A DNA stretch of 64,000 nucleotides from Leucoraja ocellata. Lineage: Eukaryota. Numbering within the stretch: the stretch's first letter is position 1; each line of letters begins with the position of its first letter. The position numbers and the translations under genes are program-made. The DNA is taken from positions 1,054,001-1,118,000 of the forward strand of contig JAWMAR010000391.1 in the NCBI GenBank assembly GCA_036785375.1. Reading direction: 5' to 3'. The notes under the pieces are model-generated. The model had not been told where the DNA came from. It saw nothing but the letters and a program-made list of their open reading frames with translations, and ran no database searches. Positions 1-64,000 of the stretch are shown one piece after another.

Positions 1-378
1 CCTGTCACTAACAATGCATCTCCTGTGGTGCCCCTTCATAAACTGTGAGGCTATGAGTACTATGTCATTAATTGTTGGAAAGAGAATAATTTATTTATGG
101 CATAAGGCGCTAAAAAATAAAAATGCTGCCACTTGGTTATAGAAAACAAAAACAAAAATCACATGGTTGGTTAATCTGCATCTGTTGGGTAAACAGAGAA
201 GGACCATTGCGTATCTGAAGCATTCTTCATATGTTCCTTCAATAAATGGTAATAGATTTGCTCTGCATTTCCTGCATGTATATTTGTTCCATTACACTAT
301 ATATCTTTGGGCTTAAAATAAATTGTAAAAGCAGTAGGGAACACAAAAATAATTATTGGGAAATACTGTAAATTGGAG

Positions 379-563
379 GTACACAAAAATGCTGGAGAAA
401 CTCAGCGGGTGCAGCAGCATCTATGGAGCGAAGGAAATAGGCAACGTTTCGACCCGAAACGTTGCCTATTTCCTTCGCTCCAGAGATGCTGCCGCACCCG
501 CTGCGTTTCTCCAGCATTTTTGTCTACCTTCGATTTTCCAGCATCTGCAGTTCCTTCTTAAAC
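379..563 (+). mobile_element. Short fold-back element derived from a Penelope-like terminal repeat
   Basis: Inverted arms of about 75 bp centred on gtttcgacccgaaac. Perfect 14-bp TSD actgtaaattggag at 365-378 and 564-577. Same sequence family as the 3' end of the GIY-YIG element at 51790-52280. Confidence 0.8.
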
Positions 564-1819
564 ACTGTAAATTGGAGAATTAGAGCAAGGTTATTTATCA
601 CAAGGATGTTAGAGGAAATGAACAGGTTTTATAACTGATAAAGGTACTTGATAAACAGATAACATGTGTCTGATAAATTCTAAGATACTTATTAGATCTA
701 CATAATATATCAGACTGTGACATTGGTTACAATATCAATGTTTGTTTCTTGATTTGATTACTTCCCTTAAACAGAAAACAATCATTGCTTATTCCATGCA
801 ATGTGTTGGAGGTTCAACCGTGTGAATAGCTTTTATCTCTTGCAAAAACATTTGGTCTATTACTCTGCTGTTTGTGGCATTGGGTCTCTTACTAATAATT
901 GGATATATATGTCAGAGGATTTGTGAATTTTGTCTGCGATCTGCTATGAAAATGTTGATTTGAACAGCTGAGGAACTGGCATGCTTTGAATGGGCTTGAT
1001 AATTTCCACTTACTTTCTGTTTGAGGACAAGCGTCTGCAGAAATTGGTGAGAAGACAAATCAAGCTAATTTTGCAGTGCTGTAACTTGAGCCTCACTCAA
1101 TGAAGTGGCAGAATCCCTGGAACTCAGAATGCATTCTTCTGCAGGGGCATTTGACCCATTGCGGATTCTTTAAGCCATTGAACACCCGTTTGGAATCTTG
1201 CTTACTTTTGGTAATCAGCAGAAACCTCAGCAGACACATGAAACATTATTACTGGGTTCCACAACTTTGCTGGCTCTGAACCCACACAAAAATGGTTAGA
1301 CAACTTCACCAGGAGGATGCAAGTAGCTGATTTCATAACTATAGTTTCATTTTGAAAGGGGATCAAAGTATTGATTTTTCACCAAAAATGTAGTTAAGTC
1401 TTAATTTTCCGTGCTGAGTTAATTATATTTTAATGAGGTCAGAGAATAAGTATTGCAAGAATTTTTAGCTCAATTCCTTTGCTTACTTACTCTTACTAAG
1501 AGTGGTAACTTATCTGGAGTGAAATTCTCAAAGTGAAAATTCCTTTGTGATTAGCACTAGATTTTCATGACGAAGCACTCTTTCACCCCAAGCTTGAAAG
1601 CCACATGAATGATTTTTCCAACCATTGTCATTGCACAGCAGTCAGGAGTTAAAAACTGCAGAATTGCTATTGTCAATTGTAGGATTCCCATTAATTCTGC
1701 AATTCAAGTCTGCATCCTTCTTTGACTCTTTCCTCTTTGACTTTGACCTGCTACCAATAAAAATCAATGTAAGTTTGAGAAAAGCATCTCATATTCTGAC
1801 TGAAGATAGCAGCAGCACT

Positions 1820-1980
1820 GGCAGCATCTCTGGAGAGAAGGAATGGGTGACATTTCGGATCAAAACTCTTCTTCAGACTAGCTAGTCAGAAGAAGGATCT
1901 TGAGCCGAAATGTCACCCAATCCTTCTCTCCAGAGATGCAGCCTGTCCTGCTGAGTTACTCCAGAATTTTGTGTCTATCT
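1820..1980. mobile_element. Fold-back Penelope-like terminal repeat element
   Basis: Inverted arms gcagcatctctggagagaaggaatgggtgacatttcgg / ccgaaatgtcacccaatccttctctccagagatgcagc. Confidence 0.75.
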
Positions 1981-2283
1981 TCTAAATTCTAGCGAGTACA
2001 AGCCGAGTCTATCCAGTCTTTCTTCATATGAAAGTCCTGACATCCCAGGAATTAGCCTGGTGAACCTTCTCTGCACTCCCTCTATGGCAAGAATGTCTTT
2101 CCTCAGATTAGGAGACCAAAACTGTATGCAATACTCCAGGTGTGGTCTCACCAAGACCCTGTACAACTGCAGTAGTACCTCCCTGCTCCTATACTCAAAT
2201 CCACTTGCTATGAATGCCAACATACCATTCGCTTTCTTCTCTGCCTGCTGCACCTACATGCCCACTTTCAATGACTGGTGTAC
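1975..2283 (-). mobile_element. CR1/HER1-type LINE ORF2 fragment
   Basis: LYRVLVRPHLEYCIQFWSP...IEGVQRRFTRLIPG...LSYEERLDRLGLYSLE is the typical CR1 ORF2 C-terminal signature. Confidence 0.92.
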
Positions 2284-2693
2284 CAGTAGAGACTGTAGAT
2301 GTCGGGAGCTCCAATGACGTTGAAGATTTGACCAGCCCCGACCCGGGGTCCGATCACTCGGCTTGGGAGTTGACATCCCCCCCCCAATGTGGGAGCTTGA
2401 CCGCCTCGACGCGAAGGGCCCAAATGCCCCAAACGCCGACAGGAGTCAAGATCGTCCCATCAATGGAAAGCTTGAGGCCCCCCGACCACACAAGAACAAA
2501 GAAGGGAAGAGATGGAACTTTTTTTCGCCTACCATCACGGTGAGGAATGTGGAGGAGTCACTGTGGTGGATGTTTATGTTAAAATGTATTTTTTGTGTTT
2601 CATTGCTTTTTATTTGCATGATTGAATTGGCAAATGAAATTCCTTGTATGTTGCAAAACATACTTGGCTAATAAAGTATTATTGTATTGTATT
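2284..2693 (+). mobile_element. LINE 3' end with GC-rich segment and AATAAA plus (ATTGT)n tail (probably Rex/Babar-related)
   Basis: Ends ...tacttggctaataaagtattattgtattgtatt. Shares ccatcac(g/a)gtgag...cactgtggtggatgtt with 59470-59690. Class is inferred. Confidence 0.55.
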
Positions 2694-3180
2694 AATCTAA
2701 GACAGCACAACTTAATGCCTCAATTCCGTAGCTTCCATGACTTTCTCAATAAAAATGGATGAGAAATATTAATTTAATATCTCCCCATCACTTGTGGTTC
2801 TAAATAAAGACCATGCTGATCTTCAAGGGAACCTAATATTTCTGTGACCACCCTTTTACTAGTCAGACATCACACAGCCAAAACTGCCTGTCGCGAAGAT
2901 TACAGTCAACAGGCATGTCCCGACCTAAAACTTCACCTATCCATGTTTTCCACATTTTCCATTGAATTCCTCCAGCATTCTGTATCTTTCTTCAGACACT
3001 TGTCCTATTTCAATCCCCAGCACTAGTCTTTGCAGTCTCTTTTCCTTTCACTACATATAGTATTTCTGTGTAACTTCTGATTAATTTATCTTTTTGTGTG
3101 TTTGCCTGAGTCCATGAGCCTGCGATGATGCTGCAAGCAAGTGGTTCATTGTACTCATACCTCACCATGCTTGTGCAGAT

Positions 3181-3690
3181 GACATCCTGCCATCGGGAAG
3201 AAGGTGTAGAAGTCTAAACATTGGTACATCCTGGTTCAGGAATAGCAACTTCCCAACAACCATCAGGCTATTGAACACTACGAGCTCCAACTAAACTCAA
3301 AATTATGAACTGCCTGGACCGTCAGTTTTCAAGAGAGTTAGATTTAGCTCTTAGGGTTAAATGAATCAAGGGATAGGGGGGGGGGGGGGGGGGAGCAGGA
3401 ATGGGGTACTGATTTTAGGTGATCAGCCAGCATCATATTGAATGGCAGTGCTGGCTCGAATGGGTGAATGTCCTACTCCTGCACCTATTTTCTATGTTTC
3501 TATTGCATTAGGGACTTTGGGCTGAGTTTTATTTTTGCATTATATTGTTTTTTTTAATATACTGATTTTTTTTTTGGTTTGCTTGTTATATTGAGTACTG
3601 TGTGTATTTACAAACCTGTTATTATGCTGCTGAAGCAAGTAAGAATTTTATTGTTCCATTTCGGGACAGATAATAATAAAACATTCTTGG
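3181..3690 (+). mobile_element. Rex/Babar-like LINE 3' end with a nested CR1 3' end (about 3320-3503)
   Basis: Degenerate translation LPSGRRCRSL...FRNSNFPTTIRLLN. The nested segment ends cctactcctgcacctattttctatgtttcta, the CR1/HER1 tail seen elsewhere in the window. Confidence 0.7.
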
Positions 3691-4024
3691 CCCTTAAAGC
3701 TCGATTTGATCTGTCCCCTGCTAGCTTGGTGGGTGCCCGGCAATATTGTGCTGCTTTCATGCTGGCATCGACCTCGGTGGGTGGGTCCACTGCCTTGCTA
3801 CTTACTGCATGTCCACCCCCCGCCTGCTCACCTGCACTATCAGCACTCGCCGATAGAAAGTAGTGCCCGCTGCCCCGGCGGACGAAGCTGCGGGAGCCGG
3901 GTGCTTCGGTCGGCCGGAGCACCGCCGCGCGTGTGTGTGCTCCCTCTGCAAAGAGTCCGCAGTGAGTGAGAGCAGCGGCGCCTGGAGCCGCCGCAGATCA
4001 GAAGGAAGAGTCGGAGCAGGGAGC

Positions 4025-4048
4025 ATGAGTGAAGAAAAGGAGGATTAA
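4025..4048 (+). other. 7-codon upstream ORF (MSEEKED*) whose TAA directly abuts the PRTG ATG
   Basis: ATG AGT GAA GAA AAG GAG GAT TAA at 4025-4048, followed at once by ATG at 4049 in the same frame. Confidence 0.65.
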
Positions 4049-4115
4049 ATGGAGATTTCTAAACGGAGGACTTGTGTTGGGACTGTGGTGATAGCCCTGC
4101 TGCTCCCTATTTCAG
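4049..4115 (+). CDS. PRTG: Protogenin coding exon 1 (signal peptide MEISKRRTCVGTVVIALLLPISG)
   Basis: Basic n-region plus hydrophobic h-region. Ends at strong donor CAG|GTGAGT in phase 1 and joins exon 2 in frame to give ...ISG-IWCF. Confidence 0.85.
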
Positions 4116-7100
4116 GTGAGTGGATGTTTTTTTGGGGCAACAAAAACAAAATGTGAGTGTTGCAGAAAAGGAGGGCTTTGATGTCGCTGCGGGCTCTGTG
4201 TGAAGGAGTTGACCAGTGCACTGTCCTGCTACCTGGCCCTTGCCTCTCCAGCCATTGTGACCGGCCTCTTGCCCACTCCAAGGCTTAACTCCAGATGCTG
4301 CTGATGGCGGGGGTCGATTCCCGGGAGGGGTGGGTTCCGTTCGCGGGCTCCTGGCAGAAGGAGAGGGAGAGGAGGGAGGGGTGGGGGGGTTACTCATCTC
4401 TACAGCCACTTAATGGCCGGCAGTGTCCGCACGGACGAGCTTTTGTGTTGATCTCCGCCGCGCTCAAACACACCTTCGGCTACATTGTTGCCAAAGTTGA
4501 GTTGCGGAAGGTCGCTGGCTACAATGTTTCTTGTTACAAATTGTATCGGCGCCGCGTCTCACCCACGTGCATTTATTTATTTCGATTTTCCTTCTCCCAT
4601 TCACTTTGTGAGATAAGAGTCAATGCCCATCCCCACCCCCTCTGACACAGCGTGGGGTCTCCGGCCACGCTGACTCCTCTTCATTGGGACTGACTCACTT
4701 TTTTTGTTGTCGTCTATGTAGCGATTTGGCATTTTTTGGGGGAGTTTTGCCCCCTTAAAATTAAACGGTGAACTGATCCCGACTGGGAGAGTTTGCGAGA
4801 TGACGCTGGTATTTGTAAACATTGTTGGGGATCGTTTTAAATACACGCCAAACGTCAATGAGATTAATCCATCGCTAAGCTAAAAGTCATCTTTTTAAGT
4901 TTTAAAAGTGCTTGAGGGTCTTGGCGAATTTCATTTTGAGAGCGAGAGGAATTGTTTTGAGGGAAAAGAGGCGAAATGTGTTTTATTTTCCTTTCAACAG
5001 TACTGTGTGATCTCCTGTCGCGTTATATTGTCTTTAACGGAAGGATTCATTTGCATCCCAGAGCCTGAACTGATTAATTCAAGTCGGGGAGGGAGGGAGA
5101 GAGGGGGATCTGTACAGATTTGTATTGATGCCAAGAATTGATCAGTTGAAGAGCTCTCTTCTTGACCACGTCCACCAAATGCACTCGGGACCTCTAAACC
5201 GATTCCCAACTGCTGTCGCCTAATGTTGACAAATATATCAACAAATTAAAAATTCGTTATCTTGGTTTGTCTGTTTCTTCTTCGCTGTGATCACTTCTTC
5301 CCTCGTTCCTCCCCAATATATGGACAGCGATCTCTGTGCAAAGTTAGGCTGACTGCAAGACAAGCAGGCAGACAGATTGGCAAAAACATGCATGTTTTGT
5401 TGTGAATTAAAATAACGCCAACGGAAAGAGTGGCAACACCGAAGCCCTTCAGAGGGGTGGGCATCTCGAGTGTGCTTAATGAAAATAAATCGGAGTGCAC
5501 GTTAGCCAGTCAGTCGGTCTCCTTGAGTTGACGGTGGAGCTCAAGTCTCTCTTTGAAAACCTTTCCATTTGTATCGTCAACACAGCGTCGTGCTGCTGCT
5601 GTAGCGATGACTGTCCCTGAATGTTTGTAAGAGTTGAGTGTTCAAACTAAAGGTAGTCAGTACTCCACACGTGGTTTGTCGGGAGTAGCTACAGAAAAAA
5701 GAGTTTCAAAACTTTTTTTTTAAAAGAAAGAAAAGTCGGCGAGAGCTTATTGATACACACGGGCTAATGATTTCTCGTAAAATCAGACGTTTACGACTTC
5801 GCCTGTTCAGACTCCTTTTTGACAAGCTTGTAAAATTAGCAAACATCTTGTGCGAAGTCTTGCCTGTATGGCAACCGGTTGCGACTTCAGATTGGAACAA
5901 GTCTTTTCTATCGACTTGGTGTTTAGAATCAAAATAATAACACGTTTTTACAAGTGTGTTGTCCATTTAATTCTGATTTTATTTGAGTTTTCTGCCCCCA
6001 TATAAAAGCTCAGTAAAGGGTTACCGCCATTGTAGTGGCCCCCTGCAGTGATTTTACATCGATTCTTCAGTGCGCTGCTCCTCGATTTATTTGTACTTTG
6101 GATTGTCTATTTTTGTCGCCTGTAGAGGTTGTGGTTGCAGAGATTGAGCTCATGGTACCTTCCAACTTCGTAACTTAAGCCGCTAATGGGTGATCACTAA
6201 ACAAACACTGATAAATTAAGATTTTTTTTTCTTTCAGACATCCCATTTTAAACATAGCGAATTCCTCTTTGGTCCAACTATGAATTGAAAAATAAAGTTT
6301 TAAATGATTGATTTTGGAGATTCTTGTTTCATGAAGACTTAAGAATTGAAGAAGTCTTGACCTGAAACACTGTCAATCTTTTCTACCTCCACTGATACTG
6401 CCTGAGGAGTTCCTTCAACATTTTTTTTTCGCTTAAGATTTGAAGTCTTGTTTGCCAGTGGTGCACCAAATAAATATGGATATACTCAGCAGGTCAGGCT
6501 GCATCTGTGGGAAGTGAAACAGAGCTAATGTTTCAGGTCAAAAACCCTTCATCAGAACTGGGAAGGAGAGAAAAGAAAGTTGGTTTAGCTGCAGGGAGAG
6601 TGGGGGAGGGGGATGTTTCTGATACCAAGTGTTTATTTAACTCAATAAAACCTGTTAAATGCACCCAGGGGGTGGTGGTGGAAGCAGATATGATAGTGGC
6701 ATTTAAGAGGCTTTTGGATAGATGAACATGCAAGCAGTGGAGGGATATGGGGCATGCAAATGGGCTGTTCCTGTGCTGCACTCTTATATGCCCTCTAACC
6801 TTGTGCCCTTTTATTAATATTACAAAGATAACCAAATTCATGATCTGGTGTGCCACAATGCCTGTTTATTGCTCAGATTTATAGCTCTTTATAGTTCATT
6901 GTGGATGGGAAGGGGAAGAGAAGTGGAGAATATAAACTAAGAAATGGTGTGCCACTTGTATGATGGTTGTAGGATAGGCAGACTTTGGGGGATAGTTTCA
7001 GTGAATCATTGATGTTTTTGTAGACAGTAAAAACATTATTAAGCAAGAGAGTTTTGAGTGCACAGAGCATGAGATTTTTGTCATTTTTGATAGAGATGTA

Positions 7101-7788
7101 ATTGAGGTAAAATTAGGTTCTAGAGTTATTTGGAGATATAACCTTTTATTGTATTAGTAAATCAGACTAAAATCTCAGGCAAAATGTTTAGGATTTGGAG
7201 GATCCAAGACAATTGGGACAAACTACTGCAAATCTATGGGTTGAGCATGTTACTTGAATTCTAGTTCATCTCAGAAGATCTAGATTAATGCAAATGCTGA
7301 ATTCCCAATATCTGTCAACAGTTATAGAGTGATGCAGTGTGGAAGCAGGTTCTTTGACCCAACTATTAATGCCAGTGTGTAATGGTGCACCAAAATAAAT
7401 ACGGAAAATGTTGGAAATACTCAGCAGGTCGGGCTGCGTCTGTGAGAAGTGAAACACTGCTAATGTTTCAGGTCAAAAACCCTTTCCTCAGAATTGGGAA
7501 GGAGAGAAAAAAAAAGTAGGGCCAAATCAATATACATAATTTAAGATAACACTCTCTAAAAACCTGGCACATGTCATTTCTTCCTAAGATACATACAAAG
7601 CTGGAGTAACAGCGTGTCAGACAGCATTTCTGGAAAAAAGGAATAGGTGAAGTTTTGGGTTGAGACCTGTTGCACTAGCACATGCAATTTGTTTATATAT
7701 GAAGGAAACTATTTTACTTATAAATGTTAAATATACTTTTTAAAGCAAGTCTAGTTATCTATGAATGGATTTGTTTTGTTTTTTTCAG

Positions 7789-8091
7789 GCATTTGGTGCT
7801 TCACTGAGCTATTTTTCATGAGGGAACCCCATGACATCACTGCTCTGCGGAAAGACCCTGTAGTTCTTGACTGCCAAGCTCATGGAGAACTTCCAATTAC
7901 CATTGTGTGGCTAAAAAATGGACAGAGGTTGGCGGATACTGAGCGGACATACATTTTATCAAACGGATCGCTTTATATCACTGAGGTTGAACATCGCAGA
8001 GGGGACCGTTCGGATGAAGGCTACTATGAATGTTTAGCTCAGAATAAGTATGGAGCCATTCTGAGTCAGAAATCCCACCTCACCGTGGCCA
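7789..8091 (+). CDS. PRTG: Protogenin exon 2 (Ig domain 1)
   Basis: Acceptor tttttcag| and donor A|gtaagt; 303 nt. [33 protein letters not shown]...[21 protein letters not shown] matches vertebrate protogenin as I recall it. Confidence 0.97.
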
Positions 8092-8724
8092 GTAAGTGTT
8101 TTTGTTTTCGCTAATTAAATGCATCCTAATTTACCTATTGTGCCCAACTAAGGCACTCGCACTCACACTTTTGCAAACGAGGGAACTTCAAAAAGTATTG
8201 AGGCTTACATATCAAATTGTAGTGGAAATGCCTATCTTTAATTGAAGCAAAAGATATTGGATTGCAAAGGAAGCCACTTGTCAAATATGTCATTCTAATT
8301 GAATTGAATGGAAATTGTATTGCATTTGTTGATACGTTCAAGGGGATTGTGATATGATATTGGCCATCACATTGAAGAAGGTTGAGTGCCTTTCCCTGGT
8401 CATTATTTCTTATAAAGCTACCAGTTTACAGGATGTACAGGCAATTTTGCAGTTAGCGAAATGATTTTTGTTTTGTTTACGCAGATAAATCTTTAAAGTC
8501 TGTTGAACAAATAAATATGGCTTCCTTTACAGAGAATAGCATTAAAATTTGTCTCCATTTGTCAAATAAGTTTTCCACTCCATGCTTCAACTCGGTCATA
8601 AATTTAATAATACTGTTAGAACCTTGGGGCTTTATGTTATAAGATATATGTTTAATTCTAGGAAATAGAAATAGAACTGTAATGAAAATTTGTAAACATG
8701 CCACAAAATCATTGTTAAAATTGA

Positions 8725-9030
8725 TTGGAAGATGCAGCATGGTCCTTCAGCCTACCTAGTCCACATTGACCATAGATCCCCTGTCCATAGTAGTTCTATG
8801 TTATCCCACTTCCTCATCCACTCTCTGCACATGGGGGCAAGTTACAGAGGACAAATAACCTCCAAACCAGCCTGTCTTTGGGGAGCGGGAGGAAACCGGA
8901 GCACCCAGAGGAAACCCATGCAGTCACAGGGAGAACATGCACACTCCACGCAGACAATGCCCGAGGTCAGTTATTGAACCAGGGCCTCTGGCGCTGTGAG
9001 GCAACAGCTCTACGAGCTGCACCAATGCAG
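8725..9030 (-). mobile_element. HE1-like tRNA-derived V-SINE
   Basis: V-domain-like core ggaggaaaccggagcacccagaggaaacccatgcagtcacagggagaacatgcacactccac; homologous to 13714-14010. Confidence 0.8.
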
Positions 9031-10719
9031 GTCTGAGGTATCAGCAGATTATGTTGATTGTTGCCAGTCATGTTTATTACTAGCATCAGTATTCAGTGAT
9101 ACATGAGTGGTAGCTCGAGGCAAATCCATTGTATGAAGTCATAAATTGCTTGATTACAAGATGAAGAGGGGTAATGGAAATATGGCCACACAAAGTTTTC
9201 TGAAGTTGCGGATCTGTCTCATTTGGGTTAATGTTGTAGGTTTGTAAATGTATTAGAATGAGGTAAAAAAAGTTTTATAGATTGTTTGGAACAAAATGGC
9301 TTGGTTTAGATGAGTAGATGAAAAACTTAAGTTTGTTGGGTTTGGCATAACATTTGTCAGCTGCAGAGTTACGTATAACTGAAACTCTTAACATAGTATT
9401 AACGTTATCAAATATTTGAGTGGTAAAATTAATTAGCTGTCATGGTTATTGATTGTAGTGATAACTTGTTATTTGGACTGATGTTTAAAAAAAAATGTAA
9501 TAAACTTGATCCATCTGTATAAAATGTTTTTTATGCTATTGTACTTGTAGTTAACATGAGGTGAAAATCAATGTAATGATCACCAATGTACATGTGAAAT
9601 GCTTTAACATAAACCTGTATTTCCAGGCTTCTGTAATGAGGATGCTGTCTAAATAACTAAATCATGATTGCAGTCATGCAGAAACCATTTAGAGCAAGCT
9701 GAGAAATGGCATCTTTTTCATTTAGGGGGAGAGAAAAGTGCATTCCAAATCGATGTAGGCAGTTAGGTGCAGGAATAGGTTTTCCTTAAAGCATTTGCCC
9801 ATGAGGCTATCCTCTTTTATCACAGATGTGTAATGTCTGGTAAAGCATCTAAAACTTTTAATTAGTTCATCCAAGAAGTGTTAGACCTCAACACACTGGA
9901 AGGTGTCACTTTTTCCAAAGTTACTTGCACCATGGTTGAGAAATTGATTATTCATGTGCAAATTAAGAATTCTTTGGGTTAAAAGGTTATAGGCGATGCA
10001 GGATGAGGTTTAGCCCTGTGATAAAGAGCAGATGACCCTTATTCATTGTCCATAGCTTTCATGTTGTTCCTCCACAAAGTTTGTGATTGCCAGGAATTGT
10101 TCTTAAGGAATGCAGTGAATCGTATGGCTTGCCTTTAGTGTTACTGTGGAGTCTTATCACATAAGGACATCACAGCATGTCTTTAGGGACAGTTTCTGGC
10201 TCTGAAGCCCTTAAGGCTCTGTTTTCTGCTGTTCACTCATACATAGAAGAATTTAACTAATTTTTGCTTTCTTGATTTCCCTTAAAAGAACCGTTGACTA
10301 TGGTATTTTGGAAACTATAAGGGATGCGAAGAGACAATTGTATATTTTATAGATTTTCTTCTTGTAGCTAGGAGACAATAGGAAGTTATTTTTCACTGCT
10401 GTTCAGTTCTTTGTGAGGCACCCAGCTGGGGAAAATGTCAACTGAACAATCGAGAGCCCAAATGGCTTGCTTCAGGTCTGAATAAGATTACAAGTGAACA
10501 GTCCTTTGCAGGATAAGGAATTTCTTTGCAGGGAGGAGATATTCTTTATTTTTTTTAACTGTCTATAATTCTGGCTATGATTTCAGAGCGTATTAGGAAT
10601 CTTTCTAAATGCCTAGAAAATCAGATGCACATCAGCAGGTTTCCAAACTTGCAATACAACGATAAATGCCAACTTGTTCTTTTGTGAAATCATTTATTGT
10701 TACTCGCTTAACAGTGCAT

Positions 10720-11222
10720 GTTTTTAATGTACTAGACCACGGAGCACCCGTTGGGTCCCATCCCCTCAACGTGCGGTTACAGGGGTGGAGTGGGTCTGTG
10801 GCGTCACACACACACTAACCACCCCCCGAAAACACAGGGGGAGGGGGTGAGATGGGGGGGGAGGGGAAGTGAAAGGGGTGGGGGGGGGAGGAGGGGGCTC
10901 CGTCCACTCAACGCGCAGTTGCGGGGAGGGGGGGGGAGGCTGCGGAGACACACACACACTAACCACCCCCCTTGATATGTTAATATTATTCATTGGCTCC
11001 TTTTACTACATACCCGCCCTATCTCGAGGGGCAGGGAGAGTGGGGCAGAGAAAGCGATAGAGGGGGGAGATGGGATGGAGGGGGGGTGGAGAGGAGGGGG
11101 GGGGAGGAGAGAGTGGGGAGGGAGAGGGGAGAAGGGAGAGAGGGGGATGGGGTGGGGGAGGAGAGCAGGGGGAGGGGAGAGACGAGTAGGGGGAAGGGTG
11201 GTGGGAGAGGGGGAGAGAGGTG
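10720..11222. mobile_element. G-rich insertion with an internal repeat unit, flanked by a 53-bp direct duplication; class uncertain
   Basis: Begins actagaccacggagcacccgttgggtccc. Contains two copies of ctcaacg...acacacacacactaaccacccccc and a polypurine tract at about 11030-11220. Confidence 0.55.
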
Positions 11223-12416
11223 TGCCAACTTGTACTTTTGTGAAATCATTTATTGTTACTCGCTTAACAGTGCATTTTAAAGATATATAATGATGATTTA
11301 ATTTGTATAATTGGCATCGTAAGGACCAACTTGTTATTTTTTTCAAATCATTTTGATTGACCTTACATTTAACTATTTTTTATATGATGAGATTTCTGCA
11401 GTTTCTTTTTGATTAACTGAAGTTAATAGCATCAGATATATCACATTAGTTTAATATTGCAGCTCTGGAGGTATTGTTGATTTGCGCCATTTACCAAGAC
11501 AGTTTTGCTACTCGTATGAACGTTTTCACAACCTGTGTGTATGGACATGGATGTGTTTCTAGAAAATAACTCTTTGTGAGAGTACTCGTGCAACAGTTTT
11601 CTCCCCTCTTTGCTTGTGAATGTTGAATTGACTCTTGTCATTGACGAACTAAGGCAGTTAGTTGCTGTTCATTGCAATGTAGTCATCACTGAATTCTTTA
11701 GCATATACTATTGTTAGTGGTAGTAGTTTTGGTTTGGGGAAATGCTTAATGTTCAAACTGATGGTGATAAACCTGTCTGGCTTTTTACAGGCAGCTTTGC
11801 CTCTTCTGTCTAGAAGCCAATGAAATTTGCAAGTACTTGTGAAATGCAGAGTGGGCAAAGTGGTTAATGTGGTGAGGCTGTATCTCCTAGCCATATTGCC
11901 ACTGTTTCTTGTTGTTCACTGTCCTGCCAAACGCTCCTAGTCTGTCTAAGTGTTTAAATTGCAGTCCTTTATTGTAAGGCAACTTGCTGAAGTGGATAGT
12001 AGTTCTGTTGCTGCAATTGTCTTGCACTCTTGTACCCCAAAGGGCTGGAGAAAATAATTTGTTCTGTCCACTTTGTCTGTTCTGATAATCCTCAGCAAAT
12101 GCTTTTGGTTCTGTTTAGGGAATCTAAGATTTAAATAAATGAACAGTTTGATCTTTTGATTATATGCAGGATAATCAAACTGCTAATTAAAAAGGAACAG
12201 GGAAAAGGTGTATGAGGAACTGATTTAAAATTTTAAGAGATGCAATGTTTGAAGTAAAACCATATCTTGGAGGAATAAAATTAATATGACATGGAAAATG
12301 ATAGGCATTTAGATAGAATATGTTGGGACTTAAAATGTATTTCTTCCCCTCACCCAAAATGTATTTGCTAAATAGCCCAATCTCTTAATTACACACAAAG
12401 GAAACATGGGTGCTTT

Positions 12417-12790
12417 GATGAACTGGTCATAGACTGCCGCAAGCAGGGCTGGAAGGCAAAGTGTATGCCCATCGAGGTTTTGCAGGGCAATTGCTCTGCA
12501 AAGCCTTGAGTGCACTGGGCATAAACGGAGTGGCGAGGAGAAAGGCCATCAAGAACACCGCAGAGGCAGCGGAGATGGCCTCGAGATGGCTCTGGATCAG
12601 GAGAGGAGGTCCATGGGGAGGAACGAATGCCACCTGAACACAAGTCATGGTCTGATCAACCACGGCTGGGTCGCCTGGGTGAGGGTGTCTGATGTTGAAA
12701 GACCCGAAACACCCAATGACCCCAGGTTACATCACTGATGATGTGTTCAGGAGTATCTATTGATGTATTTGTATCAACTGCATTATACCG
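12417..12790 (+). mobile_element. 5'-truncated HERO-like (R2-group, restriction-like endonuclease) non-LTR retrotransposon: ORF C-terminus plus 3' UTR
   Basis: Hand translation across one frameshift: DELVIDCRKQGWKAKCMPIEV / FAGQLLCKALSALGINGVARRKAIKNTAEAAEMASRWLWIRRGGPWGGTNAT* (TGA at 12635-12637). This matches the GW...PxEVGCRGF...EAAExASRWLW C-terminus I recall for HERO elements. Confidence 0.8.
12674..12748 (+). ncRNA. Putative hammerhead ribozyme with reversed strand order and a kink-turn
   Basis: GUC at 12687-12689, GAAA at 12706-12709 and CUGAUGA at 12735-12741. Helix III 12683-88/12709-14 (6 bp), helix I 12690-95/12729-34 (6 bp), imperfect helix II 12701-05/12743-47. Activity untested. 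Confidence 0.6.
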
Positions 12791-13713
12791 CTGAGCTGTG
12801 TTATAGAGTTTGGGGCACAGATCTTTGTGCTTTTCATTACAAAGTGTAGAGGCTGAATGTTGTTTACTCATGTGAGGTTCTTAGAAAAATAGCAATTGGG
12901 CAATAGATTTAAATCTAAAGATTTATGGTGCTGTTAAGGTGAATAGAGTGTTAGGTTATGGAGAATAATATGAAACAAAACCCATTTTATTGTGTTTAAG
13001 GTATGGTATTTTTCAAGGGTTGTGTATGAAATGTATTTGAGCAACTGGAACTTTGATTGTTTTGGAGATGGGTGCAAAACATAAAACTTACTGTAACTGG
13101 AACAATCTTTGAAGTAATGTTGACATTCTTATTCGGGAGGGAGGGAGGGGTAGAAATGGGTGATGGATGGAATAAATTGAACAATGTTCAGACATCCACG
13201 TTCCCTGTAAAGTCCCATCATAAGTGAAGACAAGAGCAGCTGGTACCTGGCATCTAGTCAGTTAAATGGACTTTTCATGCTGAGGTTGTTTAGCTCAATG
13301 ATCACAGCATTCACAAAATAAAATAGTGGATTATATTTCTGTCTCTCCATTTCCAAAGAGCTTAAAGGTCAATGTTTAATGTCCCAATAGAATCGCGTAT
13401 TGTTGTCATGGAAGAATGCAAAGGACGTCTAGTGCAGGTGCATTGTTGAAGTCAATCAACATAGGAGTTACTCAAGGGTTGTTGAGATTTCAAGAAAATG
13501 TGTGGAAGGAGCTACATTTGTCGGAAGAGTGGAACTGCACATTAGAGGGTGGATTTTCTGATTATGTTTGGTCATTTGACTCATTAAATAGGGTTCTAAT
13601 TGGGTTCTGCAGGGAGCAATTAGAATTGAATTTTATCATTCAGCTCTAGTTAGTGCTCTGCTCTATTTAGTCTGGAAAGAGTGCAGAGAAGATTGAGTAT
13701 ATTGCCAGGACTT

Positions 13714-14010
13714 GGGGCAGCACGGTGGTGTAGCGGTACAGTTGTTGCCTTGTAGTGCCAGAGACCCGGGTTCAATCGTGCTGTCTCTGTGGAGTTTGTG
13801 CGTTCTCCCTGAGACTGAGTGGGTTTTCTCCAGGTGCTCCAGTTTCCTCCCACATTCTAATGACATGCATGTTTATTGGTTAATTGACTTCCTTAACTTG
13901 TCCTTGCTGTGTAGGATAAAACTAGTGTATGGGTGATTGCTGGTTGGCACGGACTGTGGGCCGAAGGGCCTGTTTCCACATGGCATTTCTAAACTAAACT
14001 AAACTAAACT
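13714..14010 (+). mobile_element. HE1-like tRNA-derived V-SINE, near full length
   Basis: A-box-like tggtgtagcgg, B-box-like ggttcaatc, V-core, LINE-derived tail gggccgaagggcctgtttcc and (TAAAC)n end. Confidence 0.85.
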
Positions 14011-14402
14011 TGAGGGCCTGAGCTACATGGACAGACTAGAACTTTATTTTGTGGGGTGCAGGAGGCTGAGGGCTGATCTTACGGAGGTGCAGACAATTAT
14101 GATCCAATAGATAGGGTGATTGCACAGAGTCTTGTACCCAGAGTAGGTGAATCAAGAACCAGAAGATGTAGGTTTAAGTTGAGAGGGGAAAGATTGAATA
14201 GGAACCTGAGGGGTGAATTTTTTGGGCTTGCGGAGTAGATAGTTGAGGTAGGTACTGTTAACAAAATTTAAAGGACATTTGGACAGGTACATGGTTAGGA
14301 AAGGTTTGGAATGATATGAGAGAAATGCAGGCAGGTGGGACCAGCTAAGTTGGGACGGCATGGACAAGTTGGGTCGAAGGGCCTGTTTCGGTGCTGTGTG
14401 AC
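14011..14402 (+). mobile_element. CR1/HER1 LINE 3' fragment
   Basis: Degenerate GLSYxxRL...RRLRADLxEVxxIM coding remnant, then the tail gggtcgaagggcctgtttcggtgctgt. Confidence 0.8.
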
Positions 14403-14904
14403 GTCCCGATGAAGGTGCTCGGCTATGAAATAGGTTAGCAAAAATGATGGGGATTTTGAATTGCGAAATAATTATTATTTTGAATGGGTTGGAAACTAGA
14501 AGCGTAAGGTGCTGATTGATTTTTATTTTTTAGCTGGACTGTGGAGGAAATATTGTTACTATGTATGCAGTGTATTTTAATTTAAAGCAGCTGTGATCTT
14601 GCACTACAAACTGAATTAGTAGCTGCCATCTAGATTGAATTATTGGATTAAATGAGAATATGCGTCAGAAGCACCTGCTTGTTGTAATAACAAATCTAAT
14701 TTCCTCGGATAGTGTGGTGCCTATTGGAGGCGAGAGCATTCACCTCTTGTGGTGGGAGGGATGGTTCTGAGCAAAGCATGATCACCAACCACATTCTCTT
14801 TCTTTCATTAAGATGACACAGTGTACATGCTGGAGGAACTCAATGGGTTGGGCACCATCCATGGCAGGAAATGGATGGACAACATTTCGAGTTGGGACAA
14901 GGTT

Positions 14905-15465
14905 TTTGGGGGATTTTTCTTTATTATAGAGAAAATTCTTCTGTCATCAGCTGTGGAGGTCTTCCTTCGCCTGCCAGCCCCTTTGCGATTAGTAAGCTCA
15001 CCGATGCTATTTCTTCTTAATGATGTTCCAAACAGTTGATTTTGGTAAGCTTAAGGTTTGGCTGATGTCTCTAACAGTTTTATTCTTATTTCTCAGTCTC
15101 ATAAAGGCTTCTTAGACTTTCCTTGACACTACTTTGGTCCTCATGTTGATAAACAGCAATAAAAGGTTCCAAAGGTGATGGAAAGACTGGAGGAAAGACT
15201 AAGTCCTGAGAGCTCTCTTATACCTGCATTAAAGAGGCATTTAAACACACCTGAGCAATTACTAACATCTTTGAAGCCACGTGTCCCAACCATTTTGGTG
15301 CCCTGAAATGTGGGGACTATGTATAAACACAGCTGAATTTTGTATGTGGTGTAACCAAAATGTATGAAAATACCCTTTCATAAAACCTGACAATGTGCAC
15401 TTCAACCACATGTGATTTTTTTTTTTCCTATTACATATCTCAAATTGTGGAGTACAGAGGCAAAT
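14905..15465 (-). mobile_element. Tc1/mariner transposon left-end relic with transposase N-terminus
   Basis: Reading from ATG at 15144 on the minus strand: MRTKVVSRKV*EAFMRLRNKNKTVRDISQTLSLPKSTVWNIIKKK*/GELTNRKGAGRRRKTSTADDRRI. This is a paired-like HTH plus GRPR-like motif, with stops and a frameshift. Confidence 0.8.
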
Positions 15466-15698
15466 TTCAGCACCATTTTCAAAGAACAGCCTTTACATTA
15501 AATACACAGTATGAAAATAAACCTTTCAGATCAACCAGACCGTGCCAGATTATATTCTGCACTGGAACTTCCTCCCATCCTAATCAGCACAACTTCATTA
15601 CTATTGCAATTATAGATGCCAATCAGGAATGGATTGAAGTAAAAATGTGAAAAGCTGGAAATAGTCATTGGGCAAGGCCACCTCTATGGAGATTGAAT

Positions 15699-15990
15699 TT
15701 CAGTTTAGTTTATTGTCACCTGTACCAGGGTGCAGTGAAAAGTTTTTTTTGCATGCTAGCCAGCCAGCGGAAAGACAATACATGATTACAATTGAGCAAT
15801 TCGCAGTGTACAGATACATGATAAAGGAATAACGTTTAGTGCAAGGTAAAGCCAATAAAGTCTGATCAAACATGGTCCGAGGATCCCCAATGAGGAAGAT
15901 ACTAGTTCAGGACTGCTCTCTGGTTGTGGTAGGATGGTTCAGTGGCCTCATAGCAGTTGGGGAAGAAACTGTCCCTGAATCTGGAAGTAG
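15699..15990 (-). mobile_element. Rex/Babar-like LINE 3' end lying inside an older fold-back Penelope-like element (about 15640-16100)
   Basis: Minus-strand RFRDSFFP remnant and AATAAA(CTAAA)n tail. A close sister copy lies at about 18465-18700. Confidence 0.7.
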
Positions 15991-16301
15991 GATTGACTAG
16001 CAGCTTCAAGGATCTTGCATTTGGAAGTTCTGATGAGAGACCACTGAAGTGAAATGTTAATTCTGTTTCTCTCTTCCCCAATGATGCTTGATGCAAATGT
16101 TTGCGTTTTTTTTTTTTGTTTTTAAGAACCATATAACCATATTCCAGTTTTTTCCATCTCAGTAATTCCAATCTAGGGATGCCATAACTTAGTTTTAAAC
16201 CATATAACTCTCCTGACGGTGAGGATCTTCATTAAGCCCGGTTGAAATCTAAGTCACAAAAGCAAAAATGAAGTAAATCCCCGTCGTACAATCGTGCTTC
16301 T

Positions 16302-16500
16302 AAAGGGCCTGTCCCACTTGCTTTTTTTTTTTTTTTTTGCCGACTGCCGGTGTCATATCAGGGTCGCCAAAAGATTTTGAACATTTAAAAATCCAGCGAC
16401 GACAAAAAAATGTTGGGACACCTGAAAAAACACTGTGCGTGTCAATACATCACCGTGTCGCATCACGCCACAAATTTTTCGGTGTCAGTCAATGATGCTG
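16302..16500. mobile_element. Harbinger-like non-autonomous DNA transposon, one end only
   Basis: Starts taaagggcctgtcccactt, the same terminal motif as the complete TIR elements below. Confidence 0.55.
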
Positions 16501-18464
16501 GCCCTCAAGACTGCAGCAAACCTCCAATGTAGGTAGATTAAAGTTGTTCAGCTAGCACATATAAGTGCTGAGTAAAATGTTTCTTGCGTAAGCAAACCCT
16601 GCTTCAAGATTAGCAGCCAGAAAAAGATTTTTTTAAATCGAGTTTTTCATCTGTATAAATACAATACATTTTATTCTAAAAAGATTCTCCCTCCACCACT
16701 TTCCACATACCTGCTTCCCTCTCTTGTAACTTTTCAATGCTTTGTGTTTGGTTATAATCTCTTGATTGCTATTTGAAAAGTAATGATTTATGAATTTTAG
16801 ATTAGCACTTACTTAGGATAAAAACAGCTTCAGTGTTGTTGACCCTTTCCGATTTTACTTTTGACCCCATGCACTTTAGTAACCTACAGAAAAGTGTATT
16901 TACAATTGAGACCTGAAGAAAACAGCCACATTATTAAAACATTGATTATTCAATGCAGTGATTTTTACATAGTTTTCTTGTGATTTTTGAAGGAATTTGT
17001 TTAAAGCAATATTTCCAGAAATGTCAGAGATATCCAGTCATGGAAATCAATTTTAGCCAATCATGGGCATATTTCATGGAGTCTGAAGAAGGCTCCTGAC
17101 CTGAAAAGCTACGTATCCATGTTCTTCAGCGATGCTGCTTGATGCGCCGGGTTACTCCAGCACTTTTTGTGGACAGTTTTAATCTTTTTTGTGTGAGACA
17201 AAGTTTTAAGAATGTGGATAAACTGGTGTATAACGTTCCTGAATGTGAAATATTCTGCCTTAATTATATTGTAAGTCATAATATAATGCCGAATCAATTA
17301 ATGGAACAGGGATGAGTATTGCTGGAGTTGTTTGGAGTTCATATGAAAAGTCTCATTCTGTTTGAATAACACATGGAGAGTCCTTACCATGAGATGGTGA
17401 ATCCTGTCCCTGTTTTCACTGTGTATATTAGCTGATCTTTGACTCGTAACACTGCACTTAATCACTTGGACCAGGAAGGGGAAAAGTTAATGTTTCCACT
17501 TTAACCTACACCCTCCTTTTCCCAGTGAAATCTTGGATGAGTTGCAGTTGCAGAACAGAATCAGGCCCTTTGGCAATGTTGGCAACGGATCGAAAAGTTT
17601 CACTTTATGGACTTTGCATAAAGAAGAGTGAATTGTGAAAGGTACCCGAAGCTGTCACTGCTCAATTCAGAAGCACAGAAACTTAATAATGTATTGGTGG
17701 AGTTGGTTTTATTTTGAACCCCAGCCCACACAAAGCAGGGAGCCAACATATTGAAAAACTCTCACAACTAATATGATGGCTCCTGACTGTGAGGGCCAAA
17801 AATGATCTGTCAAATAAGTTAACAGTGAGCCAACCTTCACTGGTCCTGATCTGTAGATGTACAAAATAGGTTCATGTGTGATTGCAGATTTATTACTTAG
17901 ACCAAGATGGGTAGAGTAGGAAATGTAAATTTACGCTCGTTCAGGAAATATGTCCAGTTAGATCGTGCCATAAAATGTAATATTTTTCCAATGACTTGTT
18001 TTACCTGACATATGGGTGTGGAACACCATAGATAATCAAGTTTAATTCAGAAAGGTGAACAAATGTTCATTTTCACCAGTAATTACATAATTTGTTGAGA
18101 GTCTGAAGAAGGGACCCAACTTGAACATTGTCTGTCGATCTTCCCCCCACAAATGCTGTCTGGCCCGCTGAGTTCCTCCTGCAGTTTATTTTTTTGCTTG
18201 TTGAGAATTTAATTGGTTTTGGACCACTGGGCATACCATTGGCCCCATGAGATTTTGACAGCAAAAACAATAACCATGTGATATTTGATAGTGCCCCATT
18301 ACTCCTACTTTCCATCAGTGCATAGATTTTAACTTGGCTCCAGTGGCAATGTCATTTCTTAAGGGAGGGTGATACTTTTCCTTTATTTCCAGCTGGGTAA
18401 TTATCACTTATTAACATTATTAGCTCACCAAACAGCTTGGTGCCTTCCAATGAATAGTACAGTT

Positions 18465-18705
18465 AAGTTTAGTTTATTGTCACGTTTACCAAGGTACAGT
18501 GAAAAGCTTTTGTTGCGTGCTAACCATTCAGCAAAAAGACAAATCATCATTACAATCGAGCCATTTAAGGTGTATAGATAAATGATGAGGGAATAACGTT
18601 TAGTGCAAGGTAAAGCCAGCAAAGTCCGACCAAGGCTAGTCCAAGGGTCACCAATGAGGTTGATAGTAGTTCAGCACTGGCTGATTCAGTTGTCTGATAA
18701 TGTGG
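18465..18705 (-). mobile_element. Rex/Babar-like LINE 3' end
   Basis: Closely similar to 15699-15990 (gtttagtttattgtcac...ggaataacgtttagtgcaaggtaaagcca). Confidence 0.7.
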
Positions 18706-18733
18706 ATAAGCGGTTCAGATTTTTCTCCCTTAT

Positions 18734-18929
18734 GTGCCCGTCCCACTTTGGCGACTGCCAGGGACTAGTTTTAATGAAATTCACCTACGACACCTGGCGA
18801 CAACCTACGACAGCACCTACGTCAACCTACCACAGCAAAAATTGTCACCACTGCAGCCAAAAAATGTTTCAACGTGTTGCAAATTTTGTGGCAGTCGCCC
18901 AAAAATTCGCCTAAGTGGGACAGGCTTAT
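18734..18929. mobile_element. MITE, Harbinger-like
   Basis: TIRs gcccgtcccactt...ggcga / tcgcc...aagtgggacaggc, with TTA in both flanks. Confidence 0.65.
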
Positions 18930-21792
18930 TAGTTGATTTGTTAAACAGGTTATAAAATCTGAAGTAATTTGACATTATTTTGTAATTTGGTCATCTATTT
19001 CCTGTACCAATCTTCATAAGACTAGAAAAGTGGGATGGCAGGGTACCTAGCTAAATTTTTCATAGCCTTGGGCTATCAGGTTACTGTGAATTTCAACCAC
19101 TGATAGGGTTATTGACATTTAATCAGTGTAACCTTTTGCCCTCACCAGGAAAAATGGCTTCCGTTTAGAATGCTGACATTTTCGCAAAAGCATCAGACAT
19201 TTGAAGTTGGGTGTAAAAAGGGTATTAATAATGGCAATAGCGGTGTATTTCCTAACCAGCATTTATGTTTGCGTCACTAACATTTTTGAGAGCTGCATAA
19301 CATTGACTTAACACACAAATAATTTGAGTTGCTGTACCCTTTTTAAAGTTTTTTTCACTCAGAAAATGCTTTCTTCTTTGTTGGCCTAATAAGTGTAACA
19401 TAGCCTGTGGGCTAAAACTTGTGTTATCACTGCTTCACTTCAATAGCAGTCATTGAGTTTATCTGCACAATGACAGGCATTCATCAATTTATGTATAAAG
19501 CTTATGTATGTCATTCAGCCATCGGCAAAAACTGGAAGCGTCAAGCTTTGTTAAATCATTCATCAGAACATAGAGCTGTGCTATGGTGATAGTCTTCCTG
19601 CATATTGGAATCTGGCTACAACTTAATTCAAAGAAAAACATTAAACGGTAACTTATAGTCAGCTGTAAACATGCAAGCTATTAAATTCAAAGTGCTGATT
19701 GTACTGTAAATTCTGGTCATAGAATTTGAATGAGACCGGATGGGATAGTGTTAATGAATGTAATTTACTCAATTCTGTCTCAAACTATAGCCCAGTTTCA
19801 ATAACATTTTTGTTTTTTTGGACAAAATGTACATTAGAATTAAGTTAGCTGTAATTAATGTCAATTTGGGCAGAAATAAGAATTGCGCTGTGTGAACTAT
19901 TTTAAGCAAATATTTCAGAAATTAAAAACAAAATCTGTCCGCACTATCTCCCTTGTCACTCTTGAAGAATGTCCGATGGGTTCTGTTCATCTATTGGTAC
20001 CTTACAGAGTGGGAGTTCTTTATGAATAAGTTTCTAGGGTGCGTAACTGTGACATCTCGAGATCCTGATCCCTTTCTGCCAAGGTGTATTTTTGTCCCTG
20101 CACAGCCATCAGGGTATGCAACGTGGACATTTATCATTGCCCTGGATATGATCTGTTTTTTTTAGAATACAAGGCTCACTACTTCTCAGTTGCATGGTTC
20201 TGTTGAGATTTTATGGGAGAAATGGTAAACCCTTTATCAGAAAGGGTTTCTCCTTCCACTGATGCTGCCTGACCTGCTGCGTATTTACAGGATTTTCTGT
20301 CTTTTTTGGATTTTCATTTGCAGTTTTTTTTTTTTTCTTGGTTTTGTTTTACTGTTGAAATATGTAGTAGAAACAAGTGTGAATGATGGAAAATAAACCT
20401 GGGAATATTTTGAGATAAATGCCATTAAAACTGATTGTAGCCTAAAATTTTATCACATTTTCATTTCATCTCGGTAATGTGATACTAATTATGCGTTTAT
20501 AGCCAATTACATCGACAACCTAATCTCCATAGGGAGATAACCCACAATTGAGCAAAATTGGGGGAAAATGGGCACTGCTAAATGTTTTAAGGATCACAAT
20601 TAGTTAATTTCAACATCCTTTTGATAAAATGTGCCCCTGACGTGATTGCTACCAAGTTTTGGAAACCTTTTCTTCTGGACAAAAGAGCTGTAGGAAAGTC
20701 ATTGCCTTGTCCCTGTGGCAAAGCATTGACATCTTAAAGTGATAGGATGGTCAACACAATAACTTGACCATTTAGAAGCTGCCACAAAGCCTTTGCAGGG
20801 GCTACCCTTGTGACCCTAGACTCTGAGGCCAGGCTATTCATTGGAGAATTCTCTTTTGTTATCCTTTGCCAGTGGTCAGTGAACTCTAGCAGGTTTTGCT
20901 AACCACCTTAGCAACAAATGATCAGCTGCATCTTTCCCTGATTAATTTAGTTTATTCTATTAGCACATTCATTACTTTGAGCACCCTTTGGAAGGAATCC
21001 ATTTTGGGGAAACATCCACTTTAAACAAAATTTAAAAATTGCTTGATTTTTTTTTTCCTCGTGTTGAAATTTAAATTTTCTGCTAACTCTGTTTTATTAG
21101 CTCGTTCTTAAACATTGAGGCCCAGATCAAAACCCAGTACTTTGGGTAGTTTGTGTTTGCTCAAAGTAATTCTAGCTGCATTGATACTTCAGGTTAGATG
21201 GGATCTGGGTAGACGCACTAACCAGCAGAAAGATATCCTGCCTGGCCGGTCATGTAGTTGGTGTTCTCTTCTGTCTGCCTGGCACTCTCCATTTCCCTTG
21301 ATCACAGCGTGGAGTAGGTTTATGGCTATTTGCATATGAAGTGATAAAATGACCCTTTTGAATCGGCTCTGATATGTGGAGGACCAAGCAACATTCCACT
21401 GCAAAATGAACTCGGTTGGAGTCAGAAAAAGGCAGTAGTTTGAGCTTTTGCGGTGCATGGGCTGCTCTTTAGTTTGTGGTGTTCATAAAGAAAGAAGGGT
21501 GCCAAGAGTCAGTATTCTGGTCTTTGTCCATTGTGGAATTTGATCAGACCTGCTTGCGATGCTGGAAATGTGCGAGCCCAAGTATTGGACTGCCTGCCTT
21601 GGTGAACAACTGGTAACTTTGTCAATTAGAACGGATGCATTAAAATGATAAGAATTTGAACATTTTCAAAGTAAAATAAGTTTTTAAAAAAAACCCCAAT
21701 TATGATAATTGAAACACCTATCATTGGTCGCATGATAATTAAAATCAGCAAATTATATTTGATGTTAAAATCCTTTTCTAAAGCTCTGTGTA

Positions 21793-21795
<3 letters not shown>

Positions 21796-21828
<33 letters not shown>
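21796..21828. repeat. (TG)n microsatellite
   Basis: Direct reading. Confidence 0.95.
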
Positions 21829-21833
<5 letters not shown>

Positions 21834-21964
21834 TGATGAGGATATGGGGAGAATGAAAATGTGGTTCATGTGTAAACGTGTGCTGTATGGTCAATGTGGC
21901 TCATTGGGCTGAAGGGCCTGTTTTCATGCTGTATTTCCCTAACTGACTACTTGGTCCTCCCCAA

Positions 21965-22205
21965 AATAAAACAAAAACCCCAAGATGCTGTAAATACTCA
22001 GCAGGTCAGACTGCTTCTGTGGGAAGAGTTATTGGTTAAGATCAATGATCCTTCATCTGAATTGGAAAACACTGGGGAAGGACAGATTGGTTTTTGGCCT
22101 GAACCATGAGCTCTTGTTTCTCCACACAGAGACTGACTCTTCCGTTGAGTGTTCCACCTGTTTTGGTGTTTTATTTCAGATCTCCAGCATCTGCACCTCT
22201 TGATT
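21965..22205. mobile_element. Old fold-back Penelope-like element
   Basis: Degenerate arms ...atactcagcaggtcagactgcttctgtgg / ccacacagagactgac...gttgagtgttcca...ccagcatctgca. Confidence 0.55.
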
Positions 22206-22299
22206 TGAATTTGTCTCTCCCTATCCTTCCCCCAGCTCTAAATCTCCTGAGATATCTCCTGAAAATTGATGCTTCTATAGGTTTGGCCATTTAAGCACC

Positions 22300-22522
22300 C
22301 CCTGTCCCACTTTGGAACCCGGAACGGAAACCTCTGGAGACTTTGCGCCCCACCCAAGGTTTCCGTGCGGTTCCAGGAGATTGCAGGTGGTTGCTGGTAG
22401 TTGCAGGTAGTGGAAGCAGGTAGGGAGACTGACAAAAACCTCCGGGAACCGCACGGAAACCTTGGGTGGGGCGGTAAGTCTCCAGAGGTTTCTGTTCAGG
22501 TTTCCTAAGTGGGACAGGGGCA
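22300..22522. mobile_element. MITE with about 85-bp inverted arms, Harbinger-like termini
   Basis: ccctgtcccactt...gaaacctctggagactt...ccccacccaaggtttccgtgcggttcc mirrored by ggaaccgcacggaaaccttgggtgggg...aagtctccagaggtttc...aagtgggacagggg. Confidence 0.8.
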
Positions 22523-22624
22523 TTAAGCACCACTGTTGTGGTTTCATTGGCTGCTATAACCCAAACACCAGAGTTCCATCCTTTAACCATTCATCCTCTC
22601 TGCCTGACTTCCTTACATTTAAAA

Positions 22625-22845
22625 AAAAAAACAATTGCTGTGGGAACTCAGCAGGCCAGGCAGCATCTGATAAGGGAAAAGGATGAACAACTGTGCAGGT
22701 CAGGGCCCTTCTTTAGCTTTCAGAATAAAGGTCTCGGCCTGGCTCGACCCGTTGTCTTGTCCTTTTCCCTCCACAGATGCCGTCTGACCCACTGAGTTCT
22801 TCCAGCACTTTTTGTTTTGCTTATAGCATCTACCGTCTCCTGTCT
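22625..22845. mobile_element. Fold-back Penelope-like element
   Basis: ggaactcagcaggccaggcagcatctg mirrored by cagatgccgtctgacccactgagttc. Confidence 0.65.
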
Positions 22846-25379
22846 TCTAAGTTATTCTTGTCTAATGAGGCTTTGTATCTTGGGATACTTTTATTAATTA
22901 AAAATTATACTTAAATCTAAGTTATTAAATATGGAGAAGATACCCCTTGCATTTTTCAGAATCCTAGATTTGTAAACTTTTAATAAATCTTCAATAAAAT
23001 TATTATTAACTACAAATATTTGATACAGTTGAGTGCAGTACAAAGTGATACTGGATTAAACTTTGGGTTTTAGATGCTTTGTTGATCTCAACTGAGGTAT
23101 CGGAACAATTACAAATGGTCTGAATGTTCCCCAAGTGGCTGGGGCTGGAGTGTGAGTCATCAAAATCCACTGAATATCTGTTCCTATTCGATAATCTATA
23201 CATTAGAGGACGTGAATTGTTAGAAACTTGGGGAAGAAGTTCATCCTCAGTTATGCAATGTGGAGGGCATGTTTGTTGAAATTTGCTTCAGAAATGCAGT
23301 TCCGTTGGCTTAAGTGGAATAGATTTTCGGAAACTAACGGCTGCACATTTATGCCTTTTATATTGCGAATTTAGCAGATGTCATTGAGGGCAGAGTGCAA
23401 TGGGTCTCATTACCAAATTGCTCACAGACACTCGTTTCATGTAAAGAACGACTACACTGGCAAATCACTGGAGGGCCACCTCCGCACAAAGAACCATAAC
23501 TAGCTTTATTTGCCATCTTTGGTGGTGTAAGAACATTATCATGGTGAGTGTTTGCATATCCTACAGAAATGCAGAATGCAGTCAGTGAAACAGTGCTTAA
23601 GAATTTGCTAAGTAATGAAGAGTTTGACTTTATTAGCTTGGAATTCTTACTCATCAAGTCACATAATTGTAGAATAAACAAAAAAAACTCTCAAATACTT
23701 TTCAGTTCTAAGTAAAAATACAAAAGCTAGTTCAGTCAATATAATCCAATTGGGCTAAACATGTAATTTAAAGATGGCTTAATCCTTAGAAATAGTGTAG
23801 ATAAATCTTCCAGTCTTTCTGCCCTGTTGGTGAAAAAATGATTTATAGCTAAAACCAAATTTTTCTTTTTACGTCTGTGGATGTGAGTTAACCATATACG
23901 TGCTGTCAATAGGCCATTTCATTTTCATTTTTGTTTTACTTTAGAAACTTGTGTTAAATGATCACAAATGTGGTTTCTTGTAGCATTGATGAAGCTGATG
24001 TTTTGCCTAGTGTCCAAACTAATGCTGATGTATATTGATTTTCACAGATGGTAGATAAGCAAGTGGCCTTTTTTTCCTCCTTTTTGTTAAGCCTGAATAA
24101 ACGTCAATGGCACTATGTGCTACTTATTCACCGGTTAGAAATGGACTGTTGTCAATGATTAATTTCTCATTTAAGTACTTTTTATTTAAAGAGAAACTTT
24201 CGATTGAAGAACACTTATTGGGTCTTTCTCAGTACATTGCCTTTGAGCATGAGCAATTTATGAAACCTTTTTTTAAATGCAAGTATTCACTGTCAAACTA
24301 AATTGCTTATTTTGAGGATTCCATTTCCTGCCACTTGCTTATCCACTTGGTTTCCATTTTCCAGGGGGCCTGACATATTACTGCTGAGAGCACTGGTTTT
24401 GGATTTAAGGAACAATCCATCAGCAGTGTCATTTGTCAGCTATGAAGTACTGTGGCAGCAGATAGTTTCTTTCTCTCTGATGTAGGTTTCACTCGAGCAG
24501 AGCAAAACGTATGAGCTGCTGAAGAAAGAGAAGCTGGGTTTTCCATCTAGTGGACCTAATGAGCATTAAAAGGCAGATCCAACCAGTTAACCTGCCTTTC
24601 TCTGAGTGAACATGACGGGCAACTCTGGATGCAATATGATCTATAATATGTTCTTATCCTAAAAAAATCAAACTTTTTTTTGGCTTACTTATAAAGTGTT
24701 TTTCAATAATTGCTGGAATTGATTTACACAATTGCGTAAACACTTCTGGTTCCAGGGTAACAGTGGGAGGACCTTTTACAATGAATTTTGGCAAAATCTT
24801 TGACCGATTTCTGTGGCCATACCTTTCCTTCCTCGTCTTGCTGGGATATGGTTCTTTATTAGCTTTAATAGGTGAAGGACATAACATCCAAATCTTCTAT
24901 GTATCGATGCAGTTCCCACAGCTGTTGTTGCACAATGTTGGACTAGAGAAATCACAGATTAGCTTTTCCTTCTCCAGATTCCTTGCTTGGCCACTATGTT
25001 AGCCAGCAGCAGGGATAGATGAGATATTAATTTCTCTTCACTCAACAATGTTCCCAGCAGGTTGTTTGAGTAACAATGTGTCATGAAAGTGAGTTTAGAG
25101 TTTAAAAAAACCCCCACAAGATTGGGCCTGTTTGCTATCGCCAACTAGCATTGTGTACTGATACAGAAGTGAGCTGTGTTGCATTTATGAATTGTTTAAA
25201 TTTGTTGAGGTGTAACTTCCTGGATATGAATGAAAAATGGTTTTTAATTAGTTTCCGTACAGTTTTTACATTCTAAATAAAATTCCATTGGCTCAGCAAT
25301 TTTTGTCTTTTCATGCCTATAGTGTGGCATGTTCCCAAATATTGTTGATAGAAAATTGAATGTTGATTCCTGCATATTG

Positions 25380-26225
25380 TATAGGGGGTTGCACGTAAGG
25401 TCACTGGGTCATAGGGCTTGACGCTTGGATCTGCTCATTCCATCTGGAAGACATCCATCACTTCCGGTATATGTTATTAATGCTAGAAAGGCGTACTTTC
25501 CTACCTGTTAAAAACTGCCAAAATGTTGAATTTTTTACACTGGAAAAATTTGTGGGAGTCGGGGTAAGTGTGAGAGACATGTAACCAACTTTAGTATTCC
25601 CAAACGTGAAGCGAAATGAAGGTATAGAGAAGCGAGAACCGAAGGGACTACAGCAGCTGAAGTGCTTGGTAAACATTGAAAATATTGGGAATTATCGCGT
25701 TTGCTCACTGCATTTCATCAAGTAAGGCGTTATTTGTGTTTTTTCTTGATTCCTTTGGTATCTAAAAATTCTCAGAAGTGATAAATCTGGCTGTAAATTT
25801 TTCTTCAGATGCGTTTTCATTTTGTATGTAAAAACCCACTTGGGAACCATGGGCGATTTAAAAAAAATTACAGCCAGATTTATCACTTCTGAAACTTTTT
25901 AGATGCCAAAGGAATCAAGAAAAAACACAAATAATGCCTTAGTTGATGAAATGCAGTGAGCAAACGGCCAATGTTCGCCAAGCACTTTGGCTGTTGTTGT
26001 CCCTTCAGCTCTCGCTTCTATCTACCGTCATTTCTCCTCACTTTTGGAATTCTGAAGTAGGATAAATGTCTCACATGCTTATCCCGATTTCCATAATTAT
26101 TTACAGCACAAAAATTGACAATGGTAAATGCCTACCTGCAGTACATCGCTTGTACTCCATTTGGAGTAGCGTAGCAACAGTACGGGTCGTGGGTCGTGAC
26201 CCCACTGCCGTGAAACCTCCCTATA
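25380..26225. mobile_element. Fold-back DNA element of about 840 bp with long internal inverted arms
   Basis: Termini tatagggggttgcacg / cgtgaaacctccctata. Arms at about 25520-25802 and 25859-26120 (e.g. cagaagtgataaatctggctgtaa / ttacagccagatttatcacttctg). Confidence 0.75.
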
Positions 26226-26545
26226 AGAGTGATGCAAACTTCCACACTTTATTTCAACAGTCATTGCATCCTAGACTATCTATCTTTAATCCATTGTGGA
26301 TTAAAATCAAACTTGTTGAATCAAGAAGAAATATTCTTGTCTGTCAAATCGGAAGTGAGATGGGAAATATTTGATCATGGACTGCAGTGGAAGGTCAGTT
26401 GATTAGACAAGATACTGGGATATTTAACAAGTCTGGCAGCATCTGAATAGAGGGAAACTATTAATTTTCATTCCAACTGGAAAAATTAGATTTTAAGTTG
26501 AGGAGTAGGGGTGGGATGAATACTTGCTGATAGGATGGGGAACAA

Positions 26546-26782
26546 TGTGTAGGAAGGAACTCCAGATGCTGCTTGTCTCTGAAAACGGGGGCAAAATGCT
26601 GGAGAAACTCAGCAGGTCAGGCAGCATCTACGGAGAAAAGGACAGATGACCTTTCGGGTCAAGACCCTTCTTCAGACTGAACTGCTCCATTCTGAGGAAG
26701 GGCCTCGACCTGAAACATCGCCTATTCCTTTTCTCCAGAGATGCTGTCTGACCCGCTGAGTAACTCCAGCATTTTGAGTATT
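26546..26782. mobile_element. Fold-back Penelope-like element with a hammerhead-like core on each strand
   Basis: Inverted arms; 15-bp TSD taggatgg(g/a)gaacaa at 26531-26545 and 26783-26797. Confidence 0.8.
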
Positions 26783-26944
26783 TAGGATGGAGAACAAGAT
26801 TGTCCAGCTGACACAGTTGATTTTGGTGCTATCGAAATGCTTGTTAAATCATAACCAATTTGCCTGAAGGCACAAATCGCCATACTTTCAAGGCTGCTGA
26901 AAAAGAGTGACTAGCTGTTATTAGTTCAATTTTGTGTCTATTCA

Positions 26945-27210
26945 GGATGTGTTAAACACTCTACAGCCAGTGAAGTACTTTTGAAATATAATCACTGTCG
27001 CATTGTAGGAAACATATCAGCCAATTTCACCGGGCGAGCTCCCACAAAAAGCTGTGTGGTAATTACAAGCTCTGCTGTCTTTGTGATGTTGATTGAGAAA
27101 CACCAGGGAATATTTCCCCTTCTTCAAAGTAATAGCACAGGATCTGCTCCAACCTCTGTTTCAAGTCTCATCTGAAGGGGCAGTGTTTCTAACACAGTGG
27201 TACAGTAAAA
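26945..27210 (-). mobile_element. Ancient Deu-domain SINE (SacSINE1/AmnSINE1-like)
   Basis: tacagccagtgaagtacttttgaa...tgtaggaaac...gccaattt...cccacaaa...gtgatgttgattgag...gtctcatctgaag resembles the DeuSINE consensus as I recall it. Confidence 0.65.
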
Positions 27211-28737
27211 CTTTGATCATCTGGTGCCCCCAACACTTTGGTGGCAGACTGGCATGTTTTCTGAACTATTGGATGTTATTCCTCTAACCTCCCCCCTCCC
27301 CCCTCCCCCCCCCCCCCCCCCCCCCCAATTAATCCACCAAAATGCTTTCTTAGATGCTGCACATTATGAAATAAATTCTCCAGTCTAACCAGTAAGGTTA
27401 AAGAGAACACAGTGAGTTGGAAAAAAGTGTGGCAGATCTTACCAATGATCTTGGTGCCAAAGCATTGAGATTTCTGAATGGTGGGTTAGCAGATTATTGG
27501 TGTTTTTGGCTATGCTGCCATAATACTGTATTGGAGTTAAATCTATTTTGTAGTGGACGCAGATATTAGAATGTCCTTAACACGGCCCCACACACACCAT
27601 TATTTGCAAACAAGTTTATAACTATCTGGGTTTGAAAAATTTCAGATTATGTATCTCATTTGTCTTGGTATTGATTGATCTCATTTTTGGAAGAATTTCT
27701 TCAAAGAACTTTGAAAAGGTGATTCAGTCTGAATTGTAGAAGTATGGGCAAGAGCTGGGGAAATGGGACTAATTGAATAATACTTTCTATATCATTTGCA
27801 CGGTTCAGTGAGGCTTAAAAATCTGACTTGGGAAGCTTCAGTTCTGCATAATGATATTAAACATGGTACTTTTGGCTTTGGATTGATTGACAATGTATTT
27901 TTTTAAACAAACATGTAGTAAAGTATTTGTATTATTGTGTTTACTGTACGCCTTCCTCTCCCATTCAGAAATGCAGTATATCTGCATTAATTGCAAATTA
28001 AATGGTCCTTTCCCCTTCCTCTTGTTTCTAAAGGCTCCAACTCCATGCTGATGTGCAATTTCATGGGTGCCAAGTCTGCTCTGGCCAGTGTCAACAGACT
28101 ATTTGAATCCAGACGGTATAATGACTAAGGCAGATGTTGCCTTGCTTAATGTCATCGATTTCTGACAAGGTTTGTTGAACAACAGCAGCAGTTGAAATCG
28201 CCCCAACTGCAAGCAAGCACTGAAAGCAGTGGTTAGCCTAATTCTGCTGCACCTGAGATGGGATAAATTGCTGTTCCATCATCAAAGCAGGACTGGTGGG
28301 AACATTTTGTTTAATATGGCTGAGAATTTTGTTAAAATATTGCCGCGCTTTATTTCTCATGCATGAATTGATGGTGATGGCTTGTGCTCATGTGCTTGCA
28401 CAAGTGTTGTAGCTGTCCATCGGGTGAATGAGCTTGGTCGGTCCTTGGGAACTGAGACCCTGTCAGTAAACTGCTTCTACCTTGAAAGCATTACAGCTGA
28501 GTCTTATCCAGCAGATGTCACTGGAAGTGATCAGGGACTGGAAATATGCTGATTCACCACTCTCATCAACCCTGCTCCCTCCTTCCTAAAATCATTTCCC
28601 TGAACTTTTGAGATGTATAAATATGGAGATAGACAGCCCACCTACTTTCCATTGGTCAAGCACCAGGCCTTTCTTGTTTGAACGATGGTGTATTCATCAC
28701 ATTCAACCAGGAATTGGTCAATGTTTCCCTTACTATA

Positions 28738-29000
28738 GTCAATAGGTGCAGAGTAGGCGGCCATTCGTCCCTTCGAGCCAGCACTGCCATTCAATGTGAT
28801 CATGGCTGATCATCCCCAATCAGTACCCCGTTCCTACCTTTTCCCCATATCCCCTGACTCTACAATTTTTAAGAGCCCTATCTAGCTCTCTTGAACGCAT
28901 CCAGAGAACCTGCCTCTGAGGCAGAGAATTCCACAGACTCGCCACTCTCTGTGAGGAAAAAGTTCCTCGTCTCCGTTCTAAATGGCTTCTTATTCTTAAA
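28738..29000 (-). mobile_element. CR1/HER1 LINE 3' end
   Basis: aataggtgcagagtaggcggccattcg...catggctgatcatccccaatcagtaccccgttcct; same family as 49622-49975. Confidence 0.8.
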
Positions 29001-29329
29001 ATTACTCCTTACTCTTTTATATATTTTTTGTTCTGAATCCACAAACTGTATTATGCACATTTTCCAATTTCATGTAAACCACATCCCTGGTGTTGTCCTC
29101 TCTCAAATGCTGTCCTGTCACTGTGGCGTTCTTCTCCCTTCCTTTACCATTTTCCCATCCTCTCACCACCCCCTCTTCTGCCTTTAATCTGGCTCCACGA
29201 GCCTCTATCATTCCCCCACCCTTGTACTGCTATATACTGGTAACCTTTCCTCTTCACTTTCAGTCCTGATACAGGATCTCAACCCGGGATGCTGACTTGC
29301 ATCGTTTGCCTTCACAGATGCTGCTTGAT

Positions 29330-29462
29330 GTGGCCCTTGTGGCTATGGGGATCAGGGGGTATGGAGAGAAGGCAGGTACAGGATACTGAGTTGGATGATC
29401 AGCCATGATCATATTGAATGGCGGTGCAGGCTCGAAGGGAGCCTGCACCTAGTTTCTATGTT
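29330..29462 (+). mobile_element. CR1/HER1 3' end nested in an older Penelope-like remnant
   Basis: gggatcagggggtatggagagaaggcagg...gatcagccatgatcatattgaatggcgg. Confidence 0.75.
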
Positions 29463-29782
29463 GATCTGCTGAGTTATTGCAGTATTCTGGTTTTTTTTTT
29501 GCTCTAGACTCTGGCATCCGTGGTCTCTTTTTGGAGGATTGGTCAATGGTCTGATAACAGCAGGAAGAAGGTGTTGCTGAATCTGGTGTTATGTTCTTTT
29601 AACCTTTTGTCTCTTCTGCCTGATGGGAGAGGGGAGATGATGAAATAACTGGGTGAAAATTGTCCTTGGTTATTTTGGTAGATTGGAGGGATTGGTGATC
29701 GACTATGCTGTGTCCACAATTCTCTGCACTTTTACATTGTCTTGGGCAGAGTTGTTGCCAAACCAAGCAGCGGTGTAACCTG

Positions 29783-29972
29783 TGTAAGAAGGAACTGCAG
29801 ATGCTGGTTTCAATCAAAGATAGACACAAAAAGCTGGAGTAACTCAGTGGGACAGGCAGCATCTCTGAAGAGAAGGAAGGGTGAAGTTTCGGGTCGAGCC
29901 GAAACATCACCCATTCCTTATCTCCAGAGATGCTGCCTGTCCCACTGAGTTACTCCAACTCTTTGAGTCCAT
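29783..29972. mobile_element. Fold-back Penelope-like element inserted in an older LINE remnant (about 29540-30040)
   Basis: Inverted arms; 15-bp TSD cag(c/t)ggtgta(a/t)cctg at 29768-29782 and 29973-29987. Confidence 0.8.
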
Positions 29973-31094
29973 CAGTGGTGTATCCTGATGGGATGCTCTC
30001 TTAGGTGCATCTGCAGAGGTTGGTGCGAGCCATTGAACCTCTCCCCTGGTGTGCAGTAGAATTGACTTTGCTTATTGTATGTACTTGAAGGGCTTTGGTC
30101 AACATGCTTGTTGAGGAGCAAGGTTAGCTGTAGGACCATGGGGTGGGGGCGGAAGGGAATTGCGTTTGTTGGGAGTGTCGGGACCGTGACTGTTAGCCAC
30201 AGAGAGGAAGAGCAAGGGGCAGTTGTGCTGTAGACAGGTGATTTGGGAGTTAGGTTGCCGGCGAAAGAGGCCCTTCATGAGGGGTTGGTTGGAAGAATGT
30301 GCAAGTTGATGGTCTGAATTTTATAGCCCAGACCCCATCCTAGAAATGTCCGTCTGCATTCTCCCTGTATTTATACTTGTATGGTCTAGAGTGGAGGGCC
30401 TGCCTTGTCTCAGACGTCACCAGATGTCCTAAGTGACAGTTGGGACTCCAGCTGCCTCCAGCTGCCTCCAGTAGCCACCACCAGCCTCCACCCACCTCGA
30501 CAATCTCTGGCCAGACCTCGGCTAAATTGAACCCAACCCAAAATTGAGGTCTTTATCTTTTCCCCCTGCCTGACCCAACATAGTATCTGGGCTGTATGTG
30601 ACTCTGAGTCAAAATTGCCATCCATGGTCTAGAGGAGGTTCCTTGACACTCGACTATGACATTGTTGTGAACTTGAAACAGACAATAGACAGAGCACGGG
30701 CATGCCGGGACAATGTGGGGGAGGTCCCACCTGCCTTTGGATCGCACTATCACATGCACCAAGACAAACTTGGTATAAATAGCCAGAAAATGTGTCCCAA
30801 GACCAGGGAAGGGTCATATTCCCCTTCGGCACATCTCAGAGCTTGGCCTAAGCATGGATGCCCTTCATGCTTGGCCTAAGCATGGATGCAAACCCTGAAA
30901 CGATGCACTCCAAGCCCTGAATAACAGCCCCATTTCCCTTGCTTTCCATGTCACACTGAGACGGAGTCCAATGTGAAATCGACACTGGAAAAATGACATT
31001 GCATACCAGTCAATTTCCTTGTGTGTGCTTAGCAAATGTCCATTCAGCACCTCTGTCCCTGAGGTAAATATGTGTTCACCTATTTACAACCCAA

Positions 31095-31190
31095 CATGAC
31101 CGAAGAAGGGTCCAGACCCAAAACGTCACCCATCCTTTTTCCCCAGAGATGCTGCCTGACCCACTGACTTACTCCAGTTTTCGTATCTAT
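31095..31190 (+). mobile_element. Single-arm Penelope-like terminal repeat
   Basis: ccgaagaagggtccagacccaaaacgtcacccatcc...gagatgctgcctgacccactga. Confidence 0.7.
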
Positions 31191-32285
31191 GAGCAGGATC
31201 TGATAGTTTTAGCAAAATGTATCCAACTTGAATGGGACTATTGAGCTCAAAAATAGGGTCTTTCCCTGTATCTTGAGGGAAGGTGAGGCAATTACATGCA
31301 TGCCCCATTGAACAGACCAAAGTGAATGAAAGCATGCGTATCTTCTGGCAGAGGATTCTGGTGTTGAACTCCATGGTAATGAAGCAGATAAGTGATTGAT
31401 CATTTAACTTAATTCATGTCTCATACACATTTTGCATACATTGCATGTGAAATCTATGCAGTTTGCAAGCTATGCATGTTCAAAAGAATTCTGTGTGAGC
31501 AACGCCTGTTGTGTTAGATGGCTTTTGAAGGTACTGTCCTTGTCTGGGTTGCTCCATGTGTTACCGAACTACACACAGGAAAGGCCAAGGAAATAATTTG
31601 GCATTTAGAGAGCTACACAGCAAGTAGAAATGGATGTGCTTTTGATCTTAATTACTTTCTGTTTGCGAGCCCCAAAAACAGTTGTACTTTACAAAATAAT
31701 TTCTGGGGCAAACTTTCTTCATTTTATCGTTTGGACGAAAGTTCATTTCATGTACTCAAAACTTCACCATCCCAAAAATCTCACCAATTTTGCATTATGT
31801 GGTTATTTTTGGCCAGTGGATTCCTTGTGATTTATAAAATCAATCATTTGTAATATAAATATTTTGTTCATCAAATGCTTAAATACATCAAAGGATTAAT
31901 TGCCGAAAGAAAAATATAAATTTAAAACTTGGTTGTTTTTTTTCATGCTGTTGTGGGGATTCTTATTCATTTTGAATTATATTTAGAATCACTTGAAACT
32001 GATGTGCTGTATGAATAGCTCCAGCAATTACATACAGGCCCTGAAGAACAGGCCAGACTGCATTTTCTTGAATGAGTGCACATCAGCCACACAAGTAGAA
32101 GTGCTTTGATGCAACTTAACGTGGCTTATTGCGTGTCACCCTGGCCACTTCCTGCTTTCACAGAGAAGGAACGAACGAGTCAAAGGAATTCTTGATTAAT
32201 TGCTAGTTTTATTGGCCTCTTATGTGCCAAGATATGAATGTTTGTTTGATAGATAATAGTGAAGAAGTGTACGACAACTGTAGAA

Positions 32286-32381
32286 GTCTGAAGAAGGGCC
32301 CCGACCTGAAATGTCATCTATCCATGTTCTTCAGAGATTCTGCCTGACCCGCTAAGTTGCTCCAACACTTTATTTTTTCCA
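32286..32381 (+). mobile_element. Single-arm Penelope-like terminal repeat with intact hammerhead core motifs
   Basis: ctgaaga-agg...cct-gaaa-tg-tc at 32288-32315; 10-bp flanking duplication aactgtagaa at 32276-32285 and 32382-32391. Confidence 0.7.
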
Positions 32382-35300
32382 AACTGTAGAAACATCAGTT
32401 TCTGTAGTTTATGATGTGAGGAATATTGCATGTAAAACTATCTTTCTCTGGCACGAGGAACTATCTTCCTTGTACAGTCATTGCTCTTGCTGGGTTGTTT
32501 AATTATTTCTGTACTGTGGGCAAATTTAAAAAAGGCTTGGTCCCCTTCTGATTTGCCAGTGAAGATGAGATAGTGGTTCTTGTGATTGTGTGTTACTTGG
32601 CCTTTTTGGGTTCAGGACACAGTATTTTTCTTTAGGCTATACCTTTTGAGAGCTACTGAAGCAAGAACTTTCAAGAAATGAGCAGGATGGCCTTCCACTA
32701 TTGAAAGAAGAATAATGAGATTGCATATGACATCTCTGAGGAAACCTTTGTTCTGTGCTGACCTGGTAAATGACCTCTTGTTTACTCTGTTGCTTTGCTC
32801 AGTATTTCAGCTTCTCGGGTTACAGAACAATTGAGCAAATTAGCAGTAGAGTTTCAATGGGAAAAATTAACTACTGTTTTCTCTGTTAAAAGTCTTAAGC
32901 GATGCTCTTTGCCATTTTCAAAGAATAAAAACCATCGAAGAATATTGTTCAGCAAAATGTTTAGGGTTACGTAATCAATTGGATCATTTAGGCATGAAAG
33001 CTTCTAATGTTTTTCTGCGAAGGAAAGGAAGGAGAACCTGTGATATGGACAGTGTGCCTTAAGAATCCCAGTGGAGCTGTGGCCCTATTTGTGATTGATT
33101 GGCAGATATTTGGAAGCAAGGAAGACCTGTGTAATAAGGTCTGGGAAAAAGCTCTGACTTTGGTTTACTAAGCATTGCTTCAGCAAGGATTTGTCGAGGG
33201 CAGAGGTGATAGGGCAGGAACAGCGGAAGGGGCAGATGGTTAAACCCTTTCCCATTGCAGATGGAATTTGCTAAACAATTATCTCTGAAAGGTTTCTGTA
33301 AAAATATTTCTGCAAACCATGCTAATTTTGACCACATTGCAAACAGCTTTGGGGTTAAAAGAAATCCAAAGTATGTATTTATAAATTCTGATAAACCTAG
33401 TCGGAACATAGTTTTCCATCTCAGTGATTTCATTCTGTGATTGGCAATATATTTTGAAGAAACCAAATAATGAAAGTAGTTGAGTTAGTGGTTAGCCATG
33501 GTACAGAAATGCCTATTTTTAGATGGGAAATCTTAGTACTCTAAATATAGCTCATAAATATTAAAACGAGTACTTGATAATAAAGCAAGCAAACAAACAA
33601 CTGTAGTCACTATCATAATTGATGCACTTTCTATGGTCTTTGGGCCACACATGTTTGAATCGCATCAAATAAGCTCCGAACTGCATAGACATGTTTACAT
33701 ATTCTGTGCTGTTGCAAGTAAGAATTTCCTTGCTCCATCTGGAGCATTTCACAATAAAACACTCTTGACTCTTGACTTCTATCTTTCATTAGTGTGAATC
33801 TTCATCCTGACTTGTATCTGTGAAGTTGTTCTGTAATGACATCCCTCTCCTACCCCCGGGGCTTGCACTGATTTGATACCTGCTTGGTGAGAATCTGTTG
33901 TTGTGCAGCAACAAGGAATTTTCTTTGAAGTTGATTAAAGGTCTCTATCCTGTGCTTTACACATAGAGGGATGGACGGGGGAGGGTTTTGGACAGGCCTC
34001 TATATTCTCTCCGCAGGTACAATTTCAGGGTGCTGAGAGAAACGTAGGGCTTCAAAGATCACTGACAATTAGATGACGGATGACATTCAGAAAATCCAAA
34101 ATGGCAGAAAAGTGATTCAACGCTTGACTGGCAGAAAACAGGCCAAATGTCATCAATACAGAAGATATGGTGCCTGTCCAATTAGAGAGCACCCACGAAC
34201 TGGAACCAGAGCTTTCACCGAGAAGTCATATCTTTATGTTTATCTTGCAATCGAAGTAGCATTTTTGTTGGCCTTCTTTAAGTAAAGAAGTGGAAAATAC
34301 AAATATGCTTTAAGCATATCATCAGACCTCCCAAACTCCGGCAGTAGCTTTAGACTCCACCATGCAGTTAAATCTGGGAATAAACAAAAGTGACTTTAAG
34401 GCTCGCCATAGCTGGCAGTAGATTCCATCTGAAGCCACCTTAGTTTAGTTGATACTGATTCAAGATTGAGAGTATGAGGAATGTTACTAGATGTGGAGAG
34501 TTTTGTGGTTCTGAGAAAATGTTCATTAGATGATCTTATGTGTGGTTTAAATATGCCCTTGATTAACAACTGTAGAGTTGGTGTATTTTTTACTTTGATG
34601 CTATAGTTGTGGTCTAAATGCTCATCTAATCTCCATTCCTGGCCTTAACTGGTGTCTAAATAGAGACTTTCCCCACGATCAAGGTTGATATGAGCTGAGA
34701 GCATGATGTGCTCAGTTGAATGTTCTTTTTATTTTAAAAAGTTTATTACGGCATTTGGACACCCTTGCAAGGCCGCATTTAGGGTCCATTATTCATTGCA
34801 CTGGGAAGGTGGTGATGAGCTGTTTGAATATCTACATTCTTTTTGGTGAAAACACTCCCAAGCATAGTGGCATAGGAATGTCCAGTATTCACACCCAGCA
34901 ACATTAAAGGAATTGAGACGTGTTTCCAGATCAGGTGGTGCTGGTACTCCAATGCACGGATTGTCCCGATCTTCTAGGTGGTAAGGTGATGTTTTGAAAT
35001 ACTGTCATGAAGCTTGGATGAGCTACTGTGCTGTTATGTACAGACAACAGTCCCACACCTACAAGTGTATGTGCCATTCCGATGCACAACTTTATTCTTG
35101 ATGTTGTTGAGCTTCATGGTTCTTTTTAGAGCTGTAGTCTTTCACAGAAGAGAAGCATATTCAATTTACTTTGTCAGTGTGGAAAGGATTTAGAGAGTTT
35201 GGAAGCATTTACTGGAGAGCGTCTCATTCCTGACGTGGAGTTTGGTTTTCAAGTTCCTGGTCCATTTTTAATAATTTTAGGTTTTGTTAAATCCTAGAAG

Positions 35301-35424
35301 GTTTTGGTGGGAGGCTTGGTGACAGTATTAACATTGAATATCAAGGAGATGTGCTTAAACTTTCTTGTTTTGGAAAATGTCAACCTCATCTCTGCCCTGC
35401 ATGTTGTTTTCCACTGGTGACTCC

Positions 35425-35590
35425 AATAGACAATAGGTGCAGTAGTAGGCCATTCGACCCTTCGAGCCAGCACTGCCTTTCACTGCGATCATGGCTGATC
35501 ATCCACATTCAGTGCCCCGTTCCTGCCTTCTCCCCATATGCCCTGAATCCGATATCTTTAAAAGCTCTAACCTTTATCCTTCTCAATTCC
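35425..35590 (-). mobile_element. CR1/HER1 3' end lying within an older degraded LINE region (about 34745-35900)
   Basis: caatagacaataggtgcagtagtaggccattcg...catggctgatcatcc. Confidence 0.7.
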
Positions 35591-36939
35591 AGACCTAGAT
35601 TAAATAACCTTGTCTGTCGATCTTAATAAAATGCAGCCATGTACCATACCATCATCTGAGAAGTTATGAATGGAATGGAATATTACATAAATCATCTCAC
35701 TTCTGATCAGGTGGAGGAAGAGTTGATGATGAAATAACTGAGGATGATTGGCTCGTTTCATTCAGGAACTCCTGCCATTGGGGGCCTGAACCCAGATGAT
35801 TGACCTCTTTCCTAGTGCAATTGGACAATTCCTTGTCCAAATTCCTGGGCTGGCTCAGTACACCTCCAGCCAACTGAGTTCTTATATCATCACCTGCTGT
35901 TTCCTGACTGCAGTGTCCCTCGTGCTGCTTCAGTGAATCCCACCTTTGCTCTAGGATTGTAATGCACTTGCAGCCTTAAAACACTGAAGAAAAAAATGCT
36001 GGCAGCAAATATCAAATCATTGTGTTGTGAAGTATAGTTCTCGTTGTGATCAGAATTTTAATGACATTTTAGATGACACCAGTTCTGAAGTGATGGAACC
36101 ATATTCACTTGGGAGATTAAAAAATCACAGGGTAATATCATGTCGGATGCCGTGCAGGATCATTCAGTGGTCTATTATTTGATAACCTGCAGACTTCTAT
36201 ACAAAATGCATATCTTGCTGAACCTCATCTTTCAACTTTTGATTAGTCTCACTCATGAATAATTGAAGACCATTCCAACATTAGTATCATTTAAATCCAC
36301 ATGGAAGGATTATTAACCCAGGTGATTGTTCCACACGCTCGTCGTTCTTTCTCCTGCTGAATGGAGTTTCATGTGATCCACTATCCTTACCTGTGGTGTT
36401 GTGCATTAAATAAAAATAATAAAATTAAATTTAGCACTAAGGCTGATGGCGAGTTGTTCAAAACAAAATTTATTCCCAAATGCTTCATTAAAAGTATCAT
36501 ACTCTGGTAATTAAAACAGAATGCCACTTGTGTTGATCAGATGTTCCATCTTGAAGAAATGGGTCCTCTTCGTGTTTTGGTTCTGAGTGTAGGCCATCTT
36601 CTATTTCACTAAGTAATTGGGATTTGGCTGTGCATTTGGTAGCTGGTAGTTTGACTCTATCTTTGGGTACCAGAAAGTAATGTCTAAACTTGTGTTTATT
36701 TAAAAAAAAAAAAAAAGTAAGTATCTAGAATGTGACTAGGTGCAAAAATGCAGTTTATTTTTCCCTCCATTTAATTGGATTTTGGTGCTCCTTTAGTGAC
36801 ATTCGGCAAAATAGACCAGGCAGAAAAGTTTCAAATATTTGGATTTTGTTTTACTTGCTGTGGTTTAACTTGAATATTAGCCTCAAGGTATTTGTTTGGG
36901 TATTAAAAATATATGATTTGGACTTCACTAATATTGACT

Positions 36940-38640
36940 GGAATTGTCTTGCTTTTTGGTACAAAGGGATTTAGAAGGAGCAGAATTTGGTCAAGCCATT
37001 GAGGAAAGTTTTCTGAAGTGCCCTGCAGTTGGCTCCACTAGAGAGGGCATTACATGCAACCTCATCTTAAGAAATAAAATTGGGCAAGTGAATGAGAGCA
37101 CTTTGAGACCAATGATCATAAACCAACCAGTTTCAAGATAGCCATGAAAAAAGAAGGGTTCCGACCCGATATGTCACCTATCCTTTTTCTCCAGCTATGC
37201 TGCCCGACCCACTGAGTTACTCCAGCATTTTGTGTCTGCCTTATGGAAAAAGATGGGACTGGTCCTCAAATTGGGGAGGCTAACTGTGATGGCATCAGAC
37301 AGGAACTTCAAAGTGTTGACTGGGAGAGGCCAGGTCACTGGAGATCTGGCAAGTGAGAGGCTTTTAAAAATGAGACACAAATAATTCAGTGTCAGCATAT
37401 TCCAGGTCCAGATATAAGCCACTGTGATCAAGTGAGTTCCCTGAGGAGTACAAGAGAAGTAGGAGTACGATTGAGGAAAAAACTAGGAGGGCAAAAAAAG
37501 GCCTTGATAAAATTCTGGCAAATTAAGGAGAATCCTAAAAGTGTATTCAGAGTTTTAAAAAATAGCTAGGGACGGAGTAGATCCCTTTAAGGATCAGCGT
37601 GTTGATCTATGTGTGGAGCCATGTAGGGCAAATGGATCTTTTATGAATAGCTATTTATATTCACTGGAGAACGGGATTGAAGCTGGTGAGTTCAGGGGAA
37701 GGAACAGTGATATATATCCTGGAGCACATCAACATTACGAAGCGGAAGGTATTGGAGGTCTGGAAACCAGCTCTACTCAATAACCAAAAATCTGTAGCCT
37801 CCTTTTGCTCTAGTATTTTATTTAATTCACATGTTTAAATGATAATGTTTTATTATTGATGTTTAATGTTTTATGTGTCATTCTTAATTGACACTATGTC
37901 ATGTTGTTACTTGCGAACGGAGCACCAAGGCAAATTCCTTGTATGTGTATATACTTGGCCAATAAACTTATTAATTCATTCATAAAGGGGGATAAATCCC
38001 AGAGACCTGACCAGGTGCATCCTACGATGATGTGAGAAACAAAGAAGGAGATTGCAGGGCTCTGGTAGAGATCTTTGTATTTTTGTTTGCTGCAGGTGAG
38101 GTTCCAGGAGACTGGAGAGTAGCTAATGTTGTGCCTTTCATTGAAGGAGAGCGGCAGGGACTACAGGCTGGTGAGCTCGGTATCAGTGGTGCAAAAGCTA
38201 TTGGGTAGGATTCTGAGAGATTGGATTTATTTGCCTTTGGAAGAGTGAGGACTGATTGGGGATGGTGGGCATGTTTCTGTGCATGGGGAAGAATTGTGTC
38301 TCAATCTTGAGTTTTGAAATGACCAACAAGCTGGAGGGCAGCATGTCAGACATTTTCTATATGGAATTTAGTGAGGCCTTTGACAAGGTTCTGCATGGTA
38401 GGATGGTCTGGAAGGTTAACACGTATGGATAACCAGAAGTGGCAGAATGGGGTAGTGGAGAGCTCTTTCTCAGATTGGAGCTCTATAACCAGTGGTGTAT
38501 TGCAGGGATTGTTGCTGGCCCCTCTTGTTTGTGCTATCAATGATTTGTTGAGAATGTAGATGGCATGATTCCCAAGTCTGCAGATGACACCAGAATTGGT
38601 GGGTATGGTGCACAGTGAAGGAGGTTGCCTGCAATGTTTT
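36940..38640 (+). mobile_element. Degraded CR1 LINE ORF2, interrupted by a Penelope-like arm (about 37148-37242) and a LINE tail (about 37765-37983)
   Basis: Remnants IKENPK, VPGDWRVANVVP, YRLVSxVSVVxKLL, YMEFSEAFDKVxHGR, VTSGVxQGxxLxPL-like and kxADDTRIG. Confidence 0.85.
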
Positions 38641-38989
38641 GTGTCTCACAATTACAGCATAGTTTCTCCCTCCTGCACGCCCTTGTTCATCTTCGATTGG
38701 CTTCTCCTCCCCATAAAAGTTAATCAGCCTCTACTGCCCAATTAGCTCAGATAATCACATCTGAAGCTTTTCCTCCACATGTTCTGTGGGCAACATTAAG
38801 CATCCTGACCGTATGATTGCTGAGGCCTATGTGAGATCCACAGACTTTGCTACAGGGGATGCTCGGCGATTAGATGGTTATTTTAGGAGATGATGCGTTT
38901 CTTCTGGTTACAGTGAGCTTCTTCTACATTCCTGAAGCATGGACCTGCTGGTGTACAAATCAATTGCGACTGTTCTTTCTCCACTTTAA

Positions 38990-39231
38990 GCAGTCATAAG
39001 TTCCTACTCGGGGCTCTTGTGGACATTTTTCAACATGTTAAAATCTTTACGAGTCTTCCCGAGCTTACCGCGTTTCCCGAGTACCTGCCGTTAGCGTGAC
39101 GAGCCACTAAGAGATGTCCCGAGTTCCAATGTACTCACTATGTACATTCTACGTGCTTACCACGAGTTTGATTTTTTTTTTAAACTCGGGAGAGCATTTG
39201 AATGAACTCGTACAGTGGGACAGGGCTTTTA
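38990..39231. mobile_element. Harbinger-like MITE, one end only, followed by a CR1 fragment (minus strand, to about 39360)
   Basis: Ends cagtgggacagggctttta; contains internal tttcaacatgttaaaa. Confidence 0.6.
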
Positions 39232-42200
39232 CCACCCTCCGACTGAAGACATTTCTCTTTATCTCCTTCCTAAAGGAACATCCTTTAATTCTGAGGCTAT
39301 GACCTCTGGTCCAAGACTCTCCCACTACTGGAAACATCCTCTCCACATCCCCTCGATCCAGGTGTACTTTTGGCTAGGGATTCTTAAAATCAGGTGGGGA
39401 TTTCCTCAAGCCGGTTTTAAGAGCATTTTTGAAATGGTTAACTGGCCAATATCTTACCTAGGCTTAGCCTGGTTCAGTGGTTTCATCTTTGGGGCTGGGT
39501 GTCTGGCATGGATATGATGTGGCTAGATCAGCCGAGTCAAATAAGTGTAGTTTATGATGGTGAAAATTTATGGGCATGAAACTGGACCCTGCCAAGAATA
39601 TAAGAGCGATATTGACAAAACCTCCAGCATCGGGTAAACCACTGATCTGATGTTGGATTGTGTTGTGCTGTTAATATCAATTAATTTCACTCCCTATTTC
39701 CTATCTTGCATGTAGTAATGCAGTGTCTTAAATCTAATATTTATAAATAGCTTGAAATTGCATAGTTAAAAAAAATTTAAAAATTGGCAAATATATATTT
39801 TATTTCCTCGTGTGGAGATAAGTTGTGCGTTCACTGCAAATATGCTGGCAGATGGAGAATTAAAGTGATGGCAATAAAGGAAATTGGAACGATGGGCAGA
39901 CGTTGGAGGTAAAATTACAACAAAGTAACAAATGGAAGAACAATAAAACTGAAGAAAAATCGATTTTGATATTACCATTTTGATAAAAAAGACATGGCAT
40001 ATTCAAATGAGAATAGAAAAATATGGAGATATGAATGCAGAGTTGACTCCATTTGTTAATTGGCTTTCTGCATAAGCTTCAAATTCGTGTGTGATCTGCA
40101 GGTTTTGCTGTTTCTGCTCCCCTCTTATTTGAGAATCTTTGTGAGTAATTGTTCTGTTGACAGGAAGTTCTTGCATTTCTAAGTGCTCCTTGGTCAGAAC
40201 AGTTACAAAATGTTTTCAGATGCAGAGGGTTTTTTTGAATTGAACTGCCACAGCTGAACAATTAGACTAGATAAAATAGAATTAGTGTACCTTTTCATGC
40301 ATGTGAAATTCCAAAGCTGCTTTAATCCCCTCCTTGCTTGGCTTCCCTTTCACTTGCTTCCTCCTTCCATTTCACACATGTATCCCATGAACAGATAAAC
40401 GTTGGTGCATGGCTTCAAAATACAAACACTGTTGAATACTTTAGATATTTCACTTAGCCTAAGTTAGCACAGATACTATTCAACTCGGCTCGAGAACAGA
40501 ACGGAGAATGTTTCAGATCGGATGAGCAGATATTTTCTCTGGACCCCCTTGTCTATGGGTTTTTAATTACCATTTTAAAGCCACTGAGCTGACTGCTTGC
40601 TAATCCGACTGGATAGTGGGGAACCACAGCAGAAAAATTCAAAGATATTGGTCCTGTTAAAGGATAAAAGATAAAGCTTCTAAAGATGGGCTGATCTGAT
40701 GAACAATGAAGGAGGCACTAACCGATCTGTGGGTCGCTCTTTGTGTTGCAGCCGCTCGTGATGAAGGGTATACATTTACTTGCTAATATCCGTGGTGAAA
40801 GCCATTAATCTGCCATTTTGTTTTTCAAGAGTGGTTGGATTGCCTGTAGCAACAAGTCTATATGCAATCATTTCAGAGAACATTTGCTTGTTTCAATTGA
40901 ACAGATGCAAACTACCCTTTTAATGATGTAATACTAGATGAGACATATAAAAGGGTGCCCTTTCTTGTTATACATCCAATTTGAAACTAAACAATTGACA
41001 AGATGATTATCTAATCTATTGAGGTAATCATTTGTGGAAGCAATGTTTGTGGGAAAACTACCTAGAGATAATCTACCTATAATAAATGAATATTCATAAT
41101 CATAGAAAAAAATGTTCTAAGCATTATAGACAACAAAATTGTAGGCAGCTATTATGTAATTTCAATGCAAGGAAGATTAACTGCTGTTTAAAACAGTGTA
41201 GTTATATTCAACATTGAGGAAGGTTCTACATTTTTTTTGAGTAAAATATAAGTACGTCCATGCTCTACATCAATGTTTGGTATGTCAGAGGAAATGATAA
41301 TTCAATAACAACCCTGAACTTGAGACATTTGACTTGCTAATTTAGAATTCAAAACTCTAGATATTTACACAAACTTTTGTGTGAAATGGAAGATGCAGAA
41401 AAGTGCAAGATGTTGATAGTAATTTTGCCTTGGATTTGAACTGGCGTAATTGAAGGGATCAGCAGTGTTAAAAACAAAGGATGCGAGTGTCCCTTTATGT
41501 TGCAGTGTCTCTGCTTTGAAACCATGTTAACTTTTCAAGGAGAATCTGGTGACGGAAAACCCAAATACTGCTTATGTCACAAATACAAAATAAGACCACA
41601 CCAGGGGATGCCTTGGACAGATTGTATCGTTTGGTACAATAACACCTCCATGGATCGTAATATGAAATTTAAAACAAGAAAAGAAAATTTGAATGTTTAA
41701 AGATTTTATGGAAAGATGCATTTGTTAAATCAGAGAACAAAATTTCTATTTTATCAAATTGCCTCTGGTAAAACATTTTTTTTGTCATAATGTATCATGT
41801 ATATTCTGCTTCTGACAGTAGGGAGGTTCAGTTTAAGAACTTGTCAGTTTCAGTTATACAAGTATCAAAAACAAGTGCATTGCTACACCTTTTGAGTTTT
41901 ACTTCCTTTTGTGAATGGTTTTCTGGAAATTGATGTCAATTTGTGTAAAAGTGATCTAGTGAAACCGAATCCTCTTTCTACATCTGCAATTTTGTTCCCT
42001 CCTCTGTGAGGACGGGTAACGGGGAGAGAATCCTGAAAAGAACTAAATAGCACAGTAATAGATTTTGACAGCTGTAGGAAGTAACGACTGTGTTTTAACT
42101 GTTTTGATTTGTAAACCACAAAGTGGATTACTGTGTTGATTGAAGGGCTATGTCTTGGAAATGAAATCCATTATAGAGGTTATTACCAGAGGTTTGGGTC

Positions 42201-43122
42201 AGTGAAATTTTTGGCAGCATTCCAAACTGTCACTTGAATGATTGTGGCTTTGCCAATATGTTCAGCTTTGCCTTTCAAACTGCTGCTTACTTAAATAATA
42301 TTCCACCATCGGTCCTAAATTATCATGAACAATGCTTAACTGCAGTATGAAATTAAACGATTTGCTTCAGGGAGTGGTGGCGGTTATTGATCAATTGCAA
42401 TATGCATTATTGATATGATAGCACTAGAGTTCCCTTAATGAATCAACTTGATTATGTATCAGAGTTAATGCAATGCAGGCGATCCATGTGTTACGCCGTT
42501 TCCATAAACCAATTCCCCCACCCCCCCATATCTCTAAGTCCGTGCACGTCAGTGAACATAGAAGTGATTGTCAAGAGGGACTTTAGAGCAGGTTGGGTTG
42601 TACATAGCATGGTTTTGATTTGCCCTGTAGCAATGCTGTATTTTGAGCTACTGTATATTTAATGATATAAAATGTCCCTGGGTGTATATAGCTACTGACA
42701 ATCTGTTCTTTAATGCATGATAAGAGGATTTTTTATTGATATTAATGCAGTGGATTTCTACAAGCCCACCCAAAGATTCACCCACAAAACCAGATTTAAA
42801 AAAATCATTTGAATGGAATAAGGACCAGGAAACAACTATCAGAATAAAGCTGCCCCATATTGTTGAATAGTATATATTCTTTAGACTATGTAACTACCCA
42901 TATCATATCGCTCGGTCGACGCTTGTCTATAATTAGTTCATTGACTACTTCAATGTTTTCTCTAAAACTAGCTACAATTAAACTAATGGAAAAACTATGG
43001 GATAAAAACCACAAGACGTTGGCGCAAAACACAAAAACAAATCCATGGCAGTGGAAGAGGTGGTCCTTTAGTATCTCATGGCCAAAGTGTGATTAGGGTT
43101 GTGCAGATGGTTCAAGAACCTG

Positions 43123-43346
43123 TGTTGGAAGGGGCTACAGATGCTAGTTTACCCCGAAGATAGACACAAAATGCCGGAGTAACTCAGCGGGTCAGGCAGC
43201 AACTCTGGAGAAAAGGAATAGGTGACGTTTCGGATTGAGACCCGGCTGCAGTTGGCCAAGGGTCTCGACCCGAAATGCCACCTATTCCTTTTCTCCAGAG
43301 ATGGTGCCAGATCTGCTGAGGTACTCCAGCATTTTGTGTCTATCTT
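43123..43346. mobile_element. Fold-back Penelope-like element
   Basis: Inverted arms; 15-bp TSD tggttca(a/g)gaacctg at 43108-43122 and 43347-43361. Confidence 0.8.
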
Positions 43347-44754
43347 TGGTTCAGGAACCTGATAGTTTGAGGGAAGTGGCAGTCCTAGAACCTGGCATTG
43401 TGGGACTTCAGGCTTGTGTACCTCCTGGCCTGATGATGGATGATAAAAGTAGTTCTAATAGCCTGAACATTTAATTCTGTAGAGCTGGAGGACCCAGCAT
43501 TGCCAAACCATATTAAAATTATCTGATTCATTGGAATCAAATGTGTAAAGGAGGAATATTCGATGCCAAAATGCGTTGTGGTGGGCAAAGGATTAGGTAC
43601 CTTTATGGATGAAACGCTTCAACAATTGTGAATCTGCTGGCAAATTCTTTTCAGTTGGTATGAGAGGGGAGAGAGATGTATACAAAAATGACTTGTATTG
43701 CTGATATATTTTTAAATGCTCAGCTAATTTGTGACACAGAACATCTTGCAAAAAGGATTACATTGTGATGTGAAAATTGGAACTGGACTTTATCAATCAG
43801 CAGAGAGGTATTATTATAACAAAGAATATTTGTATAGATGGGTGTACCATAGTGCAAGAAAAACACTTTTCTATTAAATGGAAAGTATGTGTGCTAACTT
43901 TGCCTTGTACATTATTTATAAAATGTTAGCAAGTCTTTACCAATTATTTAGCATATGTACTTATTCTTTCAACAGCTCCTCTATTCCCCCGCTCAACCCG
44001 AGTGCAGCTTATTTGGCATTTCAGTAACAAAAGAGCTAATATTGAATTTTCTAATAGATGGTTTTAAAGTTCAGCTTGCGTAAGCCAATAGGGAAGTGTT
44101 TCATTAATAACAATTTTCAAACAGATTTTCTTTTTACCTGTTTGATAAACGAGAGCCGAAAGTGATCCATAAGTCATGTAACCTATATTTGAGTTTGGCC
44201 TTGGTGTTTGTCTTTGCTTGGATAGCTTGGGAGACACTTATTCTTATCGACATCCTGCTTAAAGCTACTTAGTTCTGTAAACATTTAGCTGTGGGTCGCA
44301 TCCATCAAACTGTGTGCACAAAAGCTGCTCTGATGGTGTTTAATAGGTACAACAATACTGCACAATCTGGATGCTGTAAAAATGAATTATGCCATTTTAT
44401 GTGTCTATCTTCAATTCCAATGGATTGCAATGACTTATTTGCTTTTATAGTATACATTGAAGTCGTTTTTCCTTGTTTACTTAAAGGGTGGTGATATCTG
44501 CTCTTTTTTTTCTATGAAGAATCAGAATTCAGAACTGTTGAAACAGCCTTTATACAATAACTGGACATCCATGGGACAGTGAGGACAATCAGCAGCAGTA
44601 AAAATGTCCATCACCTCAACCTGTAGCCTCATGGCGCAGCACATCACATATTCCCATTAAACTGGGGCAGCAGCACCTGCTCCATGGGGAGCACAGAAGG
44701 GCATGCTTGGATACAAACCAAGTGTGCTTAAAATCTGTGATGTGGGGATTGTTT

Positions 44755-45062
44755 TTGGCAAACCTGCCGCATGGGGCTATAATTGGTTCAATGGCTCCGG
44801 GTCGTTCCAACCCCGCGACTCGGGCGGGAGAAGTTGCATTGCGGGAGCTCCGAAAAGCGGTCTCCACCCGGACCCACGAGCTCCCGATGTCCCAGTCCAC
44901 CGGTCTGCAGCTGGAGCCTCCGAGCTCCGGCGTCGGGCCGCGGCGCGCCACCACCGCTCCCCGCGCTCCGAAGCCGGCCAGCCCCACGATGGTAAGTCCG
45001 CAGCTCCGTGACTGGAGCCCCCAGGTCGTTCCGGTTGGAGGCCGCTCCATGGTGCTAGGCAC
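44755..45062 (-). mobile_element. GC/CpG-rich repeat fragment inserted in an old LINE RT remnant (about 44615-45270)
   Basis: Reverse complement gactgggacatcgggagctc resembles gactgtagatgtcgggagctc near 2290. The flank encodes a degenerate MEYxPxxW...IQDKAA remnant. Confidence 0.55.
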
Positions 45063-47069
45063 AAAATGGGAGCATGATGGAATACTTGCCATTTGACTGG
45101 AAGAGTACGGATCTAGCAATGTACAGGAGATAGACACCCATTCAGGACAAGGCAGCCTGATAGCTCAGCAATCCACCCATCAGCTAAAATGTTCACCCTC
45201 TCCATCACTAGCACACCTTGGCCACTGTGTTTGTTACTACTTGTCTGAACCATTCTGCCAAAGCCTTCCTTGGACAAAGGGAACAGTTGTGGTTACTCAG
45301 ATGAAAGCGGCAGGACAAGCTTGTCCCATTGGAGATTACCAACTCTGGCAATTATGTACAAATGTCCATCTGTAATATCATCAGTTTTAAAGTCTAAATG
45401 GGACACATGACTACTTGCTTTCAAAAATATTTGGAGAGGGAAGAGTTGAAGGTGAATATTGCTTCCCACAGATGTGTCTTTTTGGAAGACATTGGACTAC
45501 TTTTATTGTACCAGTGCATATTGGGGCTTCTTAGATTTGTGTGGCCTTCTACATGTGTATTTTTGTCTCGGTATTTTATATTGATTGTTCTGATGTGCTT
45601 TAAGATGCATGTTTGCTGTTCTGTTCAATGTAAAGACTCAAACTGAATAGTCAGTGTGAACGATCAACTAAATTCTGCAAACTTAGTGTGGATTGCCGGT
45701 CCAATATTTATAATTACAGCTACACCCAATAGCATAGGACTTGTCAGTTACTTTAATAATAATATTAATATAATATAATTTGCATTTTTTTTCTCTTTCA
45801 GAAAATTAATAAAGAATGGATCTTACAATTTTTGTTTTGCGGCAATACAGAATAATTTATCTTGTAAGAATATAACCCTTTGTAGGAACGATGTTTTAAA
45901 TGGGATCCTTCACCAGGGCCTTGAATGTCATTAGAGTGGACTGACCTCTTTGTGGGTGGTTTAATGAGTTCTTGTGTGGATGAGCACGGGCACCTATTTG
46001 ATTACAAAAGTGAAGGGGAATGGATCCAGTGTGAAGGGTTTCTTATTGAGTTAGTTGCACTTGTAAGTGACAGATAAAAGATCAAACTAAAAAAGGTTAA
46101 AAAGCAGAATAAGTTTTGACTACAAAGCCTATTGAGGAGTTGCTTTCGTTGGCATCTTGTAACTGAGAACCCTTGCTGCTGCATTACTTTTTTTTGTAAA
46201 TGTTTCTTGAGCATCAACAATGATACATGGAAGCAGATGTGAGAATGTGCTAAGAAACCTGCTTTTTACCGTTTTTGATTATTGTAGTTCCTAATATTAT
46301 ATAATTCGTGTAACAAATTTGGACATTTTAATCTAAGTTTTAAACTTTGTAAAGTTCCATAAAGAAAATTTGACCATCGAAAGCCTTCCCACCAGTTGGT
46401 GGTAATAAGTAGCATAGGTTGCTTTGTATCAATTAAGGTTGAAATGTTTCTCGTATTGAGTATTCATAACTTTGTGCAGCCCTGTGAATTGGCAAAGTAC
46501 TCGGGCTGTAATTAAAGGACAATGGCAGTGTGCATTGTTCAGAACAGGCGAACAGATGTCGGATATCAGAAATCAAATCCTGTTTTATTATTTTCTCCAT
46601 ATCTTTTGACAGTAATTGAATAGTAATCCAATTTGCCTCTCGTAGAGCTTTTCAGAAATAATTCAATAGTCATTCTATTTTTATTGTCCATTTACATAGC
46701 TTTATTGTATTGGCTTCAGTTCTTCCTGTTTGATTTTAAAACTGATTGTAGACCCAAGAATTAGCTTTGTATTAAGTAAACATATGTGGCTAATTCTCAG
46801 TCCCATAAACAGTGTTTTGAAGAACTAGCAGCATTTCTAATATGTCTTGCTTATTTTTTTTTATTGTCCCATGTTTCCCTTAAATTATATTCCTATCAGA
46901 AGAAGAATGTTTCCCTGCATAATCTAATTATGCAGTGAGGTATAAACTATTTCCAGATTATTTGACATATTTCAAACATATTTGTTTTACTGACTGTTAT
47001 CAGTCAATCTGTGGAGAGCGAGGTACTGGTTCAGTAACTGTAATATATACAGTCGTAACTGTAATACTG

Positions 47070-47780
47070 CGCAATGTGCTCCCGATGTGACATCCTTTAT
47101 ACCAGCAGAGCAGGCATAGACCAGGCAACCATTCATCAAACAATTGCAGTCTGCCAAGGACAGCTGGATCTTAAGGTTGCCAACCATTTTAACTCCGTTT
47201 CCTATTTTGATACCGACCTTCCAGGCTGCGTCCATTGCCTGAGTATGGCCACATTACAAGGAGAACAGCATGTATTTGCTTTTTGGTTAGTTTTAGAGGA
47301 GGGGCAGCAAAATCCATGGTAGAAACTGGTAGAGCAGCACTTCCTATTCTGCTTGGGGTAGCCTTCAACCCAATGGTTATGAACATTGAATTCTAATTTC
47401 TTGCCCATGTTTCCCTTAAATTATATTCCTATCAGAAGAAGAATGTTTCCCTGCATAATCTAATTATGCAGTGAGGACCCTCTGTGTCCTCTGTCCCACA
47501 CACACCGTCTCCCACCACCCTAGTTACCCTACTCCTTTCCCCTCTGCCCTTCTATTCCCAAGTCCCATATTAGCTTTCTATCCCAGCTCTTTCTCCACCC
47601 CCTGTTCCTTCCACCCATATCCCTCTCTAGGACTACATTTCACTACTCCTTTCCTTATCTGACACCCTTTTGTCTCCTTTTCGCCTGTAGCCTTTTGTCA
47701 CTACTCCACTCATCTGCCACCTCTTTACCATCTTTTCCCCCAGTCTGAAGAAGGGTCCCAACCCAAAACATGGCCTGTAT
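47070..47780 (+). mobile_element. Degenerate Penelope-like element: GIY-YIG endonuclease C-terminus, pyrimidine tract and terminal-repeat remnant
   Basis: CSRCDILY...DLKVANHFNS; cagtctgaagaagggtcccaacccaaaac at 47741. Confidence 0.75.
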
Positions 47781-49621
47781 TTCCCTATTGTTTTTGATAT
47801 TGTATCATATGACAGTGTATTGACAGAATCAAATCAAACCTCATGAATAGTTTCCTGTAATTGGTCCAATTAATATGGATTTAAAAACTACAATTGCATT
47901 ACATGCAAGATCCATAATCAGAAACTGCCCCTTTTTTGAACTCCTAAACATTTCACCAGATGAATAGCACAAATTTCTGATTCCCAAACTACCACCTGCT
48001 TTGTCGCACATTTTGAGAATTTGTTTTAAACTGCAGTAGATGTACTGAATTGTATGCAAATGTATTCAATTCATGGCAATGGAAGGTGCAGAAGATTAAT
48101 TTATCGTTGTAAACATTGCCCTCGGTCTCTCATTTTCCCATTCTAATCCCTTGTGGCACTAGTTGGATATTTATTAATTGTGGTAAAATCAAAGGGGCTC
48201 ATCTTAAGTTTTTATAATTAAATGGTTCCCATTGTCAGTTTTGCAGCTGGTGTAGCAATGTAACAGTTTGATGAGAACTGAGAAGTCTGACATTTGACTG
48301 AAATCATATTGCAGTTTCAACCTTTAAGATGAAACTGGATGCTCTCACTGAATTTAACATGGATATTATTGCTTTATATATCCACTTTTAAATGCTCCTA
48401 AACAATATCATTGAATAACATTGGCCATGGGTTTTCTTGATGGAGTAAAATTGCACAGTTAGAAAAAATTAGATCTTAACTTAAGATTTGTTTTCATTAT
48501 TTTGTGGCTGGAAATGTATTGAATGATTTCAGCTGTTATTCAGAGAAGGCATAGAGTTAAGGTAATTGGCAAGATCTTGAAGTTGTACAAGTTATGTGGG
48601 ATAAAACCATTGTTCTCTTTTAATGAATGTGCTGCCTGATAGGATAGTGGAAAGAAATTGAATAGTAACATTCAAAATGAAATCACTGCAACTAGTTGAA
48701 GGGGGAAATTAAGAGGACTGTGGTGAGTGAGCAGGATGGGGGTTGGATTGATGGGGTAGTGTCTTCCCAATACCTTGCTCCTTACTGCTTGCTGTGCTTA
48801 TCACCCTGATTTCAATGGGTGTGTGTCAGCATAGCAATACATTATATAATGTTCTATAGAATCATATTTTATTACTAAATATAGATTTGGGGATATCTTT
48901 TTAAGCAAGGTCATTTTATATTAGTCAATCTAACATATAGCATGGGGTAGAAATAATTTCCCATTCATAAATGTGTAGCATAGTGTTGTAAACATAGGCT
49001 CACTTAGTAAACATAACCCCACTTATCAAGTTTTGCTTCCGTAGAAATCAGTGGAACTGAATTTCGGAATCAGCGCTCAGGGCAAACACCTTATTACATG
49101 TTTCATCATACCTCTCCAATCCCAATGTCTTAACCTTTCTGCCAGAAAACTAATTGTTTTTTCTCCAGATCTGTTGCCCCCTATCTTTGCTGCACCATCA
49201 CCATCTGTTCCAGCGCACCATGTACATGTCTCTTAAAGGGGTCTGATTATCAACAAAGCCAGGAGACGTGAACCAAACCACACGCTCTGAATACTGTGTG
49301 TTTTTTAAACTCCTGAAGAAAAAAAACAATTTTTCCTTTACACTTTCCTTGCTGTGCCTCATACGTTAAATAAGTTTCAATTATTTTCTGTGAGATTTTA
49401 TTGTTTACATTTGCATCCTAAGATGTAAAATGTTTGTCCAAATGTAAGTCTTCTACCAGCCATTATGATGCAACTTGCCATCTTAAAGGTTGTTTATTTA
49501 TCATTTTTTCTCAACTGCTGCATCCAAAAAGGGAAATTTGTTTTAGAACAGAAAAATCTATACTAAATTTGCTTGCTGTTGACTGACTGGTGGAACAGGA
49601 TTGAAGGGCCGAATGGCTCAT

Positions 49622-49975
49622 GCATAGAAACATAGAAAATAGGTGCAGGGGTAGGCCATTCGGCCCTTCGAGCCTGCACCACCATTCAATATGATCATGG
49701 CTGATCATCCAACTCGGTATCCCATCCCTGCCTTCTCTCCATACCCCCTGATCCCTTTAGCCACAAGGGCCACATCCAACTCCCTCTTAAATATAGCCAA
49801 TGAACTGGCCTCAACTACCTTCTGTGGCAGAGAATTCCAGAGATTCACCACTCTCTGTCTCAAAAATGATTTTCTCATCTCGGTCCTAAAAAACTTCCCT
49901 CTCATCCTTAAACTGTGACCCCTCGTTCTGGATTTCCCCCAACATCGGGAATAATCTTCCCTGCATCTAGCCTGC
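49622..49975 (-). mobile_element. Young CR1/HER1 LINE 3' end
   Basis: MRGKFFRTEMRKSFLRQRVVNLWNSLPQKVVEASSLAIFKRELD, with a (catagaaa)2 tail. Confidence 0.9.
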
Positions 49976-50323
49976 CCTCATCTGCCTGGCAGTGATTCGG
50001 CTTGTGTAGAAGTCTCAAAGGTTTCTGATAGCTGGGGACTGCTTTTCTATAAGCCAAGCTCCTGGTAGGTCTACTAACAATGTCTGGTCTCTAAATTGTC
50101 GTCAGAGGATTTTGAATTCTGTATCTGTCCTAGCCCAAAGATGGCAACAACAGAAACCCAGGGAGTTTTTGTGGGCTCATATCTGTTATTTAGTTTTAAG
50201 CCAATGATGATGGTAGGGTGCCTGGCATATTACCTTGCTGTTGGTGCCTGTGGAATAGCTACAAACTGTCCTGGACCTTTTAATAATCAGCTCATTGTTA
50301 GTTTGCCTCTCACGCCATTCTTA

Positions 50324-50791
50324 AGGGGCTGTTCCACTGTGGCGACCTAATTGGCGAGTTTGAAAAATTGTCATGTTGAAGACCTTCTTCAACTATGTTG
50401 AAGACCGGCTTCAACTAGCTTCGGGAAAATTGGACACCGAATAGTGGAGAGTGAAGACGATCTCCTTCGACATCCCTTCGACTACCTTTGATTACCCTTG
50501 ATTGCCTACCAATAACATGCCGACCTAGTTCGACAGAACCTACGAGTAAAAAGTATTGATTTTTAAAAACAAATTCTCCCATGGCAACCTATTTTTACAT
50601 GCGGGCATTTTTCAACATGTTAAAAAATACGCCGTACCCTAGCTGAGGCCTTGAGTATGCGGGGACTACTCTCGAGCATGAAGGAGAGTTACAAAGACCT
50701 CCTAGGACCTCGTGTCAACCATGCTGCGAGTATGAGTCGAGGGCAAAGTCGCCAGAACCCGCGGATTAGATCGCCGCAGTGGGACAGCCCT
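50324..50791. mobile_element. Harbinger-like non-autonomous DNA transposon
   Basis: TIRs aggggctgttccactgtggcgacctaat / attagatcgccgcagtgggacagccct; TTA on both sides (50321-50323, 50792-50794). Confidence 0.75.
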
Positions 50792-51789
50792 TTACCTTTG
50801 AATCAGTCAAATCCCATTTCAGGTTCTTGAACGAACATTTCTGGCTAAAACTCAGTAATAAGGAGTAACTGAATACAATCCAGAAGGATACAACCAAATA
50901 TGTAGTGAGGTTTTCGGGATGACTAAAATTTCTTGCATTCGTTTTTACTTTTCCTGCAGACTGACAAAGAGCGATTTTGTTTTTTCGTTCCATGGTCCAT
51001 TTCATAGATTAATGCTAAATTTGTTTAAATTGAGGATGAGGAAATATTGTATAATTTGTATGCATTTTGCAGTGCTGTTATGGTTTGTATTCTTCATGTT
51101 GGTCAAATTGGGACTTTTTTTCTTTGTAAATGCAGAATAGCTTTGGCTTGACCTGCTCGAATTACCCACTGTAATAGTCATCTGTTAATGTCCTAATTCA
51201 GAGTGTTTGTTGTGAAGGTAGAAAGAAGTATCTCATTCCTCATTGAAATCTTGTATTGATTTCTGTGCCGTACATCTCGTTCAACAGCTGCTGTTCTGGA
51301 GCATGTGAGCAAACCCTGTAATGGATAGATGAATCTACGCACGGCCCTTTCACAGTGGCAGTGTAAAATGCTGCTACATATGGACAACCTTAACTGATTG
51401 TAAATCTGATTAGTATTGGCTAGTTCTTGGCTTTCATCTCACAGGAAGCTAATTGTGTTATATAAGGGAATCTGACAAGAGACTTGTTTAAGCAATAGTG
51501 CTTCAGTGGCATTGTGCTAAGACAAAAGCAAGCTGCATTTTACATTCACAGTAAAATCGGGTGCATTAGCAACCCTAAAAGTGTGAAATGCCATTAAGTT
51601 TCCTCCATAAATTTTCTGTTAAAATAAACAGATTTTTTTTTAAATGACAGATTTGGTTTTTCGACTTTGATTCCGGCAAGTTTAACTTTGAATTGGCGAA
51701 TATATTTCTGACATATTCATCTTGCACTGAGCTTTCTTGTCATTTTGCGGAAACCAACTATGACTACTAAGATGTATTTTGAATTGATT

Positions 51790-52280
51790 GGTAGGAAAGA
51801 ACTGCAGATGCTGGTTTAAATCAAAGGTAAACACAAAATGCTGGAGTAACTCAACGGGACAGGAAGCATCTTTGGAGAGAAGGAATGGGTGACGTTTCGG
51901 GTCGAGACCCTTCAGACTGATGTCGGGAGTGGGCAGGGCAGAAATAGAATGTAGTCGGAGACAGTAAAACTGGTGGGAAAACTGGGATGGGGGAGAGGAT
52001 AGGGAGTGGGGGAATGCAGGGAGAGAAGGGGGGGGGGGGGGGGGGTTAAAGTGCTGAGCAACCGGGAGATCAGGTAGGTTAAGGCGGACTGAGCGGAGGT
52101 GTTCCTCAAAGTGAGCACCAAGCCTGCGCTTGGTCTTGCCGATGTACAGGAGTTGACACCTGGAACATTGGATATAGTAGATGAGGTTGGAAGAGGTGCG
52201 AGTGAACCCCTGCCTCACCTGGAAAGACTGTCGGGGTTCTTGGAGTCGAGGGGGGAGGTAAATGGACAGGTGTTGCACTT
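51790..52280 (-). mobile_element. Penelope-like retroelement 3' fragment: GIY-YIG endonuclease plus terminal repeat
   Basis: SNLIYYIQCSRCQLLYIGKTKRRLGAHFEEHLRSV...LPVAQHFN (GIY-YIG with CxxC), then a pyrimidine tract and gggtctcgacccgaaacgtcacccattcc...ccagcatctgcagttc. Confidence 0.9.
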
Positions 52281-54060
52281 GATTGATACTGTTTAGATGT
52301 TATGTCATGAAGTTGTTTTTGTCAATGCTTCATCCTTATAATGGACATTTTGTATTTGGGGTAAATGTTTCTCAGAAACATTTCACCCTCGAGCACCTCC
52401 ACCAAAGAGGCAATTGTTCATGTGTGTGTTTTCATAGTGAATGTCAATAAACTGTTCAGCCTTTGAAGCATCAGTTATTTCTGTTTCAGCATTTGTTGTG
52501 CTGATATGCATCCATCCAGCATGGTCACTGCATGGAGGCTGGAAATAGGAATCAGGGCTCAACTTTTTCTGTCTTGACCCATGAGTATTGAGTTCAATTA
52601 TATTGACCAGTAATTGCTCCCCTCATAAATTTACCACATCCTAAGGATCTTTCTCACTTTTATTAGTGTGGATACTTGTGGGACAAACTCTCTGGGCTCT
52701 TGAGTAAGCTGCCTTGCAAGATGCTGTAAATGTTGAAACTGATTATTTTTTTGGCAGTGCTGACTCAGGAATGATTGTTATTTTCTTTCCCTGGTAAATT
52801 GTGTGCATCTTTTCACCAAGACGGATGATTGATTTCTGACATTTATTGCACCCCCTATGGGTTGGTTGATTATTAACTGGTCGCAATCTGTACTTTTTAC
52901 CCATTGATTAGTTTTTGAGTTTCTTTAATCCTTAAAGAGTTCGTATTGATCTATAAAACGTGTCTCTCTTTATGCAGAAACTTAGAATTAATTCCTCTGC
53001 ACATATTGATGAGTTACAAATTTTGCAGAGGTGTGAAATTTTTATGAGCCCTAATGTTGTTGGGGTTAGTAACACGCTTGTATGGGTTGTGTGGTAAGGC
53101 TCAGAAAGATCATTTATCCTGAGGGAAGTTTTGTCATTTGTAACTCTGCAATCCTGAAAGAGTTTGGAGTTCCTTTCAGGTCCTGGAGTGTGAGAAATGA
53201 CTCTCCTCACCAGGATCCTTTCAATTGCTGCTGGCAAAAACATCTGTGAGATGGTAACCACTTGTAATGGATAAGACAGTCTCACATTAGTGCAGTCCAT
53301 CATGTCAACTAAATGAGCAAGCTACTACAGGACTTATTTAGATTTCACAGCAAACATATCTGTCAAGATATTTTGCATGCGTTCAGTTTTACAGTGGCAG
53401 ACTATGTTACGGAAGCCTGTTTGTAGAAATAATGTCTACTGAATGCTCATGTCTGTATGCAGTTTACAGTGGTATAAAAAAGTTGGAGGAACATTAGTCA
53501 TCTTGGTTTCAAATAAGTTTTAGATCTAGTTTTAGATGTGTTTTTAAAAAGACCCTGAAATTTAATTTTGTGAATTATTAATTAATATATAATATAAACA
53601 GATATAATGTCAACATGATTGGACAAGTGATTGTGTTGATAACAAATCCTTGAGTACCGCAGGTTGGATTAGAAAAGGGAATTCGTAGTTCTTAAACTGC
53701 TTGAGAAATGTTTCCCAGACCCGCTCTTTTTAAAATCATTCACGTAAACACCTGTTTTGATTAACCTTTTGTGTGAGAACAGTTTTGTGAATGCTCGGAT
53801 ACTGTAACCAGCTGCTTCAGAGTTGGAGGGGAGTGATTTTGAACTTTACGTGAAAAATAATTTGTGAGATGTATTCATGTAAACTTTGTAATCCAACTGA
53901 ATCATTTCAAAAATCAACGTTTTTGGTTCTCATTGTATTATGAACTGGGGGTATTAGGAAATCTTTTTTGCACCTTCCTACAAAATCAGAGATTTGAGTT
54001 TTCTCAGAGGTTTCATTTCTTGTGCCTGAGTTTGTAAACGGGATGTTGCTTTTGTTTCAG

Positions 54061-54205
54061 GCATGTCTCCGTTTGAGGTTCAGCCAGTGCCCACGGTCGT
54101 GAGAGAAGGAGAAGTGGCACGTTTTATCTGTAAGATTCATGCAAATCCACCACCAATCATAACCTGGGAATTCAACCGGACAACACTACCCCTCGCTACC
54201 GACAG
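54061..54205 (+). CDS. PRTG: Protogenin exon 3 (Ig2, N-terminal half)
   Basis: Acceptor tttgtttcag| and donor AG|gtatt; 145 nt. [43 protein letters not shown]. Confidence 0.96.
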
Positions 54206-54754
54206 GTATTATTCGTGGGAAATCTGCAATTTCCCATCAAATTGTGAAAAGCAAAATCTGCATAATTAAATCTACTGTAATGTACAGTAAAACCCAAATT
54301 AACTGGCGTTCTCTGAACTGTGGGTGCAGGGCTGACAGATTATCTGGCCAATTGGTTGTTAATTCTACTAATACACCAATGTGTTTTAATTTCACTCTTT
54401 TGCGCGTTGCACAGTGGTATAAGTGTAAAAACTTTGTAAAAACTTTTTTGTGAACTTTTAGTGAGTAACAGGTTGTAAATTTTTGCTTGTTAAAATAAAC
54501 AAACACTTTAGTCCCTGGGCTCGAGCTGTAATCTTGCCCATGTGTCTGACCCCCTGGTGTGCTGGACCCCAACCCCAGCTTTGCCATGTGCTCTGTTTGT
54601 CCACCCGTCTCCGCTTGCACTCGGGACCCCGAGTTGCTGTCTAGAAAAATGAAGGAACCAAATGACAAACCAACAGAATTTTTGAACAATTAGACTGGAG
54701 TCACATAATTTAAATATAATAATTACTTCTGTGCAATTTTGCTTTTGTTTCTAT

Positions 54755-55074
54755 TTTAGTTTAGTTTTTTTAGTTTAGTTTAGTGATACAGGCCCTTCGG
54801 CCCATCGCGTCTGCACCGACCTGCAACCCCTGCACATTAACACTATCCTGCAGCCACTAGGGACAATTTACACTTATACCAAGCCAATTACCTGCAAACC
54901 TGTACGTCTATGGCGTGTGGGAGGAAACCAAAGATTCTCGGAGAAAACCCACGTGGTCACGGGGAGAACGTACGAACTCCATACAGACAGCACCCATAGT
55001 CTGGTTCAAACCTGGGTCTCTGCCGCTACAAGCGCTGTAAGGCAGCAACTCTACCGCTGCACCACCATGCTGCC
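54755..55074 (-). mobile_element. HE1-like tRNA-derived V-SINE
   Basis: Reverse-complement homologue of 13714-14010 with (TTTAG)n tail. Confidence 0.85.
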
Positions 55075-55207
55075 ATTTCTATTGTTAATAAAATGAAATT
55101 TTGCTCAGTAGCCCGAATCATTACCATTGTCATTACATTGTACTGGATTGTCGTGTAAATCTGCTTGTTCAGTGCCTTGTTTTAGAAGACTAAATTCCTC
55201 TTCTCAG

Positions 55208-55341
55208 GATAACCGTGCTGCCGACAGGAGTCCTTCAGATCTATGGTGTTGATAAACAACACACTGGACAGTATCGTTGTGTGGCGACCAACATCGCAAA
55301 TAGGCGGAGAAGTGCGGAAGCCATTTTAACTGTTATTCCAG
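55208..55341 (+). CDS. PRTG: Protogenin exon 4 (Ig2, C-terminal half)
   Basis: Acceptor ttctcag| and donor G|gtacat; 134 nt. [44 protein letters not shown]. Absent from the ORF track; translated by hand. Confidence 0.95.
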
Positions 55342-56122
55342 GTACATGATTGAGATGTTTTTCTTCCAACATAGTTTCCAGTAATTGGTTCCTATTAGAT
55401 TTTCCGTTGAACTTTGTATCTGAAGATAATTGTTCCATCTTTCTATAAGTCTGCATGTGCATTCTGTGCCAGGCAATGATTCAATAGATGAGTACAAGTT
55501 ATGTTTAACCATAGATGTGTTAAGAATATGGTAGTGGGACTCGTCAGCATCGCCTTGGCCCGCTAATGCCAAACGCATTTAAGATGTCATTGGTTTTCAG
55601 TCAAATTTCCAAAACTCTTGATAATTATGCTTTTACTGAAATAGGTGGAATTTTGTGTTTAAGGTGGAATTGGCTCCCTCTCTGATTTGGAAGGAAATAG
55701 CGCTTAGAATCTGCACAAGAGTTTTTTTTCAGACAATTAAAGTGACCAATTTTCCATAGTTATGATCAAATTGCCAATGGGGCTGCCCGATTTATTGTTC
55801 CAGATCAAGTTGGTATTTGAATTGTGATAATGTTACTTACTGTTAACACTTTTTAATCATTTGGGGTTCCATTAAAAAGGAAAAAGGAGGAAGTTTTATG
55901 TAAGAACACTCGTGTTACTTGATTTGATTGGATCCAATGGTTCTTTTGCCATTTCCTGGGGAATTTGATGCTACTTTGTAATTTTCATGAATTAGTGGTT
56001 GTTTTACATAATAATATCTCCTTAACACACCTATTTTAATTTTAACAAGTTTTTTTTCTAACTGCTTTGGTGGGGGTTGGAATTCTGCCATTGATCATTT
56101 ATCATTGATTTGTCACTGACAG

Positions 56123-56260
56123 CATGGGAGCCAAAGACATTGCAGAAACCAGTGATAATTGCAGGTCCCCAAAATATCACTGTGCCCGTACATCAAACAG
56201 CAATGCTGGAATGTGTTGCCATTGGTTCGCCCAAGCCCCTCGTGTCCTGGAGTCGTTTTG
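56123..56260 (+). CDS. PRTG: Protogenin exon 5 (Ig3, N-terminal half)
   Basis: Acceptor ctgacag| and donor G|gtgagt; 138 nt. KPVIIAGPQNITVPVHQTAMLECVAIGSPKPLVSWSR. Confidence 0.95.
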
Positions 56261-56484
56261 GTGAGTTTCCATTTCCTGTCTTTCGATTGATTGATTGACA
56301 CTTTATTGTCACATATTCTCAGTACAGTTTTTTTTTTTTAACTAATGTTATGAATGGCCTACTCCTGCGCTTATTTTCTATGTTTCTAAATGTGTTTAAG
56401 ATTTACTTCATAATTGCTATTATTGTTTGATTTCCATCTAAATTATCAAATTGTAATGGTTCATGCATATAAATTTCCAAACAG

Positions 56485-56643
56485 ATCACAGGTCTATTGA
56501 TGTCTTCAATACTCGTGTTCTGGGGAACGGGAATCTGATGATATCGGATGTGAAGGTTCAACATGCTGGAATATACGTGTGTCGGGCCACCACACCAGGC
56601 ACACGCAACTACACTGTTGCAACAGCTATGCTTACAGTGCTGG
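56485..56643 (+). CDS. PRTG: Protogenin exon 6 (Ig3, C-terminal half)
   Basis: Acceptor aaacag| and donor G|gtaaga; 159 nt. [46 protein letters not shown]. Confidence 0.96.
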
Positions 56644-56899
56644 GTAAGATAACAAACACACCATGATAAAGATTCTAGTTTTACCTAAATTTGTTTTTTT
56701 TAAAGGTGCTTACCACTGTTCTTCTGAACTTGAACAACAATATAAGTATGCTCATAATTTAAGTAAAAAAATTACACAATGTTTAGCCTCTATTGAACCA
56801 CTCTCAGAAACATCCCTTTATGTGCCGAGAATTGGGTTGGCGTCACCATTGTTTTAAGGATAAACAGGAAAATTGAGTCAGAACGTCATGAAGAATAGT

Positions 56900-57120
56900 C
56901 AATTAATATTTTTGGTGTGATTGGTTAAGGGAGGGGTATTGGCCTGGGAAAGCACCCTACTTCACTTCAGGTAGTGTCATGCATCCATTAGAAAATCTGA
57001 AGAGAGAGTGCTTTGACTGTGCAGTACTCCCTTTAGTACTGCACAAATGCTTTGGTTTAGATTATGTGCTCGGTCTCAGAAATGAGGGCACAGCCATCCA
57101 AGCCAAGTTGACAGGAATGG
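56900..57120 (-). mobile_element. Degraded Deu-domain SINE
   Basis: ttggttaagggaggggtattggcc...gactgtgcagtactccctttagtactgcac...tagattatgtgctc. Confidence 0.55.
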
Positions 57121-57998
57121 TATTTTGTTTACTGTTATTTACAAAAAGAGCAAAGCTTTTTAAAAGGTAATGAAATGGAGCTGGTATCCATGAAAGAATG
57201 TGGATGAACAGTGGACATTCCATAAGGGACTGCTGAGTAGTGGGATGATAACTAACAGAAGCTACTGAATTGGTTTGTGTGAAAGGCTTTGGTCGATAAT
57301 GAAAAGAAAACACGAAACCTTTATTGAAACAAAACACCAGAATCTTGTTCATTAGCATTGTCCTTGATACATGTTTAGCCACTCATGTGTTCCCTTTTGT
57401 TTATTTTTGATTCATTTTTGTTTCAGATTTGGATGTGAAAGATAAGGTGTCAATAGAGGCAATTTATAGTTTTTTTTTAATACATTTTATTTGTCAGTGT
57501 ACATTATCAAAATGAAGAATGCTACTATTGTACAAGATGAAACACTTATCTAATTTGGGCACAAGATAACAGCATGAAAAATGTCAGCGTGGTTTAGCAT
57601 AGTTAGTTGCACAATAATGATCAGTTGGGAATGGTTTGAGCTTCTCCTAAACCATACTTGCTATTCTGAAGCCCCCTCCAATTAAAAAAAAAGTCACACT
57701 CCCTTTTCTTGCAACTTTGACCTTTTGCCTGTGTCAGTTCATCACCGGCTCATCATACTTTAGCAAATTTTTCAGCCCCCCCCCCCCCCCCCCCCCCCCT
57801 CCAAAAATGTGTATTTTTGATGGTTAGATTTTAATTAATTTTTTTTAATATTTTTATTTATTAGAAGCAAATGTACAAGAATAGAACCAATGGCATATAA
57901 AATAATAGTTATTCTACAGCTTCAATTTGAGTGAGACGCGCAACACATTTTCCAGAGCAAAAGAAAGGTCTCAAAGATGTTTTCCATGTTGTATGCAG

Positions 57999-58161
57999 CA
58001 CCACCCTCCTTTGTCGAGTGGCCCGAGAGTCTGACACGCCCGCGTGCTGGTACAGCCAGGTTTATGTGTCAGGCGGAAGGTATTCCTACACCAAAAATTA
58101 GTTGGCTGAAGAACGGACAACGGATTCATTCCAATGGACGTATCAAGGTCCAGTATAGCAG
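57999..58161 (+). CDS. PRTG: Protogenin exon 7 (Ig4, N-terminal half)
   Basis: Acceptor tatgcag| and donor AG|gtggg; 163 nt. [40 protein letters not shown]. Confidence 0.95.
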
Positions 58162-58479
58162 GTGGGCTTTTTTGTTTTAAAAATCTTGCTAATGGAATAA
58201 TTTTTTTAAAATGATGTTATTGCGTTTGAAAAATGTCTACTATTTTGTTTTTAGCCTGAAGTGTAGCTGCTTATGCAATAGTTTGGTCGGTTAAACTTCG
58301 TGAACAACGGTTTAACTAGAAAGTCAACTGTCTTGATTAAAGCATTTTCTGGGCTGTAAAAATTAAAACTCTTTTAAGCCAAATTTGAGTAACTATTTTT
58401 ACCAGAACTGCTTGACTTTTATGTAATGTATATACAAATTATGATGGTATACATTATAATGATGTATATAAAAAACTAT

Positions 58480-60180
58480 GATAGCACAGAAACTTGCCCT
58501 GAGGCCCAATTTGTCCATGCCAAGATGTCCCATTTACGCAAGTCCCATCTGCCCATGTTTGGCCCATATCCCGCAAAACATTTCGGATCCATATCCCTGT
58601 TCAAATGTTTTAAATGTTGTTATAATACCTGTCTTAACTACCTCTTCGGGCAGCTCATTCCAAAATGCCTTCCACCCTCTGAGTGGAAAAGGTTACCCTT
58701 CAGGTTCCCATTAAAACTTTCTCCTCTCTGTTTAAACCTATGTCCTCTGGTTCTTGATTCTGCTACTCTCTAAAAAATCTGCGCATTCACCCATGATTTT
58801 ATAAACCTCTAATACGATCACCTCTCAACTTCCTGCGCTCCAATGATATAATGTCCAAGCCTGCCCAACCTCTCCCTATAGCTCAGACCCTCGAGTCCTG
58901 GCAACATCCTCATAAATATTTTCTTTTACTTTTTCCAGCTTAATGGCATCCTTCTATAGTAGGGTGACCAAAACTGAACTTAGTGCTCCAAATGCTGCCT
59001 CGCCAACATCTTGTGTAACGATATCATAACAATATTCAATACCGTGACTGAAGAAGGAGAAGGACAATGTACCAAAGGCTTTTATAACTATCCTATCTAC
59101 CTGTAACACCACTTTCAGGGAACTATGTATCTGCACTCCAGAATCCTACTGCTCTACAACACTCCTCGGGGTCCTGCCTTGGTTTGACTTCCCAAAATGT
59201 ATCACCTCGCACTTATCTCCATTAAACTCCATTAACCATTCCTCAGCCCACCTGCCCAGCTGATCAAAATACTGTTGTAATTTTTGATAACCATCTTCGC
59301 TATCTACGATACCACCCACTTTAGTGACATATGCAAACTTACTAATTATGCATGCGCATTCTCATCTAAATCGTTAACGTGAGCCATAAATGCCAATGGG
59401 CCCAGCACCAATCCCTGAAGCACACCTACTCTAGGGCCTCCAGTCTGAAAACAACCTTCTACCATCACCCTCCGCCCCAGCGCAGAGGGAGAAGAGGAGG
59501 GAAGAGACTGCGACCTAAGACTTTTGCCTCCATCACAGTGAGAAGATGCTGGGTGGACTCACTGTGGTGGATGTTAATGTGTGTTTATTGTTGTTTTATT
59601 GTTGTTTTATTGTATGGTATTATATGTATGACTGCTGCAATTTCGTTCAGACTTCGGTCTGAATGACAATAAAAGGCTATCTATCTATCTTCCATGAAGC
59701 CAATTCTCTATCTAGTCAGCTCGCTCTCCCTGGATTCAGTGTGATATAACCTTCTAGAGAAGCATACTATGCAGAACTTTATTAAATGTCTTGCTGAAGT
59801 CCATATGGAATATGTCTTATCACTTTGCCCTCGTAAACCTTTTTGGTGACTTCTTCAAAAAACTCAATCAGATTCGTATGACATGATCTCGTGTGTACAA
59901 AACTATGTTGACTATTGCTAATCAGCCTCTGTCTATCCAAATACATATATGTCTTACAACCTCAGAATCCTCTCCAGTCACTTGCCTACCACCATCTATA
60001 GTTCCAAAGCATTTCCTTGCAGCCCTTCTGAGGCACAACATTAGCCAGCTTTCAGTCTACCGGTACTTCAACCATGTCTAATGATGATTCATATACCTCA
60101 GTCAGGGCTCATGCAATTTCTTCTCCAGCTTCCCACAGTGTCCTCAGATTTATCTGATCAGGCCTGGGAGATATATCTAC
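58480..60180 (-). mobile_element. CR1/HER1 LINE 3' portion (about 1.7 kb) with a nested plus-strand LINE tail (about 59470-59690)
   Basis: Degenerate RT and C-terminal remnants (QIHSSLKVxxQVDRxVxKAFGTL; fAyvTKVGG). The nested tail ends aatgacaataaaagg(ctat)n. Confidence 0.85.
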
Positions 60181-61774
60181 TTGATCTAAAATGTATTCCA
60201 CCCTTGGTGGTAAAATCCTTATGTGGATGAAGTGAGGGTGTGAATGAGTCTGACCAGAATGGTATGGGCCCCATCCAATACAAATCCATATGTTTAATTG
60301 AAATATGAATCAGAAACTCATAGTCAGATTTTCACAGGTTCTGGGTGGTAGCAACATTGATATTAAGGAACAGAAAGCTCTGTTAATTTGTACACCATTG
60401 TTGATTGTCAGCATGGTTTGCAGTGACCAGGTGCTCCTTTATAATGCAGTATTATTTTCAGTACATCACAACTAAATGATGCCAAATGCATCCTTGGCTT
60501 TGTGAAAACTAAAGAAAGCTGAAGGAATCACATTATAGTTGTGCCCAGAGTATCAAACTTCAGTTAAAGTCATGGACATTTTGCTCGCTAAGCAAGCCTC
60601 AGTGGGTTCCAGGTACATTCACTCATGTTTGCTGGGGTGGTGTGGTTGAAATTATCCGGGATGGAAAAGAAGAATCGTTTACACTTCCTGCATTTGCATT
60701 TGACAGTGTGATGGATGTGAATGGAATCAGGCTGCGAGCAAGGACTGTTGTAGAACTGGGAGTGGACAAAGTCCATGCAGAACACTGCTTACCAACACCT
60801 GATTCTGAACTTTCTCGTCCAGTTTAGGAAACTTGGGTCAGTCAGCTATTTTTAATGGGAACATGGCTGCCTGTATTGTTGGAGGTCTCCATTAAAATAT
60901 TAAAAGACTTAAAGAGATAGTTTTGCACGGACTGGCCATCGCTGATAAGAAATGACACGAATAGGGCAACCTTCTTGTAGGTGCTGTGTTGACAGCTTTT
61001 TATGGTAAACGTGTTGAGATGGCAAATCATAAACATCTTTGACATCCCAATGAACGTGGATGTTAAGGAGTTTTGCATTCCAATGTAGTGAAAACATAAC
61101 CATTCTCCGAGGAATAACCAAGGAGATATTCGTGTGCATGAGTTTTTGGCCTTAATTATGATATCATATTGCCATATTAAAGAGCTGGTGTATGGCTTTG
61201 TGTGCTAGACTTGCTGATGCAAGCCTGAGTCCAGCACAATGAATTTAATCAATGACAGGCTGACAAACCTCAGATGGAGCCACTTATCTGTACAGTGCAG
61301 ATAACCAATAAAGTTGCATGAACCAGCTCGTTTTGCAACTTATGAACAGTTGCCATAAGCTAAAAGTAGAGTATTATCCCTACGGGTCATTGTTTACAAG
61401 ACATGAAAGCAGGTGTCATCCCACCAAGGAGTTCCAAGTTGACTTTGTGAATAGCTGCACTAAAGGGCACATTTGAGAGGGTCTTCATTGAAAGCTGCTT
61501 GCTTGAACTGAATTGAACCAGTTTTGCACTGAAATTAAATATTTTTGTACAAATGAAGTTCATGTGGGTAGTAGACTTGTGTGGGTGGTAAATCAGTCAC
61601 ACTGTTATAATTTTCTTCTGTACAATTCCAAATATTAATATCCAAGGTATGACCTTTTTAAAACGTTCAAATATAAATTGGTGAATAACTGAACTTGGTT
61701 ATTTACAATAAATATTGTCAGTTTTGTTATCGTTGATAATTTGGTTAATAAAACATTATTCTTTTTATTTTAAG

Positions 61775-62022
61775 CAAATTGGTGATAAACCAGATCATTC
61801 CTGAAGATGATGCCATTTACCAGTGTGTGGCTGAAAATGAACAAGGATCGGTTCTTTCAGTGGCCAGATTGATTGTTATAATGTCTGAAGACAGACCAAG
61901 TGCACCTCGAAACATCCAGGCTGAAACTGTGTCGAGTTCAGGGATTCTTCTGTCTTGGCAAAGGCCCATGTACAATTCCGATAAAGTAATTGCATACTCT
62001 GTCCATTACATGAAAGCTGAAG
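61775..62022 (+). CDS. PRTG: Protogenin exon 8 (end of Ig4, start of FN3-1)
   Basis: Acceptor ttttaag| and donor G|gtgagc; 248 nt. [21 protein letters not shown]...[10 protein letters not shown]...[14 protein letters not shown]. Confidence 0.96.
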
Positions 62023-62134
62023 GTGAGCCTTGAATATCGTTCTGACACTTGGAGCCAATGTTGCTTAAGAGTCTCTCTCCTTCAGCCAACACTGAGTTCG
62101 AAGCTTTTAAATAAAATTATCTCCCTCTGTGCTG

Positions 62135-62272
62135 CTCTCTCTCTCTCTCTCTCTGTGTCTTTCTACCTCTGTCTGTGTGTGTGTGCGTCTCTCTCTCTCT
62201 CGGTCTGTGCGAGTGTGTGTTTCCCTCTCTCTGTTTGTGTGTTTGTTTGTGTATGTCTCTTTGTATGTCTGT
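62135..62272. repeat. (CT)n/(GT)n compound low-complexity tract
   Basis: Direct reading. Confidence 0.9.
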
Positions 62273-63295
62273 GAATATTTAACGCTGTAAACCGACAAGG
62301 TGCATCTAAACCAGAACTTGAGGAGAAGCATCAGTTTGTACATATTCTCAGTAGGTTGGTTTAAAGTTAATCTACAAGTGTCATCGTTTTGTTGGTTGTT
62401 TGTGCTTGGACATTCTCCCTTCCTGGTGTGTCATTGGAATGTGAGAAGATGACCATCTGTTGTTAATATTCTGTTGCTGGGCAGAGGTCACTACAAGAGA
62501 ATAGCCCCTCTAATCAAATGGGAATAGCAGCCTTCTCTGCACAAACAATGTGATCTGTTGAGATGATTAAAATCGGGTGGAAGGTTTACCTTCTCAAGGG
62601 AAAGGTGTTTATTATGAGTTCATAGAACAGAGAGTATAGAAATGCAGGAAGGTATAATTAAAGTGTGTGGTGAAGTGTGTTCAGGCAGCACCACCAGTTT
62701 TCTGAAGGCATTAAAGTGTTGGCTACAGAGTGCAGCTAGCAGTCGAATGGTTGCTTTGTGTTCCATTATAGTTATTTCGTTAAGCCCCAGCATGAGTTCT
62801 GTTGAAGCATTCAGAAGGGTAACAAGACTCTTTAATTTTCCTTCAAGGATTTTGTTCCATAGGTCAGAAATCAGGACTTTTGAAATTCATTATTAGCCAG
62901 TAATTACTACTTGTGTATGGGGCTCCTTGGTTTTGCAAATTAAGCGGCTTTCAAGCTTATTCATGAATGTGGGAAAATGTAATTGGGAATAATTTTGCTT
63001 TTGGCTGTATTAAAATGCTTTGCCTTGCTTTAAGAAGCAAATGAATGATGAAGCTGATGACTGGAAGATCGACTTCTAATAAGAATTGCATTGTTATTGC
63101 GGCAATGGGGAAAAGTATTATTTGCTGTGAAATTAATTAAAAGACAAAAATATAACATTTTAAGAGATATTTAGACAGATTTGTGTCTTATTTTTATGTT
63201 TGCATGCCTTCTGCAGAAGAACTACAGCCACAAATGTGTTGCTGAGGTTACTTATTCTTGCTTCACAAATTAACAAGAGTATTTTCTTTCTCCAG

Positions 63296-63460
63296 GTTTA
63301 AATAATGAGGAATATCAAGTGGTTATTGGGAATGATACAACTCGTTACATTATTGATGATTTAGAACCAGCCAGCAACTACACATTCTATATTGTTGCCT
63401 ACATGCCCATGGGAGCCAGTCGAATGTCAGAACATGTGACTCAGCACACCTTGGAAGATG
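63296..63460 (+). CDS. PRTG: Protogenin exon 9 (FN3-1, C-terminal half); the gene continues beyond the window
   Basis: Acceptor tctccag| and donor G|gtacaa; 165 nt. [54 protein letters not shown]. Confidence 0.96.
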
Positions 63461-63499
63461 GTACAAAAAGCTATTCTGAGATTTATTTTTCAATCTTAA

Positions 63500-63630
63500 C
63501 CCCAATCTCCTGCCTTCTCCCCATAACCCCTAAATGCCTGTACTAATCAAGAATCTATCTACCTCTGCCTTTAAAATATTCATTGAGTTGGTCTCCACAG
63601 CAATGAATTCCACAGATTTACCACCCCTTT
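63500..63630 (-). mobile_element. CR1/HER1 3' fragment
   Basis: ctcctgccttctccccataacccct...aatcaagaatctatctacctctgcc...gaattccacagatttaccaccc. Confidence 0.7.
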
Positions 63631-64000
63631 GTCAAACCAAATCTATCCATTTCTTCCAACTAAAAGCTTGGAAAGTTCTTGGTTATTTAACATCTAGGCA
63701 TCGCACCCATGATTTATTCTGCCATTGGGTCACAGGTGTCGTTTATTTCAAATAAAATCGGGACCTAAATTGTTCCTAAAATTAGATGAGATGCTTGAAG
63801 TTTTTTACCAATACGTAGCCTTATTTTAATTGGAGCTTAATGTATCCACTCCCACATGTAAATCATGTTTATTTTGCAGTAATTCATTAAAACAAACGCC
63901 TGCTTCTTCCATCTTCAAACTCTCATTCTACCAAAGAAAATAGTATTAGAATTTCTGAAACAAGTTGTTAATGTATACAAGAGTGGCACAATGAATGAAT

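What the first reader, a model, noticed from the sequence alone, without database searches (positions are those of the whole stretch)
12683..12748. Hammerhead ribozyme core with its three strands in reversed (non-circularly-permuted) order in a HERO-like retrotransposon 3' UTR
Seen: 46 nt after the ORF stop lie strand C = GGGUG-U-C-UGAUGU (12683-12695), strand B = GACCC-GAA-ACACCC (12701-12714) and strand A = ACAUCA-CUGAUGA-U-GUGUU (12729-12747). Helix III (12683-88 with 12709-14) is 6 perfect bp, including A15.1-U16.1. Helix I (12690-95 with 12729-34) is 6 perfect bp in exact register around C17 and C3. Helix II (12743-47 with 12701-05) is G-C, U.C, G-C, U-A, U.G, with one extra nucleotide after A9. 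Established: hammerhead types I, II and III are the circular permutations A-B-C, B-C-A and C-A-B. Here the order is C-B-A, which forces a pseudoknotted fold. The 5-nt linker UGAAA joins the distal ends of helices I and II, which lie side by side in the active hammerhead fold. Inference: a hammerhead topology that type I-III descriptors and nested covariance models would miss, cleaving after C12689 (GUC). I know of no description of it but could not check the literature.
Basis: partly seen in the sequence, partly recalled or inferred. Interest (0 to 1): 0.92.

Follow-up and report, generated by a model that had tools for sequence, protein, structure and literature searches.

The report
Rewired hammerhead ribozyme in jumping genes
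The tail of a jumping-gene family holds a conserved RNA fold that carries the catalytic letters of a hammerhead ribozyme in an unusual wiring; it is predicted to cut itself and may let the element copy itself from a circular RNA.

Summary
Helices I and III, the core and the S-G-C order are confirmed. That order is published (type SGC; Eckert 2023, PMC10085705).

The strand after CUGANGA closes a separate helix (12633-42/12742-51). So the core is opened between A9 and G10.1, which the SGC paper assumed unbreakable, with two helices inserted there.

The motif lies behind the ORF in 69 of 88 protein-selected relatives (30-77% identity). The 33 strongest covarying column pairs all belong to this structure. 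Position 17 is never G (0 of 58).

In this genome, copies that reach the 5' UTR run on into their own 3' tail through an in-register junction, often past the cut site. This best fits a ribozyme-made circular RNA template, as in retrozymes.

Cleavage and circles are untested; one RNA-seq run showed no ends at the cut site. HERO membership was not checked against Repbase. Ten literature searches found no description.

The parts
12416..12777 (+). 5'-truncated copy of an RLE-type (HERO-like) non-LTR retrotransposon; positions 3262-3635 of a 3635-nt unit
   Evidence: 89% to a natural full unit; 1838 first-look candidates in the 3.44-Gb genome; shared 3' end in aligned copies
12416..12637 (+). broken C-terminal remnant of the element ORF (RLE end); stop codon 12635-37
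12633..12642 (+). P5 5' strand (closing helix, overlaps the stop codon); pairs with 12742-51
   Evidence: 10 perfect bp; 10 of 10 pairs with two-sided changes
12643..12667 (+). hairpin P0, directly between P5 and helix II with no unpaired base (one A.C mismatch at 12647/12663 in this copy)
   Evidence: 89.8% paired; 9 of 9 pairs covary
12668..12672 (+). helix II 10.x strand (G10.1 = 12668); the true partner of 12701-05
   Evidence: G at 12668 in 40 of 42 non-redundant rows
12674..12679 (+). P4 5' strand; P4 bridges the distal ends of helices I and II, like the SGC 'interaction' helix
   Evidence: 96% paired; double compensatory change seen in another organism's contigs
12683..12689 (+). helix III 16.x strand with U16.1 (12688) and C17 (12689); predicted cut between 12689 and 12690, 88 nt before the element end
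   Evidence: position 17: U 13, A 13, C 12, G 0 of 38 non-redundant cores
12690..12695 (+). helix I 1.x strand, then a 5-nt linker (12696-12700) to helix II
   Evidence: 98.4% paired in non-seed rows although the model does not encode this helix
12701..12714 (+). block G: helix II 11.x strand (12701-05), G12-A13-A14 (12706-08), helix III 15.x strand (12709-14)
   Evidence: G12 40/42, A13 42/42, A14 42/42, A15.1 40/42
12721..12726 (+). P4 3' strand; the linker before it carries a conserved G12718-A12719
12729..12741 (+). helix I 2.x strand (12729-34) and C3-U4-G5-A6-N7-G8-A9 (12735-41)
   Evidence: six core positions 41-42 of 42; N7 takes all four bases
12742..12751 (+).
12753..12777 (+). small terminal hairpin (12753-66) and 3' end of the element; in full-length copies elsewhere this end runs directly into the 5' UTR
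   Evidence: hairpin seen by eye in other families, not counted

Best explanation
The 3' UTR of this retrotransposon family holds a conserved, covarying seven-strand-pair RNA fold with a complete hammerhead core opened between A9 and G10.1, which is predicted to self-cleave after C12689 and likely serves to cut unit-length RNA out of partial tandem copies so that it can close into a circular template. SHOWN: the order 5'-P5-P0-II(10.x)-P4-III-UH-I-II(11.x)-GAAA-III-P4-I-CUGANGA-P5-3'; its conservation behind the ORF; and genomic copies of the form [3' part][full unit] with an in-register tail-to-5'UTR junction. INFERRED, structure: helix II stacks on the A9.G12 side of the core as usual, while P5 and P0 stack on each other and cross over at the A9/G10.1 step like a perfect four-way junction. 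INFERRED, cycle: a copy with two whole ribozymes is read through; both cut; the 3635-nt monomer (5'-OH, 2',3'-cyclic phosphate) is ligated by the re-formed ribozyme or by RtcB; the element protein primes reverse transcription internally at the tail end, crosses the sealed cut site 88 nt later, copies the unit, and stalls soon into a second pass because it meets its own cDNA. This regenerates partial tandems. Odds by step: topology about 0.95; catalytically active in vitro about 0.8; circular intermediate about 0.45-0.5.
For: STRUCTURE. Loci were picked by protein only. A core+I+III descriptor hits 55 of 73 loci with at least 200 nt after the ORF match, 3 of 365 shuffles and 0 of 73 reverse strands. 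The covariance model hits 63 of 90 loci, once each, always on the ORF strand, and nothing better than 14 bits in 80 phage loci that hold the core letters. On alignment A3, 93.8% of cells pair (slid controls 36-39%) and 40 of 42 pairs change on both sides. The top 33 APC-corrected covarying column pairs are all in this structure, including helices I and II, which the model does not encode. CATALYSIS. C3, U4, G5, A6, G8, A9, G10.1, C11.1, G12, A13, A14, A15.1 and U16.1 are kept in at least 40 of 42 rows. Position 17 was left free in the scan and is never G (0 of 58); N7 varies freely. The parent SGC order cleaves in vitro (PMC10085705). CIRCLE. 73 exact matches to the tail|5'UTR junction, control 0. 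0 of 14 independent events found by 5' UTR alone start at the 5' UTR start. The junction is in register in 28 of 29 readable loci. 17 of 57 diverged loci show the N-terminal ORF downstream of the motif. 17 of 34 events run past the cut site and 15 of 34 carry a whole second ribozyme. Upstream repeats stop within the ribozyme in 13 of 30 events, against 0 of 26 ordinary copies (p = 7e-5), and are shorter even beyond it (median -227 vs -722, p = 0.003). Minor alleles in the 5' repeat match the same element's 3' end in 13 of 22 cases, 4.5 expected. Flanks after the 3' end resemble the start of the 5' UTR (8 of 45 share 3 or more bases, p about 1e-6).
Against: No cleavage assay was run, and I found no hammerhead shown active with helices inserted at A9/G10.1; the SGC authors assumed that block cannot be interrupted. 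In the one raw RNA run (109 reads, related organism, poly(A)), reads span the site; the only nearby start pile is 3 nt upstream (5 of 22), and 17 of 67 reads carry G12A. No genomic copy starts at +1 to +16 or ends at the cut (0 of 6 candidates), and 21 indels around the site are not clearly concentrated on it. So nothing directly marks the cut in vivo. L409's two ends differ at two non-CpG diagnostic sites, which a single monomeric circle does not explain. Four junction-bearing copies end inside the 5' UTR, so they are not shown to be second passes. The flank microhomology may be target-site preference. The nested minimum-energy fold of the window copy pairs 12668-72 elsewhere and competes with helices II, III and P4. 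No circular RNA was observed.
Confidence: 0.6

Rival explanations
1. Active ribozyme, linear RNA (R2- or Penelope-like). The upstream copy in a partial tandem cuts to define the 5' end of a read-through transcript, the downstream copy is held inactive (ribosome at the stop codon or bound element protein), and partial tandems are renewed by template jumping of the reverse transcriptase between RNAs or across the nick.
For: Same structural evidence. Upstream repeats stop preferentially at +17 to +75, inside the 3' cleavage product (17 of 34 events). The motif begins within about 20 nt of the stop codon in most families, so a terminating ribosome would open P5. L409's discordant ends fit two templates. 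Template jumping by R2-type enzymes is recalled, not checked here.
Against: No stops at +1 to +16, and half the events run past the cut. No event of 14 starts at the 5' UTR start, and the junction lacks the indels expected of jumps. Without renewal, a linear scheme can only shorten the 5' repeat each generation.
Confidence: 0.25
2. A hammerhead-derived fold that no longer cleaves and acts as the protein-binding or translation element of the 3' UTR. Tandems arise independently of it.
For: No in vivo mark of cleavage. Essentially all copies keep the tail beyond the cut (939 exact matches across the site). A high-depth G12A variant occurs in another organism's contigs (598 of 1022 depth).
Against: Every catalytic position is kept, G is excluded at 17, and N7 is free across proteins 33-77% identical. 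G12 is kept in 40 of 42 rows although it sits in a CpG that decays in single copies.
Confidence: 0.12
3. One reading: a plain type-SGC hammerhead with helix II formed by 12743-47.
For: Published SGC rows do have helix II 0-1 nt after CUGAUGA (supplement passage). C11.1 could pair with the G at A9+2 in 18 of 22 rows.
Against: 49.5-58% paired, none of its pairs among the top 45 covarying pairs, mean pair probability 0.00 in 62 rows. The strand is used by P5.
Confidence: 0.03

Closest known systems
Type-SGC hammerhead ribozyme (HRIMA-1 and variants; Eckert et al. 2023, PMC10085705)
   Same: Order S-G-C; two core pseudoknots; short linker from helix I to helix II; a fourth helix joining the other sides of helices I and II (here P4); short connection from that helix to helix III; same conserved core.
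   Different: In SGC the 10.x strand follows CUGANGA directly and the ends open between the interaction helix and helix III. Here that link is closed and the RNA opens between A9 and G10.1, through two added helices (P5, P0). SGC was reported from environmental sequence only, with none in genomes of known organisms; this one sits in an autonomous retrotransposon of an animal genome.
Non-LTR retrozymes of animals (Cervera and de la Pena 2020, PMC7229834)
   Same: Tandem genomic copies, one hammerhead per unit, and a proposed cycle of double cleavage, RtcB ligation, circular RNA and tandem cDNA.
   Different: Retrozymes are non-autonomous 170-400-nt units with type I hammerheads. This is a 3.6-kb protein-coding element with a fixed 3' end and mostly 5'-truncated copies; circles are not shown here.
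Penelope-like elements with hammerheads in pseudo-LTRs (as described in PMC8557442)
   Same: Full-length copy preceded by a partial copy of its own 3' part; hammerhead near the 3' end, hypothesised to process tandem precursors.
   Different: Different protein class (GIY-YIG endonuclease versus RLE; best solved relatives here are R2 proteins); Penelope hammerheads are minimal type I forms.
R2 and other RLE elements with 5' HDV-like ribozymes (PMC3774820, seen as search listing only)
   Same: Same protein superfamily; a self-cleaving RNA frees the element from a read-through transcript.
   Different: There the ribozyme is HDV-like, lies at the 5' end and cuts at the element boundary. Here it is hammerhead-like, lies in the 3' UTR and would cut 88 nt inside the element.

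Membership tests
Hammerhead ribozyme | Conserved core CUGANGA, GAAA, UH | tested here: met
   At least 40 of 42 rows at all 13 core positions; position 17 never G in 58; N7 free
Hammerhead ribozyme | Helices I, II, III in register around the core, with covariation | tested here: met
   I 95.9%, II 93-96%, III 95.9% paired; 15 of 17 pairs change on both sides
Hammerhead ribozyme | Interaction between helices I and II | tested here: met
   Direct linker plus covarying helix P4 adjoining both distal ends; its 3D role is inferred from PMC10085705
Hammerhead ribozyme | Site-specific self-cleavage 3' of H17 | not testable with these tools
   No assay; RNA reads and genomic ends gave no mark of the cut
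Hammerhead types I, II, III (Rfam models) | Circularly permuted order, nested three-way junction | tested here: not met
   Order is S-G-C; no Rfam hammerhead match in the window region or in 10 diverged loci
Type-SGC hammerhead | Block order S, G, C | tested here: met
Type-SGC hammerhead | Block C intact: helix II strand within 0-2 nt after CUGANGA | tested here: not met
   Downstream strand 43-52% paired, upstream strand 91-94%; downstream strand forms P5
RLE-type non-LTR retrotransposon | Single ORF: N-terminal zinc finger, RT, CCHC knuckle, PD-(D/E) endonuclease | tested here: met
   RVT_1 in relatives; C-x-C-x12-H-x5-C motif; C-x2-C-x7-H-x4-C and invariant R-P-D...E...K; best PDB hits are R2 proteins. 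Pieced from several copies; no intact ORF in 18 long copies of this genome
HERO clade | RT phylogeny with named HERO elements | not testable with these tools
   No Repbase sequences available. Relatives in fish, lancelet and molluscs, RLE and non-specific insertion fit the clade as described in PMC9004415 and PMC4640811
Retrozyme-type circular RNA cycle | Two ribozymes one unit apart in genomic copies | tested here: met
   15 of 34 junction events extend past the ribozyme start; both ends intact in L402/L406, L408, L413, L414
Retrozyme-type circular RNA cycle | Circular RNA detected | not testable with these tools
   No RNA run of this species listed as holder; reads across the site cannot tell circle from uncleaved RNA

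The most novel reading that the evidence does not exclude
A whole clade of autonomous, R2-related LINE-type retrotransposons replicates through a ribozyme-made circular RNA. A fourth opening of the non-circularly permuted hammerhead (split at A9/G10.1 by a four-way-junction-like insert) excises and closes the unit, reverse transcription starts internally and rolls, and the element's apparent 5' and 3' ends are not the ends of its RNA.
Probability: 0.45. Interest if true: 0.95.

Novelty: new variant of a known kind. Interest (0 to 1): 0.87.

Why it matters
It adds a hammerhead topology outside the six-permutation scheme, which assumes CUGANGA and helix II cannot be separated. Descriptor and Rfam searches therefore miss it, even at about a thousand copies in a vertebrate genome. 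It moves non-circularly permuted ribozymes from anonymous environmental RNAs into a protein-coding mobile element with a testable job.

If the circle model holds, it is a non-LTR element that breaks the rule that target-primed reverse transcription starts at the 3' end of a linear RNA. It would link R2-like elements to retrozymes and Penelope elements, give a clean system for the open question of what hammerheads do in partial tandem retroelements, and bear on RLE-based gene insertion tools, where template design matters. The key test is one short in vitro transcription.

Tried and rejected

Chance match: rejected.

Known Rfam family: no relevant match.

Partial tandems as independent insertions in front of an older copy: rejected, because repeat lengths differ from ordinary copies and alleles are shared within elements.

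Assembly artefact: the junction is present in megabase contigs of this genome with unrelated flanks; for the metagenome contigs a collapsed repeat cannot be excluded.

Marks of cleavage in DNA: none of 6 candidates ends at the cut; 7 insertions and 14 deletions near the site are scattered; inconclusive.

RNA evidence: no RNA holder listed for this species; the raw run of a relative gave no end at the site.

Viral contigs: no relative of the protein; 80 loci with the core letters gave no model hit above 14 bits.

Target-site duplications: rare in this family (one clear case among 18 ordinary copies), so only L414 and perhaps L418 suggest one event around a whole partial tandem.

Rows dropped: L116 and L125 from the descriptor scan (they end within the ORF); the L156/L410 group from the stop and allele counts (local duplication); L252, L259, L260 and L268 from the first-pass list (rearranged or duplicate; one search shows none of the 30 starts inside the ribozyme). 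Earlier findings of the scan held nothing on this stretch.

Full report
OBSERVATION. The window shows a stop codon at 12635-37, helix III (12683-88/12709-14), C17 at 12689, helix I (12690-95/12729-34), GAAA at 12706-09 and CUGAUGA at 12735-41. This is the only hit of a core+I+III descriptor on either strand; 1 of 200 random 64-kb strands gives a hit. An upstream strand, 12668-72, gives five perfect pairs at -7.1.

CONTEXT. The motif lies in a 5'-truncated copy (12416-12777) of a repeat with 1838 first-look candidates in a 3.44-Gb genome; 939 places match a 20-mer across the predicted cut exactly. The unit is 3635 nt. Its single ORF has an N-terminal zinc-finger-like motif, an RT, a CCHC knuckle and a PD-(D/E) endonuclease; the best solved relatives are R2 proteins. 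Named protein relatives come from fish, lancelet and molluscs. That fits the HERO clade as described in PMC9004415 and PMC4640811 (passages), but I could not compare with named HERO sequences.

PRIOR ART FOR THE ORDER. Eckert et al. 2023 (PMC10085705; parts 1-6 of 8 read, covering the main text; supplement passages) define blocks S, G and C and show that type SGC cleaves in vitro at 0.007-0.19 per minute. They assume the blocks cannot be interrupted, describe a fourth helix joining helices I and II, and found no SGC in genomes of known organisms.

WHAT THE RELATIVES SHOW. I fetched 90 loci by protein similarity alone (80 metagenome contigs; 10 from prokaryotic assemblies, probably eukaryotic contamination) and analysed 88. 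A descriptor scoring only the core and helices I and III hit 55 of 73 loci with at least 200 nt after the ORF match, 3 of 365 shuffles and 0 of 73 reverse strands. Position 17 was unconstrained and was never G in 58 hits; among 38 non-redundant cores it is U 13, A 13, C 12, and N7 is U 20, C 10, A 5, G 3.

THE CONSERVED STRUCTURE. On a sequence-only alignment of the window and 21 of those 58 hits (hand-picked for typical length and trimmed at P5), my structure pairs in 91.8% of cells with 39 of 42 pairs changed on both sides. A covariance model of the nested helices only (P5, P0, P4, III) then hit 63 of 90 loci, once each and on the ORF strand. The top 33 APC-corrected covarying pairs are all in my structure. 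The whole alignment gives 93.8% paired against 36-39% for slid controls; P5, P0, P4 and III are fitted to the model there. Descriptor and model together find the motif in 69 of 88 loci. Of the other 19, ten have 160 nt or less after the ORF match and nine have 308 or more, so some lineages may lack it.

ANATOMY. 5'-P5(12633-42)-P0(12643-67)-II 10.x(12668-72)-P4(12674-79)-III(12683-88)-C17-I(12690-95)-linker-II 11.x(12701-05)-GAA-III(12709-14)-P4(12721-26)-I(12729-34)-CUGAUGA-P5(12742-51)-3'. Read as a circle, this is the SGC family; P4 sits where the SGC interaction helix sits. But the chain opens between A9 and G10.1. In most families there is no unpaired base at A9|P5, P5|P0 or P0|G10.1. I infer a four-way-junction-like crossover, with helix II stacked on the core and P5 on P0. 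A one-base insertion at this step occurs in published SGC rows; that such a base is tolerated in a viroid hammerhead is recalled, not checked.

THE PUZZLE AND THE TANDEMS. A cut 88 nt before the 3' end should remove the tail, yet copies keep it. Exact 20-mer counts are 682 in the tail, 939 across the cut and 766 in the ORF end, and none of 30 tail-selected copies starts inside the ribozyme. Copies that reach the 5' UTR continue into their own 3' tail: 73 exact junction matches, in register in 28 of 29 readable loci (many of them duplicates), and none of 14 independent events found by the 5' UTR alone starts at the 5' UTR start. Three copies start 19-45 nt inside it. The same arrangement appears in 17 of 57 diverged loci with enough sequence.

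LENGTHS OF THE UPSTREAM REPEATS. Ninety loci collapse to 34 events after merging duplicates and dropping one local duplication. Four start at +55 to +75 relative to the cut, 13 at +17 to +47, none at +1 to +16, and 17 run past the cut; 15 carry a whole second ribozyme. Stops inside the ribozyme are 13 of 30 here against 0 of 26 in ordinary copies (p = 7e-5). Repeats that pass the cut are still shorter than ordinary copies (median -227 vs -722; p = 0.003). Minor alleles in the 5' repeat match the same element's 3' end in 13 of 22 cases against 4.5 expected, over six elements; L409 is discordant at two diagnostic sites.

MECHANISM. The template is continuous across both the tail|5'UTR junction and the cut site, and copying becomes fragile on the second pass. 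A circular RNA explains this most simply: double cleavage of a partial tandem, ligation, internal priming, one turn, then a stall on the enzyme's own cDNA. This is the cycle proposed for retrozymes (PMC7229834, passages) and resembles Penelope partial tandems (PMC8557442, passages). A linear RNA with template jumping remains a serious rival. P5 overlaps or abuts the stop codon in most families, so translation could gate folding; this is speculation.

EVIDENCE AGAINST. Nothing here shows cleavage. In one poly(A) run of a related organism, 109 reads span the site, the nearest start pile is 3 nt upstream, and 17 of 67 reads carry G12A; these reads probably come from decayed copies inside host transcripts. 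No copy ends at the cut and nearby indels are scattered. The nested minimum-energy fold competes with the pseudoknots in the window copy, though P5 and P0 form in 49 and 52 of 62 rows. Four junction copies end inside the 5' UTR.

NOVELTY. Searches found no paper on a hammerhead in HERO elements, on a hammerhead split at A9/G10.1, or on circular RNA in RLE elements; 'type-SGC' returns only the 2023 paper. I also saw passages of PMC3088659 (core insertions elsewhere, no added stem), PMC13725137 (it notes variants 'containing additional helices' and cites Weinberg 2015, Eckert 2023 and Forgia 2023), PMC10162972 and PMC7650587. Weinberg 2015 was not held, and the original HERO papers, Repbase reports and most subscription journals were not searchable, so prior description cannot be excluded.

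VERDICT. A real, deeply conserved RNA structure; a new variant of the hammerhead beyond type SGC; catalysis likely (about 0.8) but untested; circular intermediate plausible (about 0.45-0.5). Interest 0.87.

Noticed in passing
L185, L193, L200, L210, L212, L267-L269; window 12416: Recurrent internal deletions join unit positions about 549-686 to about 3034-3263, leaving short non-coding forms that keep the ribozyme and, in five cases, the junction. The window copy starts at unit 3262, in the same hot spot. These may be non-autonomous, retrozyme-like derivatives.
   Followed up: partly
L402 968-1090 (5' UTR); L050, L077, L091, L102 downstream of the motif: The 5' UTR holds about four tandem short hairpins with purine-rich loops, recognisable across diverged families. 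Possibly a translation or protein-binding element.
   Followed up: partly
window 7794-8090 +: Exon encoding an Ig domain of a DCC/neogenin-type receptor. The element copy lies 4.3 kb downstream on the same strand, probably in an intron, so an intact ribozyme would be in the sense pre-mRNA; the intron was not mapped.
   Followed up: no
L002 (G000:C603): Shares the window copy and both flanks at about 95% identity: a segmental duplicate or second haplotype.
   Followed up: no
L166 group (29 loci on C428, C478, C1051, C1278, C1626, C2420, C2617 and others): One junction-bearing insertion has been amplified many times with its flank (a few of the 29 loci are the same place fetched twice).
   Followed up: no
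L278, L281; G000:C328, C489: Two copies carry a 3-nt duplication ending at the predicted cut site and two a 7-nt duplication spanning it. Possible ligation or template-jump scars, but not above the scatter of other indels.
   Followed up: partly
runs X11, X24 laid on L004 1800: A sister family in other organisms often carries G12 to A (598 of 1022 contig depth; 17 of 67 reads), which should inactivate a hammerhead.
   Followed up: no
L117, L120, L124: The element with its motif occurs in contigs filed under bacterial genome bins, L124 in a 539-kb contig. Probably eukaryotic contamination; not checked.
   Followed up: no
L410 330-835 and 4170-4665: About 186 nt of flank plus the last 308 nt of the element are duplicated inside a full-length copy. 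Unexplained.
   Followed up: partly
window 12668-12722: The nested minimum-energy fold pairs the helix II 10.x strand with 12718-22 instead, a candidate off-state in this family; conservation not tested.
   Followed up: no

What the first reader, a model, noticed from the sequence alone, without database searches (positions are those of the whole stretch)
12674..12726. Consensus kink-turn extending helix III of the putative reversed hammerhead
Seen: 5'-CACCC AAU GA C CCCAGG-3' (12710-12726) pairs with 5'-CCUGGG U GA GGGUG-3' (12674-12687). That gives a canonical stem, a 3-nt bulge (AAU), tandem G.A/A.G pairs, a C.U pair and a 6-bp second stem. Established: this is the standard k-turn pattern, which bends the helix sharply and binds L7Ae-family proteins such as SNU13/15.5K. 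Inference: the kink would return the chain toward helix I, which starts only 2 nt later (12729). That is the geometric problem the C-B-A order creates, so this independently supports the fold, and folding or cleavage might be protein-assisted.
Basis: partly seen in the sequence, partly recalled or inferred. Interest (0 to 1): 0.75.

Follow-up and report, generated by a model that had tools for sequence, protein, structure and literature searches.

The report
Kink-turn hammerhead in jumping-gene tail
A sharp RNA bend motif (kink-turn) is conserved in the tail of a widespread family of animal jumping genes, where it likely locks together an unusually wired hammerhead RNA that is predicted to cut itself; I could not find this layout described.

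Summary
The k-turn is present as described and is the only strict match in the window (0.017 expected by chance). It lies in the 3' UTR of a 5'-truncated HERO-like retrotransposon. I fetched 80 loci by protein alone; an RNA model hit 71.

Among 36 non-redundant copies, 34 keep both GA steps and a 3-nt bulge, and both flanking stems covary. The C-stem is hammerhead helix III. Helices I and II and two outer helices also covary (87.5% of cells paired against 59.4% shuffled). The catalytic core is conserved and position 17 is never G.

The block order matches published type-SGC hammerheads, but CUGANGA is disconnected from helix II; a P1/P2 stack likely bridges the gap. A crude model needs a sharp bend. 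Protein help looks unnecessary: 28 of 34 copies follow the Mg-only folding rule. The rival fold is rejected.

Cleavage is untested, and polyA reads cross the predicted cut without a drop. Verdict: a new hammerhead variant, not found in ten literature searches.

The parts
12416..12777 (+). 5'-truncated 3' end of an RLE-type (HERO-like) non-LTR retrotransposon; no target-site duplication seen
   Evidence: Reads and contigs of other copies cover about 12416-12777 and have loose ends there; junctions
12416..12637 (+). Remnant of the ORF C-terminus, frameshifted by a 13-nt deletion near 12473; stop codon at 12635-12637
   Evidence: 89% identity to P0001, whose relatives are fish RT proteins
12633..12642 (+). 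P1, 5' strand; overlaps the stop codon; pairs with 12742-12751
   Evidence: 10 of 10 pairs with double changes; 61 WC switches on the tree
12643..12667 (+). P2 hairpin, directly adjoining P1 (coaxial stacking inferred); loop often UGAUCA
   Evidence: 9 of 9 pairs with double changes
12668..12672 (+). Helix II, 5' strand (G10.1 = 12668); pairs with 12701-12705
   Evidence: 92.8% of cells paired, 4 of 5 pairs with double changes
12674..12682 (+). k-turn non-bulged strand: NC stem 12674-79, 3n U12680, G2n-A1n 12681-82
   Evidence: NC stem 90.0% paired, 6 of 6 pairs with double changes; G 34 of 36, A 34 of 36
12683..12689 (+). k-turn C stem = hammerhead helix III strand (12683-87), U16.1 (12688), H17 (C12689); predicted cut between 12689 and 12690
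   Evidence: 94.4% paired; U 35 of 36; position 17 is C 17, U 11, A 8, G 0
12690..12695 (+). Helix I, strand 1.x; pairs with 12729-12734
   Evidence: 96.0% paired; pair 1.1-2.1 is Watson-Crick in 36 of 36 with all four types
12701..12709 (+). Helix II 3' strand (C11.1 = 12705) and GAAA (G12 = 12706, A15.1 = 12709)
   Evidence: G12 33 of 36, A13 and A14 36 of 36, A15.1 35 of 36
12710..12726 (+). k-turn bulged strand: C stem 12710-14, bulge 12715-17, G1b-A2b 12718-19, 3b C12720, NC stem 12721-26
   Evidence: G 35 of 36, A 35 of 36; 3-nt bulge with both GA in 34 of 36
12729..12741 (+). Helix I strand 2.x (12729-34) and CUGAUGA (C3-A9, 12735-41)
   Evidence: C3, U4, A6, A9 36 of 36; G5, G8 35 of 36; N7 variable
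12742..12751 (+). P1, 3' strand, directly after A9; not the partner of helix II
   Evidence: pairing with 12701-05 is at shuffle level, 44.4% against 41.6%
12752..12777 (+). 3' tail of the element (short hairpin, end near CAAC), 88 nt past the predicted cut
   Evidence: Family-wise 3' ends; distance
7755..8111 (+). Open frame holding an Ig-domain exon of the host gene (DCC/neogenin-like); the element lies downstream on the same strand
   Evidence: Pfam I-set E 1.9e-12; best PDB sequence match DCC
54030..54266 (+). Open frame holding a further Ig-domain exon, probably the same host gene
   Evidence: Pfam Ig_3 E 4.5e-7

Best explanation
The motif is a conserved standard kink-turn that continues helix III of a hammerhead-core RNA in the 3' UTR of HERO-like retrotransposons; it likely bends that arm back so that its outer stem meets the far ends of helices I and II, closing a cage that is predicted to fold in Mg2+ without a protein and to cut after C12689. 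Shown: the sequence pattern, its conservation, covariation of six helices, the hammerhead core pattern, the S-G-C block order, and the split between CUGANGA and helix II. Inferred: (1) the kinked geometry; (2) a P1/P2 coaxial stack holding A9 beside G10.1 in place of a covalent link; (3) that the layout is type SGC closed through the k-turn and reopened inside the core; (4) self-cleavage; (5) the role. For the role I favour (about 0.5) cutting of tandem or read-through transcripts into unit-length element RNA. Its two ends would stay held by about 27 base pairs and could rejoin, so reverse transcription that starts in the tail copies an intact ribozyme, as the genomic copies show.
For: Loci were chosen by protein only; the RNA model hits 71 of 80, and 6 of the 9 misses lack enough downstream DNA. 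Structure-blind MAFFT alignment of 36 copies: 87.5% of cells paired against 59.4% shuffled and 36-41% with slid partners; 38 of 40 pairs show double changes. The top 17 of 6786 column pairs by MI-APC are all predicted pairs. Minimum WC-to-WC switches on a tree: NC 29, C/III 22, I 20, II 15. RNAalifold finds both k-turn stems unaided. Standard k-turn in 34 of 36. In 30 copies left out of the model, the four GA positions are kept in 28, 29, 28 and 29, and the bulge is 3 nt in 29 (many are close kin of model rows). Position 17 is never G and N7 varies. Spacing from helix II to the GA is 7-8 nt in 36 of 36; a straight arm would leave about 46 A for a 1-nt link against about 12 A at 50 degrees (angle from PMC8191799). 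Type-SGC hammerheads cleave in vitro (PMC10085705). All 3 intact 5' UTR starts seen upstream of an ORF are preceded by an element tail, one beginning 1 nt after the predicted cut (L010); 5 more 3' ends run straight into a 5' UTR.
Against: No cleavage, folding or binding was measured. In one polyA run (90 reads laid, about 6% of the run read, reads from other copies) depth does not drop across 12689/12690; the only pile-up is 5 starts at 12687, not 12690. Every genomic copy with the motif carries the site uncut, so the template was intact there. ViennaRNA, which has no pseudoknot or k-turn terms, prefers the rival fold for this copy, so it may misfold. L013/L020 lack the bulged-strand GA and L027 lacks the other. 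3 loci with downstream DNA have no motif (L053, L074, L076). A hammerhead opened between A9 and G10.1 has no tested precedent in what I read; PMC10085705 assumes that block cannot be split. The tandem in L028 joins two subfamilies (72% identity), which one circular template cannot explain. L010 is one contig start and may be an assembly break. The geometry is a back-of-envelope axis model with assumed layer counts.
Confidence: 0.76

Rival explanations
1. Same fold, but protein-gated: the k-turn folds, and the ribozyme cuts, only when 15.5K/SNU13 (L7Ae family) or the element's own protein binds.
For: L3 is U in 29 of 36, which suits L7Ae binding (recalled). Most k-turns fold on L7Ae binding (PMC8191799). 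PMC10085705 raises a helper protein for slow SGC ribozymes. Gating would explain uncut copies and reads.
Against: 28 of 34 standard copies have 3n=G or 3b=C but not both, and none has the U4-type G-C (rule in PMC4382518). That rule came from Kt-7 duplexes, and 9 of the 28 are U.G wobbles whose rank I could not see (figure not held). Tertiary contacts can also fold k-turns.
Confidence: 0.11
2. The fold is real but catalytically silent: a hammerhead-derived scaffold that the retrotransposon protein recognises to start reverse transcription.
For: It sits at the 3' end, where such proteins bind their RNA (established for R2; recalled). Copies and reads are uncut. For a Penelope element, cleavage was dispensable in vitro and no reads ended at the site (PMC11167929).
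Against: G8, G12, C3 and U16.1 are kept, position 17 is never G, and N7 varies, across elements whose proteins share about 45-70% identity with the query. That is the pattern selection for catalysis leaves.
Confidence: 0.08
3. The strands pair between two RNA molecules or two neighbouring copies (a dimeric hammerhead), so the apparent pseudoknots and the need for a kink vanish.
For: Tandem copies exist. Penelope hammerheads cleave as dimers (PMC6765202). Covariation cannot tell cis from trans pairing.
Against: P1 encloses all strands of one copy, link lengths are fixed as a cis cage requires, and tandem copies lie about 3.6 kb apart.
Confidence: 0.03
4. Chance look-alike; the RNA takes the nested MFE fold (GGGUC with GACCC at 12718-22) and has no k-turn.
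For: MFE and centroid for 12668-12745 of this single copy.
Against: That fold is 42.7% paired against 41.5% shuffled; its main helix is 38.6% paired.
Confidence: 0.02

Closest known systems
Type-SGC non-circularly permuted hammerhead ribozymes (HRIMA-1 and variants; Eckert et al. 2023, PMC10085705; main text read in full apart from most references, supplement text searched for 6 terms, figures not seen)
   Same: Block order cleavage site, GAAA, CUGANGA; mutually crossing core helices; short link from helix I to helix II; an extra helix joining the other strands of helices I and II (here the k-turn NC stem; inferred from their text).
   Different: Here helix II's 5' strand comes first and CUGANGA runs into P1, so their uninterruptible block C is split. 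The extra helix is fused to helix III through a k-turn ('kink' and 'k-turn' occur 0 times in their supplement text). This bears on their open question of how that helix's far end can reach the far end of helix III. Theirs come from metatranscriptomes and none from known genomes; this is in an autonomous retrotransposon of animals.
Standard k-turns: Kt-7, SAM-I riboswitch, U4 snRNA (PMC4382518, first two of four parts read; PMC8191799, passages)
   Same: C helix, 3-nt bulge, tandem G.A/A.G, NC helix. As in SAM-I, it would steer a hairpin loop back to form pseudoknots (recalled); 3b.3n is mostly of the ion-folding class.
   Different: Host RNA is a hammerhead; I found no paper placing a k-turn in a natural hammerhead. 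3b.3n varies more than in SAM-I or U4.
Pseudoknot (pistol-like) hammerhead (PMC11300833, first two of six parts read)
   Same: Same catalytic core in a pseudoknotted frame.
   Different: A9.G12 and G10.1-C11.1 form the stem of a loop there, with no k-turn or P1/P2 described in the parts read; different connectivity.
Ribozymes of retroelements: R2 5' HDV-like ribozyme; Penelope and retrozyme hammerheads (PMC6765202, PMC11167929, PMC13708176, passages)
   Same: A self-cleaving motif tied to a retroelement; tandem or partial-tandem layout as in Penelope elements.
   Different: This is an RLE element with a 3' UTR hammerhead, not a 5' HDV ribozyme; the Penelope motifs are mostly type I.

Membership tests
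Standard k-turn | Canonical (C) helix before the bulge | tested here: met
   94.4% paired, 4 of 5 pairs with double changes; 5 bp in 31 and 4 bp in 3 of the 34 standard copies
Standard k-turn | 3-nt bulge followed by tandem G.A and A.G | tested here: met
   34 of 36; 29 of 30 held-out copies have a 3-nt bulge
Standard k-turn | NC helix after the GA pairs | tested here: met
   90.0% paired, 6 of 6 pairs with double changes
Standard k-turn | Kinked geometry of about 50 degrees with A-minor cross-strand bonds | not testable with these tools
   Only a crude axis model, which favours a sharp bend
Standard k-turn | Binding of L7Ae-family proteins | not testable with these tools
   No protein-RNA test available
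Hammerhead ribozyme | CUGANGA, GAAA and NUH core nucleotides | tested here: met
   All 11 fixed positions intact and position 17 not G in 30 of 36; per-position counts
Hammerhead ribozyme | Helices I, II and III abutting the core | tested here: met
   96.0, 92.8 and 94.4% paired with double changes; MI-APC
Hammerhead ribozyme | A9 linked to helix II with at most 1-2 inserted nucleotides (as stated for known alignments in PMC10085705) | tested here: not met
   Strand after A9 pairs with 12633-42, not with 12701-05; so not a member of any described wiring, though it would work like a hammerhead
Hammerhead ribozyme | Site-specific self-cleavage 3' of position 17 | not testable with these tools
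   RNA reads gave no sign of it; needs an assay
Hammerhead types I-III (Rfam) | Circular-permutation order; match to Rfam models | tested here: not met
   No Rfam hit at gathering level in the window; no hammerhead among 6 matches to E 10
Type-SGC hammerhead | 5'-3' order: cleavage site, GAAA, CUGANGA | tested here: met
   12688-89, 12706-09, 12735-41; same order in the aligned homologues
Type-SGC hammerhead | Short link joining helix I to helix II | tested here: met
   1-8 nt, 4-5 nt in 20 of 36; typically 3 nt in the paper
Type-SGC hammerhead | Block C contiguous (helix I strand, CUGANGA, helix II strand) | tested here: not met
   44.4% paired against 41.6% shuffled
RLE-type (R2 group) non-LTR retrotransposon | Single ORF with RT, then CCHC motif and PD..D endonuclease | tested here: met
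   1100-1129 aa frames in L002, L010 and L028 with these motifs; RVT_1 in P0114 and P0019. The window copy is only a 3' fragment.
HERO clade | RT phylogeny with named HERO elements | not tested
   L002 is 62% identical over 964 aa to the Takifugu protein BAC82598; that this protein is HEROFr is recalled, and no paper in the library held the accession
HERO clade | No Cys-His motif upstream of RT (PMC2790886) | tested here: inconclusive
   L002, L010 and L028 show an N-terminal Cys/His motif, upstream of where P0114 begins

The most novel reading that the evidence does not exclude
HERO-like LINEs carry a hammerhead wiring outside the six-order scheme: type SGC closed through a k-turn and opened inside the catalytic core by a two-helix stack. 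It works as a reversible cut-and-rejoin switch that turns element RNA into circles, so a restriction-endonuclease LINE would retrotranspose from circular RNA and leave head-to-tail copies, as proposed for Penelope elements and retrozymes.
Probability: 0.3. Interest if true: 0.92.

Novelty: new variant of a known kind. Interest (0 to 1): 0.8.

Why it matters
It would put a k-turn inside a natural ribozyme core arm and break the published assumption that the CUGANGA block cannot be split. It would move non-circularly permuted hammerheads from anonymous metatranscriptome RNAs into multi-copy elements of animal genomes, and offer a structural answer to the open geometric question about type SGC. 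It also gives a poorly studied LINE clade a testable RNA-processing step. A 120-nt transcript and one gel can test cleavage.

Tried and rejected
No own genome is held, so no census of copies was possible. Rfam found nothing relevant. Viral contigs: two motif patterns gave 0 matches and the protein scan 0 confirmed loci. Prokaryote genomes gave one 507-nt contig with no DNA after the ORF match. No RNA holder was listed by the run search. Two scripts stopped on index errors; the first was rerun and the lost control of the second is covered. Rows dropped before counts: of 80 loci, 5 were too short to parse, 15 were set aside as poor or mis-registered parses and L026 as cut off; the other 59 plus the window were reduced to 36 at 90% identity. 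The set-aside loci were then searched with the model. The apparent 2-nt bulges in 3 rows were alignment artefacts of 4-bp C stems. Rejected: the nested MFE fold, a standard type-SGC helix II, and box C/D or H/ACA snoRNA (far below gathering). Literature: ten searches found no paper joining HERO with a hammerhead or a k-turn with a hammerhead. The library lacks most subscription papers, Repbase Reports, patents and bioRxiv supplements; Fell et al. 2025, which catalogues Hero elements, is not held.

Full report
Observation. The two strands are at the stated coordinates and form a 5-bp stem, an AAU bulge, tandem GA steps, a C.U opposition and a 6-bp stem. A strict pattern scan finds only this site on both strands of the window, against 0.017 expected from 60 block shuffles; the pattern was tailored to this site, so conservation is the better test. 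For this one sequence ViennaRNA prefers another fold, in which GGGUC (12668-72) pairs with GACCC at 12718-22. That rival needed testing.

Setting. 12416-12777 is the 3' end of a 5'-truncated retrotransposon. Its reading-frame remnant is 89% identical to P0001, whose cluster mate is a Leucoraja protein and whose relatives are fish reverse transcriptases, so the host is probably a cartilaginous fish (inference). Full-length relatives have one frame of about 1100 aa with RT, CCHC and PD..D motifs, the RLE type. L002 is 62% identical to Takifugu BAC82598, which I recall as HEROFr; no call confirmed this. The copy lies on the sense strand between two Ig-domain exons of a DCC/neogenin-like gene (150 of 176 long frames scanned, 4).

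Homologues. To avoid choosing on the RNA, I fetched loci by protein motif: 80 kept of 107 confirmed. A covariance model built from 36 non-redundant copies including the window hits 71 of the 80, six of them partial or cut off by a contig end. Of the 9 misses, 6 have too little DNA after the match and 3 (L053, L074, L076) have DNA but no motif. The dropped rows are listed under Tried and rejected.

The k-turn holds. In the structure-blind alignment the four GA positions are kept in 34, 34, 35 and 35 of 36, while neighbouring unpaired columns vary. With the register freed, 34 of 36 have both GA steps and a 3-nt bulge; L013 and L027 do not. Both stems covary and RNAalifold finds them unaided. Thirty copies left out of the model agree, though many are close kin of model rows. 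The rival fold is at shuffle level.

What it is part of. Six helices covary: 87.5% of cells paired against 59.4% in shuffles and 36-41% with slid partners, with double changes in 38 of 40 pairs. Shuffles ignore kinship, so I added two checks. The top 17 of 6786 column pairs by MI-APC are all predicted pairs. Parsimony on a tree built from the same alignment needs 15 to 61 Watson-Crick switches per helix. The k-turn C stem is hammerhead helix III. U16.1, GAAA and CUGANGA are conserved, N7 varies, position 17 is never G, and pair 1.1-2.1 is Watson-Crick in 36 of 36 with all four types. All core positions are intact in 30 of 36; the exceptions are mostly G-to-A changes, as expected in decaying copies (inference).

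Wiring. The order is P1, P2 hairpin, helix II 5' strand, NC stem, GA, helix III, cut site, helix I, helix II 3' strand, GAAA, helix III, bulge, GA, NC stem, helix I, CUGANGA, P1. The loop of the k-turn hairpin thus pairs with both flanks of its own base. The strand after A9 does not pair with the strand before GAAA; it closes P1. P1 and P2 abut with no gap, so a coaxial stack would hold A9 next to G10.1 (inference). The distance from helix II to the GA is 7-8 nt in all 36. In a crude axis model a straight arm leaves about 46 A for a 1-nt link, and a 50-degree kink about 12 A (angle from PMC8191799). A sharp bend is therefore likely required.

Protein or not. [quoted passage not shown] Here 28 of 34 follow the ion-folding rule, 1 is G.U, 2 are C-G and none is G-C. 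The window copy has C.U. Protein binding may still occur but is probably not needed; the rule was derived in another sequence context.

Role. Copies end 30-45 nt past CUGANGA in most families, so reverse transcription starts 3' of the motif and crosses an intact site. After a cut, about 27 base pairs would still join the products, which would favour rejoining (inference). The three intact 5' UTR starts seen upstream of an ORF each follow an element tail: in L010 the contig begins 1 nt after the predicted cut, in L058 the tail begins within CUGANGA, and L028 has a whole upstream copy. Five other loci run from a 3' end into a 5' UTR; those five are biased by how the loci were chosen. I favour processing of tandem or read-through transcripts into unit-length RNA whose ends can rejoin. 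Against a pure circle model, the L028 neighbours are different subfamilies (72%), and the L010 and L058 repeats differ by 8-11%. Against frequent cleavage in vivo, 90 polyA reads from related copies cross the site with no drop, and the only pile-up is 5 starts at 12687.

Comparison. Rfam has no match. The closest known kind is the type-SGC hammerhead (PMC10085705), which has the same block order and cleaves at 0.007-0.19 per minute. That paper assumes CUGANGA and its helix II strand stay together, found no such RNA in known genomes, and leaves open how its extra I-II helix can reach the end of helix III. From its text, the NC stem here corresponds to that extra helix, and the k-turn supplies the connection; I did not see the figures. 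This RNA works like a hammerhead by every sequence test, but fails the contiguity feature, so I file it as a new variant and not as a member of type SGC. The pseudoknot hammerhead (PMC11300833) and the core variants in PMC3088659 (passages) differ. Papers on HERO seen in passages (PMC4640811, PMC7650587, PMC3636483, PMC2790886, PMC13580325, PMC13708176) mention no HERO ribozyme there. Ten searches found no description, within a library that lacks most subscription papers, Repbase Reports and patents. An unchecked AI note (e1-5861567) describes phage hammerheads opened inside the core; it is a lead, not support.

Verdict. New variant of a known kind, interest 0.8.

Noticed in passing
window 7755-8111 and 54030-54266 (+): Ig-domain exons of a DCC/neogenin-like gene (protogenin-like by recall). 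The element sits in sense orientation between them with an intact core, so host pre-mRNA may carry it.
   Followed up: partly
L010:1-100, L058:323-415, L028:1-839, L006, L021, L023, L030, L037: Element tails run almost seamlessly into the next 5' UTR; head-to-tail layout like Penelope elements. L028 joins two subfamilies.
   Followed up: partly
L013:1970-2090, L020:3184-3304: A family that keeps the hammerhead core and all helices but has an A-rich bulge without the bulged-strand GA, and longer 5' helices: a natural test of what can replace the k-turn.
   Followed up: no
window 12652-12658 and homologues: The P2 loop is often UGAUCA, a palindrome, or GGCC/CAUG in other families; possibly a kissing or dimer loop.
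   Followed up: no
L046:2202-2315: A divergent element (45% protein identity) has the motif about 580 nt after the ORF match, with a 4-bp C stem and a 4-nt bulge; it was not used in the model.
   Followed up: partly
L010:92-330, L028:826-1100 and kin: The 5' UTR is conserved (about 70%) between distant families and has internal short repeats; it may hold a promoter or a second RNA structure.
   Followed up: no
window 12472-12509: A 19-nt inverted repeat with no spacer begins beside the 13-nt deletion in the ORF remnant.
   Followed up: no
window 370-536, 1810-1953, 26592-26776, 29819-29973, 43154-43349, 25532-26114: Several palindromic MITE-like repeats of one family, and one larger 580-nt inverted repeat.
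   Followed up: no
window 13716-14008 and 54755-55074: Two copies of a SINE-like repeat (tRNA-like head by recall).
   Followed up: no
L001: A 507-nt contig of a bacterial genome assembly encodes this animal retrotransposon protein; probably contamination.
   Followed up: no
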